Source of the DNA: an uncultured Planctomycetota bacterium
GTDB taxonomy: Bacteria > Planctomycetota > Planctomycetia > Isosphaerales > Isosphaeraceae
Length of the DNA stretch: 64,000 nt
Direction: 5' to 3'
Assembly: GCA_963823665.1 (NCBI GenBank)
Contig: CAWGMQ010000004.1
Span: 2,016,001-2,080,000 of the forward strand
Shown piece after piece: positions 1 through 64,000 of this stretch; the first letter of the stretch is position 1, and each line of letters opens with the position of its first letter. The position numbers and the translations under genes were made by a program. The notes beneath the pieces are model-generated. The model did no database searches and was not told the origin of the DNA. It saw only the letters and a list, made by a program, of their open reading frames with translations.

Positions 1-291
1 GCCTCGGGCTAGCCGCCACCCGTCTCGTCCTTCAATGTCGGTTCGGCACCATTGTCACGCTCATGGGCGGACAGATTGTGGATACGCCGATGAGCGAGAA
101 TGTCGTGGCGACGAAAACACTCGACCTCGCATACTACGATGAGGCTGCGGCATTTTTCTATTAAACGATGCGAAACGTCGCCTCGGCACGGCGTTACTGC
201 GGTGCAGGGCGTGCGTACGCTCGTGGGTCGGTGACCAACGAGGTCGAGCATCCGTAGGTGCGTGTCGCTCGGATGAGACGCGAGGCCAATC

Positions 292-1758
292 ATGCCGGTA
301 TCCTTTACACGCCTGCCCCTGCAACTGAATCCCGATCCGCAGCGGGTGATATCCAGATTGTTCTGTCCGGGCGATATCAAGAGATCCCGCGACATTTTCG
401 CCCGGGTCGAGGCGTTTCCCGAGGAAGAAGTCGAAAAACTGCTGGCGGGTCTCGAGCGGGATTTTACCCGCCAGCACGCTGACCTGCGCGGTGTCTTCGC
501 CGAACATTATGAAGAAATCCGCACCATGATCGGTGCTCCACTGGCGGAAAGCCAGGCACGCCGACTGCTCTTGGGCGCCTACTTTACAATGGACTACGCA
601 CTTGAATCGGTCGCGCTTTTCAACCCGTCGATCGTGCCGGCGATCATTCAAGACGACGTTCCACAAGGTTCGATCCGGTTTCTGATGAGCTTGCGCGCCA
701 CGGGCGAGGGACATATCTCGTCGATCGTTTTCCGCATCGGCATCATTACAGCAGACGGCGACGTCCAACTTGAACCTGCAGGGTCCTACAGCCTGCCGCT
801 CAAGGCGACTGTGCCCGATGTGTTCCTCAAGTCGACTCTCGCGCGCGACATGGTTGCAACCGGGATTGCCGAAGAGAAATGCCGCGTGTTTCTGGACCGT
901 CTCGACAGCCGGTTCACGCGTGACCAGCTCGCCCAGGCGATTGAAGCCGCTCGTCGGGAGCAATCATCCTCAGGCGCGCTTGAAGAATCCGCTGACACGC
1001 TCATCTCCGTCACCCGCGTCAATCATCAGCTTCACCTCCCCCACAGACCGCCGGTCTTCCGAGAAGTTGAGATCGTCATCTTTCCGTTCTCCGATATCGA
1101 ACGGCACGGCATCGAAGATTTAAGACTGGTGCGATTCACCGAAGCAGACGGTAGCCACATCTACTACGGTACGTTCACGGCCTACGACGGCGGTCGTGCT
1201 TTTCCCCAGATGTTCCAGTACGCAGGCGGTGACACGATCGACATCAACCTGATCACCGGTGAATGCGCCAGGAACAAGGGAATGGCTCTCTTCCCGAGAA
1301 GGATCCACGGCCGGTTCGCCATGATCTCGCGGATCGACAATGAGAACCTTTATTACATGGAATCGGACGACGTGCTGTACTGGAATGAAGCGCAGATCAT
1401 CCAGAGGCCCCATTACCCTTGGCAGGTGATCCAGCTCGGGAACTGCGGCTCACCCATTGAGACCGAAAAAGGGTGGTTGCTCCTGACTCACGGCGTAGGG
1501 CCGATGCGGCAGTACTGCATCGGGGCTTCTCTGTTCGATCTTGATGAACCGTGGCGGCTGATCGGGCAGACTCACGACCCCTTGCTCGTTCCCACCGATC
1601 ACGAACGATCGGGTTACGTGCCCAATGTGGTCTATTCATGCGGAGCGATGGTGCACAACGGGAACCTGATCGTTCCTTACGCGATGAGCGACCTGTCGAC
1701 GAGCGTGGCCAAGATCGACTTGAGCGAGCTGCTGGACGAGCTGGTGCCGGGATCCTGA
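292..1758 (+). CDS. Glycoside hydrolase family 130 protein (PH1107-like glycosidase/phosphorylase)
   Basis: 488 aa; motifs ALFNPS, GIEDLRLVRF, YYGTFTAYDG, NKGMALFPR, QLGNCGSPIET, GYVPNVVYSCG typical of GH130. Confidence 0.85.
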   Translation: MPVSFTRLPLQLNPDPQRVISRLFCPGDIKRSRDIFARVEAFPEEEVEKLLAGLERDFTRQHADLRGVFAEHYEEIRTMIGAPLAESQARRLLLGAYFTMDYALESVALFNPSIVPAIIQDDVPQGSIRFLMSLRATGEGHISSIVFRIGIITADGDVQLEPAGSYSLPLKATVPDVFLKSTLARDMVATGIAEEKCRVFLDRLDSRFTRDQLAQAIEAARREQSSSGALEESADTLISVTRVNHQLHLPHRPPVFREVEIVIFPFSDIERHGIEDLRLVRFTEADGSHIYYGTFTAYDGGRAFPQMFQYAGGDTIDINLITGECARNKGMALFPRRIHGRFAMISRIDNENLYYMESDDVLYWNEAQIIQRPHYPWQVIQLGNCGSPIETEKGWLLLTHGVGPMRQYCIGASLFDLDEPWRLIGQTHDPLLVPTDHERSGYVPNVVYSCGAMVHNGNLIVPYAMSDLSTSVAKIDLSELLDELVPGS

Positions 1759-1778
1759 GACACAATTCGGAGTGCTGC

Positions 1779-2750
1779 TCAGCAAGCGCATTCGAGCACG
1801 GCTCCCCGATTGGCTGCCCTCGTACAGAAGATCGACGATCGCGAGAGACCGAATCTCGCTCGTAGTCGATCCGCGAGGCGGTCAATCTCGGATTCCGGCA
1901 ATTCGCTGAACGCGTAAATCGTTGGACCCCATGAGCTCTGGCCCGTCCCCACAAAGCCCAGGGTTTTCAGCTCGTTCACGATGAGCGCGGCCTGAGGTGT
2001 GGCGTAGATTCCGCCTTGCGCAGGCGCAAAGGCTGCGCCGACGCGCTCTTGCAACTCACCCAGGCCGGCGCCGAAGGCTTCCAGGTCATGCTCGAGCACC
2101 GCAGGGAGGATCTCGATCAGCACGAGTCGGCAAAGCGCATCGACTGCATCTCGGGAGATAGGTGGCAGCTTGGCAAACGCGTATCTCTCGTCAGATCCAT
2201 GAAGGCCATTCACTCCGGGGGGCTGTACAATAAGGATCGGCCACTCTTCGGGAAAACTCGCACGAGCCAGTAGTGGAGGGATCTCGCCCTCACGCTTTCG
2301 GCCCCCGTCAACGATCAAGCCGCCGTGCTGAAATCCATGCAGACCGATGCCCGAACGAGCGCCCCTCCCGGTGAGATTGGCGAGTCCCGCCGGCCCTGGA
2401 TCAGGAAATCCGGCGAGCTCGAGCAGGCCGCGCGCAACCGCCAGCGAGAGCTGTGTGCCTAATCCGAGTCCGACGTGCTCTGCCGGGGCATGCCTGAGGC
2501 AAACTCGAGCCGGGGGCAGTACTCCTCCACATGCGAGCACGCGTTCACGAAGCCGGGCGATGATTGCCTCGAGCCGACCGGTCAGCGGTCCAAGGGCGCC
2601 CCATGATGGGGCACGCTCGACGGAAACCTCGACGCCCGGCGAGTCAATCATCAGCCCGATGCCGCCGAACTGCCGCAGGACCTCTGGCCCCCACCCGAAC
2701 AGACCGAAGTGCAGGCGGCTCGGCGTACGGATCTGAATAAACTCGCTCAT
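1779..2750 (-). CDS. mptG: Beta-ribofuranosylaminobenzene 5'-phosphate (beta-RFAP) synthase, GHMP kinase family
   Basis: N-terminal TPSRLHFGL, HVGLGLGTQL, GRGARSGIG, GGLIVDGG, GQSSWGPT; clustered with other H4MPT genes. Confidence 0.9.
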   Translation of the reverse strand: MSEFIQIRTPSRLHFGLFGWGPEVLRQFGGIGLMIDSPGVEVSVERAPSWGALGPLTGRLEAIIARLRERVLACGGVLPPARVCLRHAPAEHVGLGLGTQLSLAVARGLLELAGFPDPGPAGLANLTGRGARSGIGLHGFQHGGLIVDGGRKREGEIPPLLARASFPEEWPILIVQPPGVNGLHGSDERYAFAKLPPISRDAVDALCRLVLIEILPAVLEHDLEAFGAGLGELQERVGAAFAPAQGGIYATPQAALIVNELKTLGFVGTGQSSWGPTIYAFSELPESEIDRLADRLRARFGLSRSSIFCTRAANRGAVLECAC

Positions 2751-3361
2751 GGAGTCGGGGTCCGGCCAGGGTCCGGTAGAGCGCCCTGGCGCACGGCTGC
2801 ATCGCGAACGTGGCGGTGCAAGAGCGTGAAAGCCGCGCGCTCCCTCGGACCTCCGGTCTTGTCGACAAGAACAGCCAACTTCTGGAACTCCGCGAGCATT
2901 CCGTCGAGCGCGAGGAACTCGGTGCGAGTGGCCAGGATTGCCGCCTCGAGCACCGCGTGCCGAGCCCGATTAAAGCCGAAGAAGTCGCGCAGCCTGCCCT
3001 GAGCGGCGGTCTCAGCAACGATCATCGTGCGATCGTCTCGATCGTCCAGCTCGGCCACCCGAAACTCGTAATAACGGCACGCGTCCAGGAGAATTCGCCC
3101 GGCAATCACGTCTGCCGGCCGCGTGGCGGGTGGGGGTATAGCAGTAACTCCGATGGCTGTCTGAGCCAGGAGGAGCACATCGTCGGTGACGTGAAACACG
3201 CCCTCGCCGCGTGCTTTCAGATTTTGATAGGTTGTTGATGATCGGTAAGGACGAAGCTCAAATCTCGCCAGGTTCGTATCAGGGTCGACGCGCGGGCCCA
3301 TGGGCGCGATGTTCAGCGTGGCGTCATGGTTGAGCGTGGTCACGATCCCCTCGAGTATCAC
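2747..3361 (-). CDS. DUF447 family protein (Orf21-like, H4MPT biosynthesis cluster)
   Basis: ILEGIVTT...NIAPMGP, GFNRARHAVLEAAILATR; ATGA overlaps with both neighbours. Confidence 0.8.
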   Translation of the reverse strand: MILEGIVTTLNHDATLNIAPMGPRVDPDTNLARFELRPYRSSTTYQNLKARGEGVFHVTDDVLLLAQTAIGVTAIPPPATRPADVIAGRILLDACRYYEFRVAELDDRDDRTMIVAETAAQGRLRDFFGFNRARHAVLEAAILATRTEFLALDGMLAEFQKLAVLVDKTGGPRERAAFTLLHRHVRDAAVRQGALPDPGRTPTP

Positions 3362-4818
3362 GCCGGACCCTCGCCTTTTTCTTCGAGATCCTCGACCGCA
3401 GTGATCTTCTCGACCTGATTCTCCGTGCGCTCGGCACGCTCACGTTTGCGATCGAGTTGACTCGACTCCGGCTCTGTCAAAAAGCCCCAATCCATAGCTC
3501 GATCCTGGCGATAATTCTTGCTCAGCGTCAAGGCGGTTTTCGCCTTCATCATCTCATATCCCAGGTAGAAAGCGTGGGCCGGCTCCGTCACGCCCATCTG
3601 TTCGAAGAGCGCGAAAGGGTCGGTATCACTTCGCAATTGCTCCTTGTTCATCACCACGATCCTTCCCGCCTCGGCAAAGATGCGCCAGTTGGGATCACGG
3701 ATCCGCCGCTGAATCTCGGCCAAACTGTCGGCACCGAATTGCACGACCCGTGGATCGCGCAGCATGAGGAGGCGGGATTCCACATTCTTGGGTAGCGCGC
3801 GGTTCAGCACCGCGTAACGCGCGAGCCGCCGGGCAACGTCGATCTCACGCACTGACGACCGCGCCCAGTTGATCACCGCCGTCGTCAGGACAGCTCGAAT
3901 GGAGAGCTCCTGGCAAAACCCGATCAAGATCGTGTTGACGCCCGCGGAGTCGACGTCGGTGAGCTCGGTCAGATTCCCCGTTCCCATGATGATCCCTGAG
4001 TCAGGATAGCAACGGCGCACTTCGAGATAGCGGCCCAGCGACGCAGCGAAGCCAAAACCAATCGGTTCGAGAATCGGATCAACCCTGAATCTCACGCCTT
4101 GGCCGCTCAGGTACTCGATCGTGGCGTCAAGCCCCTCGAGTGAGCCAGGCTCGTCGGGAATCGCCACCACTTCGACACCCCAGTCAACGGCCTGCGCCCG
4201 ATTGGTTGCGTTCACGCTCAGGACAAGCTCGGCGCCCGCCGCGGATGCCGCCCGTGCCTCAATCGGGTTGAATGTGTCGATCGAGACGCGCATTCCCTGA
4301 TCTCGAAGCATCTTCACCGCACGATCCAACCCGGCCCAGGTTGTGCCCGGATCACAACCCAGATCGATCACGTCAGCCCCTTCATCATGAAGTTTTCTGG
4401 CCTGTCGAAGCAGTTCGTCGACTTCGAGCCGCGGGGCATGATTGATCTCGGCAAGGATCTCGATATCGTACGCACCATAGCCGCCCGCCTTGCCGCGCAC
4501 TTGCCCGAAATGACGAGGCAAGTCACGCAGGTCTTCCGGACCTGACTCAACGGGTACTCCCCGCGACCGCTCGAATATCGGTGCAAAATCACCCTGGCAC
4601 ATTCCCGGCAGAATTACCTTTTCGACACCCTCCGGCACATCAAGGTGACGGGCAACCCACTGCGGTGTCATGAGCGCCGCGACCGAGATCGGCAAAACAG
4701 CCACGTCGGCTCGAAAGCCAGCTCGAGGTGCCAGGTCAAGAAGCACCTGTCGAAGCGCAAATTCGGCCAATCGCCCGGTGACAAAAAGATAGCGAGGCGT
4801 GTCTTTCGCCTCCGTCAT
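3358..4818 (-). CDS. Dihydropteroate synthase-like protein (DUF6513 + pterin-binding + DUF4346-type C-terminus; Orf20-like)
   Basis: FVTGRLAE N-terminus, GADVIDLG, SIDTF, DPILEPIGFGF, GNLTELTDVDSAGVN, HAFYLGYE...YRQD. Confidence 0.85.
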   Translation of the reverse strand: MTEAKDTPRYLFVTGRLAEFALRQVLLDLAPRAGFRADVAVLPISVAALMTPQWVARHLDVPEGVEKVILPGMCQGDFAPIFERSRGVPVESGPEDLRDLPRHFGQVRGKAGGYGAYDIEILAEINHAPRLEVDELLRQARKLHDEGADVIDLGCDPGTTWAGLDRAVKMLRDQGMRVSIDTFNPIEARAASAAGAELVLSVNATNRAQAVDWGVEVVAIPDEPGSLEGLDATIEYLSGQGVRFRVDPILEPIGFGFAASLGRYLEVRRCYPDSGIIMGTGNLTELTDVDSAGVNTILIGFCQELSIRAVLTTAVINWARSSVREIDVARRLARYAVLNRALPKNVESRLLMLRDPRVVQFGADSLAEIQRRIRDPNWRIFAEAGRIVVMNKEQLRSDTDPFALFEQMGVTEPAHAFYLGYEMMKAKTALTLSKNYRQDRAMDWGFLTEPESSQLDRKRERAERTENQVEKITAVEDLEEKGEGPA

Positions 4819-5588
4819 CGTATGGCACCACCATTAACGCGAATGGATTGCCCGGTGAGGAACGCAGCCGAATCGCTGACAAGAAAGCACGCGACGGCGG
4901 CAACATCTTCCGGCGTGCCCCACCGCGATAGCGGAGTTTCTGCAATCACGCGGTCCTGCCAGGCTCTTGATGCGTGCTCGCCCCAGGCTGTCTTGATCCA
5001 TCCGGGGGCAAGCGCATTTACTCGTACCTTGGGCGCCAGGCTGAGCGCCAGACTGCGCGTGAACGACAGGATTGCACCCTTGGTTGCCGCGAACAACTCG
5101 CCCGAGTCACCCCCCATGCCCGTCTCCGCCTGATCCCATCCCATGGTGATGATTGAGCCGGACCCTTGCGAAACCATGCGACCACCGACGTCTCGACAGA
5201 GCCTGATCGTGGATGCAACGTCCACATACCACAGCCGGTCGAGCTTGGCATCAAAAGAGAGTTTTGCACCTTCTCCAGTCAGCGTATCGGCGCCAGCCAG
5301 ATGAAGCCAGGCGTCAAGGCCACCCCACGACGACCACGCGTCTTGCACCAGTGTTTCGCCTGCGGCGCGATCAGCCAGATCAGCCAGAAGCAATTTTGAC
5401 CTGCGTCCCATCTCGCGGACCAAACCGGCGACGTCCTCACCAGCCTCTCGAGAACTGCGCCCGTGAACGATCACGTCGGCACCTGAGGCTGCGAGCGCTA
5501 GTGCCACGGCCCGGCCAATGCCTGAAGTTGATCCCAGTACAATAGCCCGTTTCCCCCGTAAATCGATCATTGGAGGGCCAGACGTCAT
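4815..5588 (-). CDS. SDR family oxidoreductase with atypical active site (FxxxK); pteridine-reductase-like
   Basis: LGSTSGIG Rossmann motif, VIVHGRSS, VRVNALAPG, FLTGQSIRVNGG; start at 5588 or 5570; stop overlaps the DHPS-like start (ATGA). Confidence 0.85.
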   Translation of the reverse strand: MTSGPPMIDLRGKRAIVLGSTSGIGRAVALALAASGADVIVHGRSSREAGEDVAGLVREMGRRSKLLLADLADRAAGETLVQDAWSSWGGLDAWLHLAGADTLTGEGAKLSFDAKLDRLWYVDVASTIRLCRDVGGRMVSQGSGSIITMGWDQAETGMGGDSGELFAATKGAILSFTRSLALSLAPKVRVNALAPGWIKTAWGEHASRAWQDRVIAETPLSRWGTPEDVAAVACFLVSDSAAFLTGQSIRVNGGAIR

Positions 5589-5702
5589 TATTGCAAAACC
5601 TGCCCTGGTGGCTGGCCCTCGATCGCGATCGTCGCTTAGATTCGTCGTGTACTCTTCTGCGTCTCCTTGACGACATTCTACGAGTCCTGGTCGAGTCCGC
5701 AC

Positions 5703-6881
5703 ATGGGCAAGGTTCTTGCACGACTCAAGCAGACCGTGATGGCGCTCCGGACCGCCTGGTCCATTGCTGGCATCACACTCATTTTGTTGCTCTTCTTGGA
5801 AACCGGGCTTCGCATCGGTTTTGCGTTACGCGATCGACTGGTCGCGCCGGAGTCTCCCGATCGCCGAATTCTGGAAGAAGGCTACGAAGGAGCGACCTGG
5901 CCCAGGAAGCACTATCACGAAATCGAATCGCTCGAGGAACGCTGGCAACCGTATGTCTATTTCCGGCCCAAGCCATTTCGAGGCGAGACGATCGCCATCG
6001 AACCGGACGGTTTACGGGCCACCTGGCAGCCTGATCACTCATCGCGCCAAAATGCCGGCAAGAAAGCGGTCAAGTTACTCTTGCTGGGTGGCTCGTCGCT
6101 ATGGGGCTTCGGTGCTCGGGACGACCACACGATTCCGTCGCTGCTGGCGCGCAAACTTCATGAACGCGGACTGAATGTCGAGATCAAGAATCTCGCGGAA
6201 TTGGGATACGTCTCGACTCAGGAACTGATCGGGCTTATCGGTGAGCTTCAACAAGGATACCGCCCAGACTTCGTGATCTTTTATGACGGCGTCAACGACA
6301 CCACGTCAGCCCTGCTCGCCGGCGAAGCGGGCTTGACGACGAATGAATCGAACAGACAGCGCGAATTCAACCTCCTGCAATCGCCGCGCAGGCTCGCCGC
6401 CACGCTTGCTGTAAAGCTCCTGGTGGACTCAAGCTCTTACCGGCTCGCTCGATCCCTCAGGAGCCGGCTCAGCCGAACTGCAGCGATTCCGGGCGCACGT
6501 ATTCCCGATGATTCGATGCGCAGTCTGGCTCGCTCGGTGGTTGAGCGATACGCCGCAAACGTCCAGATCGTCGAAACGCTCGCCCATGGTTATGGTTTCC
6601 GCCCGTTGTTCTTCTGGCAGCCCACGATCTTTGACAAGGTCGAGCTCACCGCAGTCGAGCGCGACGAAGCGCTAAAATACGCATGGACCGAGCCTGCCTT
6701 TCAGATGGTCTACCAGAGGATCCGCGAGTCGCGCGTATTACAGGCCGATCCGGTTTTTCATGACTTGAGCCGGATCTTCGCAGACGAGAAGAAACTCACT
6801 TTCATCGACTACTGTCACACCACCGAAATAGCAAATGGCAACATCGCCGAAAAAATGGCTGCTGCAGTGCTCTCGCCTTGA
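5703..6881 (+). CDS. Membrane-anchored SGNH/GDSL hydrolase family protein
   Basis: N-terminal TM helix; LGGSSLWG (block I), FYDGVND (block III), IDYCH (DxxH). Confidence 0.75.
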   Translation: MGKVLARLKQTVMALRTAWSIAGITLILLLFLETGLRIGFALRDRLVAPESPDRRILEEGYEGATWPRKHYHEIESLEERWQPYVYFRPKPFRGETIAIEPDGLRATWQPDHSSRQNAGKKAVKLLLLGGSSLWGFGARDDHTIPSLLARKLHERGLNVEIKNLAELGYVSTQELIGLIGELQQGYRPDFVIFYDGVNDTTSALLAGEAGLTTNESNRQREFNLLQSPRRLAATLAVKLLVDSSSYRLARSLRSRLSRTAAIPGARIPDDSMRSLARSVVERYAANVQIVETLAHGYGFRPLFFWQPTIFDKVELTAVERDEALKYAWTEPAFQMVYQRIRESRVLQADPVFHDLSRIFADEKKLTFIDYCHTTEIANGNIAEKMAAAVLSP

Positions 6882-7043
6882 ACGAAGGGACGTGAAGAGG
6901 AACGAATCAGACAGGCCAACGGCTCGAGCCCTATCGAGCGCTCCACGTTTGCAAACGCGCACGTAAGCAGGGACCGCCAGGTTGCCGGAATGGCCCGGGC
7001 GGTCCCTTCTCCCAGGAGCACGCACCCTTTTGCAGTCCGGACT

Positions 7044-7743
7044 TCACGGTAGGGTGGCCGCCACGACATGCACCGCCCCGTCGCGCACCGTTCGTACCGT
7101 CATCTGGAGCGCCCCACCCGCCGGGACATTGGAAATGATCCAGGTGAGATTGCCGTGCTGCTGGGTGAAATAGCCATTGGCGGAGTAAATCACGTCGCCA
7201 GGCTGCAGGCCGGCTTGCTGGGCGGGTGTGCCTGCATAAACCTGGACGACTTGCATGCCACTGCCATTGGCATCAGCAAACTGCTGCTCGTCGATGCCGA
7301 GATAACGCCCCTGCGCTGGTCACTGCATAGTTAATCGCAGGTTGCTGCACGTAACCTTGCGAATAGCCGTAATTCGGATAGGCATAGCCGTTGTTGTAGT
7401 AATCGTACGGGTAGTAATTGCCATACCCGTAGCCGTAGCCGCCGTAGCCATATCCCGAGCCGTAGTAACCGCCGTAAAAGCCGCCGTAGAAGGGATAATA
7501 GTAGCCACCGCGGTTATACCCGCCGCCACCGTAAGAGCCACCACCGTGGTACCCACCGCCGCCGTGATATCCACCACCCCCGCTGTGACCTCCGCCTCCG
7601 TGGCCTCCGCCACCTCCGTGGCCACCGCCGCCCCCGCCACCGCCATGCGCATAGGCGGATGAGCCAGTGACAATCCAGGCGGCGAGTGCCAAGCCGAGGA
7701 GTGCCATGGGTAACCTCGCGCCGCGCCGCATTGGGCAGTCCAT
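7044..7743 (-). CDS. Secreted Gly/Tyr-rich protein with C-terminal PDZ domain (one frameshift near 7320)
   Basis: GAGGAG RBS; signal peptide ending SAYA; GGGYH/GYG low-complexity tract; after a 1-nt shift reads RYLGIDE...GTPAQQAGLQPGDVI (PDZ). Confidence 0.75.
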
Positions 7744-8093
7744 CGTAGTGCTCCTCTTTACCTCTCGTGGTGATTCGAATCGGGAAGGAAGACCGCCAAC
7801 CCGGAGGCCTTTTCGAGTTTCACGACCCCTCGATATCCTGGTTTACGATCGCGCCGACACGGTGGTGCAATGTGTTTCCAAAATGCGCCGAGATTTTTCC
7901 GGCCCAGCCTCACTCGCCTCACACCAGTGCTCGGCGCGCCGCCTTGAATAGCCTGCGGCAAAACTGCCGGCTGCAATCGACCCGTCGTCGTTCTACCACT
8001 ACACGTGCCTTACGTGCTACGATTCTCGCGAGCTCGCCGCTCTCGAGACTTGCGGCACAAACGATCGCATTCCTTTCCCCCCTTCTTGATTTG

Positions 8094-9158
8094 ATGATGA
8101 ACACCAATCGACCGTATGAAACTGAGTTGACGGTTGCGATCCGGGCGGTGCGCATGGCGTCGCGCCTTTGCCAGGCCGTTCGGGCTGAGATTTCACCCGA
8201 AGTCCTGGACAAGAAGGACAAGAGTCCCGTCACGGTAGCCGACTTCGGCAGCCAGGCCCTGATCTGCCGGGCCCTCCTGGAAGAGTTTCCGGACGATCCC
8301 GTCATCGCCGAGGAAGACTCCGCGGAATTGCGGTCGTCGGAAAATCGTTCTATTCTGGACCGTGTGCTTCACAGCGTGTGCGCGGCAACTGAAGCCGCGA
8401 GCGACAGTCGAGACGAAATCCGTCCAGAACACATCTTCAAGTGGATCGACCACGGCGGGACGGCGCAGTACAGCGATCGGTTCTGGACCCTGGATCCCAT
8501 CGACGGCACAAAGGGCTTTCTCCGAGGCGGCCAATACGCTGTCGCGCTGGCCTTGATCGTCCGTGGCGAAGTTGTCGTCGCGGCGCTAGCATGCCCTCAG
8601 TTCGAATTCCTGACCGGTCAGGGACCTCAAGAAGACCAGCCCGCCAGCGCGAAGTCGCTCGGTGCGCTTTTCACAGCCGTGAAAACCCAGGGCGCTTTCG
8701 CACACCCCATGGAGTCGCCCGGTGGTATCGAGCCTCTGGCTTCGCGGCTACAGGTGAACGACACGGATGATCCGGCTGAGTTGCGGTTCTGCGAGTCGAT
8801 CGAATCCGGCCACAGCGCACACGGAGATGCCGCCCGGTTAGCCGAGCGATTGGGAATCACCCGGATACCGCTCCGCATGGACAGCCAGGCAAAGTACGCC
8901 GCCATTGCATGTGCTCAAGCCGAGATCTACCTCAGGCTTCCCACCAGCGCAGATTATCGCGAGAAGATCTGGGATCACGCCGCCGGAGCGCTGATCGTCG
9001 CGGAGGCCGGCGGCACCGTCACCGATATTCACGGCCGTTCGCTCGAATTTCATCATGGTCGCGAGCTCACTGCCAACCGAGGTGTAATCGTTAGCAACAG
9101 CAAGCTTCATACCAGCGTGATCCAGGCGATCGAGCAGTTCGGAATCGGCTCGGCCTGA
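8094..9158 (+). CDS. 3'(2'),5'-bisphosphate nucleotidase, HAL2-like inositol monophosphatase family
   Basis: KSPVTVADF, IAEED, WTLDPIDGTKGFLRGGQYAVALAL, MDSQAKY, EKIWDHAAG. Confidence 0.9.
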   Translation: MMNTNRPYETELTVAIRAVRMASRLCQAVRAEISPEVLDKKDKSPVTVADFGSQALICRALLEEFPDDPVIAEEDSAELRSSENRSILDRVLHSVCAATEAASDSRDEIRPEHIFKWIDHGGTAQYSDRFWTLDPIDGTKGFLRGGQYAVALALIVRGEVVVAALACPQFEFLTGQGPQEDQPASAKSLGALFTAVKTQGAFAHPMESPGGIEPLASRLQVNDTDDPAELRFCESIESGHSAHGDAARLAERLGITRIPLRMDSQAKYAAIACAQAEIYLRLPTSADYREKIWDHAAGALIVAEAGGTVTDIHGRSLEFHHGRELTANRGVIVSNSKLHTSVIQAIEQFGIGSA

Positions 9159-9161
9159 TGC

Positions 9162-10712
9162 ATGCTCGGCAGTCGTGAAGAGGAAAACCGGACGTTGTCA
9201 CCACATGATCCCAAGCCCGAGGTGCAGCCTCGGCCCACCTTTCGACACACGCGGTCCATATTCCTGCGCGGGCTCGGGCTTACCTACTTCGCCGCCTTTA
9301 GCTCGATGGCGGCACAGGTTGACGGGCTCATTGGCTCGCACGGAATCCTGCCGGTCGCCCAGTTCTTCGAGCAAGCAAGCCTCACACTTAGCCCGCGGCT
9401 GAAAGCCTACTGGCTTTTTCCTAGCGCGCTCTGGCTCAATGCGTCCGATCACGCCCTTCATGCGCTTTGCTGGGGCGGCATGTTTTGTGGCGCCATGCTT
9501 TTCCTCGGAATCATGCCGGGGCTGTGCACGGTATTGCTCTGGCTCGCCTATCTCTCGATCACGGTGGCCGGCCAGGTTTTTCTTGGTTATCAATGGGACG
9601 GCCTCCTGCTCGAGACGGGCCTGCTGGCGATTCTCATGGTACCGTGGAAGCTCCGGCTGAATCGCGCCACTGACGAACCTTGGTCGTTCACAATCTGGCT
9701 GGTGCGCTGGCTCGTTTTTCGCTTGATGTTCATGTCGGGCGTCGCCAAGCTGATGAGCAAGGATCCTACATGGTGGGGCTTCACTGCGCTCGATTTTCAC
9801 TATGAAACACAGCCTTTGCCGACTTGGACAAGCTGGTATGTCCACCAGATGCCTCGGTGGTTTCACCAGGGCTCGATTGGTTTCATGTTCTACGCCGAGC
9901 TCATTGCGCCGTTCCTCTTGCTCGGCACAAAATGGATGCGTCTTACGGGTTTCGCCAGTATGGTCCTTTTGCAGCTCTTGATCGCGGCAACCGGAAATTA
10001 TGGCTTTTTCAACGTGCTTTCGATCGTGCTCTGCGTGACCATCCTGGATGACCAGGATTGGGATCCCCTGATCGGCGCCGCGCGTCGCCTTTGCCCGCCG
10101 TTCGACAGTTCGCGCGGTGCCGAGACGAATCCGAGCGCCCTCCCCAGGCAATGGTCGCTCGCCCGTCGAGTCGTCGTGGGCACCGCTGGTGCCGTCTTGA
10201 TCGGTGTGACCTCCCAGCGGCTGCTGGAGCGACTCTGGCCGGGAACTGACGCTCCATTTCCATTACCGTGGCTGGCTGACCGGCTTGAGCCCTTACGGAG
10301 CACCAACTCCTATGGCCTGTTCGCCGTGATGACGATCGAACGCCGTGAGATTACCATCGAAGGCAGCAACGACGGCGTGAGCTGGAAACCGTACCATTTC
10401 CGCTGGAAGCCGGACGAGCCGGATCGATCGCCAGGGTTCATGACCCCGCACATGCCTCGGCTGGACTGGCAACTCTGGTTCGCCGCCCTCTATCACGACT
10501 GTCGTGCACAACCGTGGTTTCTCAAATTCGAGCAGCGTCTCCTCTCGGGTTCGCCCGAGGTGCTGTCACTCCTGCGCGAAAACCCGTTTCCCGGCCAACC
10601 CCCGCGATTTGTACGAGCGCGATTGTATCGTTATACGTTCACGCGACTTGGTTCGCCGCAGTGGTGGGATCGAGAAGAACAGGGGCTATACTGCCCGCCA
10701 ATGGAAAAATAG
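9162..10712 (+). CDS. Lipase maturation factor family membrane protein
   Basis: FLGYQWDGLLLETG, WLVFRLMF, HYETQPLP, TGNYGFFN, YGLFAVMT, PHMPRLDWQLWF. Confidence 0.9.
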   Translation: MLGSREEENRTLSPHDPKPEVQPRPTFRHTRSIFLRGLGLTYFAAFSSMAAQVDGLIGSHGILPVAQFFEQASLTLSPRLKAYWLFPSALWLNASDHALHALCWGGMFCGAMLFLGIMPGLCTVLLWLAYLSITVAGQVFLGYQWDGLLLETGLLAILMVPWKLRLNRATDEPWSFTIWLVRWLVFRLMFMSGVAKLMSKDPTWWGFTALDFHYETQPLPTWTSWYVHQMPRWFHQGSIGFMFYAELIAPFLLLGTKWMRLTGFASMVLLQLLIAATGNYGFFNVLSIVLCVTILDDQDWDPLIGAARRLCPPFDSSRGAETNPSALPRQWSLARRVVVGTAGAVLIGVTSQRLLERLWPGTDAPFPLPWLADRLEPLRSTNSYGLFAVMTIERREITIEGSNDGVSWKPYHFRWKPDEPDRSPGFMTPHMPRLDWQLWFAALYHDCRAQPWFLKFEQRLLSGSPEVLSLLRENPFPGQPPRFVRARLYRYTFTRLGSPQWWDREEQGLYCPPMEK

Positions 10713-10776
10713 TTGCGTTTTTTGTTGGTGAGCTCCGCGTAAACGGGCTCAAACGACCGCATTTAACCAGCATCCG

Positions 10777-12948
10777 TTACCCCGTGATTCCCCGCGGCGC
10801 CAGAGGGAGCGAGCGTAGTCGAACACCGGTCGCGCGGAAGATCGCATTGCCGATTGCCGGCGCAATCGCAACGATTGGAGTTTCGCCCGCCCCGGCCGAC
10901 GGCAGGTCTTTCCGATCGAGTAAGACGACTTCGATCGCCGGTGTGTCGCGAAATCGTGGGACCCGATAACGAGAAAACCGCGCGTTCGTGATCCGGCTGT
11001 CTTCGAACTCGATGGCTTCGAAGAGCGCGCCCCCCAATCCCATGACCATGGCGCCTTCGACCTGGTTCTTGAGATGGTCGGGGTTGACGATCGCACCACA
11101 CTCGAAAGCGCTCGTTGCGCGGATCACCTGCACGCGGCCGTTTGACGGGTCGACGGCAACCTCCACGCACGTGGCGATGTAGCCCCCCTTGTCGGATCCG
11201 ACGGCTATTCCATTCCCATGCCCGGCCTCGCACTTCTTTCCCCAGTCGAAGGCCTTGGCCGCAGCCTCGAGCACGGCGCGAAGCCGCGGGTTCTTGAGGT
11301 TTTTCAGCCGAAACTCGAGCGGATCGATCCCGGCGGCATTTGCAAGCTCGTCCATGTGCGACTCGCGTGCAAAGTGGTTGGCCGTGGCGGCAAGTGCTCG
11401 ATAAGATCCCTGGCGAAGAGGAAACTCGACCGCATGGAATTCAGATTGCTGGCTGGGGATGGCATACGGCGAGTCGACGGCGGCACGACCCGAATTGTAG
11501 TTGTGGAATTCCCAGGCCGAAAGCATTCCGTCGCGCCGAACGCCGCTCTTGACCTCGATCACACCGGCCGGGCGGAAGTAGGCCCATGTAAACTCTTCCT
11601 CCCGCGTCCACACGAGCCTGACCGGCTTGCCGGCTCCCCGGGCCAGGCGAGCCGCCTCGACGGCCGCCTCACCGGTGTGCTTGCCCCCGTATCCGGCGCC
11701 CGTGTCGGGCACGATCACTCGCACCGCCTCGGCGGAAAGCCCGAACGCGCGCGTGAGCTCGTCGCGCACGCCGAACGGACGCTGAGACCCAGTCCATACC
11801 GTCAGCTTTCCATCTTCCCACCGGGCGACGGCCGCACGCGGCTCGAGCGGCGCATGGGCGATGTAGGCAATCGTATAAGTCTGCTCCAGGCGGATATCCG
11901 CGGATTCCCGGCCATTCACGGCCGCGCCGCTCTTCCCCTCGCCATCGCTGTCACGAGCGCCCCTCGCCCGGCGACCCCGCGACTTGAAGTTGTCGTAGAG
12001 GTCCTTCCCGGAGAGCGGCGGACCGGGTTTCCACTCGGCTTTGATCGCAGCCAGCGCACGCGACGCCGCCAGACTGCTCGGCGCCACAACTCCGACAAAA
12101 TCCCCATCGTGCACCACGGCCACGCCCGGCAGCAACCTGGCGCCACTCAGATCGACCGACGACAGCGTCGCACCTAACGACAGCGGCCGCAGCACTTTCC
12201 CGAACATCATTCCCGGCAGCTTGACGTCCGACGCGTATTGATGGCCTCCCGTCACAAACGACCGGCCGTCGACTTTCGGCTGTGAGGCTCCCGCGATCGT
12301 CCAGCTTGCAGGCGCGGTCGGCACTGTCTGGTCGCTGACGGCTTTGGTGAGCTTCTGGCCTTTGGTCAGCTTTCCAAACTCGAGCTTCTGCCCGGTGCCG
12401 GAATGGACGATGCTGCCGCTTGCCGCTTTGAGCAACGTGCGATCCGTCTTCCACGTGTCGGCCGCCAGGTCGATCAACATCTCGCGCGCCGCAGCAGCCG
12501 TGCGCCTCAAACGCTGCGACATATCCGGTGTGGTGCGGCTACCGAAAGTGCCCGCGTCGAATGGCGTCAACTGCGTGTCGGCCATCACCATGTGAATCGA
12601 TTGTGGCGCAGCGTGAAGTTCGTCGGCAACGACTTGCGTTAGTGACGTGCGGATGTTCTGACCGACCTCGGCCTTTCCCGTGTAGACGCTGATCGTGCCA
12701 TCTTCGCTGATGTGAAGCCAAGCGGCGATGTCCCTCGGAGCCTGGCCTCCTCCTCCTCCGCGGCGGCGCCCACCCGGCTGCTGCTCGGCGTGCGCCGTGT
12801 TCATTAGATGGAGGACTAGAATACCTCCACCCAGCGTCTTCAAGAATCCACGGCGGTCCAGGTCAAACCGGTACCCACGATCCTCGAAAAACTCGTACCG
12901 CTCGGGTTCGACTTCGAGTTCGATGGCCGCATTCCATGTCTCGTTCAT
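10777..12948 (-). CDS. iorB: Xanthine dehydrogenase-family molybdopterin subunit (isoquinoline 1-oxidoreductase beta-like) with Tat signal
   Basis: DRRGFLK twin-arginine motif, GKAEVGQNIRT, AHAPLEP, GAGYGGK, GAGETP; ATGA overlap with the 2Fe-2S subunit. Confidence 0.85.
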   Translation of the reverse strand: MNETWNAAIELEVEPERYEFFEDRGYRFDLDRRGFLKTLGGGILVLHLMNTAHAEQQPGGRRRGGGGGQAPRDIAAWLHISEDGTISVYTGKAEVGQNIRTSLTQVVADELHAAPQSIHMVMADTQLTPFDAGTFGSRTTPDMSQRLRRTAAAAREMLIDLAADTWKTDRTLLKAASGSIVHSGTGQKLEFGKLTKGQKLTKAVSDQTVPTAPASWTIAGASQPKVDGRSFVTGGHQYASDVKLPGMMFGKVLRPLSLGATLSSVDLSGARLLPGVAVVHDGDFVGVVAPSSLAASRALAAIKAEWKPGPPLSGKDLYDNFKSRGRRARGARDSDGEGKSGAAVNGRESADIRLEQTYTIAYIAHAPLEPRAAVARWEDGKLTVWTGSQRPFGVRDELTRAFGLSAEAVRVIVPDTGAGYGGKHTGEAAVEAARLARGAGKPVRLVWTREEEFTWAYFRPAGVIEVKSGVRRDGMLSAWEFHNYNSGRAAVDSPYAIPSQQSEFHAVEFPLRQGSYRALAATANHFARESHMDELANAAGIDPLEFRLKNLKNPRLRAVLEAAAKAFDWGKKCEAGHGNGIAVGSDKGGYIATCVEVAVDPSNGRVQVIRATSAFECGAIVNPDHLKNQVEGAMVMGLGGALFEAIEFEDSRITNARFSRYRVPRFRDTPAIEVVLLDRKDLPSAGAGETPIVAIAPAIGNAIFRATGVRLRSLPLAPRGITG

Positions 12949-13424
12949 CGGCGCGCCTCCTTCAACGTTTTGGCTGCACCGGAGACGGCCGCGAGGATCC
13001 GCGGATAAATTCCGCAACGGCAGATATTGCCGTTCATGTACTCTACGATCTCCTCACGCGTGGGATTGGGGTTCTTGCCCAGCAGAGCGACTCCCGACAT
13101 GATCATTCCGCAAGTGCAATAGCCGCACTGCATGGCACCTGTGTCGAGGAATGCTTCTTGAAGCGGATGCAACTTGCCGTCTCGTTCAAGACCCTCGATC
13201 GTGGTGATCTCTCCGGAGGTAACCGTTTTGAGCGCCGTCACACAAGACCGAACCGGCGCCCCGTCGACCAGCACAGTGCACGCACCGCACCGGCCTTCAC
13301 CGCATCCGTATTTCGCGCCCGAGAGACCAAGATCCTCACGGAGGAGATCGAGCAACGATCGCTCCTCTTCTGCATCAACGTTGACTTGACTTCCATTGAT
13401 TCGGAGCTTCTTGACGTTGGGCAT
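12945..13424 (-). CDS. iorA: (2Fe-2S)-binding small subunit (IorA/CoxS-like)
   Basis: GCGEGRCGACTV, QCGYCTCG, GNICRCG. Confidence 0.9.
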   Translation of the reverse strand: MPNVKKLRINGSQVNVDAEEERSLLDLLREDLGLSGAKYGCGEGRCGACTVLVDGAPVRSCVTALKTVTSGEITTIEGLERDGKLHPLQEAFLDTGAMQCGYCTCGMIMSGVALLGKNPNPTREEIVEYMNGNICRCGIYPRILAAVSGAAKTLKEARR

Positions 13425-13477
13425 GAGGTTGCTCCTCGAGGTTCAGAACCCGCACACCTTGTTCGACCAGAACGGAG

Positions 13478-14503
13478 TCACGGCTTCAGGGCCAGGATCG
13501 CATCGAGCGGCGAGGGCGTTGTTGATCCGTGCACCGGCGAGAAGCCGACTTGCTCGAGCAGACGCCGATACTCGGAAAGTGTGCGTTCCTTGCCTTCGGT
13601 GTAGAGTAACATGCCCAGGTTCTGCATGTGAGCCCATCGTGGTCCGGTGCGGTCTTCCGAGATCATCTTCTCGGCGATGAGCAATCCGCCCCCGGCGGGT
13701 AACCGCTCGAAGATGCGCTGCAACAATGTGATAACTTTCGCTTCAGTCCAGTCGTGGAGAATTCGCCCCACGCTGAAAAGGTCTCCCTCGGGGAGCCGGT
13801 CGACGAAGAAATCCCCCGAGATGAGCTCGATCCGGCCCGCAACATCCGAACCAGCGACGATCTCTCGGGCCAGCGGCCCGGCTTCTGGCAGGTCGAATAC
13901 TGTGGCTCGCAGGCCGGGATATCGCTCGCACGCGGCAATCGCGAGATGTCCGGTTGCCCCGCCGAGGTCGATCAATCGGCTGAAACGGCTCAAATCAAAC
14001 GCGGCAACCACCTGCGGCGAGCTGATCAGGCCATACCCATGCATGGCCATCAGAAATTCCCGCATCGCCTCTTCCGTGCGAAAGAAGTTCGAGAAAATCG
14101 GACCGTCCCAGCCAAAGGTCTGTTGCCAGCGATTGGTCCCTTCGCGGACTGCATCCTCCAGGTTGCCCCACAGCTTCCAGAGAATGGCGTTTGAGTAGCT
14201 GATATAACCGGTTAACCGAAACGGGCTCTCCTTGCAAAGGTAGGCGCCGGCAGCAGCGGTGTTTTCGTACTGTCCTGCCGACCGCTTGAGCAATTGCAGT
14301 ACCACGCAGGCATCGAGCAGGCGTTCGAGCGCATCGAGATTGAGCTTGAGTTCCTCTGCCAGAGTGGACAACGACTTGGGACCCGCTGCAAGCACGTCGA
14401 AGATGCCCAGCGACACCGCAGCGAACATCGTTTTCGAGCGTCGGAATGATTCGAGTAAATCGAGAACCACACCGGGATCGGCCTTCGATTCGTCGCTCGC
14501 CAT
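13478..14503 (-). CDS. SAM-dependent O-methyltransferase with dimerisation domain (ASMT/CrtF-like)
   Basis: AVSLGIFD N-domain, IDLGGATG, VFDLP, GDFF, RILHDW. Confidence 0.85.
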   Translation of the reverse strand: MASDESKADPGVVLDLLESFRRSKTMFAAVSLGIFDVLAAGPKSLSTLAEELKLNLDALERLLDACVVLQLLKRSAGQYENTAAAGAYLCKESPFRLTGYISYSNAILWKLWGNLEDAVREGTNRWQQTFGWDGPIFSNFFRTEEAMREFLMAMHGYGLISSPQVVAAFDLSRFSRLIDLGGATGHLAIAACERYPGLRATVFDLPEAGPLAREIVAGSDVAGRIELISGDFFVDRLPEGDLFSVGRILHDWTEAKVITLLQRIFERLPAGGGLLIAEKMISEDRTGPRWAHMQNLGMLLYTEGKERTLSEYRRLLEQVGFSPVHGSTTPSPLDAILALKP

Positions 14504-14619
14504 GCTGCTTGTTTCCTATTGCTGGCGCTGCTCCTTGGCCGTAGACCCGTGCATTCCCGCGCGCACAAACATGGTGGTCGACGAACTGACGAGCAGGGCC
14601 GCCGCCTCGGGCCTTTCGC

Positions 14620-15102
14620 TCAGACCAGGCTCGCGACGATGTCGTCAGCCAGGCGTTCCAGGACTTCACGCGTGAGCTGGCACGCAGCGGGCCGACGCTG
14701 TCGCGTCGTCTCGTCAAACGCGAACCGCTGCATGCGCAGCATTCCCTGGCGAAAGAGCCTCATTTCATAATACCCGCGCTCGGCATGCCGCGCGGTCGGG
14801 TTTTGGCTGCGAAGCTGCACCTCGCCCCCTCCCGCATCGACTTCGAGAACCTTGAGCGGCTCCATGAGGTAAGTTACCCGGCCGGAGAGCCGCGTACCCC
14901 ACTCATTGAGGGCCTCCGACGACCACTCGGAGCGGCCGGATGTCGTGAACTCGAGGGACGAAAATGCCAGCCCGACGGCATCGAGCGCCGTCAGGTGCAA
15001 AGTTACACGGTGCGGGCCGTCGTCGACGGAAACTGTGCAGGGCATGACGTATGCCCTGGTGTTTTCGTCAAGCGCGGCGGCGATCTTTTTGCTCAGACTC
15101 AT
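14620..15102 (-). CDS. Hypothetical protein overlapping the spoVR 3' end
   Basis: 160 aa from ATG 15102 with GGAGG upstream; globular-looking sequence (RVTYLMEPLKVLEVD, QLTREVLERL). Confidence 0.65.
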   Translation of the reverse strand: MSLSKKIAAALDENTRAYVMPCTVSVDDGPHRVTLHLTALDAVGLAFSSLEFTTSGRSEWSSEALNEWGTRLSGRVTYLMEPLKVLEVDAGGGEVQLRSQNPTARHAERGYYEMRLFRQGMLRMQRFAFDETTRQRRPAACQLTREVLERLADDIVASLV

Positions 15103-16636
15103 GGGAAGAACCTCCCAATGGGCGGATCGAGTGATCGGTTCCATCAAAAGACAACAGGGTAGAACGCCCGTCGACGCTGGTCTCCAGGTGCACAGGGCGG
15201 CTCCAGAGCCGGTGCAAATGGCGCAGCGTGTCCTGAGCGTGGTCAATCCTCAGGTCCACGCCGAAGTACTCGTGAAGCAAGTAGAGCTCACCGCGGTTGC
15301 GGTGGTTCGCATCCTTCACCCGGATGATCGGCTGCCCGAAGTTGGTCAAATTGAAGAGCAATCGCTCCTTGATCTTCTTGAATTCGCGGCTTTCGATTTC
15401 GTACATCTCGGACTGGTCGTTGTGCCGGTAGCTGAAGAGCTGGTAGCGACGGCAGAAATCCACCGTCAAGAACGTATCGATAAACGTCACGTCGTTGTGA
15501 ATGCGCCTGACCTCGAATATCTTCTGGCGGCCCAGGCCGAGCTGCCTGTCCCACTTCCGCCGGGCGTCCAGATTATCGCATTCATCCCACTCCGAGCCGA
15601 ACTGCCCCTTGTTCCACCGCTCCTCGATGTCGCGCAAAAGCTCGATTCCCAGCTTGTAAGGATTCAAGCGGCCCGGCTGCGTGGCCATGGTGCCCGAGTG
15701 GTGGTCGGCGTAGTCGACCAGCTCGGAAGGAGCAAGCGTGCGCTGGGTCATGATCGTTGAGTGCCAGTAAGAAGCCCAGCCTTCATTCATGATCTTGGTC
15801 TGGCCTTGCGGCGCGAAGTAGTAAGCCTCCTCGCGTATGATCGCCAGCACGTCGTGCTGCCACGCCTTGAGCGGCGCGTGCTCGAGCAGGAAGAGCAAGA
15901 CATCACGCTCTGGCTGCTCCGGCAGCGAGTTCGGCTTGGCTTTCTCCTTTTCCAGCTCACTCTCCCGCTTGCGCGCTTCTTCCTTCAAGACCGCGGGTGG
16001 ATTGACGAACGAATCCATGTAGTCCTTGCTCTGAAACCTGGTCGGCTCGGGCCCCTTGTCGTTTTCCGCGACGAAGTCGTAGCGATTGATCTCCTCGCGA
16101 CGCTTGATCAACGGCGAATAAATGTCGATCAAGTTCTCGAGCGAGAGGCAGCTATCGATGAAGTTCTCAACCGTTTCCTCACCCTGCCGCTCCATATGAG
16201 TGCGGATGCGCGAACCGTGGTTGGCCATCTCGTCCATCATCTTGCGGTTCGTTTGACTGAACCAGATGTTGTTCTTGAAGAAGTCGTTATGCCCATAGAC
16301 GTGAGCCATCACCAGCTTCTGATCGACTAACTGATTGCAGCGCAGAAGATAGGCGTAGCACGGGTCGTTATTGATGACCATCTCATAGATCTTTTGCAGC
16401 CCGTAGCGATAGCCCTTGGCGAGATGCTGATACTCCATGCCGAACCGCCAGTGCGGGTAGCGCGTCGGGAATCCGCCCAGGGCGGCGATTTCGGAAAGCT
16501 CGTCGTAGTCGAGCACCTCGAAGATCGTGTCGTAGAAATCCAGTCCATAGGCGCGCGCATGGGCTTCCGTCTCGAGCTGGATCGCACGCAAGTCATCAGG
16601 GAGGTTGTGAACGTTGACCGTCGACATGAACTTCAT
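15068..16636 (-). CDS. spoVR: SpoVR family protein
   Basis: GFPTRYPHWRFG, KIYEMVINNDPCYAYL, AHVYGHNDFFKNN, QTKIMNEGWASYWH, NPYKLG. Confidence 0.92.
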   Translation of the reverse strand: MKFMSTVNVHNLPDDLRAIQLETEAHARAYGLDFYDTIFEVLDYDELSEIAALGGFPTRYPHWRFGMEYQHLAKGYRYGLQKIYEMVINNDPCYAYLLRCNQLVDQKLVMAHVYGHNDFFKNNIWFSQTNRKMMDEMANHGSRIRTHMERQGEETVENFIDSCLSLENLIDIYSPLIKRREEINRYDFVAENDKGPEPTRFQSKDYMDSFVNPPAVLKEEARKRESELEKEKAKPNSLPEQPERDVLLFLLEHAPLKAWQHDVLAIIREEAYYFAPQGQTKIMNEGWASYWHSTIMTQRTLAPSELVDYADHHSGTMATQPGRLNPYKLGIELLRDIEERWNKGQFGSEWDECDNLDARRKWDRQLGLGRQKIFEVRRIHNDVTFIDTFLTVDFCRRYQLFSYRHNDQSEMYEIESREFKKIKERLLFNLTNFGQPIIRVKDANHRNRGELYLLHEYFGVDLRIDHAQDTLRHLHRLWSRPVHLETSVDGRSTLLSFDGTDHSIRPLGGSSHESEQKDRRRA

Positions 16637-16710
16637 CCCGCTGGAATAGGGAACTCGCGGTTTCTCACTAGTTCGTACGATCTCAAGAGCAACGTTGTTG
16701 GATTCCGATC

Positions 16711-17406
16711 TCAGCGTTTCTTCTTGTTCTGGCCCCGGACGCGCGGCTTGAGCGTTCGCCGAACCCAATATCTTAAGTCCTTGATCCAGTCCGTGTCCGA
16801 GACGGCCTGTGGCTGGCTAACCCATTCGAACACCTCGGATCCGGCCAGGAACGGGAATGCGGCGCTGGAAGCAGATTTGGCATAACTCCCATTCGACTGA
16901 AGGACCAGGATCACGAGCCGGGTTTCGTCACAGACCCAGAACTCAGGCACCTTCAATCTGCGGTACACCTCAACAGCGGCATCAGCCTCATGGAGGTAGA
17001 CGGCCTCGATCGCCAGGTCGGGAGGCGGATCGATCTTCAGCTGGATCTTGTCCTTGCCCCGGACGCGCTCCGCGTTCTCCGGGTAGTACGTATGGTCTCC
17101 TTCAACTCCGCCACGTTTTGCCCGGCGGCGAAGCGTTGTCGAACCTGCCATCATGCAGGGGATTTCCAGTCCGACCACAACCTCCGTGACGAATTGCCCG
17201 AGTCGATTTTTCAACCGCTCACGCGGAAACGATGGCGACATCAGCCACACTGTCCCATCGAGATAGACGATTTTGGGCACGGCACGTTCGCCACGAAGCC
17301 GCAAGAGCGTGGAATAATCCTTCCATGCCAGAGCACGAAGGGCCACGCACTGGTCCTGGCCCGTCTCAATCGTTTCGATCGTCGCTGTCGCCATGCTTAA
17401 TGACAC
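16711..17406 (-). CDS. Uma2 (DUF820) family endonuclease
   Basis: GSTTLRR, VEGDHTYY, DPPPDLAIE, YRRLKVPEFW. Confidence 0.85.
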   Translation of the reverse strand: MSLSMATATIETIETGQDQCVALRALAWKDYSTLLRLRGERAVPKIVYLDGTVWLMSPSFPRERLKNRLGQFVTEVVVGLEIPCMMAGSTTLRRRAKRGGVEGDHTYYPENAERVRGKDKIQLKIDPPPDLAIEAVYLHEADAAVEVYRRLKVPEFWVCDETRLVILVLQSNGSYAKSASSAAFPFLAGSEVFEWVSQPQAVSDTDWIKDLRYWVRRTLKPRVRGQNKKKR

Positions 17407-17438
17407 TCAGTCTCGCCCTCGCGAGAGCTTACGGTTGA

Positions 17439-18073
17439 TCAGGAAAGTATGTCACGAACCTTCAGACGTGCCAGCTCGCGTCCTGCGAGGATGATGGGTA
17501 CTTCGTCTTCCTCACCATACACTTTGCTGACCTGATACGCGGCGGTTTTCGCGCGCCCGAGGGCTCCGTATAAACCTCGATCTGGCGCAGGGGTAAGTTC
17601 ACGATCCAGTAAACGGGAATCTTGGATTCAGCATACTTCCGCCATTTGATTCCGCGATCCTTTGCATAGGATGTATCGGCCACTTCGACGAGCGCTGCCA
17701 GATCCGCCGCGTTGGGAGAAATCGATCGATAGCGCTCATGTGGACCCTGGGCGATCGCGACGTCGGGTTCCGGACGCGAAAAACGGCCAAGAACGACCGA
17801 TTTCTCCTCGCGAACCACCCAGTCCGGGCCGACGACCGCACGGCACGTGTCGGCGATTGTAGTCACCGCGAAATTGTGCGGCGGGTGCTTGGTCATCTTG
17901 TCGACCAGAATCCCTTCCAGAAGCTCGACGTGGTCTCCGTCGCGGAAAACGCCCGCATCGATCATCTTTCTGAATTGGCGGACAGATACGCGATAGGGGA
18001 CCACGCCCGACGCACGGGCTTGTCGTGCGATTGGAGACGGCGCGGTTTTTGTCACGGACGGGGTCGACATCAT
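17439..18073 (-). CDS. Uma2 family endonuclease (frameshift near 17550; corrected stop at 17439)
   Basis: VELLEG, PEPDVAI, LVEVADTSYAKDR, KYAESKIPVYWIVNL; shifted tail YGEEDEVPIILAG...VRDILS. Confidence 0.85.
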
Positions 18074-18194
18074 CGGGCCTCACCCTTGGACCGCTCTCGG
18101 AATTCAGAAAGCTCGCGTTTTTTCTTGTTCAACTCGATTGTCTTTTCAATTCAATCTCGCGATTCTCATCCATGGCCTCGCTTCCCGGAAAAGC

Positions 18195-19298
18195 TCATTT
18201 CCCCCGCCCCAGAAACTCCTTGATCGAATCGTAAATCCCTTCCTTGTTCCGGATTTCCGAAAGCGCCAGGTTCTCTTCCTCTTCAAAGGCCTCTTCGAGC
18301 TCGCGGTAGAATTCGCCTGAGCCATACGGGCTCTCGACCTGGCCGTAGCAGAACAGGTTACACTTCGGCAGAAGCTGATCGCGCAGGAGGTTGATGCAGT
18401 GGCGGTTGTCTTCGCCCCAGTTGTCGCCGTCGGAGAAGTGGAAGATATAGATATTCCAGTCCATCTGGGGATGCTGGTCGTCGATGATCTTGTTGGCCAG
18501 GTTGTAGGCAGAGCTGATGCGAGTGCCGCCGCTTTCGCGAGTGTGATAAAATGTGTGCTCATCCACCTCGCGAGCCACGGCGTCGTGAATGATGTACCGA
18601 GTGGTCACGCCGTCGTACTGGCTCTTGAGCCAGGCGTCGATCCAGAATGCCTCGGCCCGCACAATTTCCTTCTGGTCGTCGGTCATCGACCCGGAAACGT
18701 CCATCAGGTAAAAGACGACCGCGTTGAACTGAGGCAGCGAGATCGGGTTCCACGATCGATAAAGCTTGTCTTCGCGAATGGGGATCACCAGCGGATCGCG
18801 CGGATCGTATGAGCTGGAGGCAATCTGCCGCTTGAGCGCTTTCTTGTAGGTGCGTTTGAAGTGGCGCAGGCTCTCGGGCCCCGCCTGGCGAATTCCCGTG
18901 TAGCGGTCTTTCTCCTCGACGATGTTGGCCCGGCCCTTGGGCTCGATGCGCGGCAGCGCCAGTTCTTCAGCCATGATCTGGGCGAGCTCGTCCATCGTCA
19001 GCTCGACTTCCAGGATGTGCTGCCCGGGTGCGTCACCGGCCCCGCCGCCGGCCTCCCCTTCACCCGATCGTCCGATCGGCGTGCCCACATCCCCGGGCCC
19101 TTGACCCACGCCGCCACGATTCTTCGTCCCGTAGCGGAATTCAGGAATGTCGATCTGGGGCAGGGGAATCGAGACAAACTCTCCCCCCGTCTTGCCGATC
19201 AGCTCGCCGTGCGTGATGTACTTACGCAGGTCGGACTTGATCTTGCCCCGGACGATCTGCTTGAACCGATTCGCATCTCGATCAATTTTTCGAACCAC
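18195..19298 (-). CDS. yhbH: YhbH/YeaH (DUF444) vWA-like protein
   Basis: GTG start with [25 protein letters not shown] (MIDAS), [19 protein letters not shown]. Confidence 0.9.
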
Positions 19299-19633
19299 GG
19301 CTGGTTGGTCCTCGCCCCTGGGGTGTTGGGGCCTTGCCAGGTGTTTGCCCCGATTTCGACCACTGTCTGCACGGTCGCGCAGCACTTTGCGCTCCGGCCT
19401 CAGCGGTCCACCGAGCCGAAAAACAAAAGATCTTCAGGGGATCATTCGCGTGGAAAAGACGGGTAGGTGTGGGTCGAGGACGCTTCGGCTCGTTCTCTTT
19501 CCGGTCGCCAGTGCCAAAGACGCCGTGTATCCCCTAGCAAATTGTATTCCTGGAGCCCTTCGGTGTCCAAGCCAATTGGCAGGGACCTTTTGGTTTTCGA
19601 ACGGAATTTCGTCGTTTTCGAGCATCAAATCGC

Positions 19634-20311
19634 TCAATCCGGCCATGGCTCGACCGGTCCGACGGGTGAATCCTTGACGCCGTGCCAAAATTCCAGGTAC
19701 TTGTCACGCACGTAAGGGTTCAACTCGTTGGCGAACTCGGCGGACAGGTGAAGTGCCTCGATCAGAGCGATCACGTCGGCAAAGTCCTTCATCCGATGCA
19801 TTCCCCCCGTCATTCCCGAAGCGAGCTTGAGCTCCACGAGCTTCGGTAAGCTCACGTACCGGACACCCTTGATCTCAACCCCCACTTCGGCGGGGTCCGG
19901 AAACGCGACTGGCTTGGGATTGCCGTCGCCAGGGAATTGGCCCGCGATCAAGAATTCCACGCGGACGCCGTACTCGGCGTCACGAAGATTTTTGCTGCCG
20001 GAGAAAGGCGGGACGTACCCAAGTCCGTCCAGCTTCGCATGCAGCACGCTCAATCCTTCCCGCGTAACGAGAATGTCGACATCAACGGTAAGCCGCCGAA
20101 AACCATGCGCTTGGAGAGCCATTCCACCCGCAACCGCGTACGGAACGCCGATCGACTCAAGCCTTCCAGCAATCTTGCGCAGCGTCTTGAAAACCGAGTC
20201 TTCGCCTTGAAAAAACCGGTCGCCTTCGTCCATTGCCCAGTCCCAGTCCCTCTTCAGAATGTCTTCGTAGACAGGAACGCCCGCGGGGAGGCTCGTCGCA
20301 GCAGATTTCAT
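19634..20311 (-). CDS. Pol-beta superfamily nucleotidyltransferase-like protein
   Basis: [20 protein letters not shown] (GG...DxD), [15 protein letters not shown]. Confidence 0.7.
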
Positions 20312-20349
20312 TTCCAGAGTCTCCCCGCGGTGTCGCTCTACTGAACCGA

Positions 20350-22416
<2,067 letters not shown>

Positions 22417-22749
22417 GAAAACTTTCCCTCCTCGAAGCGGCTCCTGGATGTTCAACCGCGCAGGGGACATCGTGGGCACACACGGACCCGAAGATTCGGC
22501 TGAGTCCTCCCTTGCCGAGGACAGCCCCGCGCACGGCCAAGGCGTCCTCAACCATCCTGCGTGAGGCTTCAGCCGAATTGTCAACGCGCTACGTCAAAGA
22601 TGATGAGGGATGCTGGAACGACTCTGCGGCCTGCCCGTCTATCGCAAATCAAATAGTCCGGGGGAGCGGACGATGTGGTCTCCACAAACAATTGCGAGGA
22701 CGCCACGAGCGGGAAGTCGCGTGGAACCTTGCCCTTCCCCGCCACGATC

Positions 22750-22779
22750 ATTACAACCCCGAATTCGTTTGCGTGTCAA
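22750..22779 (-). promoter_or_regulatory. Candidate sigma-70 promoter of the prkA operon
   Basis: Minus strand TTGACA-N18-TGTAAT, about 330 nt upstream of the prkA start. Confidence 0.5.
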
Positions 22780-22993
22780 GCGAAGCAGTCCTCCCGCAGT
22801 GCATCCAGCAACAGGCCATTCCCCCGTCACAGGGTGTTTTTCGCCTCTCTCAATATTTTACGCACTTCCACAGTGTCCGGTCGGCGAATTGCGCGAATGG
22901 AATCAAAATATCGGTTGGGTTGTAACGGCCGGTTGGGCGGTTTGAGCCTCTCTCGCGCACTCGTCGAGCGCCCATGGTCGCCCTTCGCTCCGA

Positions 22994-24591
22994 GGCTGTG
23001 ATTTTTTCGGCGTTGGGGTTGATTTTGTATAGTGTTCACGTTCTAATACCATGCATGTAGTCCGCCGCATGAGCCCCACGCAGCCCCGGTGTTGCAGGAC
23101 GAGCGTCATGACACTTCCTCTCTTTAGCCCAGAAGACTTGCCCGATCAGCCCTCTCCCGCCCAGGCTGCCCAGTCGATGCCAACTGGCAAGCCGCGGCTG
23201 CGGTGTCCCGTACGCGACCAGATCGAGATGCGCTGGGCATCGCTCGATGAATTGCTCGAGGCCGACCATCCGGCCCGGGTCGTCTGGGCGGCGGTCTGCA
23301 AGCTCGATCTGAAAGCCTGGCTCGGCGAGATCAAGGCCGTCGAGCGACATGTCGGCCGAGATGCCACCGACCCGCGCTTGCTGGTCGGATTGCGGGTTTT
23401 CGCCACATTGAAGGGAGTCGGCAGCGCCCGTGAAATCGAACGGCTGTGCGAAAAGAACCAAGGGAGTCTGCCGTACCAGTGGCTGTGCGGCGGCGTAACC
23501 GTCAACCACAGCATGTTGTCCCACTTCCTCGCTTGTGGGGGCGAGAAGTTGAACGAACTGCTCACGCAGATCGTGGGCACCCTGCTCCATGCCGGGTTGG
23601 TGAAAATGGACCGGGTCGCTCAGGACGGAATGAGAGTGCGTGCCAGCGCGGGCAAGAGCTCGTTTCGTCGTCGCGGTAGCCTGGAGGAGTGCCTGAAAGC
23701 GGCGAAGGAGCAGGTTGAGGCGCTGAAGAAACTGGCCGAGGAGGACACAGCAGAGCTGACTCGACGGCAGCGAGCGGCGCGGGAGCGTGCCGCCAACAAG
23801 CGACAGCAACGGATCGAAGAAGCGATGCGGCAGTGCGAGGAGCTGCAACGCGAACGTGACGAGTCCTACGGCCGCAAGGGGCGGGAAGCGCGTGCTTCGA
23901 CCACCGACCCCGACGCGAGGATCATGAAGTTTCCAGACGGAGGATTCCGGCCGGGATATAACGTTCAATTCACAACAGACACCGAAAGCGGTGTGATTGT
24001 GGGTGTGGAGGTGACCAACGCAGGGAACGATGGCGAAGAACTTCCGCCCATGCTCGACCAGTTGGAGGAGCGTTACGAACGAATTCCGGATGAGGCATTG
24101 GTTGACGGTGGCTTCACGACCAAGGACTCGATCGATCAGGCGGCCCAACGCGGCTGCATCGTATACGGGCCGATCAGAGACGAGAAAAAGAAACAGGCAA
24201 ATGGAGAAGATCCCTACACCGCAAAGAAGGGCGACAGCGAAGCGGTTGCCGCTTGGCGGATCCGAATGGGGACCGAGGCCGCGAAGCTGATCTACCGGCT
24301 GCGAGGCCAAACAGCCGAGTGGGTCAACGCCCAGGCTCGCAATCGAGGATTCTGGTTTATGCCCGTGCGTGGCCAACCGCGTTGCCGCGCCGTCGCATTG
24401 TTGTTTGCAATTGCTCACAACCTGGTTGTCGCAGGGAGACTGCGCCCAGCGATGGGCAAACTGGCGGAATGAGCGGTACTTTGCAAAAAAGGGACAAAAT
24501 AGGAAAGCGCGTTTGCGTCAACGGCTGGGCTATTGGAGAACTGGCGTGAATCGGCGGCACTAACCGAGCGACCAAGCGGTGAATCACAGCC
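22994..24591 (+). mobile_element. IS1182-family insertion sequence (about 1.6 kb)
   Basis: Terminal inverted repeats GGCTGTGATT (22994-23003) and AATCACAGCC (24582-24591) flank a single DDE transposase. Confidence 0.8.
23108..24472 (+). CDS. IS1182-family transposase
   Basis: DHPARVVW, GSAREIERLC, VAQDGMRVRASA, STTDPDARIM, GYNVQ, LVDGGF, YRLRGQTAEWVN. Confidence 0.88.
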   Translation: MTLPLFSPEDLPDQPSPAQAAQSMPTGKPRLRCPVRDQIEMRWASLDELLEADHPARVVWAAVCKLDLKAWLGEIKAVERHVGRDATDPRLLVGLRVFATLKGVGSAREIERLCEKNQGSLPYQWLCGGVTVNHSMLSHFLACGGEKLNELLTQIVGTLLHAGLVKMDRVAQDGMRVRASAGKSSFRRRGSLEECLKAAKEQVEALKKLAEEDTAELTRRQRAARERAANKRQQRIEEAMRQCEELQRERDESYGRKGREARASTTDPDARIMKFPDGGFRPGYNVQFTTDTESGVIVGVEVTNAGNDGEELPPMLDQLEERYERIPDEALVDGGFTTKDSIDQAAQRGCIVYGPIRDEKKKQANGEDPYTAKKGDSEAVAAWRIRMGTEAAKLIYRLRGQTAEWVNAQARNRGFWFMPVRGQPRCRAVALLFAIAHNLVVAGRLRPAMGKLAE

Positions 24592-24787
24592 GACTAGGCC
24601 CAACGGCCGAGTTACCGCAACGCGGCCAAAAGATGACAGCCTCTCCGCGAAGGGATTCTCCTTGAGCCCCGCGCTCGCCCGCCGAGCGGCGATGGTCGCC
24701 ATTCGCTCCCGCGAAGGGATTCTTCGAGCCCGTCGCCTATTCGCCACGTGCGGAGAGCGCCACCTGGGCATCACGGCCCGCCGGGCG

Positions 24788-27023
24788 CTATTGCCCGGGC
24801 AAGATGAGCTTCGACTTTTCCGCGCCCCGAGCAGGCGCCGCCGGTGAGCCCGGAGTCCAGATCGACGAGGGACTGCCTGCCGCTTCGGGCGTCCAGATCT
24901 CGCCCTGACTCGCGGCAACGCCCAGCTCGCCCGTGGCGGTCGTCACCCGGGGACCATACCGTTTGATATACTGCTCCAGAATACGAGTATCGAGGATCAA
25001 CTGGTCCGGGCGTTTGGGATCGACGACGGCCTGTACGAGCCCGAAATTGACCAGCCGCAAGAGCACCGCCGACGTCGCTTCCTGGTTGCCGCGACAGCGA
25101 TCGAGGATGACCGCAAGCACGGGTACCCACTCATCGGGCGGGTCAAGCAGCATTCTCACGTGGAGGCCGATCAAGTCCCACGTGAGCGAGTGCGCCGAGC
25201 GTTTCTGCGGCGCCTCCGATTGCCGCCCTTTCGCCAGCCAGTGCTCAGCCTGCACTCGCTCGCCCGACTGGGCCGCGTCGAGCGCGAGGTCCCCGTAAAA
25301 CTTGATCGTCTCGACCTGCCCCTTCGTCAAGAGTGACGGACGCTCGTCCAGGAGCCGGGACACCTGGTTTCGCACCTGCCTCAGACCCCATTTCACCGAG
25401 CGGCGATAAAGCGCCAGCAGCCTCTCGTCGTCCAGGCGGTCAATCGGCACCTGTGCGAGTCGCGAGAGGTGAAGCTCCTCGATTTTCACCGTATCGGGGT
25501 CGATCGCCGGCTCCGGGGCCAGGTGCAGCTTCGAGCGCAGCTCGTTCCAATCGAGCACGTCCACCGGCAGGTCGTTTGCACTCTCCATCCGCCGGGTGCT
25601 GGCACGCAAATACGTTTCGGAGTCACCGGCCTCTCCAGCCTGGAGCGGGGTCCGTCGCCGCAGCGACGGGTGCGGCGTCGCCGGCCAGATCTCGCCGATG
25701 ACATGAGCAGCCCGCTCGCTTCCCAGGCGGTCGTGATCTTCCGGAGCCAGCCCAGTCGGGAGATGCCATCGCCCGGCCAGCGCCAGCTCATGCCGGGGCA
25801 CGTGACCGATGATCTTGGTCCGCGGGTGAGCCGGAGGAATATTCGAGGCCGCAACGGCCGTGAATCGGTCGATCAGGAGATCGAGCCGGCCGTCATCGAC
25901 CGCTTCGAGGTAGGCGACGTCGCTACCAATGAGCAGCTCCCCGTCGACCCGAGGAAGATCGGCCCCGAAGAGACCAGGCTTTGCCTCGACCACCGGACGA
26001 TCAAGGAGCGAGAAACTCTCGAGCGGAGGAGACTCCGGATCATCCGCAAGCGGACGAGGCTCAACCTGTGCGATCGTCCGATCGCCGCGCAAGGCGGCGA
26101 GCAACCCTTCACGGTTCCGGATTGGCCAGCTCAATCGATCGATATCGATCAAGTCGTAACGCGAAGCGGGCTCGATCAACTGGCAGAGCGTTTCGAGATC
26201 GACAGTGTCGGTCGTCGGTTTGCTGCGTGCGATGTATCGCCGCAGGGCGGCAACCGCGCCGTCATGGTCCGCCAGCCACAAGCAACACAACCCGCGATTT
26301 CGGTCGGCGAAAATACCCGCCGCCGAGCCCGCCGCCAGCAGTTCAAAGGCGGAGGCCGCCGATGACCAGAGCCCCTCTTCCGCCCAGCTCAGCGCCTGCT
26401 CGAACGATTCACGAAAAGCCTGCGCTACGGCCTGGGGCGCGGGGGAAAGCCCGTAGGGGTTCTTCTCCCAGACCGAGACCGCTGGATTCGCAAGCAGACC
26501 TTGAAGCTGCGAAGCAATCTGCTTTCCCTCGTCGCTCGAAATGCGACCAGCAAGCTCGAGATGCTTGATCGCTGCGGCCGGAAAACCCGCGCGAGCCAGA
26601 TGCGTGCCGACAAACGTCGCCAGCGATGCGAGCTGCGAGCGATCGAGAACCCTGGTGGGCCGATAGTGCCTGCTGAAGCTGGACGACGCCTGCTTCGGCA
26701 CCCTCCATATCAATCGCAAGCCTCGTCATCAAGATCGATGCGCCCAGATGCGCCGGTTGCTTCTGGAGCAACCGCTGCAGGCTCTCGACCGCAAGCTCGT
26801 TTTGATTGAGATGGAGCTGCACGAGCGCCTTGCGCAAGAGCAGGGAAACGTTGTCCGGATTCTTCGCCAGACCCTCGGCCAGGGGATTCATCGCGAGGTC
26901 GTACTGCCCGTTATCCAGGAGCCGTTGCGACCGCTCGATGTAAGGCTCGACACTCTGGCAGCACCACTTATATTTCTGACCGCTTCCACAGTGGCACGGG
27001 GCATAAGGCTCGACCAACGCCAT
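24788..27023 (-). CDS. SEC-C motif / TPR-like protein (frameshift near 26655)
   Basis: N-terminal PYAPCHCGSGQKYKWCC, helical repeats, C-terminal IWTP..IWTP..KLILPG. Confidence 0.75.
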
Positions 27024-27252
27024 CGTGGGCCTCTCGAGGTAAAATCGTTTCGCGGGTGGTTATGTTGTTCAATTTCAAACACTAGCAGAACCCCGCGCAC
27101 CCCGTCTATGCTGATACGACGGAAGAAAACCGCGCTACGGCGCATCGCCCCTCGCGGACTTTATACCGCAAACGGTTTGGTGCCAGGGCCCTCGGTAATC
27201 GGCCCTCCGACAGGAGCTGCCAGAACCGGGAAACCATCTGGAGCAATCACTA

Positions 27253-28134
27253 ATGGTCCGTTCCAGCGCTCCCTTGGCGGCCGTGCTTATTCTAATTCTG
27301 ATTCCAGCGCGCCCTGCGTTTGCTTGGGGGCGTATGGCCCATCGAGCGTCGGCGAAGCTTGCCGATTCGCGCCTCTCGCCCCACACCCGCGCGATGATCC
27401 GGCAATTGCTCGAGCCGGGTGAATCATTGGCTGATGCCTCCACCTGGGCCGACGAGCACAACCGCGAGATCAGAGGCAGCACATACTGGCACTTCGTCAA
27501 TGTGCCGATCTGGGCCACCCGCTACGACTCCCGCGATTGCCGGCCCCAGGGCTGCGTCATCTCGAAAATCGCCGAGTTCAAGGCGACACTACTCGATCAG
27601 AGCGCGCCACTCGCCCGTCGCCGTATGGCCCTCCGCTTTCTCGTGCACCTGGTGCAGGACGTGCACCAGCCAATGCACGTCGCCGACCGAAACGACCGGG
27701 GCGGCAACGCCGTCCAGTTACGCTACGGTCGCTACGACAATACGAATTTGCACCAGGTCTGGGATTCCGGGCTCTTGAGCCGCGCGTATCGCAATGAAGA
27801 CGATTTGATGCGCCACCTCGAGTCGCTCGCCAAGAGGCCCGAGGCAAAAGACTGGTTGAGCGGCGGCCCCGAAGACTGGGCGAATGAGAGCTTGCTGGTC
27901 GGCCGGCACGCTTACGAAATTCCCGGCTCCGACGCGACCCTACGGGCGGGCGATTCGATCGGGCGAGCCTACGAGCAGGAGAACGCACCCAGGGCCGCGG
28001 ATCGGCTTGCGCGTTCCGGGGTCCGCCTGGCCGCAATGCTCGAAGCCGTCTTCAAGAACTCTGACCCTCGATCAAACCCAAACCCCGGGCGAGGAATACC
28101 GCAACAAGGCAAAGCAGTCCCTGCCGGCCGATGA
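27253..28134 (+). CDS. S1/P1 nuclease, secreted
   Basis: Signal peptide then WG..AH, WADE, WHFVN, HLVQDVHQPMH, DRGGN, NLHQVWD. Confidence 0.92.
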   Translation: MVRSSAPLAAVLILILIPARPAFAWGRMAHRASAKLADSRLSPHTRAMIRQLLEPGESLADASTWADEHNREIRGSTYWHFVNVPIWATRYDSRDCRPQGCVISKIAEFKATLLDQSAPLARRRMALRFLVHLVQDVHQPMHVADRNDRGGNAVQLRYGRYDNTNLHQVWDSGLLSRAYRNEDDLMRHLESLAKRPEAKDWLSGGPEDWANESLLVGRHAYEIPGSDATLRAGDSIGRAYEQENAPRAADRLARSGVRLAAMLEAVFKNSDPRSNPNPGRGIPQQGKAVPAGR

Positions 28135-28186
28135 GGGGTTCGTCGAGCGGTGCTCTGTTCCGCCGCGCGCAACAGGCAGCCCGTTC

Positions 28187-28381
28187 TCACTTCTTCGGTT
28201 TGGAAGCCTTCGGCTCGCCGGCTGTCTTCTTCTTCGCTTTCGGTTTCTCCTTCGTAGGCGTAGCCGTCTTGGTCTCTTCTTCACTCTGCGCGGAATCGTC
28301 GACTCCGTGCTCGAGAGGACGTTCACCAAAGATCTTCTCAAAATTCGGAAAGCCGTATTTCCGTACGATCGGGCCGCTCAT
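28187..28381 (-). CDS. Small Lys-rich hypothetical protein (64 aa)
   Basis: GGGAGG RBS; MSGPIVRKYGFPNFEKIFG followed by a basic low-complexity tail. Confidence 0.6.
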   Translation of the reverse strand: MSGPIVRKYGFPNFEKIFGERPLEHGVDDSAQSEEETKTATPTKEKPKAKKKTAGEPKASKPKK

Positions 28382-28764
28382 GATTCGTCTCGCCTCCCAA
28401 CACTCCACTTCCTATCGCCGGCCCGCGTTGGAATTGCAGGCACGGACGGATTCCCTGATAGCTTACGTACTCGCCTTTATTTAACACTTCCGGGAACTCT
28501 AGCCGCAATGCGGAAAGGAAACGCCCATCCCAGGAGGGCGAAACCGGCGTAGTGAAGAATCGACCTTAAGTGCAAATTTAGATTGACCTTGTGTATTCCT
28601 CAGGCCGCTCTGCTTGGAGTCCTGGTGCTATTCCCTCGCATCCGGCGCGGTTAATCTGCGCATATGCCCTTCCACGCTCGCAGGGTCTAGGGTGGGGCGT
28701 TTGGGCCCGTGCGGATACGCTCTTCGCAGGCGAGCAGAACAGAGATCAGTCCGGAGTCCGCCAG

Positions 28765-30140
28765 ATGTCCTCGGCGCGTGCCGCCTTGTCCACCATGCAC
28801 GTCCTCCCTCCCGGGCCGAGCTCACCATCTTGGTGGCAGCTCGTCCGCTTCGCTGGCGATCCGCTTCGGCTTCTGGACGAGTGTCACCGTCGCTACGGAG
28901 ACGCCTTCACGCTCGATCTCTTCGGCAACGGCCGCTTCGTGATGCTTTCCGACCCGGAGGTTGTCCGCGAGGTCTTGCGTGCCGAACCGGATGTGCTTCA
29001 CTCGGGCGAGGCCAATGCGGTTTTCATCCCGACCGTCGGGCGGCATTCGGTCCTCGTTCTTGACGAAGCCCCGCACGCGCGGCGCGCCGGGTGTTGGTCC
29101 CGCCGTTGAAGGGCGAGCGGATGCGCGCGTTTTTCGACGCCATGCGGCTGGAGACGCTCGAGGCTGTAAATGCTTGGCCGCGCGATGTCCCCACTCCGGC
29201 CCTCCCGGTGATGCGCCGGATCACGCTGCGAGTCATCCTCCGCACGGCGCTCGGCATGGCTCCCGGCCCGGAAATGGACCGATTTGAGCACAAGGTGGAG
29301 ACTTTCTTGTCGAACGGCCGCCAGCGATATGCCTTGGTGCTCATCACAATCATCCCGATCCACAAGTTCAGCGGGTCGCGGTGGGTGCCGCTGTTCCGGC
29401 AGTTGAGCGACCTCGATGACGATCTCTTCGCCTTGATTGCCGCGCGGCGCCGGGGCGATCGGCCAGCGACTGGCGAAAACGTGCTTGATGATCTGCTCGC
29501 GGCAACGTACGAGGACGGCTCACCGCTTGACGCTCAGCAGATACGCGACGCACTGATCACGATCCTGATCGCCGGCCACGACACAACCGCCCTTGCACTC
29601 GCCTGGGCACTGACGGAGGTGGTGCCCCGCGCGGAGGTCGTCGATCGCCTGACCGACGAATTGAGACGGGTCACCGGCGGTGCTCCGCCTGAGGCCGAGC
29701 ATCTTCCCGCCTTGGAATACCTGGATGCAGCGATCCGCGAGAGCCTGCGAACGCGCCCGGTGGCGCCCTTCATTGTGCGGAAGACGGTGAAGTCGTTCGC
29801 CGCCGGCGGTCGGGAATACCCGGCCGGGGTAGTCCTCTGCCCATGCTCTTACCTGGTCCACCGGCGACAGGATCTCTATCCCGAACCCGACCAGTTCCGC
29901 CCCGAGCGATTCCTGGAGCGTAAATTCGGCCCCCACGAGTGGTTCCCCTTCGGCGGCGGCAATCGAGTCTGTGTGGGGATGCCCTTCGCGCTCTACGAAA
30001 TGAAGGTCCTCCTGGCGACCCTCTTCAGCCAGGTCCGTCTGTCCCGGCCCGCGGGCGCCCGGTCACGGGCGAGGCGCTACGGGGTCGTCCTGGGCCCGGA
30101 CGACGGGGCACGCGTGATTGTTCGGGGATCCATCGCCTAG
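28765..30140 (+). CDS. Cytochrome P450 (frameshift near 29080)
   Basis: LPPGP, AGHDTT (I-helix), ESLR (ExxR), PERF, FGGGNRVCVG heme-binding motif. Confidence 0.92.
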
Positions 30141-30271
30141 CCATTCGGACGAATAGGTGATGAGCTGAAGCCCCCGGATTGGCAAATTCCGAAATTGCTT
30201 CGGACTCGAGAATGAGCGAAACTATTGGGATATAGGATTTGAGGCACCCTCTGGGGGCGCCATAGGAGAAA

Positions 30272-30565
30272 GTGATGACCATCAGTTTTGAGATACCGCA
30301 GGACATTGAGGAGCAGATCCGCACGAACGGAACAGACCTCGATCGCGAGGCACGCGAGACGTACCTCGTCGAGCTTTACCGGCAAGACCGGATTTCCCAT
30401 CACCAGCTCACCCAGGCGTTGGGCCTGACCCGGCTTGAGACCGACGGCGTGCTCAAGCGTCACAAGGTTTCCTCCGGGCCGACCCTTGCAGAACTCCGCG
30501 CTGAAATCGGTTCCCTCCGCGATGCGACGCCCGAACGAACGTCGTCTCTGACACATCGCGACTGA
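30272..30565 (+). CDS. UPF0175 family protein (putative antitoxin), reading through a lost stop codon
   Basis: AGGAG RBS; ELYRQDRISHHQLTQALGLTR HTH-like segment; lies directly upstream of a DUF3368 gene. Confidence 0.75.
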   Translation: MMTISFEIPQDIEEQIRTNGTDLDREARETYLVELYRQDRISHHQLTQALGLTRLETDGVLKRHKVSSGPTLAELRAEIGSLRDATPERTSSLTHRD

Positions 30566-31080
30566 ATTACCTGATCCTCACCGAGTCGATCCACGTGCTC
30601 CCCGCGATCTTCGGACGGGTGTACGCACCGTCTGCGGTGGCCAAAGAGCTTTTGCACCCCAGGAGCCCGGAAGCCGTGCGAGCTTGGGCGAGCAGCCCGC
30701 CCGACTGGCTCACGCTTCAAGACCCGATGCAAATCGACGCCTCGCTCAACCTCGGAGCTGGGGGGACGGCGGCGATCTCACTGGCCATCGAATTGAAAGC
30801 GGACCGGGTCCTCATTGACGAGCGGAAGGGTTATAAAGCAGCGTTACAGCGTGGCCTATACGCGACCACGACGCTCGGCCTTCTCGAAGAAGCATCTCAT
30901 AGAGGCTTGATCGATTTCGAAATGACAATTGACCGGCTGGCGAAGGCGACGACCTTCTACGTCACGGAGGATGTCCTTGAGGACTTCAGGCGGCAGGTCA
31001 GGGAACAGCACAACGCCCAGGCTCAGGACCGCAAGCGTCTGGACAAACTTGCCCAGGAGCAGGTCGGCGAACAGGGGTAG
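30535..31080 (+). pseudogene. DUF3368 PIN-domain toxin, start codon mutated to ACG
   Basis: In-frame ACG-NVVSDTSRLNYLIL, VYAPSAVAKEL, LGAGGTAAI, VLIDERKG, TLGLL. Confidence 0.7.
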
Positions 31081-31351
31081 AACCACTTCATCCCTCGCCG
31101 CAGGCTCGAGCCGCTTTTCACAGACAAGTGGACCGCAGATGGGACAGGGTCCGGCAGATCTCGCCCACGCGTTCAGCCGATGCACGCAATGGTGGTGCTC
31201 GCGAACTGCCGGGGTACCAGTGCGCCGAGTTACTGGGCCATCCCGACGCAAGCGCCGCGCGAGCGAAGCGGTGCTGACGGCGTCGGTCGGGCTCGACGAA
31301 GTTGGACCGGTGGTCCGTCGAAGCGACGTTGATGGGCGCGCCCACCGCCGG

Positions 31352-32358
31352 TCACGACTTCCCCTGCGCCTCCGCAAACGCCGAATCAAACAGCCGCCCA
31401 GCGGACTTGAAGCCCATCTTCTCTTTGACAAAGCGGGCCGCCTCGGCAGCCCCGTACTCGCGGTCCATCCCGCAATCTTCCCACTCCACGGAGAGCGGTC
31501 CGTCGTAGCCGGTGTGGTTGAGTGCCCGCGCGATCTCCTCGAAGTTCACCTGTCCACGGCCCGGCGATCGGAAATCCCAGCCGCGCGCGGATCCCCGAAA
31601 TTGAGGTGCGACGCCAGGATCCCCGACCGGCCGTCAAGCGTGCGTGCTGCATCCTTCACGTGGACATGGAAAATCCGGTCCGGGAAGGCCCGGATGAACT
31701 CGACCGGATCAACCATCTGCCAGAGCAGATGGCTCGGGTCGAAGTTGAACCCGAATTCCGGACGCCGCCCGATCGCCTCGAGCGCTCGCTCGGCCGTGTA
31801 AATGTCAAACGCGATCTCGGTCGGATGCACCTCGAGAGCGAACTTGACCCCGCACTGCTTGAAGACGTCGAGAATCGGGTTCCAGCGATCGGCGAAAAGC
31901 TTGAATCCCTCGTCGATCATCGCATCGGAGACCGGCGGGAACGAGTAGAGCAAATGCCAGATCGACGAGCCCGTGAATCCGTTGACCACCTTCACGCCGA
32001 GTTTTTGCGCGGCTCGAGCGGAATCTTTCATCTCCTGGATCGCCCACTCGGTCTTCTTCTTCGCGTCCCCGCGCACGGCCGCGGGAACCCAGTCATCCGT
32101 GCGGGCGTCATTGTGATCCAGCACAAGCTGCCCGGTCAGGTGGTTCGAGATTGCCCAGCACTTGAGCCCGTACTTGCCCAGGAGGTCGTGTCGTCCCTTG
32201 CAGTAGCTCGACTCGGCGAGGGCTTTCTGGACGTTGAAGTGGTCGCCCCAACATGGCAGCTCGATGCCGTCGTAGCCCCAATTGCTTGCCTTCTCAGCAA
32301 TCACTTCCAACGTCAAATCAGCCCACTGGCCTGTGAAAAGCGTGACGGGGCGTGCCAT
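31352..32358 (-). CDS. Sugar phosphate isomerase/epimerase (xylose isomerase-like TIM barrel; frameshift near 31585)
   Basis: [44 protein letters not shown]. Confidence 0.88.
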
Positions 32359-32482
32359 GATCTGTTCTCCCGATCAGTTGCGGTCTCATTTGACGGTTCG
32401 ACGCTCGATTCGAGATAATACGGCATTCGTCCGGCGAATCCCAGCCACGCGCACCGCCTCTCTCGCCGCTCAATTCGGCTAG

Positions 32483-32517
32483 CTGACAACTGACAACCAA
32501 CACCTGACAACCAACCG
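32483..32517. repeat. Heptamer tandem repeat, five imperfect units (CTGACAA / CCAACAC)
   Basis: CTGACAA CTGACAA CCAACAC CTGACAA CCAACCG just upstream of the HAD gene. Confidence 0.7.
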
Positions 32518-32523
32518 CCCGTC

Positions 32524-33174
32524 ATGCCTCTCAAAGCTATTCTTCTCGATTTTGACGGCGTGATCGCGGAAACCGAAAACCATCACGTCGCCGCCTGGCA
32601 GCGGACACTCGCAACGCTGGGCTGGCAAATCTCCGACGAGGTCGCGGCCCGATCGGCCGATATCGACGACCGCGAATTCCTCGCCCAGTTGTTCGCGTCG
32701 CGTGGAGTCGTTTCCGGCAAGATCGACGAATGGGTCCGCCGGAAACAGCTCCTGACCGTGCAATTGCTCCGGGATTCGCCGCAGCTCTACCCGGGATCGG
32801 TCCAACTGATCCGCGCCTTGCACGGGCGCGTCAGGTTAGCGGTCGTGTCGGGAACCTGGCGTGAGAATATAGAGGCCGTGCTCGAGGCCGCCGGCTTGGT
32901 CGAGTGCATCGACTCGATCGTCGCCAAGGAGGATGTCAAGACGGTAAAGCCCGCACCGGAAGCCTATGAGCTCGCGCTCAAGAAGCTCCGCATCTCGGCA
33001 AAGTCCGCCGTCGCAATCGAAGATTCGCCGTCCGGCGTTGCCTCGGCTCGCGCAGCCGGCCTGCGCGTCATCGCCGTCGGCCACCGCCATCCTTTTGGCG
33101 ACTGGGTCGGTGATTCGCTCTACATCTCGGGATTCGAGCCGGTCCAGGGTCTGCTCGACCATCTTAAGCTGTGA
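32524..33174 (+). CDS. HAD family phosphatase (beta-PGM-like)
   Basis: DFDGVIAET, VVSG, KPAPE, IEDSPSG. Confidence 0.88.
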   Translation: MPLKAILLDFDGVIAETENHHVAAWQRTLATLGWQISDEVAARSADIDDREFLAQLFASRGVVSGKIDEWVRRKQLLTVQLLRDSPQLYPGSVQLIRALHGRVRLAVVSGTWRENIEAVLEAAGLVECIDSIVAKEDVKTVKPAPEAYELALKKLRISAKSAVAIEDSPSGVASARAAGLRVIAVGHRHPFGDWVGDSLYISGFEPVQGLLDHLKL

Positions 33175-33273
33175 GCACGCGTGACCACCCTCGTGAGAGC
33201 GTGGCTCCGACGGGACGCACGTCCGCCAACCTCGGGCGTGAGCCCGATCTTCATGTCGAAGCGGATCTTCTGA

Positions 33274-34784
33274 TCACTCCGCGGCTTCCAGCACGCTGCG
33301 CTGCGCCTGCGCCCACCGCTCAACATATTCGACCAGCGTTCTGACAAAACACCCCGTCCCGCCCGCGTCGCGCGTGGAGTTTTCATTGTCGCACCAGCTC
33401 GGCCCGGCGATGTCGAGGTGAATCCATGGCGTGGAGCCCACGAACTGCTCCAGAAACTTGGCGGCCGTGGCGGCGCCGCCCCACTTTCCACCCACGTTCT
33501 TGAAGTCGGCGACACTGCTCTTGAGCTGCTCTTTGTAATCGTCATGAAGCGGCAGACGCCAGACCCGTTCGCCGGTCTGCCGGCAGGCGTCCATGAGGTC
33601 TTTGGAAAACGTATCGTCATTGCTGAATAGACCGGCAACCTTGAGCCCAAGCGCCACGATGCAGGCACCGGTGAGCGTGGCCAGATCGAGCACACGCTCG
33701 GGTTGCCGCTCGACCGCATACGCAAGGGCATCGGCCAGGATCAGCCGCCCTTCGGCGTCGGTGTTCATGATCTCCACCGTCTTGCCGTTGCGCATGGTGA
33801 GCACGTCACCCATCTTCATCGCTTTGCCGCCGGTCATGTTCTCGGTCAGGGCGAGGTAGCCCACGACGTTCACCGGCAGGGCAAGCCGGGCAATTGCCTG
33901 CATGGCGGCCGCGACAACCGCAGCTCCGGTCATGTCGCTCTTCATGTCCTCCATCGAAGCAGCCGGTTTCAGGCAAAGACCGCCCGAGTCGAACGTCACT
34001 CCCTTGCCGACGAGCGCAAGGGTCGGCGATTGGCCGCCGCCTGAGTATTCGAGGACCATGAACCGCGCCGGCTCATCGGAGCCTCTAGCCACGCCATCGA
34101 GGCCGCCGAACCGCTCGCCTCGAATCCGGCCTTCGTCCCAGATTTCGACTGCCAGGCCTGCGTCCGAGGCAATCACCTCGATGCGGTCGCACAGACGCGC
34201 GGGTGCCTTATCCCCCGGCGGAGTATTCACCAGGTCTGCGCCAGGTTAACCGCCTCGCCGACAACTTCCGCCCGGCGCAGTGACGCCAGAAAATCCTCGT
34301 CGTTGCCCGCTTTCTCCGGCGCGATCACCAGGCTAAGCGTTTCGAACGCGTGCCGGTTCGCTTCGCTCTTCTTCAATCCTGGTCCGCGGGTGGCAACGAT
34401 CGCCCCTTCGATCAGTGCCTTCGCGATCGTCTCCGGATCGTCCGACTCGGGCAGCACAACGGCCACGGTTTCCCTGCGCTTGCTCGAAAGCCGCTTCGAG
34501 AATGCGTAGCCGGCCGAAAAGGCAGCCCCGGCGTCAAAGCGGGCGCGCGGGCCAAGCCCCACCAGCAGTAAGCTCCGCGCTGCGAGCGCGCCGGCCTCGT
34601 AAAAGGGCGTCAGCTCACCCAGAGATCCCGTCACGTCCTTCTCGGCGATCAGACGCTCGACGATCTCGTACAGCGTTGTTTCCCGTAGTTCAGCGGGGGG
34701 CTCGTTCTCGTCTTCGAAGAATCCCAGAACTAGCCATTGAGCCTCGGCAGAGCCCAGCGACTGACGCAAGAGTGTGATATTCAT
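33274..34784 (-). CDS. pepA: Leucyl aminopeptidase M17 (frameshift near 34235)
   Basis: VGKGVTFDSGG, MKSDMTGAA, NTDAEGRL, DLATLTGA, WIHLDIAG; N-domain LVGLG in the upstream ORF. Confidence 0.92.
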
Positions 34785-34820
34785 CGAGATCGATTGCCTT
34801 GTGCAGGCACGCTCGCCCGC

Positions 34821-35825
34821 TCAGTTACGTTGGGGAACCACTCCGGCCCCGGTGCGGACGGTTTTGGGCTGGGCGCCCTTTGTGGTTCTGCTCGTCTTGT
34901 TCCGATCTTGACCCGGTGACGGTGATGCCCCTGGCGATACGGACGGAGTCGCGACCTTTTTCGCCTCGACTGGTTTCTTGGCGGTGGATCCAACCCGGCC
35001 GGCGGGGGCTTTCTCGTTGTCGCTGGGATAGCCCGGAGCCCACGTTGGGGGAACGATCGTCATCAATTGTTTGGCCGACCAGATTCCGTGGCGCTCGTTT
35101 CCGGGAAAGTAAACGAGTGAATCAGGCGTGAGCGGGTGCTTGAGCTGGTAGCGTGAGGCGAACGCCAGAACCAGCAAGGGCAGCGGAAACTCAGTCGCAC
35201 GCTCCATGTCTCCCAGTCTCACTGGATCCGACAGCTTCAGCCCCGCCGCCCGGTATGCTTTCTCGGTCATTTCAACACAGTACAGCGCCGTATCATCCTC
35301 GCCCAGCTCGTAATCGAACGGAAGCTGTTCCTCGTACACCTTGTGAAGGTAGGCCATCACCTTGGGGATGGCGTCCTTGTACTCCGGCTTGACCCGTTTG
35401 ACTCCGAAGTCGCCCACATTATCCAGAACCCACACATAGAACGGCTGCCGTGCCACCCCCGTGCGTGTGGTGTCATACACCACGACGCCATCCTCTTCGA
35501 TCGAGGCGATCCCGGTGTGTGAGAACTGGCTATTACTACACTTGGCAAGAAAGCGGCTGATTTTGAAGTATCCATGCGCCAACCGGGCATCGCCCATCCG
35601 GAACAGAACGTCACCGGTCTTGAGATGCTGCCGGCCCCACTGGTCCCAGCGCGCCATGTGGGGAGTGAGAACAATCGGCGCCATCCGCCCCTCTTGTCGA
35701 GCCTTGGTCGCCTCGGGTCCGTAGTAGTTTCCCTGAAAGCCTGGAGGGACCAGGCGTTCGCTCATCTCGGCTTCATGCGGAGGGTTGAGAAGCAGGGCAA
35801 CAATCCATCCTAAGATTCCGCTCAT
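34821..35825 (-). CDS. YiiX/YebB-like permuted papain (NlpC/P60) hydrolase
   Basis: LKTGDVLFR, FSHTGI (His) before LYCVE (Cys), PFDY; low-complexity C-terminal tail. Confidence 0.8.
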   Translation of the reverse strand: MSGILGWIVALLLNPPHEAEMSERLVPPGFQGNYYGPEATKARQEGRMAPIVLTPHMARWDQWGRQHLKTGDVLFRMGDARLAHGYFKISRFLAKCSNSQFSHTGIASIEEDGVVVYDTTRTGVARQPFYVWVLDNVGDFGVKRVKPEYKDAIPKVMAYLHKVYEEQLPFDYELGEDDTALYCVEMTEKAYRAAGLKLSDPVRLGDMERATEFPLPLLVLAFASRYQLKHPLTPDSLVYFPGNERHGIWSAKQLMTIVPPTWAPGYPSDNEKAPAGRVGSTAKKPVEAKKVATPSVSPGASPSPGQDRNKTSRTTKGAQPKTVRTGAGVVPQRN

Positions 35826-36327
35826 GTCGGGTTCGCCTCGATCAATGCTCGTGCGCTACTCGGTGGATTCCCAGGCTTTGGTCCAAAGCCTTCGATCAAC
35901 CCGAAATAACAATCGGTCGCAGACGTCCCAGGAATAACGGGTCTACCCCACGAATCCCAGCGAGTAACCCAGCAGTTGCAGTCACTTGGAAGTAAAACGG
36001 GTGATCATTATAACCCTCCCATCTCCGCAATTTCACCAAAAAAACCCCGCCGGCCGAGCTCTTACAAACGAAAAACTTCGTTCACGCGTTTCTGCTCGAA
36101 TGTTCACGAAAGTGGATCCGGTTTTGCGATCCGGTGGTTCGAGGTCAGACTGCTTCAACTGAGCGTTCGGGACACGTGCATGCGGGCAAAAGCTGGGCCA
36201 AATAGAATGCCTGGAGCGAGCGTAACCATCTTGGCCGCAATGTTTTCGTTCCCGTTTCGTTGAGACAATGCGAGCAACAACACGTAACCGCGTATCAGGT
36301 CCGTTGTTGATTGGGCTCGAAAGGCGC

Positions 36328-36381
36328 AAAAAAAAAATCGGGATGAGGGCACTCGTCTGAGCGAGTCGCAATCATCCCGAT
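36328..36381 (-). terminator. Rho-independent terminator-like hairpin downstream of the BON gene
   Basis: ATCGGGATGA...TCATCCCGAT stem with inner ACTCG/CGAGT pairing, followed by a T10 run on the minus strand. Confidence 0.7.
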
Positions 36382-36455
36382 AGAAGTCGCGGCAGTTTGG
36401 CAAAATTCGCGAAAGTTTTCCTCTTAGCAGAGATAGGGGTTTCAGCGCGTTGGAA

Positions 36456-37019
36456 TCAGTTCCGCTCAATGGTCGTCTTGGGTGCTTTGGTCGTCGTGGG
36501 TTCGGTGGTCGTCGCCTTGGGCTCTGCGGACGATTCGGGGGTCGTCGCGTTGGTATCGGGTGAAATGACGTGGAGCTGAGCGACGACGCGGGTGACGCCG
36601 ACTGTGTCTTTTGTGAGCGAGATCACCTTCGCCTTGGCGGCGTCGTCTGGAACGGTGCCGCGAATGGTGACGGTACCCCCCTCAGCCTTCACGACGAAAC
36701 GGCTTGTGTGCAGCATCTTGTCCCAATGAAGTCTGCCGTAAACTCTGGGTACGAGTCCCATTCCCTGGACAGATTCCTTCGTGCGTGCAAATCCGTCGCG
36801 CACGGAGTCGCCCGTCCGGTTAAGTCCTTCGCGGAAAGTGTCTTCGGCGTCGATCAAGCTTCTTCGGATCGCTCGCCCAAGCTCATCAAGTTTTTCGGCG
36901 GCCTTGACAGCGGCGCCGTCTTGAGGCGGTGGGTCTTGCTGACCGCGGGTCGCCCCTCCCCAGCCGGCCACGCAAAGTGCAACGAGTGCCGCTCCGGTCA
37001 TTCCCAGGATCTTCCGCAT
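36456..37019 (-). CDS. BON domain-containing secreted protein
   Basis: AAAGGAG RBS, signal peptide, GTVTIRGTVPD...DTVGVTRVV. Confidence 0.85.
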   Translation of the reverse strand: MRKILGMTGAALVALCVAGWGGATRGQQDPPPQDGAAVKAAEKLDELGRAIRRSLIDAEDTFREGLNRTGDSVRDGFARTKESVQGMGLVPRVYGRLHWDKMLHTSRFVVKAEGGTVTIRGTVPDDAAKAKVISLTKDTVGVTRVVAQLHVISPDTNATTPESSAEPKATTTEPTTTKAPKTTIERN

Positions 37020-37349
37020 CGCTTGGACTCCTTTCCGGTTGTTGCGAGTGGAGGTGAATCTCGGCAAAGCCGATCAACTGCGGAGTTTAATCAACGACAG
37101 CCATTTCACCGATACCGGTTTTCTTCATTTCCTTTGACGCCGTGGATTATCGGCTGTGTTGATCGAGCAAGGGGGGCGGCATCTCCGCTGCACTCGACCG
37201 ACTCATCGACTTGCGTGCCGCCACGAATCGGCTGGGCGAGGACAGGAAGTCACGGAGCAAGCGAAGTTCCCGATCTCACGCCCGCGCGGACAAATTGAAA
37301 TCCTGGCAACCATGAATAACGAGAAGTCATGACTGGCAGTCGTTACGAA

Positions 37350-37712
37350 TTATTGCGTGTCGTCTAGCGAACCGAACAACTTTCGCGGCGGGAGCCGAAA
37401 TCCCGGCAGAACTTCTCCGCCGGTCAGCGTTTGCTGTTCGGTAAGGACCACAGGCTCGGTGGGTGAAGTGTAGACCGGCACCGTCCGATTTGACGGATCG
37501 ACGAGCCAGACCAATCGGCAGCCAGAAGCAAAGAATTCACGGATTTTTCGCGCCATTTCCCGAGCCGTGTTGCCCTCGCTGAGCACTTCGATGGCGAGAT
37601 CGGGGGCGAGTGGAAGGATTGGAGCGCGAGCGCCGCGGTGATGCTCCAAGCGCGCCCGCGAGACGAAAGACAGGTCGGGAATTCGCACGAGACCCGGAGA
37701 TAACCGGAGCAT
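37350..37712 (-). pseudogene. Uma2 endonuclease, C-terminal fragment
   Basis: VRIPDLSFV, APDLAIEVLS, GCRLVWLVDP, VLPGF; N-terminal part absent. Confidence 0.75.
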
Positions 37713-37801
37713 CCCTCAGGAACTGTTCTTATGGTTGCGAAAACCGTGTATCCAGGCAACTGCAATGGGCTGAATTGTACTGCGCAGCAGCCAGCCTCAT
37801 C

Positions 37802-37816
37802 TGGCATGAAGGATGC
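37802..37816 (+). promoter_or_regulatory. Candidate sigma-54 (-24/-12) promoter
   Basis: TGGCAT-GAAGG-ATGC with correct GG/GC spacing, about 45 nt upstream of a small ORF. Confidence 0.45.
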
Positions 37817-37861
37817 ATAATGTGACTTGCAACTTGCAGCTCAGGATCGGAGGTCACAGCG

Positions 37862-38014
37862 ATGCTCGTCGAATCGAACCTACTTCGAAAGCTGGTGTTA
37901 CTCCTACTGGTGATATTGTTTGTGCTCGCGGTCGAGCTTCTTGTCGCGATGGCCGCGCTGCCGGGCCACCTCCTGCAAAGGAGCCGCCGAGCGACTTATC
38001 GAGGCCTCAAGTAG
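37862..38014 (+). CDS. Small single-pass membrane protein (50 aa), absent from the ORF track
   Basis: GGAGGT RBS 7 nt upstream; MLVESNLLRKLVLLLLVILFVLAVELLVAMAALPGHLLQRSRRATYRGLK. Confidence 0.55.
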   Translation: MLVESNLLRKLVLLLLVILFVLAVELLVAMAALPGHLLQRSRRATYRGLK

Positions 38015-38052
38015 TTATGAAGCAAGGTTCTGTATTGCGATCGCGCTCGGCG

Positions 38053-38330
38053 CTAAGCCCGGGCCAGCGCGTCATCCGTGCGCGATGCCGGCGCGGGCTC
38101 TTCGTGTTCCTGCCACCAGCGGGCGGCGTGCCACTGCGTCCACTGGTCCGCTGCGACGCACTCGGTGAGAGCTTGCTCCAGACTCTGGATATCCTGGAAC
38201 CGGTCCTTCCGGCGCTTGGCCAGGCAGCGGAGGACGACGCGTTCGAGATCAGCAGGCACGCTCATCTCGTGCTTCGTCGGCCAGACCACTTCGTCGCGCG
38301 CGTGAGCGACGACCACGTCAGGCTCGTCCC
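38053..38330 (-). pseudogene. C-terminal fragment of a planctomycete Ser/Thr kinase
   Basis: AHARDEVVWP...VPADLERVVLRCLAK..DRFQ...QW...AARWW; no catalytic N-lobe. Confidence 0.65.
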
Positions 38331-38459
38331 GCCTCGTAAAGCCCTCCCCCCCAAGCATATTGCCGAATGTCCCCCGGGAGAATCGACATCCAGGACACAC
38401 CAGCCCAACGAAATCGGCGATCGTCGAGCCGCAAGCGTGGATGAATCGGCGGCAATCAT

Positions 38460-38542
38460 TACCGGCGGTGGGAATTGAACCCACACGGGGTTACCCCCAG
38501 AGGATTTTAAGTCCTCAGCGTCTGCCATTCCGCCACGCCGGC
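38460..38542 (-). tRNA. tRNA-Leu(TAA)
   Basis: GCCGGCG/CGCCGGT acceptor, GAGGA-CTTAAAA-TCCTC anticodon arm, long variable arm, GGTTCAATTCC; CCA not encoded. Confidence 0.95.
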
Positions 38543-38671
38543 AGGATACGGACTTCGAGGCCAACAAATGGATCGTTCAAGCCGCGGACACTCGACGTGA
38601 TTCTCAAAGCCGACGCGGCAAGAGACAACGCACCCAAACACGGTCCAGGTTTCTGGGCATCTCGGCAAAAA

Positions 38672-38758
38672 CGGAGGGGGTGGGATTCGAACCCACGGTA
38701 GGCTTTCACCTACTACGGTTTTCAAGACCGTCCCAATCGACCACTCTGGCACCCCTCC
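38672..38758 (-). tRNA. tRNA-Ser(TGA)
   Basis: GGAGGGG/CCCCTCC acceptor, ACGGT-CTTGAAA-ACCGT anticodon arm, long variable arm, GGTTCGAATCC, discriminator G. Confidence 0.95.
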
Positions 38759-38832
38759 TCCTGGCGTCGAAGACTTCAAAAAACCCGTACTGCCTGTCGA
38801 TGCGAGCCTTTGGTGGTGTTTTGAAGAGAATC

Positions 38833-38897
38833 GTCAGGCTAAAGCCTGACCTACCACCAACGTTTGAAGCGAATCGTCAGGCTGAAGCCTGACCTAC
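38833..38897 (-). repeat. Two tandem GTAG-type REP palindromes
   Basis: Minus strand GTAG-GTCAGGCT(T/C)-AGCCTGAC type hairpins at 38833-38854 and 38876-38897, within longer direct repeats of about 35 nt. Confidence 0.75.
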
Positions 38898-38903
38898 AAC
38901 GAC

Positions 38904-39302
38904 CTACTGCCCGCTCACCTCGTCCAGGATGTCGTCGGCCACGAAGATCGGCACATCCACCGTCACCGCCAGCGCGATCGCATCACTCGGCCGTGAATCT
39001 ACTTCCACCAGCTCTCCCTCGTGACGGATCCGCAACTTGGCGAAATATGTGTGCTCACGTAATTCGTTGATATAGATGTCCTGTACGTCACCCCCCAGGA
39101 GGTCGATCGTGCTCGCCAGCAAGTCGTGCGTCAGCGGACGCGGTGTCGGCTGGCTCCGTACCCGCCGGTCAATACTCGTTGCTTCGAACAGGCCGATCAC
39201 GATCGGAAACATTCGCTCGCCATCCACCTCTTTCAAAAAGATGATATGCGAGTCGCTCGCCTCGTTGATGATGATGCGCGTGAGCTCCATCTGAACCGCC
39301 AC
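38904..39302 (-). CDS. Bifunctional nuclease family protein (DUF151)
   Basis: FPIVIGLFEA, PRPLTHDLL, DSRPSDAIALA. Confidence 0.9.
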   Translation of the reverse strand: MAVQMELTRIIINEASDSHIIFLKEVDGERMFPIVIGLFEATSIDRRVRSQPTPRPLTHDLLASTIDLLGGDVQDIYINELREHTYFAKLRIRHEGELVEVDSRPSDAIALAVTVDVPIFVADDILDEVSGQ

Positions 39303-39463
39303 GGCGCTACCACCTTTTCTTTTCTCTCAGGCGGGAAGGACGATTTCAGCTCCGCAAACGCGTCACCATCCTCACCGACAACAGGAAAACGAGTGCATGG
39401 CTCCGATCATAGATGACCAGGCGCGAGGCGTCAACGCAACACAGGGCCCGCTCGCGCCCCGGT

Positions 39464-42268
39464 TCAAGCCTCTTGCAACAGGCTGCTTACCGCGGCGTGT
39501 TGCGACTCGAGCTCGGCGAGCTTCGCCCGAGTTTGAGCAACCACTTCTGCCGGTGCCCGCTGCACGTAAGACTCATTGCTCAGCTTCGTCTTGAGCGAGC
39601 CGATTTGCCGCTCGAAGTCGGCCAGCGCCTTGCGCTGCTTGGCGCGCTCGGCCTCATGGTCGATCAAGCCGGCGAGCGGCAGGATGACCTCCACTTCGGG
39701 CAACACCGCCACGGCGCAATCAGCGGGGTGCTCGACCTCGGGCACGATCGTCAGCGAGACAGCGGGCAACAGACTCTTCAAGAACGCCTCGCCCTGCGCC
39801 AGTCTTTGCGCGACCACTCCGCGCGCCACCAGAATCGGCTCGATCCGCGCCTCCTTGGGCACGTTGCGCTCGGCCTTCAGGTTGCGCAGCGCCTTGATCA
39901 CCTCGCACCACAGGCCCACTGTTTCGCGGGCCGTTTCATCCCGGAAGCCAACCGGCTCCGGCCAGGGTGCGATGCAGACGCTCTCTGCGGCGGGCTCGGG
40001 ATGTGATAATCCGCGCTCCGCCGCCAGGGAATTCAAGCCTTGCCACGCCTGTTCCGTCACGAACGGAACGATCGGGTGCAGCAGCCGGCAAAGCGAGTCG
40101 AGCACAGACGCGAGCACACGCTGGGCCTCCGGCTTCGATTGATCGTCGCGCAGCCGCCCCTTCACGAATTCAAGGTACCAGTCGCAGAAATCGCCCCACG
40201 TGAAGTCGCGCAGCCGCCGAGCCGCCTCCGCAAATTGGAACTGCTCGAACAACGCGGTCACCTCCTCGATCGTGCAGTCCAGTCGGTCGAGAATCCAGCG
40301 ATCCTCGATCGCGAGCGTCCGCGGGTTGAGACCGGCTGGCTTGTACCCCTCAAGGTTCATGAGCACAAGCCGGGCGGCGTTCCAGAACTTGTTGGCGAAG
40401 TTGCGGCCTTGTTCGAATCGCTCCGACGTGTTGATCACCCGGCCGTCAGGAAGCTTGAGCGGCTCGACCGGGATCCGCAGGTCCTGCGTTTCCGTCGCGC
40501 CGGAAGCGAGTGTGAACCGAAGGGCGTCGGCGCCGTAGATCTCCATGATGTCGACGGGGTCAACTCCGTTCCCGGCCGACTTCGACATCCGCCGGCCTTT
40601 CCCATCCTGGATGATCGGGTGAATATAGACATCGCGAAACGGCACGTCGCCCCGATTGAACAGACCGAAGATCACCATCCTGGCCACCCACAGGGTGATG
40701 ATGTCGCGGGCCGTCGAGAGCACGCTGGTCGGATAGAACTTCTTGAGCTCCGCGGTCTCTTCCGGCCATCCCAGAGTGGAGTGCGGCCAGAGTGCCGAGC
40801 TGAACCACGTATCGAGAACATCCGGGTCTTGAGCCAGCGTGTGCGCGGAACCAAGCTCGTCGCCGCGCAGGTCGGTTTCACCGCAGACCAGCCAGCCTCC
40901 CGATTCACCCGCGCGCCACACCACGTCACTGCGACCGGCAAACGCCTTCTCCAGCTCCTGCTCGGTGCAGGTGCCACAGTGCCAGATCGGGATCCGATGC
41001 CCCCACCAGAGCTGCCGGCTGATGCACCAATCGCGCTTCTCGCCCAGCCAGTCCAGGTAACTCTTGGAGTAACGAACAGGGTGAACGTTGATGCGCCCGG
41101 AAGTCACTGCGTCCATCGCCTGCTGAGCGAAGCCGGCAGATCCGTCGGGCTCGTCCCCCATGCGCACGAACCACTGGTCCGAGAGGTACGGCTCGATCGG
41201 CGTCTTGCTGCGATCGGAGTGATTGAGGCGAACGGTATACGACTCGACACGCTCGAGAAAACCCGCTTCCTTCAAGTCTTCGACGATTCGCTTGCGCACG
41301 ATCATCCGGTCGAGGCGGGCGTACTTGCCGGCGTTTTCGTTGTAGGTGCCGTCCTGGTTGAGGAGATTGATCATGGGCAGACTATTGCGCACTCCGGCCT
41401 GGTAATCGTTGGGGTCGTGACCGGGGGTCACCTTCACGACGCCGGTGCCGAAGGCAGGGTCCACCAGCAGGCCGTCGGCGATGACTGGAATCTGGCGGCC
41501 GGTCAGCGGCAGCTCGACGTGTTTGCCGATCAAATGCCGGTAGCGTGCATCGTCGGGGTGCACGGCCACGGCCGTATCGCCGAGCATGGTCTCGGGCCGG
41601 GTTGTGGCAATGTGCAAGACTTCGCCCGCGGCCGAGCCTGCAATCGGGTACTTGATCGTCCAGAGATGGCCCTGGGTTTCTTCGTAGTAGATCTCGTCGT
41701 CGGCGACCGCGGTGCGGAGCTGCGTGTCCCAGTTCACCAGCCGCTTGCCCCGAAAGACCTTGCCGGCCTTGAACAGATTAAAGAACGTACGGCGAACCGC
41801 GCGCGAGCAAACCTCGTCGAGCGTAAAGCGCGTTCGCTCCCAGTCGCACGAGCACCCCAGCAGGCGAAGCTGGCAAAGGATGCGCTTTTCGTATTCGTCC
41901 TTCCAGGCCCAGATGCGCTCGACCAGGGCCTCCCGGCCGAGGTCGTGCCGGTTCTTTTTCTCCTCTTGGAAGAGACGCTTCTCGACCACGGCCTGGGTGG
42001 CGATGCCGGCATGGTCGGTGCCGGGCATCCAGAGTGCGTCGTAGCCCTGCATCCGCCGCCAGCGGATCAGGATGTCCTGCAGGGTGTTGTTGAGGGCATG
42101 CCCCAGATGCAGCGCACCGGTGACGTTCGGCGGCGGAATCACGATGCAATACGGCTTGCGGCTACCCGCCGCATCCGCGTGGAAATACCCTTTGTCCAGC
42201 CAGAACTGGTACCAGCGTTGCTGGGCATCCTGGGGAACGTACTGCTTGGGAAGTTCCGCGAGATTCAT
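39464..42268 (-). CDS. valS: Valine--tRNA ligase
   Basis: PPPNVTGALHLGH, GTDHAGIATQ, WCISRQLWWGH, DVLDTWFSS, RMSKS, C-terminal coiled coil. Confidence 0.97.
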   Translation of the reverse strand: MNLAELPKQYVPQDAQQRWYQFWLDKGYFHADAAGSRKPYCIVIPPPNVTGALHLGHALNNTLQDILIRWRRMQGYDALWMPGTDHAGIATQAVVEKRLFQEEKKNRHDLGREALVERIWAWKDEYEKRILCQLRLLGCSCDWERTRFTLDEVCSRAVRRTFFNLFKAGKVFRGKRLVNWDTQLRTAVADDEIYYEETQGHLWTIKYPIAGSAAGEVLHIATTRPETMLGDTAVAVHPDDARYRHLIGKHVELPLTGRQIPVIADGLLVDPAFGTGVVKVTPGHDPNDYQAGVRNSLPMINLLNQDGTYNENAGKYARLDRMIVRKRIVEDLKEAGFLERVESYTVRLNHSDRSKTPIEPYLSDQWFVRMGDEPDGSAGFAQQAMDAVTSGRINVHPVRYSKSYLDWLGEKRDWCISRQLWWGHRIPIWHCGTCTEQELEKAFAGRSDVVWRAGESGGWLVCGETDLRGDELGSAHTLAQDPDVLDTWFSSALWPHSTLGWPEETAELKKFYPTSVLSTARDIITLWVARMVIFGLFNRGDVPFRDVYIHPIIQDGKGRRMSKSAGNGVDPVDIMEIYGADALRFTLASGATETQDLRIPVEPLKLPDGRVINTSERFEQGRNFANKFWNAARLVLMNLEGYKPAGLNPRTLAIEDRWILDRLDCTIEEVTALFEQFQFAEAARRLRDFTWGDFCDWYLEFVKGRLRDDQSKPEAQRVLASVLDSLCRLLHPIVPFVTEQAWQGLNSLAAERGLSHPEPAAESVCIAPWPEPVGFRDETARETVGLWCEVIKALRNLKAERNVPKEARIEPILVARGVVAQRLAQGEAFLKSLLPAVSLTIVPEVEHPADCAVAVLPEVEVILPLAGLIDHEAERAKQRKALADFERQIGSLKTKLSNESYVQRAPAEVVAQTRAKLAELESQHAAVSSLLQEA

Positions 42269-42415
42269 CGTTTCGGACCTCTGCGGGAATCGGGAATCTT
42301 GCTCACGCGCATCGACGCACAACCGACGCACTCTATTTTCTTCGGAGACCGATTGTCCTCGAAAGGTTCGAGACACGCGCCGGAGTTTGCGTGTCAATTC
42401 CGGCCGCTTCTCCCC

Positions 42416-42922
42416 TCACCAGACGGGCCGCTCGTTGGTGCTCGACTGCAGCGCCTGCACCAGGTAGCTCATCTGGCCAACGTGATTATTCAAATGGGCC
42501 GCACAAACCAGGAAAAGCCCCAGGCGGGTCTCAATGGGCGGCTGGTCTTGCACTGGCATGACAAGCGTCTCATCGTCCTGGTCGGAAAGTGTCTGCGCAA
42601 CCAGCTCGATCGCCTCATGAAACCGCGCGAGCACAATGTCACGCGGATGCCGAACGGGGTCGGTGAACTCGTGCTCGCGATGGCGAGCGTAGCCGGTGCC
42701 GGCGACGAGCGCGCCGATGTAATGGTTCAAATTGCCCGTCAGGTGCAACACCAGGTGGCCGATCGAATTGCCAAACGGAAACGGCTTGGTCCAGAACTGG
42801 TCCTCCGGAACGCTCCGCGCAGCCTTTTCGACCCGGCCGGCCAGATGCCGGAAATACCGGGCGAATTCATCCGAAGTCGTTCGTGCCAGAACGGAGGCTC
42901 TCTGTGCACCAGTCCGACTCAT
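42416..42922 (-). CDS. DinB family protein (DUF1572-like)
   Basis: NSIGHLVLHLTGNL, RHREHEF, HLNNHVGQ. Confidence 0.8.
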   Translation of the reverse strand: MSRTGAQRASVLARTTSDEFARYFRHLAGRVEKAARSVPEDQFWTKPFPFGNSIGHLVLHLTGNLNHYIGALVAGTGYARHREHEFTDPVRHPRDIVLARFHEAIELVAQTLSDQDDETLVMPVQDQPPIETRLGLFLVCAAHLNNHVGQMSYLVQALQSSTNERPVW

Positions 42923-43459
42923 GATTTACATCTCTTTGACAAGACGGCGATGTCGATCTTGCACTACGTGGTTGAACTGGGCCTACCGTGAGCACCCGGT
43001 CGCAAGCGAGAAATCCTTCTCAGGTCGGCCTCTCAACGCAGAATTCTAGCAAATGACCGCGACGCCGCGACAGGTGAGCACCATTCACTCGCGCCGCTCC
43101 GATGTCGCTAAATCCATCAATGCCTGCAATCACACCGTCAACTTCGTCGGCCCGGTATTGCCACGTGGTGCATCGGCTTTCGGACGGCAATAGCTTCCCA
43201 GTCGGGATATCTTATTTGGTTTCTTCAGTTTAGCTAAACCCTCGCGGCAGCAGCATTGAAATGACCGAAATTGTCCGTCCGCGCGGTAGCGTGATTCTGA
43301 ACCAGGCGGGTCATTTCCGAGCGCACTCCGCGGGCCGTTACAGTGGTGCTGCGTTTTTTGAATTCCGAGTTGCTTCGGGTTGCGTAGTGTGATGGAGCAC
43401 GTTACGTTACGTGCATGATTATTCCCGTTTTTCTCGTTATTTGGCGGAGCTTGACAACG

Positions 43460-43891
43460 ATGCGGAAGACGTCGATGGTAACCGATCGCGAGCTAGAGAT
43501 CATGAAGATTCTCTGGGTTCGTGAGAGGGCGAGTGTGCGCGAGGTGCAGGAAGACTTGAACCGGGCTGCGGGTCCGGTCGCTTACAGCACCGTCCAGACT
43601 TTGCTCAACATCATGGAGGAGAAGAAGGGCTTGGTCCGACATGTCGTTGAGGGGCGGACGTTCGTCTACATCCCGAAGAAATCGTCCGAAAGGACGATCG
43701 GCGAGTTGACCAAACGATTCGTCGATCGCGTTTTTGACGGCGCGCTCGACCGGGTCATGGTTGCCTTGCTGGGATCCAAATCTCCCACACCCGAGGAGCT
43801 GGATCGCCTACGTGCGATGATTGACGAAGCCCAGCAGCAATCATTCCTGAAACCCGGGAATGAGGAAAAGATCGTCGCTGAAGAGGCTTGA
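43460..43891 (+). CDS. BlaI/MecI/CopY family transcriptional regulator
   Basis: TDRELEIMKILW, VAYSTVQTLL, EGRTFVY, FVDRVFDG. Confidence 0.9.
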   Translation: MRKTSMVTDRELEIMKILWVRERASVREVQEDLNRAAGPVAYSTVQTLLNIMEEKKGLVRHVVEGRTFVYIPKKSSERTIGELTKRFVDRVFDGALDRVMVALLGSKSPTPEELDRLRAMIDEAQQQSFLKPGNEEKIVAEEA

Positions 43892-44184
43892 AGAGATTCG
43901 GGCATCGGCGCAAATTAAGATAGAGTGGCTGCGAACGGAATCGTGTGCAATCTCCGGTGAAGGTTTGATCCGCGCCGTGATGCACGATCTCTCGGATCCG
44001 TTCGCGGTCGCTGTGTCGACTTTTGCGCCGATCAACGAAGCAGATTCACCGGGTTGATTTCTCCTCCGGATTCTGCTGGTAAGCTGTCGAGCACGCGAAA
44101 GCGGTGATGCGATCCATTGCCGCCCGCCGGGGGAGTCTTTCCCCGGAGCGCGTCTGTCAGCGGCGATCTCGAAGGGCTCTCTCC

Positions 44185-45732
44185 ATGTGGATGTGGCTTG
44201 ATCGTGCCGGCCTCATCCTTTTTGATGCAGCGCTCTCCACCGCGCTTTTCCTGAGCGTCGTGGTTTGCGCATTGCTTCTATGTCGCCAGCCCTCTCGCCG
44301 CTTGCTCATTGTGCGCTCGTCGTTGCTGGGGTCTCTGGCGATTATTCCCTTGGTTGCGGCGTTGCCGCTTCCGCGGGTTGACGTCGTGGACTTGATGCTG
44401 CAGGCCGATTTACTGCCGCCGTCTGTTCCGGCTGCCTACCCAAACCCACACCAGCAGGAGCCCTCGGCAGAACCAGGCATTCGTGATCGGCTCCGCTCGT
44501 CGATCACCATCTTCAAGGGAGACTACGCCGCCTGGGCCGGTCGCTGGCTGCCACGCTGCTTGACCTTGATCGTTCTCACCGTGGCGATTACCGGTGCGGC
44601 GTGGGTCTTGCTGGGCTTCTGGGGCGTCCGCTGGCTGCTGCGCCACTCGCTCGCGCCGTCAGCGTCTACCCAGGTCGTCTACGACACCCTCTCCGCAACG
44701 TGGACGGAAAAGCGGGCACGGCCTGACGTGCGTGTCTCGTCCGCCGTCGAGCGGCCGGTCCTGGTCGGTTTTCGCCGCACCACGATTCTGATCCCAGCGT
44801 CGTACGAACAGCCCGAAGCCAGTGCAGAGATTTGCAAGTTGAGCCTGCTCCACGAGCTCGCTCATGCCGCCGAATCCGACGCCTGGTTTGGAACGATCGC
44901 CAGTCTTGCACAATCGATCTGGTTCTTCTTACCCCACGTCTGGTGGTTGCGCTCCCAACTGATGATCGATCAGGAGTTCATCGCCGATCACGCGGCTTCG
45001 CAAGGATACGGAACCCCGAAAGACTACGCGGTCTCTCTCCTGTCGCTGGCGGATTCGCGTGCAGCTTCCACGGCTCTGAAGCGGGCTCATCGCCTCGCAC
45101 CAACGTTGGCTACAACCGAAACACGCCACCAACATTCGCCGCTTTTTCAGCGGATGCGGATGCTCCTGCATTGCCCGTTTCCGGTCGAGCGCAATCTGCC
45201 ACGTCGATGGTCTTGGTCTTTGAGGGGTGTTGTGCTCGTGGCCTCACTCGCATCAGCGTGTGTCTGCATCCGCTGGCCGCACGCACATGCGCTCGAGCAA
45301 CGTCCAGGCGGTGCGGCCAAAGGCGTGGGCCAATCATTCCGCGTGGCTGAATTCGTCGCCGCGCCGATCGTGCACACTTCCTCGGGGCATGGGCTCCCGC
45401 ACCACATGCCGGTCGAGCTTCCTTCGCGGTTCAACCTGCGCGTCGATGTGCTCTCGAGCACCGCGGAACTGGCCAACATTCGCGTTGCCGGACATTCGCT
45501 CGCAACCGATTCATCGCCGGAACACCCCATTGATCCCCTCTCGAATCCATCACTCCTCGCTCAATCGTGGCACCACGTCCGCCTGGAACGTGAAGGACCC
45601 GGTCTTACGCTCTGGATCGATGGCCAGCAGTCATCAGTCGCTCTGAACGCTGATGCTACAACCGAATGGCTCATGTTCGATCCGGGACCCGATCGGTTCG
45701 TCTGCTTCCGTGATCTAATCGTGGAGTGGTAG
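44185..45732 (+). CDS. M56 (BlaR1-like) metallopeptidase with C-terminal beta-sandwich domain
   Basis: TM helices, RPVLVGF, LLHELAH (HExxH), WFFLPHVWW, QEFIAD; downstream of blaI. Confidence 0.85.
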   Translation: MWMWLDRAGLILFDAALSTALFLSVVVCALLLCRQPSRRLLIVRSSLLGSLAIIPLVAALPLPRVDVVDLMLQADLLPPSVPAAYPNPHQQEPSAEPGIRDRLRSSITIFKGDYAAWAGRWLPRCLTLIVLTVAITGAAWVLLGFWGVRWLLRHSLAPSASTQVVYDTLSATWTEKRARPDVRVSSAVERPVLVGFRRTTILIPASYEQPEASAEICKLSLLHELAHAAESDAWFGTIASLAQSIWFFLPHVWWLRSQLMIDQEFIADHAASQGYGTPKDYAVSLLSLADSRAASTALKRAHRLAPTLATTETRHQHSPLFQRMRMLLHCPFPVERNLPRRWSWSLRGVVLVASLASACVCIRWPHAHALEQRPGGAAKGVGQSFRVAEFVAAPIVHTSSGHGLPHHMPVELPSRFNLRVDVLSSTAELANIRVAGHSLATDSSPEHPIDPLSNPSLLAQSWHHVRLEREGPGLTLWIDGQQSSVALNADATTEWLMFDPGPDRFVCFRDLIVEW

Positions 45733-45789
45733 TGCATTCGCGCTTCCGGCGTCAGGCAACGGAGTCCGGGAACGCGATCCTTCATCGCT

Positions 45790-45848
45790 CTGCCATTTCG
45801 GCAGTTAGCACTGGCAGCCGTCATTGGCCATTGTTGCCAATTTGGCAA
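45790..45848. promoter_or_regulatory. Pair of TGCCA-N3-(T/C)GGCA palindromes, candidate enhancer (UAS) sites
   Basis: CTGCCATTTCGGCAG (45790-45804) and TTGCCAATTTGGCAA (45834-45848), 120-180 nt upstream of a sigma-54 promoter. Confidence 0.5.
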
Positions 45849-45970
45849 TCACACGACTGCCAGAATCGAATGCTCAAGGACAATCGTAACCGCGGCGGCG
45901 CACCCTAACCTCTTCTTTGATAAAAGTTTACGGACAACGAGTGTGGTAATGCAGTGCGGTCCCGTCAAAT

Positions 45971-45985
45971 TGGCACAACGTCTGC
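45971..45985 (+). promoter_or_regulatory. Sigma-54 promoter of the hsp20 pair
   Basis: TGGCAC-AACGT-CTGC. Confidence 0.65.
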
Positions 45986-46091
45986 GGTTGAGTTTTGTGC
46001 AAGCCCCGGGACAAGTGCTAAGGCCTTACGCCAAAACTAAATAGATAGAACGATTCAGTGGCGTGAATTCGCGCACGGCGAAGGAGGGTGC

Positions 46092-46538
46092 ATGAATAGC
46101 ATCCAATGGCAGAGGTGGGATCCGTTCCGAGAGCTTCATCGAGAGATGGAGCGCCTTATCGTCTCGCTCGATCCGTTTCAGTCTGTCCGGCGAGCGCAGG
46201 CCTATCCGCCGATGAACGTCCATGACGCGGGCGACCGGTATCTCTTGTCGATGCAACTCCCGGGGATGACGCCGGCCGACATCGAATTGACGATTGCCGG
46301 CGAGACTCTCACAATCCGCGGTGAGCGGAAGCGGCCGGAAGGGATCAAAGACGACAGTTATCGCCGGCAAGAACGGCCGGTGGGCCGTTGGGTCCGAACA
46401 ATCACGCTTCCGGACCGGGTTGATAGCACCCAGGTCGGGGCGTCGTTTGCCGATGGAATTCTCACTGTGAACTTGCCGAAAGCTGAGACCGCCAAGCCGC
46501 GCCGGATCTCCGTGACCGCCTCCGGACCTGCCGCCTGA
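46092..46538 (+). CDS. Hsp20/alpha-crystallin small heat shock protein
   Basis: AAGGAGG RBS; WDPFREL, YPPMNV, LTIRGER, DGILTVNLPKAE, RRISV. Confidence 0.92.
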   Translation: MNSIQWQRWDPFRELHREMERLIVSLDPFQSVRRAQAYPPMNVHDAGDRYLLSMQLPGMTPADIELTIAGETLTIRGERKRPEGIKDDSYRRQERPVGRWVRTITLPDRVDSTQVGASFADGILTVNLPKAETAKPRRISVTASGPAA

Positions 46539-46606
46539 AGGCGCTCCGGCGTCGCCCGAATAACCAAGCGAGAGACGAAGTTAATGAATGTGGGAGAGCT
46601 GAAGCG

Positions 46607-47080
46607 ATGAGCGTTGAAGCAACGAATATTGATGAACGTCAGGTTCGCGTCAGCGTCGAGACGGGCCGTCGCAACTCTGCTCATCAACGGGCGATCGAGC
46701 AGGATGCTCAAGCACCTCGAGAGACTTATACACCGCCCATCGACATCCACGAAAGCCCCGATGGCTTGGTCCTCGAGGCCGACATTCCCGGCGCCGCCGA
46801 GCAGGCTTTGCACGTCCAGCTCGAGGACAACGTCCTTAATCTGTATGCTCGAATTGAGCCACGTTTGCCGCAAGACACGCGGTTGATTCACGAGGAATAT
46901 CGCCCGGGTGATTACCACCGTTCGTTTATCTTGAGCGACGAGGTCGATCGCGACCGAATCACGGCCGAGCTCAAAAACGGCGTCTTGCGCGTGTTCTTGC
47001 CCAAGGCAGATCGCGTGCGGGCTCGCCGAATCGAAGTCACGACATCCGACCCGGCAGTTTCCCCGGGTGGACGCGGATGA
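46607..47080 (+). CDS. Hsp20/alpha-crystallin small heat shock protein
   Basis: PPIDIHE, ADIPG, RSFIL, NGVLRVFLPK, RRIEV. Confidence 0.92.
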   Translation: MSVEATNIDERQVRVSVETGRRNSAHQRAIEQDAQAPRETYTPPIDIHESPDGLVLEADIPGAAEQALHVQLEDNVLNLYARIEPRLPQDTRLIHEEYRPGDYHRSFILSDEVDRDRITAELKNGVLRVFLPKADRVRARRIEVTTSDPAVSPGGRG

Positions 47081-47228
47081 GAGCCGGTCGTCGTTGCGGA
47101 AGGGTCGCTCGAGAAATCGCGCGACCGGGTGATCGTGGTGTTTCTGACGCTCCTGACTCTTCCGGCCAAATATTTGTGGTAAATTGTTCCTATCAGGCCC
47201 CTTGTCCCGAAGAGCGGAGCGCTGCGCG

Positions 47229-47411
47229 ATGGAGACCCAGAAGATCATCACCTACTCAGCAATTGGAGTGGCAGGCATCGTCTGCCTGGTCTTCTTGCTC
47301 GACCTCGCCGCCGGCATCTTCGGACGAAATATCGGCATGGACATTTTGTTCATTCTCGGTTCGGGATTTCTGCTCTGGCAGGGTGTCGAAACGATACTCG
47401 AGCTCCGCTGA
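47229..47411 (+). CDS. Small two-TM membrane protein (60 aa)
   Basis: GGAG RBS; two hydrophobic helices (FLLDL...MDILFIL). Confidence 0.6.
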   Translation: METQKIITYSAIGVAGIVCLVFLLDLAAGIFGRNIGMDILFILGSGFLLWQGVETILELR

Positions 47412-47499
47412 GCGCGACACCTCGGGCCTGCTTTCGCCGCGCGACTGGTTCATCCTTTGTACCGCTGGAAGATGCGATCGGCCGTTTCAGTAACTCCTA

Positions 47500-49046
47500 T
47501 CATGACAATGTCTTGCGCTCTTGCTTTACCTGCTCCACGATCGCCCGGACCAGACCCTCCCACGTGTATTCCGCCGCTTCGACGGCGATCTCCCAGCCAA
47601 CCGACCGCACGGCCTGCGTGGTCACCGGGCTCAGGCTGGCGAGCCGAATTTGTTTCCCGATGCGCCCGCGCAGCTCGTCTGGTAGAAGCCCGTGCAACCG
47701 CGCTGCGATGGCCGGGCTCGTCAGGGTGATCCAGTCGATTGTGCCGTCCCCCAGGCGCTCGACGACTGACTCCGGCAGAGTATCAACGTCGCAATTGTGA
47801 TAGACGGCAACCTGGTCGACATCAGCCACTTCATCAAGTTCATCCTTGAGAATCACGCGCCCTCGATCGGCGCGGGCGAGCAGAATTCTTTGCCCTCGCG
47901 CATGCTGTCGCAGCACGGCCGCCAGCGCCTCGGAGCGAAACGTTTCGGGAACGAGATCCGCGCGCAGGTGAAAGCTGGCCAGGACCTCCGCGGTTGCCGG
48001 CCCGATCGCCGCCAGTTTCAAGTGTCCCAGCACGCGTAGGTCGCGCCCTCGGTCGGCGAGCCGGTCCATGAAGAATCGCACGCCGTTGGCCGAGGTAAAC
48101 ACGAGCCAGTCGTAGTTCGCAAGACCGTCGATCGCGGCATCGAGCGGTGCCGGGGCACTTATCGGCCGCACTTCGACGGTCGGTGCCAGCAACACCTCCG
48201 CTCCGAGGCTTTCGAGTAGAACGGCCGCTCTGTTGCCCTCATCGCGCGGCCGGGTGACGACAATCCGCTGTCCGAAGAGCGGCAGGCGTTCAAACCACGC
48301 TAGCCGGTCTCGCAGCGCAACGACTGACCCGACGACCAGAAGGGCAGGGGGGCGCATCGAGGCTTGACGAGCAACATCTGTGATCGTCGCCAATGTTGCG
48401 ACTTCCGTGCGCTGAACGGCCGTCGTACCCCATTCGACGACGGCCGCCGGCGTATCCGCGGGTTTGCCCAGCTTGAGCAGCGTGCGGCAGATGGCCGCCA
48501 GGTGAGTGACTCCCATGTAAACCACCAGCGTGCCTGGGAAGCGCGCCAGCGCCTCCCAATCGAGGTCACCATGGTCGTCTTTGGATTCAGGGTCGCCATG
48601 ACCGGTCACAAATGCGACCGCCGAGGCGGCCGAACGATGGGTTACCGGGATGCCGGCATAAGCCGTCACGCCGACGCCGGCAGTAACCCCCGGAACAATC
48701 TCGAACGCGATCCCGGCCGTTGCGAGCGCAAAGGCCTCCTCGGCGCCACGCCCGAACACCAGTGGGTCTCCCCCCTTCAGCCGTACCACCTGGAGCCCCG
48801 CCCGTGCATGCTCGATCAAGAGCGCGTTAATTTGATCTTGCGAAAGGCTGCAATGACCGATTGATTTGCCCGCGCAGATCCGCACGGCCGCGTCGGGCGC
48901 CAGGTCCAGCAGGCGCGAGCTCGCAAGATGGTCATAGACAACCACTTGGCGCTTGCGAGGACGGCTTCGCCTCGACGGGTCAGTAGCCCTGGATCACCTG
49001 GCCCGGCACCGACCAGGTAGACCTTTCCAGGGCGGTTCTGCGTCAT
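47500..49046 (-). CDS. cobA: Uroporphyrinogen-III C-methyltransferase / synthase fusion (CobA-HemD; frameshift near 48948)
   Basis: VYLVGAGPGDPGLLT, VVRLKGGDPLVFGRG, GIPVTHR; HemD part PLFGQRIVVTR, FTSANGV. Confidence 0.92.
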
Positions 49047-49073
49047 GGTCGCGAGCCCTCGTACCCTGGGCGA

Positions 49074-50102
49074 TCAATCGCCCTGCACCGGTTTGCGACG
49101 GCTGCTTGTAATCATCAGAATCCCGAGCTCGTAAAGGAAAATCATGGGGATCGCCAGCAAAACCATGCTGAATGGGTCTTGCCCGGGTGTGATCACCGCG
49201 GCCGTGATTGTGATGACCAGGATCGCTATTCTCCGCTTCGCCCGGAAATCCTGCACGGTGAAGATGTTGATTCGTTCGAGAAACAGCATCACGAGCGGAG
49301 TCTGGAACGAGATCCCGAATACAAGCGGGAGGATCGTCGCAAATCCCATCCAGTCGCTGAGTCGAAGCGTCGGTGCTACACCCAGCCAGACGTTGAACTG
49401 TAACAGGAACTGGAGCGTGATCGGTAACACGAAAAAGAAGCAGAGAAAGACGCCTGCAAGAAACAATCCGAGCGAAAACGGCAGGTACTTCGTGACGTAG
49501 TGCCGTTCGTGGCGATAGAGCCCCGCGGCCACAAACGCCCAGATCTGGTAGAAAACCCACGGGCTGGCGAGCACCAGGCCGGACACGAGGCAGACCATGA
49601 AGAAAATTGTGAGCGTCTCGAGCGGGGCAAGCGAGACCAGGCTCTGGTCAAGCTGGACCGTCGAATTGTGGACCATGTTGATCACGCCCACCTCGAAGAA
49701 CTGCATGGATAATTTGAGCGTGGTGCCCTTCAAGGATTCCGGTTCGGGGAGTTCCAGCTTGGGGGCGATTTTCCGGAGCTCCGCGACGAGTACGTCCGCG
49801 TCGACGACGCCTTCCAGTTGAGGAGTGAATCCTCTGCCAGCCGCCCGCTCTTTCTTGGCTTTTTCAGCCTTTTTATCGTATTCGGCCGTATAGAATTCAT
49901 CGAGGGCGACCTTGGCAGGCTGTTCCATTTTCTCCATCACCCGCTTACCGATGGAGAGCGGGGGAACGAACACGATGAGCACTCCGACGAACAGGCCGAG
50001 GAGGGCCAGAATCAATCGAACTCGTAGTTCTTCGATGTGCTCTCCGAAGCTCATCGTGACCATCGACTGCTCTTCAGCGAAGAGATCTTGATCGTTAGGC
50101 AT
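49074..50102 (-). CDS. tatC: Twin-arginine translocase subunit TatC
   Basis: MSFGEHIEELRVRL, YQIWAFVAAGLY..E, FQTP, AAVITP, LYELGI. Confidence 0.93.
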   Translation of the reverse strand: MPNDQDLFAEEQSMVTMSFGEHIEELRVRLILALLGLFVGVLIVFVPPLSIGKRVMEKMEQPAKVALDEFYTAEYDKKAEKAKKERAAGRGFTPQLEGVVDADVLVAELRKIAPKLELPEPESLKGTTLKLSMQFFEVGVINMVHNSTVQLDQSLVSLAPLETLTIFFMVCLVSGLVLASPWVFYQIWAFVAAGLYRHERHYVTKYLPFSLGLFLAGVFLCFFFVLPITLQFLLQFNVWLGVAPTLRLSDWMGFATILPLVFGISFQTPLVMLFLERINIFTVQDFRAKRRIAILVITITAAVITPGQDPFSMVLLAIPMIFLYELGILMITSSRRKPVQGD

Positions 50103-50328
50103 GGGATATGGTCCACCCGGGGAGGGCAAAAAAGTCGCCGAGAGTGGCGAATACAGACAGAGAGGAGACGCGGGTTGCAACGGCCAGTCCCGAGGCCGGA
50201 ACCCTTCAGGCGGCGCCGCCCGGCAGCCTCACGGGGACGGCCAACCAAGCGGGAGCGTTCCTACTAGTTCGAGCTTACCATACTGTTTCGATTCAGTGGA
50301 AGAGGCACGGTAAGCCAAGTCCATTCCG

Positions 50329-52187
50329 CTAGACGGAAGTCTGAGGATCGGGTGGTCGATAGCCCAGGTCGAGGAACTGCACGCCGTCCGAGCGCGAAAC
50401 CCGGATCATGATTGACTGGTAGGGCTCGAAGACGAGTTTGATTGCAAACGACTTTTCCTCGCACCAGATTGTGATTCGTCGAGTCATTCGCTCGCGACAG
50501 TGTGACTGGCCATAGCGCATCGGGTACCGAATGTCGCGCGTCATCGGATGGCTGAAGAATAGATAGAGGCATTCCGGAGTCCGCCGCGCCCAGAACGGCG
50601 GGATGTCTCGACCGTCAACCAGCGGTAGCAAGCCAGCTTGATCGAGTCGGGAGCAGACGTTTTCGCAAGTCTGAAGGCGATCGAGCATCGTCTGGTAATC
50701 GGGGCGAGGATGCTTGCCGGCGCGCGGGGAACGCGCCCCAGGATCACCCGCAGGCCCGTTTTGGCCAGGCGAACAATCTCGGCCAAGGCGTTGCCGTCCA
50801 ACCAGTCAACGTCGACCATCAGGCCGGAAAACCGACAGTCGCCGACGCAAAGGCGGCCGTTGTGGATCTCCGACCGACCGAGGCACGCAGAAGAAACCCA
50901 AAGAGGAGCGTATCCCTCGATATCGCGGGGAACAACGACGTGCCGCATCTCCCATCGATGGAACGCAGCGGGCGTTCGTTCGTTGTCGGGAATCCGGTCG
51001 AGCCGGCGATTGTCCTCATTCGGCAAGTACACCGCCAAACGCGATTCAGTTCGTCCCAGCTTCAACAATGCCGAGACAAGTTCCAGATACGCATTGAAAG
51101 CGGGCAATTCAGCCGCAAAAGCGCAATCAGGCCCGACATGCACCGACGCGTAAAACTCGTTCCGCTCGCCCGGCCCGTTGAATGGCATTCCGTGCCAGAC
51201 AATCTGATTGACTCCATTTGCAAAGAGCGCATCGGCCAGCAGCTTCAGGTCGGCCACTTGCTCTTTGTGCCAGTAGAGGTAGGGCTCCAGGTTGGTCCGT
51301 GTGACGAAACCGTAAAGGCATGTGAACGATTCGGCGCTCACGACCGGCTTGTCGAAGAGTGCGGCGGCGGAGGCCGCGATCCGCGAGAATGGCGGTGTGA
51401 ACAGAATTGCTTCCGACTCGGGAATGTCCACCGCTCCGTAGGCCGCGAGTAGGTCCGTGGGGGCACCGTGGCATTGCACCCGCGAGAACGCGCCGTGGCG
51501 GCGGCAGATCGCGGCGAACTCTTCGTAGAATTCGTGGAGTATGGCCTCGGCGATCATCGTGCGATAGTCATAGCGAAGATCGGGGTCGTCGTCGATCTGA
51601 TCGTCGAGCCCCTCCAGGCGATACCCGAACCGCTCGGTGAAGCGATTCCAGAGTTTCGGGTCCCAGAGCCGCCGCGTATCGAGCTCCAGGGAGTCGCAGA
51701 ACAAGGCCGAAGGCGAGCCAGGAAGAGCTTCCGCGAGCGCCGGGAGGATCGTTTCGGAATAGCGGCCCAGTGCGTGCCGGTCGAGATGGTTGAGCACGTG
51801 AATCTCGCTCGAGGAGTCGGGTTCCCACGAGCCGTGGAGCCGTTGATGCGAGAATCCATCGAATGTTCGTGACGAGTCGGCTCTTCGAACCGCCGATCCG
51901 CCGAAGGGCCAGCAACTGCCGAAGGTGAAATCGCACCCAAGCCCGAGGCGATCGGCCTCTTGCTTGGTGAAAGCGACCAGGCTGGACCATTCCGCTCCGA
52001 GCCATTCGATTCCCGGCTCGACGTCACCCATCCAGGATGGCCAGAGCCAGGCAAGCTCGACGCCGCCGAATCCATTTGCGTGGAGCCACGCAAGCTGGCT
52101 GCGAATGTCGTCGGGACGGAAAGGTCCCGCGAGCCACCACCAGCGGGTGTAAGGCTTTGAGCCTCCGCGAAAGTATGGCACCGACAT
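50329..52187 (-). CDS. Glycosyl hydrolase, GH106 alpha-L-rhamnosidase-like N-terminal domain (frameshift near 50718)
   Basis: KPYTRWWW, GFGGVEL, FGSCWPFGG, FCDSLE, DIPESE, VSAESFT, GVNQIVWHG; start could be 52292. Confidence 0.75.
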
Positions 52188-52330
52188 CCGAGTTTCGCTT
52201 TCGAGCAACGTCCGAGCGTCGACGATCTGCCGTGAGCGCAGCCACGGTTGACGATGCAGCCACTCGGTGACGGGCGCGAGCGATTTGAGCATTGCCGGTA
52301 ACTTCCTGGGACAGACATCTGGCGGTAGGC

Positions 52331-52450
52331 ATTCGCCCGCGACTCGACGATCTCGAATCACACCTGGTTCTCTCCACATACGGAGTGAACACCATGCTGG
52401 ATACTGTCGCCGACAACTTGAAGAACGGCAAGGATGCCACCGGTCACACT
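52331..52450 (+). pseudogene. Remnant of a planctomycete secreted-protein N-terminus (LExRxLL-type motif)
   Basis: IRPRLDDLESHLVLSTYGVNTMLDTV...GKDATGH, then the frame degrades and stops at 52483. Confidence 0.5.
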
Positions 52451-52571
52451 GGCGATTGTGCCCCGATCGCTACGCTGCTCTAATACAGGCAGGAATCTGG
52501 GGAGGGAAATCGGGATGCCCGAACCTCGAATGCCTGTCGTATCGTGCGCCGCGTACCCTGAGGTTGGCCGG

Positions 52572-54824
52572 ATGAAGCCGATGAAGAATGGCGGTGGCTG
52601 GGCGGCCATCAAGTACAGCCTTCGGATGGCCAACAAGGTTGGCTGGTCGCGCCTCTGGAAAGCCATGTCGGCCAAGAACGCCTGCAAAACATGCGCTGTC
52701 GGCATGGGCGGTCAATCCGGAGGAATGCGGAACGAAGCCGGGCACTTTCCCGAAGTCTGCAAGAAGTCGTTCCAGGCGATGGTTGCCGACATGCAGGGCG
52801 CCCTCCGTCCGGGTTTTTTCCAAGCGATCAGCCTGGACCAGCTCCGTTCGCTTTCTCCGCGCGAGCTCGAATGGAGCGGCCGATTGACAAGCCCTCTTTA
52901 CGCCGGGCCAATCGATACCCACTATCGCTCGATCACCTGGGATGAAGCCCTGGCACGCCTGGCTGAACGACTGAAGCGCCAGCAGCCTGACGAGAGCTTC
53001 TTCTACGCCAGCGGCCGCTCTTCCAACGAGGCCGGCTTCTTGCTTCAACTTTTCGCGCGTCTGTATGGCACAAATTATGTCAACAACTGCTCGTTCTACT
53101 GCCACCAGGCCAGCGGTGTGGGGCTTACCAAGTCGCTTGGCAGCGGTACTGCCACGGTGACGCTTGAAGATGTGGAGCACGCTGACTTGTTCGTTCTGAT
53201 CGGTGGCAATCCCGCTTCGAATCACCCGCGTTTGCTGCGCACGCTCATGCAGATTCGGCGCAACAGCGGCCAGGTCATCGTCATCAACCCGATCAAGGAA
53301 ATCGGACTGGTGAATTTCCGCGTGCCGTCGGATGTGCGCAGCATGCTTTTCGGCTCATCGATCGCAAGCCTGTACGTTCAACCCCACATCGGCGGCGATA
53401 TTGCCCTTTTGACTGGCGTGGCCAAGTTCTTGCTCGAGCGACAGCAGGTTGATTCGCGGTTCATTGGCCAGTCGACCGAAGGCTTCGACGATTTTCGCCG
53501 TCAAGTCGAATCAGCAGACTGGAGCACGATCGAAAAGGCAAGTGGCGTCGAGCGCACGGCAATCGAGAAGATCGCCAACCAATACGCCGCCGCCAAGAAT
53601 GCAATCTTCGCCTGGACGATGGGCATCACTCATCACGCGCATGGCGTTCCTAACGTGCGCATGATCGTCAACCTCGCCCTGTTGCGCGGAATGGTGGGCA
53701 GGCCGGGAGCCGGGCTCTTGCCGATTCGCGGGCATTCGAACGTGCAGGGGATCGGATCGGTCGGCGTCACGCCCAACCTCAAGCAGGCGATTCTCGATCG
53801 CCTCGAGTCGCTCTTGAAAGTCAAGCTTCCCGCCCAGCCCGGTCTGGACACGATGGCCTGTATGCGCGCTGCCACGGAGGGAAAAGTGAAGTCCGCCGTC
53901 TGCCTGGGTGGCAATCTCTTCGGCTCGAATCCCGATGCCACATTCGCTGCGCGAGCGCTCGGCAAGCTTGAGCTCGTGGTCTACATGAACACGACGCTCA
54001 ATACCGGACACGCCTGGGGACGAGGGCGAGAGACGCTGATCCTGCCCGTGCGAGCCCGTGATGAGGAAGAGGCAACAACGCAGGAATCGATGTTCAATTT
54101 CGTCCGGCTCTCCGACGGCGGCCCGCCACGCCACGAAGGCACGCGCACCGAGGTTTCCATCATTGCCGAGCTGGGCCGGCGCGTGCTCGGTGAAAATTCG
54201 CCCGTCGACTGGCAGGCGATGAACGAAAACATGAACGTCCGCCAGCTTATTGCTCAGGCCGTGCCGGGCTTCGAGTCGCTCGCGACCATTGACCAGACCA
54301 AACACGAGTTTCAGATCCCGGGGCGAACGTTTCACACGCACCAATTCCCGACGCCAACGGGCAAGGCCTGCTTCGCTGCCGTCGCGATTCCGGAGCCGCC
54401 GGCCGGCTCGGGCCAGCTTCGCCTCATGACGATTCGTTCCGAGGGGCAATTCAACACAGTCGTCTACGAAGAGGAAGATATCTATCGCGGGCAGGAAAGG
54501 CGCGACGTGATTTTGATGAATGCGGAAGACATACGTCGGCGCGGCCTGGCAACCGACCAGCAAGTTTGCGTCCGGAGCTCCGCCGGCGCAATGCACGGCG
54601 TGCGAGTGCGCCCGTTCGACATCAAGGCCGGTAACGCAGCGATGTATTTCCCGGAGGCAAACACCCTGGTTCCGGGCACGATTGACCCCGACTCGAAGAC
54701 GCCCGCGTTCAAGTCGGTGCCCATCACGCTCGAGCCGGAGCCAGCGTACGCACCAACTGGCCAGAACGGAATTCAGGAAACAGGAGCTGGCGTCGCCGTT
54801 TCGCTTGACGTGGCGCGAACCTGA
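52572..54824 (+). CDS. FdhF/YdeP family molybdopterin oxidoreductase (Fdh4A-like)
   Basis: GGGW, CKTCAVGMG, FYASGRSSNEA, NNCSFYCH, NPASNHPR, IRGHSNVQG, TIRSEGQFNT, SKTPAFK. Confidence 0.9.
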   Translation: MKPMKNGGGWAAIKYSLRMANKVGWSRLWKAMSAKNACKTCAVGMGGQSGGMRNEAGHFPEVCKKSFQAMVADMQGALRPGFFQAISLDQLRSLSPRELEWSGRLTSPLYAGPIDTHYRSITWDEALARLAERLKRQQPDESFFYASGRSSNEAGFLLQLFARLYGTNYVNNCSFYCHQASGVGLTKSLGSGTATVTLEDVEHADLFVLIGGNPASNHPRLLRTLMQIRRNSGQVIVINPIKEIGLVNFRVPSDVRSMLFGSSIASLYVQPHIGGDIALLTGVAKFLLERQQVDSRFIGQSTEGFDDFRRQVESADWSTIEKASGVERTAIEKIANQYAAAKNAIFAWTMGITHHAHGVPNVRMIVNLALLRGMVGRPGAGLLPIRGHSNVQGIGSVGVTPNLKQAILDRLESLLKVKLPAQPGLDTMACMRAATEGKVKSAVCLGGNLFGSNPDATFAARALGKLELVVYMNTTLNTGHAWGRGRETLILPVRARDEEEATTQESMFNFVRLSDGGPPRHEGTRTEVSIIAELGRRVLGENSPVDWQAMNENMNVRQLIAQAVPGFESLATIDQTKHEFQIPGRTFHTHQFPTPTGKACFAAVAIPEPPAGSGQLRLMTIRSEGQFNTVVYEEEDIYRGQERRDVILMNAEDIRRRGLATDQQVCVRSSAGAMHGVRVRPFDIKAGNAAMYFPEANTLVPGTIDPDSKTPAFKSVPITLEPEPAYAPTGQNGIQETGAGVAVSLDVART

Positions 54825-54829
54825 TAACG

Positions 54830-56068
54830 ATGACAAAGAAGCCCTCACGGACCGCGTCGTGGCCACAAATCGCCGTGCTGCTGGTGGGTCTTACCGTTTT
54901 AGTCTTTGCGGCAGCCTGGCTCGTATTCGTCACCGGAAAACCCCTGGCGCCAGAAGCGGCAAAGCGCCCGGCCGGGCCATCGAACAAAATCAGGCTCATC
55001 ACATTTGACCGGCCGTTTCCGCCGGAGGGCCGATTCGTGGCCGACCCCTACGTCGGCTCGCGCGTCTGTGCGGAGTGTCATCCTGGCGAGAGTGCGATGC
55101 ATTCGCGGTCCGGGCACGCGCTGACCCTGCGGCCGGCTGGCCGGCTCGAGATCTCGCGCCGGCTTGACGAAACCAAGCAAGCAGATCCCGAGATCGACGG
55201 GGTCACGTGGAGCTACCAGTACGAAAAGGGTGAGCTGCACATCACGCGCACGGCGGCGAGCGAGATCCAGCAATGGATCGCCGACTACGCCCTTGGCTCA
55301 GGCCACCACGCCCTGACGTATGTGAGCATGATCGACCACCAGATACCGCACGTCCTCGAGCATCGGCTAACGTATTACCACCGGCAGGACGGCAAGAGCG
55401 GTCTGGGCATCACGCCCGGCCACGACACCCGGCCAGCTCCTCCGGGGCTGAAGCCCTACGGTGGCGAGCTTCCTCCACGGATCGCTCGGGAGTGCTTCCG
55501 CTGCCACGCCACGCAGCTCGCCGCCGGCGACGACGATCAGCGGTTCGACGAGAATACGATGATCCCGAACGTCTCCTGCGAACGCTGCCACGGACCGGCC
55601 AAGGCTCACGTCGCCGCCGCGCGACGGCATGCCCCGGCATCCGATCTGATGCTTCCCTTCGGCCCCGATCACTACACGGCCGCGCAGCTCATTACGATGT
55701 GCGGAAGCTGCCACCGCCTGCCGTCGGCCTCACAGGCGGGCCGAATCAACCCCGCGGACCCCAACCTGGTGCGCTTCCAACCAGTCGGTATCGCGCAGTC
55801 GAAGTGCTACCAGAAAAGCGGCGGAGCGTTCAGTTGCGTCACTTGCCACGACCCACATGCACGCGTCTCTCCCGATCGCCCGGCGTATGACAAGACGTGC
55901 CTGTCCTGTCATGGGGGCCCGGGCGTGCCCAAGCCCGAGACTCTACCCAAACCGGCGCCGGAATGCCCGGTCTCCGCTCAATCACGCTGCGTTGAATGCC
56001 ACATGCCGCGGAAGGACGCTGGGCAGGGCATTCTATTCTCGGATCACTGGATTCGGATTCACCATTGA
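54830..56068 (+). CDS. Membrane-anchored multiheme c-type cytochrome (7 CxxCH)
   Basis: N-terminal TM; CAECH, CFRCH, CERCH, CGSCH, CVTCH, CLSCH, CVECH; YVGS and DHWI motifs. Confidence 0.88.
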   Translation: MTKKPSRTASWPQIAVLLVGLTVLVFAAAWLVFVTGKPLAPEAAKRPAGPSNKIRLITFDRPFPPEGRFVADPYVGSRVCAECHPGESAMHSRSGHALTLRPAGRLEISRRLDETKQADPEIDGVTWSYQYEKGELHITRTAASEIQQWIADYALGSGHHALTYVSMIDHQIPHVLEHRLTYYHRQDGKSGLGITPGHDTRPAPPGLKPYGGELPPRIARECFRCHATQLAAGDDDQRFDENTMIPNVSCERCHGPAKAHVAAARRHAPASDLMLPFGPDHYTAAQLITMCGSCHRLPSASQAGRINPADPNLVRFQPVGIAQSKCYQKSGGAFSCVTCHDPHARVSPDRPAYDKTCLSCHGGPGVPKPETLPKPAPECPVSAQSRCVECHMPRKDAGQGILFSDHWIRIHH

Positions 56069-56700
56069 TGTGGCCTGACGCGACGAAAACGCGCTCGATG
56101 CTCGAAGACGCGGCGGCGAATGACCCATCCGCGATTGATAAGCTGCTGGCCTGCCATCGCGAGCCCCTTCGTCGCGTCATCGCCATGCGTCTCGATCGCG
56201 CCCTCAATCGACGCGAAGACGCCAGCGACGTGGTGCAGAGCGTCTTGCTCGAGGCGAGCCGGCGCCTGGCTGATTACCTGCGCGAGCCGGGCATGCCTTT
56301 TCAGGCCTGGCTACGACAAATCGCCCGTGATCGGCTCATTGATGTGCACCGGCGGCACCGCGTGGCCGGGCGACGCAGCATCGACCGCGAGCGATCGATC
56401 ACCGCCAGGGAGTTCCTCGATCGCTCGTCGATGGATCTTGCAAGTGCCCTTCGCGATCAGGCCCTTACACCAGCGGCTGACGCGATGCGCCGCGAGTTGA
56501 TTGATCGCTTTCATTCCGCACTAGAGCAGCTCGGCGAAGACGATCGCGAGATCCTCATCATGCGACACTTCGAGCATTTGACGAACGCGGAATGCGCGGA
56601 GGCTCTGGGATTAAGCGAGCCCGCTGCCGGCATGCGCTATCTTCGCGCTCTGCGAAGGCTGCGTGATCTACTGGCCAGACGACCCGATCAGGAACTGTGA
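56068..56700 (+). CDS. ECF RNA polymerase sigma factor, planctomycete type
   Basis: EDASDVVQ, FQAWLRQIA, HRRH, DREILIMRHFEHL, RYLRALRRL; TGATG overlap with the cytochrome gene. Confidence 0.9.
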   Translation: MWPDATKTRSMLEDAAANDPSAIDKLLACHREPLRRVIAMRLDRALNRREDASDVVQSVLLEASRRLADYLREPGMPFQAWLRQIARDRLIDVHRRHRVAGRRSIDRERSITAREFLDRSSMDLASALRDQALTPAADAMRRELIDRFHSALEQLGEDDREILIMRHFEHLTNAECAEALGLSEPAAGMRYLRALRRLRDLLARRPDQEL

Positions 56701-56702
56701 GA

Positions 56703-58419
56703 ATGAGCCTCGAACCCGGTGAAGAGCCCGTTCTCCCGCGAGACCATGAACTGGCGCGGCTGCTCTCGGAGATGATCGAAAATGCTCCGCAAGCGCGAAT
56801 TCCCGATATTCTAGCAGCCTGCCGGCGAGATCCAGGCGCTCGAGCGTGAGCTGCGCGAGCTGTGGCAGACCGCCCAGCTCGCCAACGAGCTGGCCTGCAT
56901 GGCTGAGACTGGCGAGACGATCGATCATCCGCCCACAACGGCTTTCAAAGGCGAAGCGCCATCGGTGCCCGGTGCCGTGCCGCCTCGCATTGGCGATTGT
57001 GAGCTGCTGCAAGAACTGGGACGCGGCGGCATGGGCGTGGTCTATTGCGCCAGGCATGTTCGTCTGGAGGCGATCGTCGCGCTCAAGATTCTCCGAAATG
57101 CCTCAGCGGCTTCGGCGGTGGATCTGGCCCGTTTCCGGGCCGAGGCGACCTCAGCGGCCCGGCTCGCACATCCAAACATCGTGCCGGTGTACGACGTCGG
57201 AGTTCACGAGGGTCAACCGTACTTCATCATGAGGATCATCAACGGCCAGTCGTTGGCACGGCGTCTCGCCGATGGTCCCATTCCCGCTCGCGAAGCAGCG
57301 AGTTTGCTCGCGCCGATTGCGCGCGCGATGGACTACGCACACCGCCACGGCGTGCTCCACCGTGATCTCAAACCGTCGAATATCCTTCTCGACGAGGATG
57401 GAATTCCCCACGTGGCCGACTTCGGACTGGCCAAACGGCTCGACGTGGATCTCGACCTGACTTCCTCTGGGGCGATCGTCGGAACGCCCGGATACATGGC
57501 TCCCGAACAAGTGGGTATAGGCCGTGGCCGCATTGGACCCGCCAGCGACGTCTACAGTCTGGGAGCGATCCTCTACCAGATGCTCACCGGCCGCCCGCCG
57601 TTTCAGGCAGCCACGGCGATTGATACGGTGTTCCTCGTCCTGGAGCAGGATCCGTTGCCACCGCGGCTGCTCAATCCGCGAGTCGACCGCGACCTGGAGA
57701 TGATCTCGCTCAAGTGTTTGCAAAAGCCTGCCGATCTGCGCTATTCGACCGCGGCCGGCCTGGCTTCAGATCTCGAGGCTTACCTGGCCGGCGAGCCGAC
57801 CTCGGCCCGATCGGGGCGGTTCACCACCATTGTCAGCCGTGCCCTTCGTGAAACGCACCACGCGGCGGTGCTCGAGAACTGGGGGCTTCTCTGGATCTGG
57901 CACAGCGTCGTGGTGCTGTTGCTCTGCCTTCTGACAAATTATCTGCAAGAGCGCGGCGTCAAGTCGCCGGGGCCGTACCTGCTGATCTGGACCGTCGGTT
58001 TCAGCACATGGGCAGCCATCTTCTGGCGGCTCCGCCATCGCGGCGGACCCGTGACGTTCGTCGAGCGTCAGATCGCCCACGTCTGGGGCGCAAGCATGAT
58101 CGGCTGCTCGTTGCTGTTCCTGATCGAAATCATGCTTGGTCTGCCGGTACTCTCACTTTCGCCGGTGCTGGCGGTCTTCGGTGGGATGGTGTTCCTGATC
58201 AAGGCCGGGATTCTCTCCGGGATGTTCTACATACCGGCTGCTGGGATGTTCCTGACCGCGGGTTTGATGGCGGCGTGGCCGCGATTTGCGATCACGATGT
58301 TCGGAGTGAGCTCGGGGCTGGGTTTCTTCGTGCCGGGGTTGATGTATCAATTGCGGCGAGTGCGTTCTTTGCGGGTGTTTGGGGCTAGCCGGGTCAGCAC
58401 ATCCGAGCGCGACGCGTAG
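56703..58419 (+). CDS. Ser/Thr protein kinase with multi-TM C-terminus (frameshift near 56835)
   Basis: LGRGGMGVVY, VALK, HRDLKPSN, DFG, GTPGYMAPE; 5-6 C-terminal hydrophobic helices; N-terminal segment starts at ATG 56703. Confidence 0.9.
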
Positions 58420-58561
58420 AGCTGATGCGCTGGTTTATCGTAGGTCGTGCGCTACTCGCCGTATAGCCTGCCACGCTTGGTCGAGGACACAGTCCCCAAT
58501 CGCCCCGCCAGCGTGGTTGAATCTCGGCAACCATCAAAGCAGTGCCTGAACGGCAGACCAA

Positions 58562-58638
58562 GCGCGTGTGGCTGATGCTGAGGACTTAGAATCCTCTGGG
58601 CAGGAACGCCCGTGTCGGTTCGATTCCCGCCGCCCGTA
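58562..58638 (+). pseudogene. Degenerate tRNA-Leu(TAG)-like sequence
   Basis: Intact GAGGA-CTTAGAA-TCCTC arm, variable arm, GGTTCGATTCC; D-loop deleted; C-C mismatches in acceptor and T stems. Confidence 0.75.
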
Positions 58639-59214
58639 TTGGACTTGCGACAAATAGTGGACGGGAACTTGTTGAATGGACTTGGTCCCACGCCCCGCGT
58701 CGCATTGGGGTGGTATCGACCATTTTACGACTGAAGGGCGAGTCCTCTGGCAACCGACGTGAGCGAGAATCTAGTCCCACCATAACCCAAATTCCCGTGA
58801 AATTTCCCGACCGGGCAGCGTCCACGCGGGCGCGTTAAGCAAGACCAGCTCGAGCGCTACCTGGACACAGGCTTCGGTGTCATGTCGTGGACGCAGTAAC
58901 GAGGTGCGCCCCTGGGTGGAGCGGCAGCGGCCCGGGAACCGGCAGGCCCAGCGCTGCGAGACGCGGTCGTGCTCGGCCGTGTTGACCCCATCGCGGGAGC
59001 AAGCGACAATGCAAGGGATTCGCCTCGGGTGGCCGGGGCCGGAGTCGCCCGAGTCGCCCCGGAGCCCGGGCGGGGCGGCCGTGGCCGGCGTGACGCTGGG
59101 AGAGGAGCGGCGACCGGCCAGCGCGGACCGGACGCGGTGCCCGTGTCCCGGCCGAGGTCCACGACGGCCCGCCCGGCGCGGCGCTCCAACCCCCATGGGG
59201 TGAGGCCCCGACGA

Positions 59215-63646
<4,432 letters not shown>

Positions 63647-63691
63647 CGATGCCACAACGCGATCTGGTGACGCTGAACGTCGATTGAGGCT

Positions 63692-64000
63692 TCACGGATC
63701 GGCCGGCTCCCGACGGAGGACCACCAGGCTGCCGGCCCGATCAACCCGGCGATAGCCGCCCGACTCGACCAGTTCGTTGACGAATGTCGGCACGCCGGGG
63801 AAGTAGTCGGCCGCGTCGTGGAAGGCCACGTAGCCGCCGTCGACGACCCAGGGCTCGAAATGGAAGAAGTCGCGCGCGACGTTGACGTAGTCGTGGAGGC
63901 CGTCGATCAGGAGCAGGGCGATCGGTCGGCCCCAGGGGACGTCCGGGGCATTCGCCACGATCGGCTCGACGACGTCCGCAAGGCCCGCGGCGGCCATGTT
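63692..64000 (-). CDS. Class I SAM-dependent methyltransferase (Methyltransf_24-like), 5' end outside window
   Basis: LLLIDGLHDY..V..DF, GGYVAFHD. Confidence 0.75.
   Translation of the reverse strand, partial: NMAAAGLADVVEPIVANAPDVPWGRPIALLLIDGLHDYVNVARDFFHFEPWVVDGGYVAFHDAADYFPGVPTFVNELVESGGYRRVDRAGSLVVLRREPADP

Follow-up and report, generated by a model that had tools for sequence, protein, structure and literature searches.

Two unrelated enzymes with one common function, the reduction of dihydromethanopterin (H2MPT) to tetrahydromethanopterin (H4MPT), have been described in bacteria. DmrA of Methylorubrum/Methylobacterium is an NADPH-dependent, flavin-free enzyme according to passages of PMC6193120, and it has a DHFR fold of 135 aa. 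Bacterial AfpA/DmrB and archaeal DmrX, on the other hand, are FMN flavoproteins (PF02441; PDB 3wis/4mwg). For planctomycetes, sections of PMC5020050 report an H4MPT pathway in which the gene for the last step was unrecognised, and they call the role of H4MPT in non-methylotrophic planctomycetes enigmatic. Other pterins are reduced by short-chain dehydrogenases/reductases (SDRs) such as PTR1 and FolM. In excerpts of PMC1618733, an Asp-Tyr-Lys triad serves the first reduction by PTR1, and the second, from the dihydro to the tetrahydro form, resembles that of DHFR and takes its proton from water. A further precedent is TmpR/Tm8-3, a FabG-like SDR that reduces dihydropterins and has DHFR activity (parts of PMC3675766). 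Among the matches listed in searches of open-access literature, none named an SDR as dihydromethanopterin reductase; subscription papers or a 2013 book chapter could hold an earlier suggestion, and Figure S3 of PMC5103831, which draws the Gemmatimonadetes cluster, may label the SDR gene concerned here.

The window analysed in this study is a stretch of 64,000 nucleotides from the genome (16.5 Mb, 92% complete; hereafter the source genome) of an uncultured planctomycete of the Isosphaeraceae. It carries an SDR gene on its minus strand at 4815..5588. The reading frame marked by the first-pass annotation was confirmed and encodes 257 aa: its ATG at 5588 agrees with the N-termini of homologues, and residue 19 is the most frequent position of the Gly-rich motif, shared by 52 close homologues. 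An alternative in-frame GTG is located upstream at 5702. Downstream of the SDR gene and in the same orientation come a DHPS-like methanopterin gene encoding DUF6513, Pterin_bind and DUF4346 domains (3358..4818; presumably orf20), a DUF447 protein gene that starts with GTG (2747..3361; which we take to be orf19), and the beta-RFAP synthase gene mptG (1779..2750). Three ATGA overlaps had been claimed for this operon. All three junctions are indeed four-base overlaps, with ATGA at 4815-4818, where the start of the DHPS-like gene overlaps the SDR stop, and at 2747-2750, but the middle one is GTGA (3358-3361). In model searches the beta-RFAP synthase scored over the cut-off of TIGR00144 (148 bits), and the DHPS-like protein scored under that of TIGR00284 (153 bits). 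A scan for promoters and terminators gave signals no better than chance level. In the source genome, mch and an ftr-like gene are located about 40 kb from the SDR gene, which is present in a single copy, its nearest paralogue having 34% identity. The named close homologues belong to the Isosphaeraceae/Isosphaerales (73-75% identity), and the usual database label of the family is 3-oxoacyl-ACP reductase.

The protein falls within the SDR superfamily, as it matches PF13561 (166 bits) and has about 250 residues in a Rossmann fold with a GX3GXG motif of the FabG type (G19-S-T-S-G-I-G25; 5514..5534, minus strand). Its AlphaFold model (pLDDT 96.5) had PDB entry 4jro as the best VIA match (Z 34.2, rmsd 2.1, 241 residues aligned). 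Among the 50 VIA-align entries and the Foldseek matches listed, the nearest structures were ordinary FabG/ketoreductases and none was a pterin reductase. These searches returned generic FabG-like SDRs and do not indicate the substrate. FabG is also nearest in sequence (32% identity to the E. coli protein, E 7e-34). The window SDR nevertheless differs from classical FabG proteins: it scored 143 bits against a TIGR01830 cut-off of 297.75, and it lacks the Asn-Ser-Tyr-Lys tetrad. In an alignment with FabG and FolM of E. coli K-12, three of the four catalytic residues of FabG are replaced, namely Asn110 by Asp123 (5220..5222), Ser138 by Trp151 (5133..5138 together with Asp152) and Tyr151 by Phe166, while Lys155 is retained as Lys170, so that F166-x3-K170 replaces YxxxK (5079..5093; all minus strand). 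The alteration of the Ser site had been recognised by the first-pass annotation, but the loss of the catalytic Asn had been overlooked. Further differences from FabG are the loop between the Ser and Tyr positions, which is two residues longer (15 residues in 109 of 117 distant family members versus 13 in FabG), and the location of the gene outside fatty-acid operons. The nature of the cofactor can commonly be predicted from acidic or basic residues at the end of beta-2. At this position the window protein has G43-R44 (5457..5462, minus strand), and the absence of an acid together with the neighbouring basic residue predicts a preference for NADP(H). Position 43 was acidic in 0 of 83 sequences, of which 55 had a basic residue at 44 or 45.

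The motifs VIVHGRSS, MGWDQ and ELFAATK singled out earlier are present, and among the closest 120 proteins (window SDR included) W151, F166 and K170 were found in all 120 and D152 in 118. A more distant set was drawn from 150 representatives at 50% identity, 145 of which had a residue at column 151. This was Trp in 124, a count to be read with Trp151 itself being the criterion that defined the set. Seven fragments or out-of-frame ends were removed, leaving 117 members with Lys170. Residue 166 is Phe in 95 of these and Tyr in 22, which makes Trp151 the mark of the family; the description of the SDR as Tyr-less thus fits the window protein and most distant members but not the family as a whole. 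Asp152 occurs in 107/117 at this distance, with N or S in the others. Gly157 is invariant (117/117), and high conservation was also observed for Asp123 (106/111), Gly23 (75/79), Trp197 (94/112) and Asp101, which is part of the family motif AGAD (5286..5288, minus strand) and occurs in 98 of the 106 members with a residue at that column; Asp101 is a candidate pterin-binding acid. In a FastTree tree of 59 sequences, the 36 Trp-family rows formed one clade apart from FolM (SH-like support 0.89, 0.977 after removal of the most divergent row and 0.996 after addition of five rows), within which the Tyr-bearing members were dispersed, some of them close to the base. We conclude that the SDR belongs to a real, conserved and apparently unassigned family with a FabG fold and a clade of its own. 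A search for solved structures of this Trp-at-Ser family found none.

These data do not agree with the label FolM/PTR1-like that the protein had been given. The motif GX3RXG, as defined in a section of PMC1618733, contains an Arg that binds the NADP pyrophosphate and is absent from the corresponding GSTSGIG of the window. FolM Asp139 aligns with Trp151, and Asp152 stands one position later and hence not in the same column, so the proposed PTR1-like Asp had to be abandoned; Phe166 takes the place of the Tyr. Identity to FolM is 25% (E 6e-13), lower than that to FabG, and on the pteridine-reductase model NF006598 the SDR scored 117 bits against a cut-off of 288, ranking 21st of the 29 SDRs of its own genome. 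It also stood apart from FolM in the tree, in which no PTR1 sequence was included. What it has in common with PTR1 and FolM is the SDR scaffold, the retained Lys, the predicted use of NADPH and the proposed reduction of a pterin. Nor is it a member of the TmpR family, as it scored 120 bits on NF012208 (cut-off 325; 24th of the 25 matches listed).

Another SDR of the source genome (L014) does carry the Arg, Asp and Tyr signatures, groups with FolM in the tree and has the pteridine-reductase model as its best match, though under the cut-off. Of the two SDRs, L014 is the more probable folate reductase in the source genome. This bears on the idea that the window SDR replaces FolA as dihydrofolate reductase, or serves as a broad pterin reductase for both folate and methanopterin. 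A DHFR-fold gene (folA) was found neither in the source genome (92% complete), where thyX is present, nor in 31 of the 41 other family genomes, and Tm8-3 sets a precedent for an SDR with this activity (PMC3675766, in part). However, 11 of the 43 family genomes do have a DHFR-fold gene. Moreover, the family tracks Mch and not the loss of folA, being absent from 274 Mch-negative Planctomycetota, and the FolM-like SDR is encoded elsewhere in the same genome. A role as FolA replacement or as a broad pterin reductase is very improbable. The SDR may have a side activity on H2F.

The co-occurrence with Mch was determined in 301 Planctomycetota genomes (300 evenly drawn ones and the source genome), with a threshold of E ≤ 1e-70 for the family HMM and eight candidates scored per genome. 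Family and Mch matched the identical 27 genomes, and neither was found in the remaining 274. The positive planctomycetes include 16 from one taxonomic family, and because kin are not independent, the Fisher P values that had been computed were left unused. In 15 of the 27, orf20 lay outside the 1.5-kb flank of the SDR. This means that the co-occurrence reflects more than carriage on a single cluster, and that the SDR is retained where the cluster is broken up. A second survey covered 201 genomes from the phylum of a Rokubacteria genome (G310), with 13 candidates scored per genome. Mch was detected in 30 of these and the family in 10; all ten family members came from Mch-positive genomes (0 of 171 Mch-negative ones), and all of them carry the Tyr and adjoin orf20. 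With 8 or 13 candidates scored per genome, divergent members may be missed in genomes counted as negative, and many of the surveyed genomes are incomplete MAGs. The family extends beyond planctomycetes: fourteen loci lie in records whose titles name Gemmatimonadetes, Rokubacteria, Acidobacteriota, Gammaproteobacteria or Enterobacteriaceae. A contig scan with a generic pattern, which is a sample and no census, gave 15 family members among the 80 loci listed, including one assigned by score alone with the motif unmatched (L054); another locus was frameshifted (L109). A metagenome scan with a Tyr-bearing member yielded one relevant locus among 33, again an SDR adjoining orf20 (L200). On plasmids, no member was present among the best 8 of 463 matches (best E 7e-36).

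If the family reduces H2MPT, its distribution relative to AfpA/DmrB and DmrA is of particular interest. The cut-off of TIGR02699 was rejected as a test for AfpA because true bacterial AfpA proteins score 79-100 bits and so fall below it; an AfpA call was therefore defined as a full-length match with E ≤ 1e-21. None of the 43 family genomes contained AfpA/DmrB in this search: 41 gave only partial matches with E values of at least 7e-7, and the source genome and the proteobacterium G566 gave none. The same was true for nine further family genomes. Three flavoproteins of the source genome were considered as AfpA candidates, but 0/3 matched TIGR02699, and by eye their sequences and neighbours identified one as UbiX-like and two as CoaC-like. 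A DmrA orthologue was likewise found in 0/43 family genomes, with weak matches to the DmrA query falling on folA coordinates. A canonical dmr gene, the presence of which would have spoken against the first-pass proposal, was thus not detected in any of the 43.

As a control, 401 genomes from the phylum of the proteobacterium G309 were searched, 18 of which had Mch (17 random ones and G309), and G313 was added. The resulting 19 Mch-positive proteobacteria comprised 10 with AfpA only, 6 with DmrA only and 3 with the SDR only, while none had two of these enzymes and none had no enzyme at all. Two of the three SDR-only genomes had been preselected for the SDR, which leaves G566 as the one drawn at random; for the 17 random genomes the numbers are 10 AfpA, 6 DmrA and 1 SDR. 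The SDR calls were clear-cut (three positives with E ≤ 1e-89, all other genomes at least 1e-55), and the family was not found in 16/16 genomes with AfpA or DmrA, for which most candidates were scored. One AfpA was verified against the DmrB structures PDB 3wis/4mwg (E 2e-48). DmrA appeared in the six genomes as a second DHFR-fold gene of 135 aa, with dihydromethanopterin reductase as the cluster name in the three of six looked up. In the genomes surveyed, the family occurs only in H4MPT users and complements the Dmr enzymes in distribution, as expected of a dihydromethanopterin reductase. Mutual exclusion of these reductases is no law, even for DmrA and AfpA, which occur together on the Phyllobacterium plasmid NZ_CP104968.1 and, according to passages of PMC6193120, in Azohydromonas. 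With DmrA the SDR would share the reaction, the use of NADPH without flavin and the complementary distribution, but the two have no homology, one being a 135-aa DHFR fold and the other a 257-aa Rossmann-fold protein with SDR domains only. The same reaction is proposed for AfpA/DmrB and DmrX, whose flavoprotein domain is missing from the SDR.

The pathway to H4MPT includes another reductive step, the opening of the ribofuranosyl ring to ribitol. It is conceivable that the SDR acts here, on the RFA-P arm, or in some other reduction during the synthesis of H4MPT or methanofuran. Its distribution would then follow Mch just as well, the operon position is beside the genes for RFAP synthase and the DHPS-like protein, and ring-opening chemistry could be served by a site that lacks Tyr and has conserved acids. 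Nevertheless, all producers need such a step, and yet the family is absent from all 16 Mch-positive proteobacteria with AfpA or DmrA; the two unrelated enzymes to which it is complementary have H2MPT reduction in common. We consider such a role unlikely.

Gene order was compared as well. AfpA directly precedes orf20 in 10/10 AfpA-bearing proteobacteria, which is the slot that the SDR occupies in the window, and the same arrangement is found in annotated Azoarcus and Phyllobacterium records. Among plasmid records, orf20 was present in 35 and AfpA in 27. At 12/27 planctomycete loci, 11/14 loci from other phyla and 10/10 loci of the G310 phylum, the SDR lay no more than about 650 bp ahead of orf20, with G310 counted in both non-planctomycete sets. 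The other 15 planctomycete loci are those with orf20 beyond the 1.5-kb flank. Exceptions outside Planctomycetota are a locus where the pterin-4a-carbinolamine dehydratase gene follows the SDR before the contig ends (L048) and two gammaproteobacterial loci with an unlinked SDR, yet with Mch and orf20 in the genome. In G566 the SDR is encoded elsewhere and the slot before orf20 is empty. These patterns matter for the notion that the SDR has no catalytic activity and serves the DHPS-like protein as an NADP-binding scaffold or sensor partner. The replacement of three of the four classical catalytic residues and the translational coupling to orf20 in the window would be compatible with this. But the SDR is retained when unlinked from orf20 (15/27 planctomycetes and three gammaproteobacteria), its distribution is that of a substitute for two enzymes, and strong conservation extends to its Lys and to a group of residues in the pocket, all of which makes a dead protein extremely improbable.

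The clusters at the 11 linked loci from other phyla contain RimK-like, CitG, PTPS, hydantoinase-like and kinase genes, as well as genes for 4-HFC-P synthase (which we take to be orf22), pterin-4a-carbinolamine dehydratase, pab and PQQ-dehydrogenase. At loci of Gemmatimonadota, Rokubacteria and Acidobacteriota, and at several from Planctomycetota, the dehydratase gene is often inserted between the SDR and orf20. This would be compatible with another function, in which the SDR would mainly be a quinonoid-dihydropterin reductase (DHPR-like) that repairs oxidised H4MPT together with the dehydratase, de novo reduction being left to DUF447 or to a FolM-like SDR such as the separate one in the source genome. 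However, the dehydratase gene is missing from the SDR operon of the window, DHPR uses a Tyr, and repair alone would not explain why the family is missing from genomes with AfpA or DmrA. We regard repair as the main function with considerable scepticism.

The G310 phylum also contained 20 Mch-positive genomes with neither the SDR family nor AfpA. Five of these were examined, and DmrA was absent from all five. In each of them, a second SDR lineage directly precedes orf20; DUF447 follows either immediately or after one further gene, and mptG comes behind it. These operons, too, have no pterin-4a-carbinolamine dehydratase gene. Proteins of this lineage carry Ala at the Ser position, retain the Tyr and fall outside the Trp clade. 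For the two proteins scanned, TmpR was the first or second model (206 and 209 bits against a cut-off of 325), with scores near those for FabG. This resemblance to TmpR is suggestive and amounts to no family assignment.

The computations show a FabG-type fold, a rebuilt active site, linkage to the genes for the DHPS-like protein and RFAP synthase, and a distribution in which the SDR occurs together with Mch and is missing from genomes that have DmrA or AfpA. Since the SDR is found where methanopterin is used and the two known enzymes are absent, it looks like the missing final enzyme in planctomycetes and several other soil bacteria. We therefore consider it likely, as a prediction from comparative genomics, that the SDR acts as a 7,8-dihydromethanopterin reductase with NADPH as reductant and represents a third structural class of this enzyme in bacteria. 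The candidate put forward by the first-pass annotation in this respect receives strong support from co-occurrence, exclusion and gene position, although without its restriction to planctomycetes and without a universal loss of Tyr. Without being homologous to DmrA or AfpA/DmrB, the SDR would take over their role at the end of (dephospho-)H4MPT synthesis and also re-reduce oxidised cofactor. As an enzyme needed only for the conversion of H2MPT to H4MPT, it would need only the PTR1-like second step, that is, the Tyr-independent, DHFR-like one. Lys170 would position the nicotinamide ribose, hydride would be transferred to C6 of the pterin, and N5 would be protonated by water, as in DHFR and in the second step of PTR1. 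A dihydro-to-tetrahydro reduction that does without a Ser/Tyr oxyanion site would explain why Tyr could drift to Phe and Ser was replaced by Trp. More speculatively, Trp151 might stack with Trp197/Trp202 against the pterin or the aminobenzene ring, and Asp152 or Asp101 might bind the 2-amino/N3 edge like the conserved acid of DHFR. As counterpoints to the reductase function, the pterin-binding signatures of PTR1 are missing from the SDR, and DUF447, encoded in the same operon, is a possible redox partner.

A broader proposal, which we judge to be about evenly balanced, is that SDRs became dihydromethanopterin reductases on two independent occasions, once as the Trp family and once as the TmpR-like lineage, and are the main H2MPT reductases of those bacteria in these phyla that use H4MPT. 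The Trp family would serve Planctomycetota, Gemmatimonadota, Rokubacteria, Acidobacteriota and some Gammaproteobacteria, and the TmpR-like lineage the other Mch-positive members of the phylum that contains Rokubacteria. In this proposal, the Trp family would use a FabG scaffold without the Ser, Tyr and Asn of other SDRs for a pterin reduction that is mediated by water, as in DHFR.

If the predicted function is true, the family would provide a third fold for H2MPT reduction, after DHFR and the flavoprotein, and a natural example of an SDR that functions without the canonical catalytic residues. Its current label, 3-oxoacyl-ACP reductase, would have to be corrected, and a flavin-free NADPH enzyme would become available for engineering H4MPT pathways. 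For the planctomycetes, it would fill the stated gap at the last step of H4MPT synthesis, and a single-gene knockout could be used to probe the purpose of H4MPT in these bacteria.

Neither gene flanking the window operon, a convergent GH130-family glycoside phosphorylase gene (292-1758, + strand) and a divergent gene for an SGNH/GDSL-like protein (5667-6881, + strand), had a visible link to the pathway. In other Planctomycetia, an ArsR-family regulator gene (Pfam-checked for L022) lies immediately upstream of the Trp-family SDR gene at several loci (L022, L023, L042 and L200), and is divergent from it in the first three. The gammaproteobacterial Trp-family SDR genes of L051 and L055 sit outside the methanopterin/one-carbon gene cluster, between genes for a family-2 glycosyltransferase and a protein-L-isoaspartate methyltransferase.

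Folate reduction in the window's genome is probably the task of a FolM/PTR1-like SDR that carries all three signature residues, Arg, Asp and Tyr (L014:1489-2271, contig C3 near 1,332,650-1,333,400, - strand). No folA was found in this genome, thyX is present, and a DHFR-fold gene was likewise shown in none of 16 genomes of planctomycete family f2. The same genome carries a near-duplicate pair of CoaC-like flavoprotein genes (L006 and L007, contig C12 near 161 kb and 172 kb, ~10 kb apart), each adjoining a large secreted-protein gene; one of the two has an in-frame TGA.

Among Azospirillum plasmid records, AfpA was present in only 2 as against 10 with orf20, the DHPS-like methanopterin gene, and no DmrA was shown in any of them. 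The Azospirillum dihydromethanopterin reductase may be chromosomal or of another kind. On A. brasilense plasmid NZ_CP012916.1 (L145), a kinase gene, not afpA, occupies the slot before orf20.

A pterin-4a-carbinolamine dehydratase gene is repeatedly inserted between SDR and orf20 (L043:5262-5621, L045:10807-11163, L052:10873-11250, L018:2386-2727 and others), and this recurrent placement gives a hint of a pathway that repairs oxidised methanopterin. A Rokubacteria methanopterin cluster encodes a fusion of HPPK with a FolE2-type GTP cyclohydrolase (L052:2463-3920).

In Mch-positive genomes lacking the Trp family, AfpA and DmrA, an orf20-DUF447-mptG operon like that of the window is headed by an SDR of a second lineage (L249:11428-12174 and L251:6197-6955, both - strand; L243-L247 in genomes G719, G720, G722, G723 and G759). 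Here the catalytic Ser column holds Ala while Tyr is retained, and TmpR was one of the two top-matching models for the two proteins scanned, with scores below its cut-off. This second SDR lineage is a candidate for independent recruitment.
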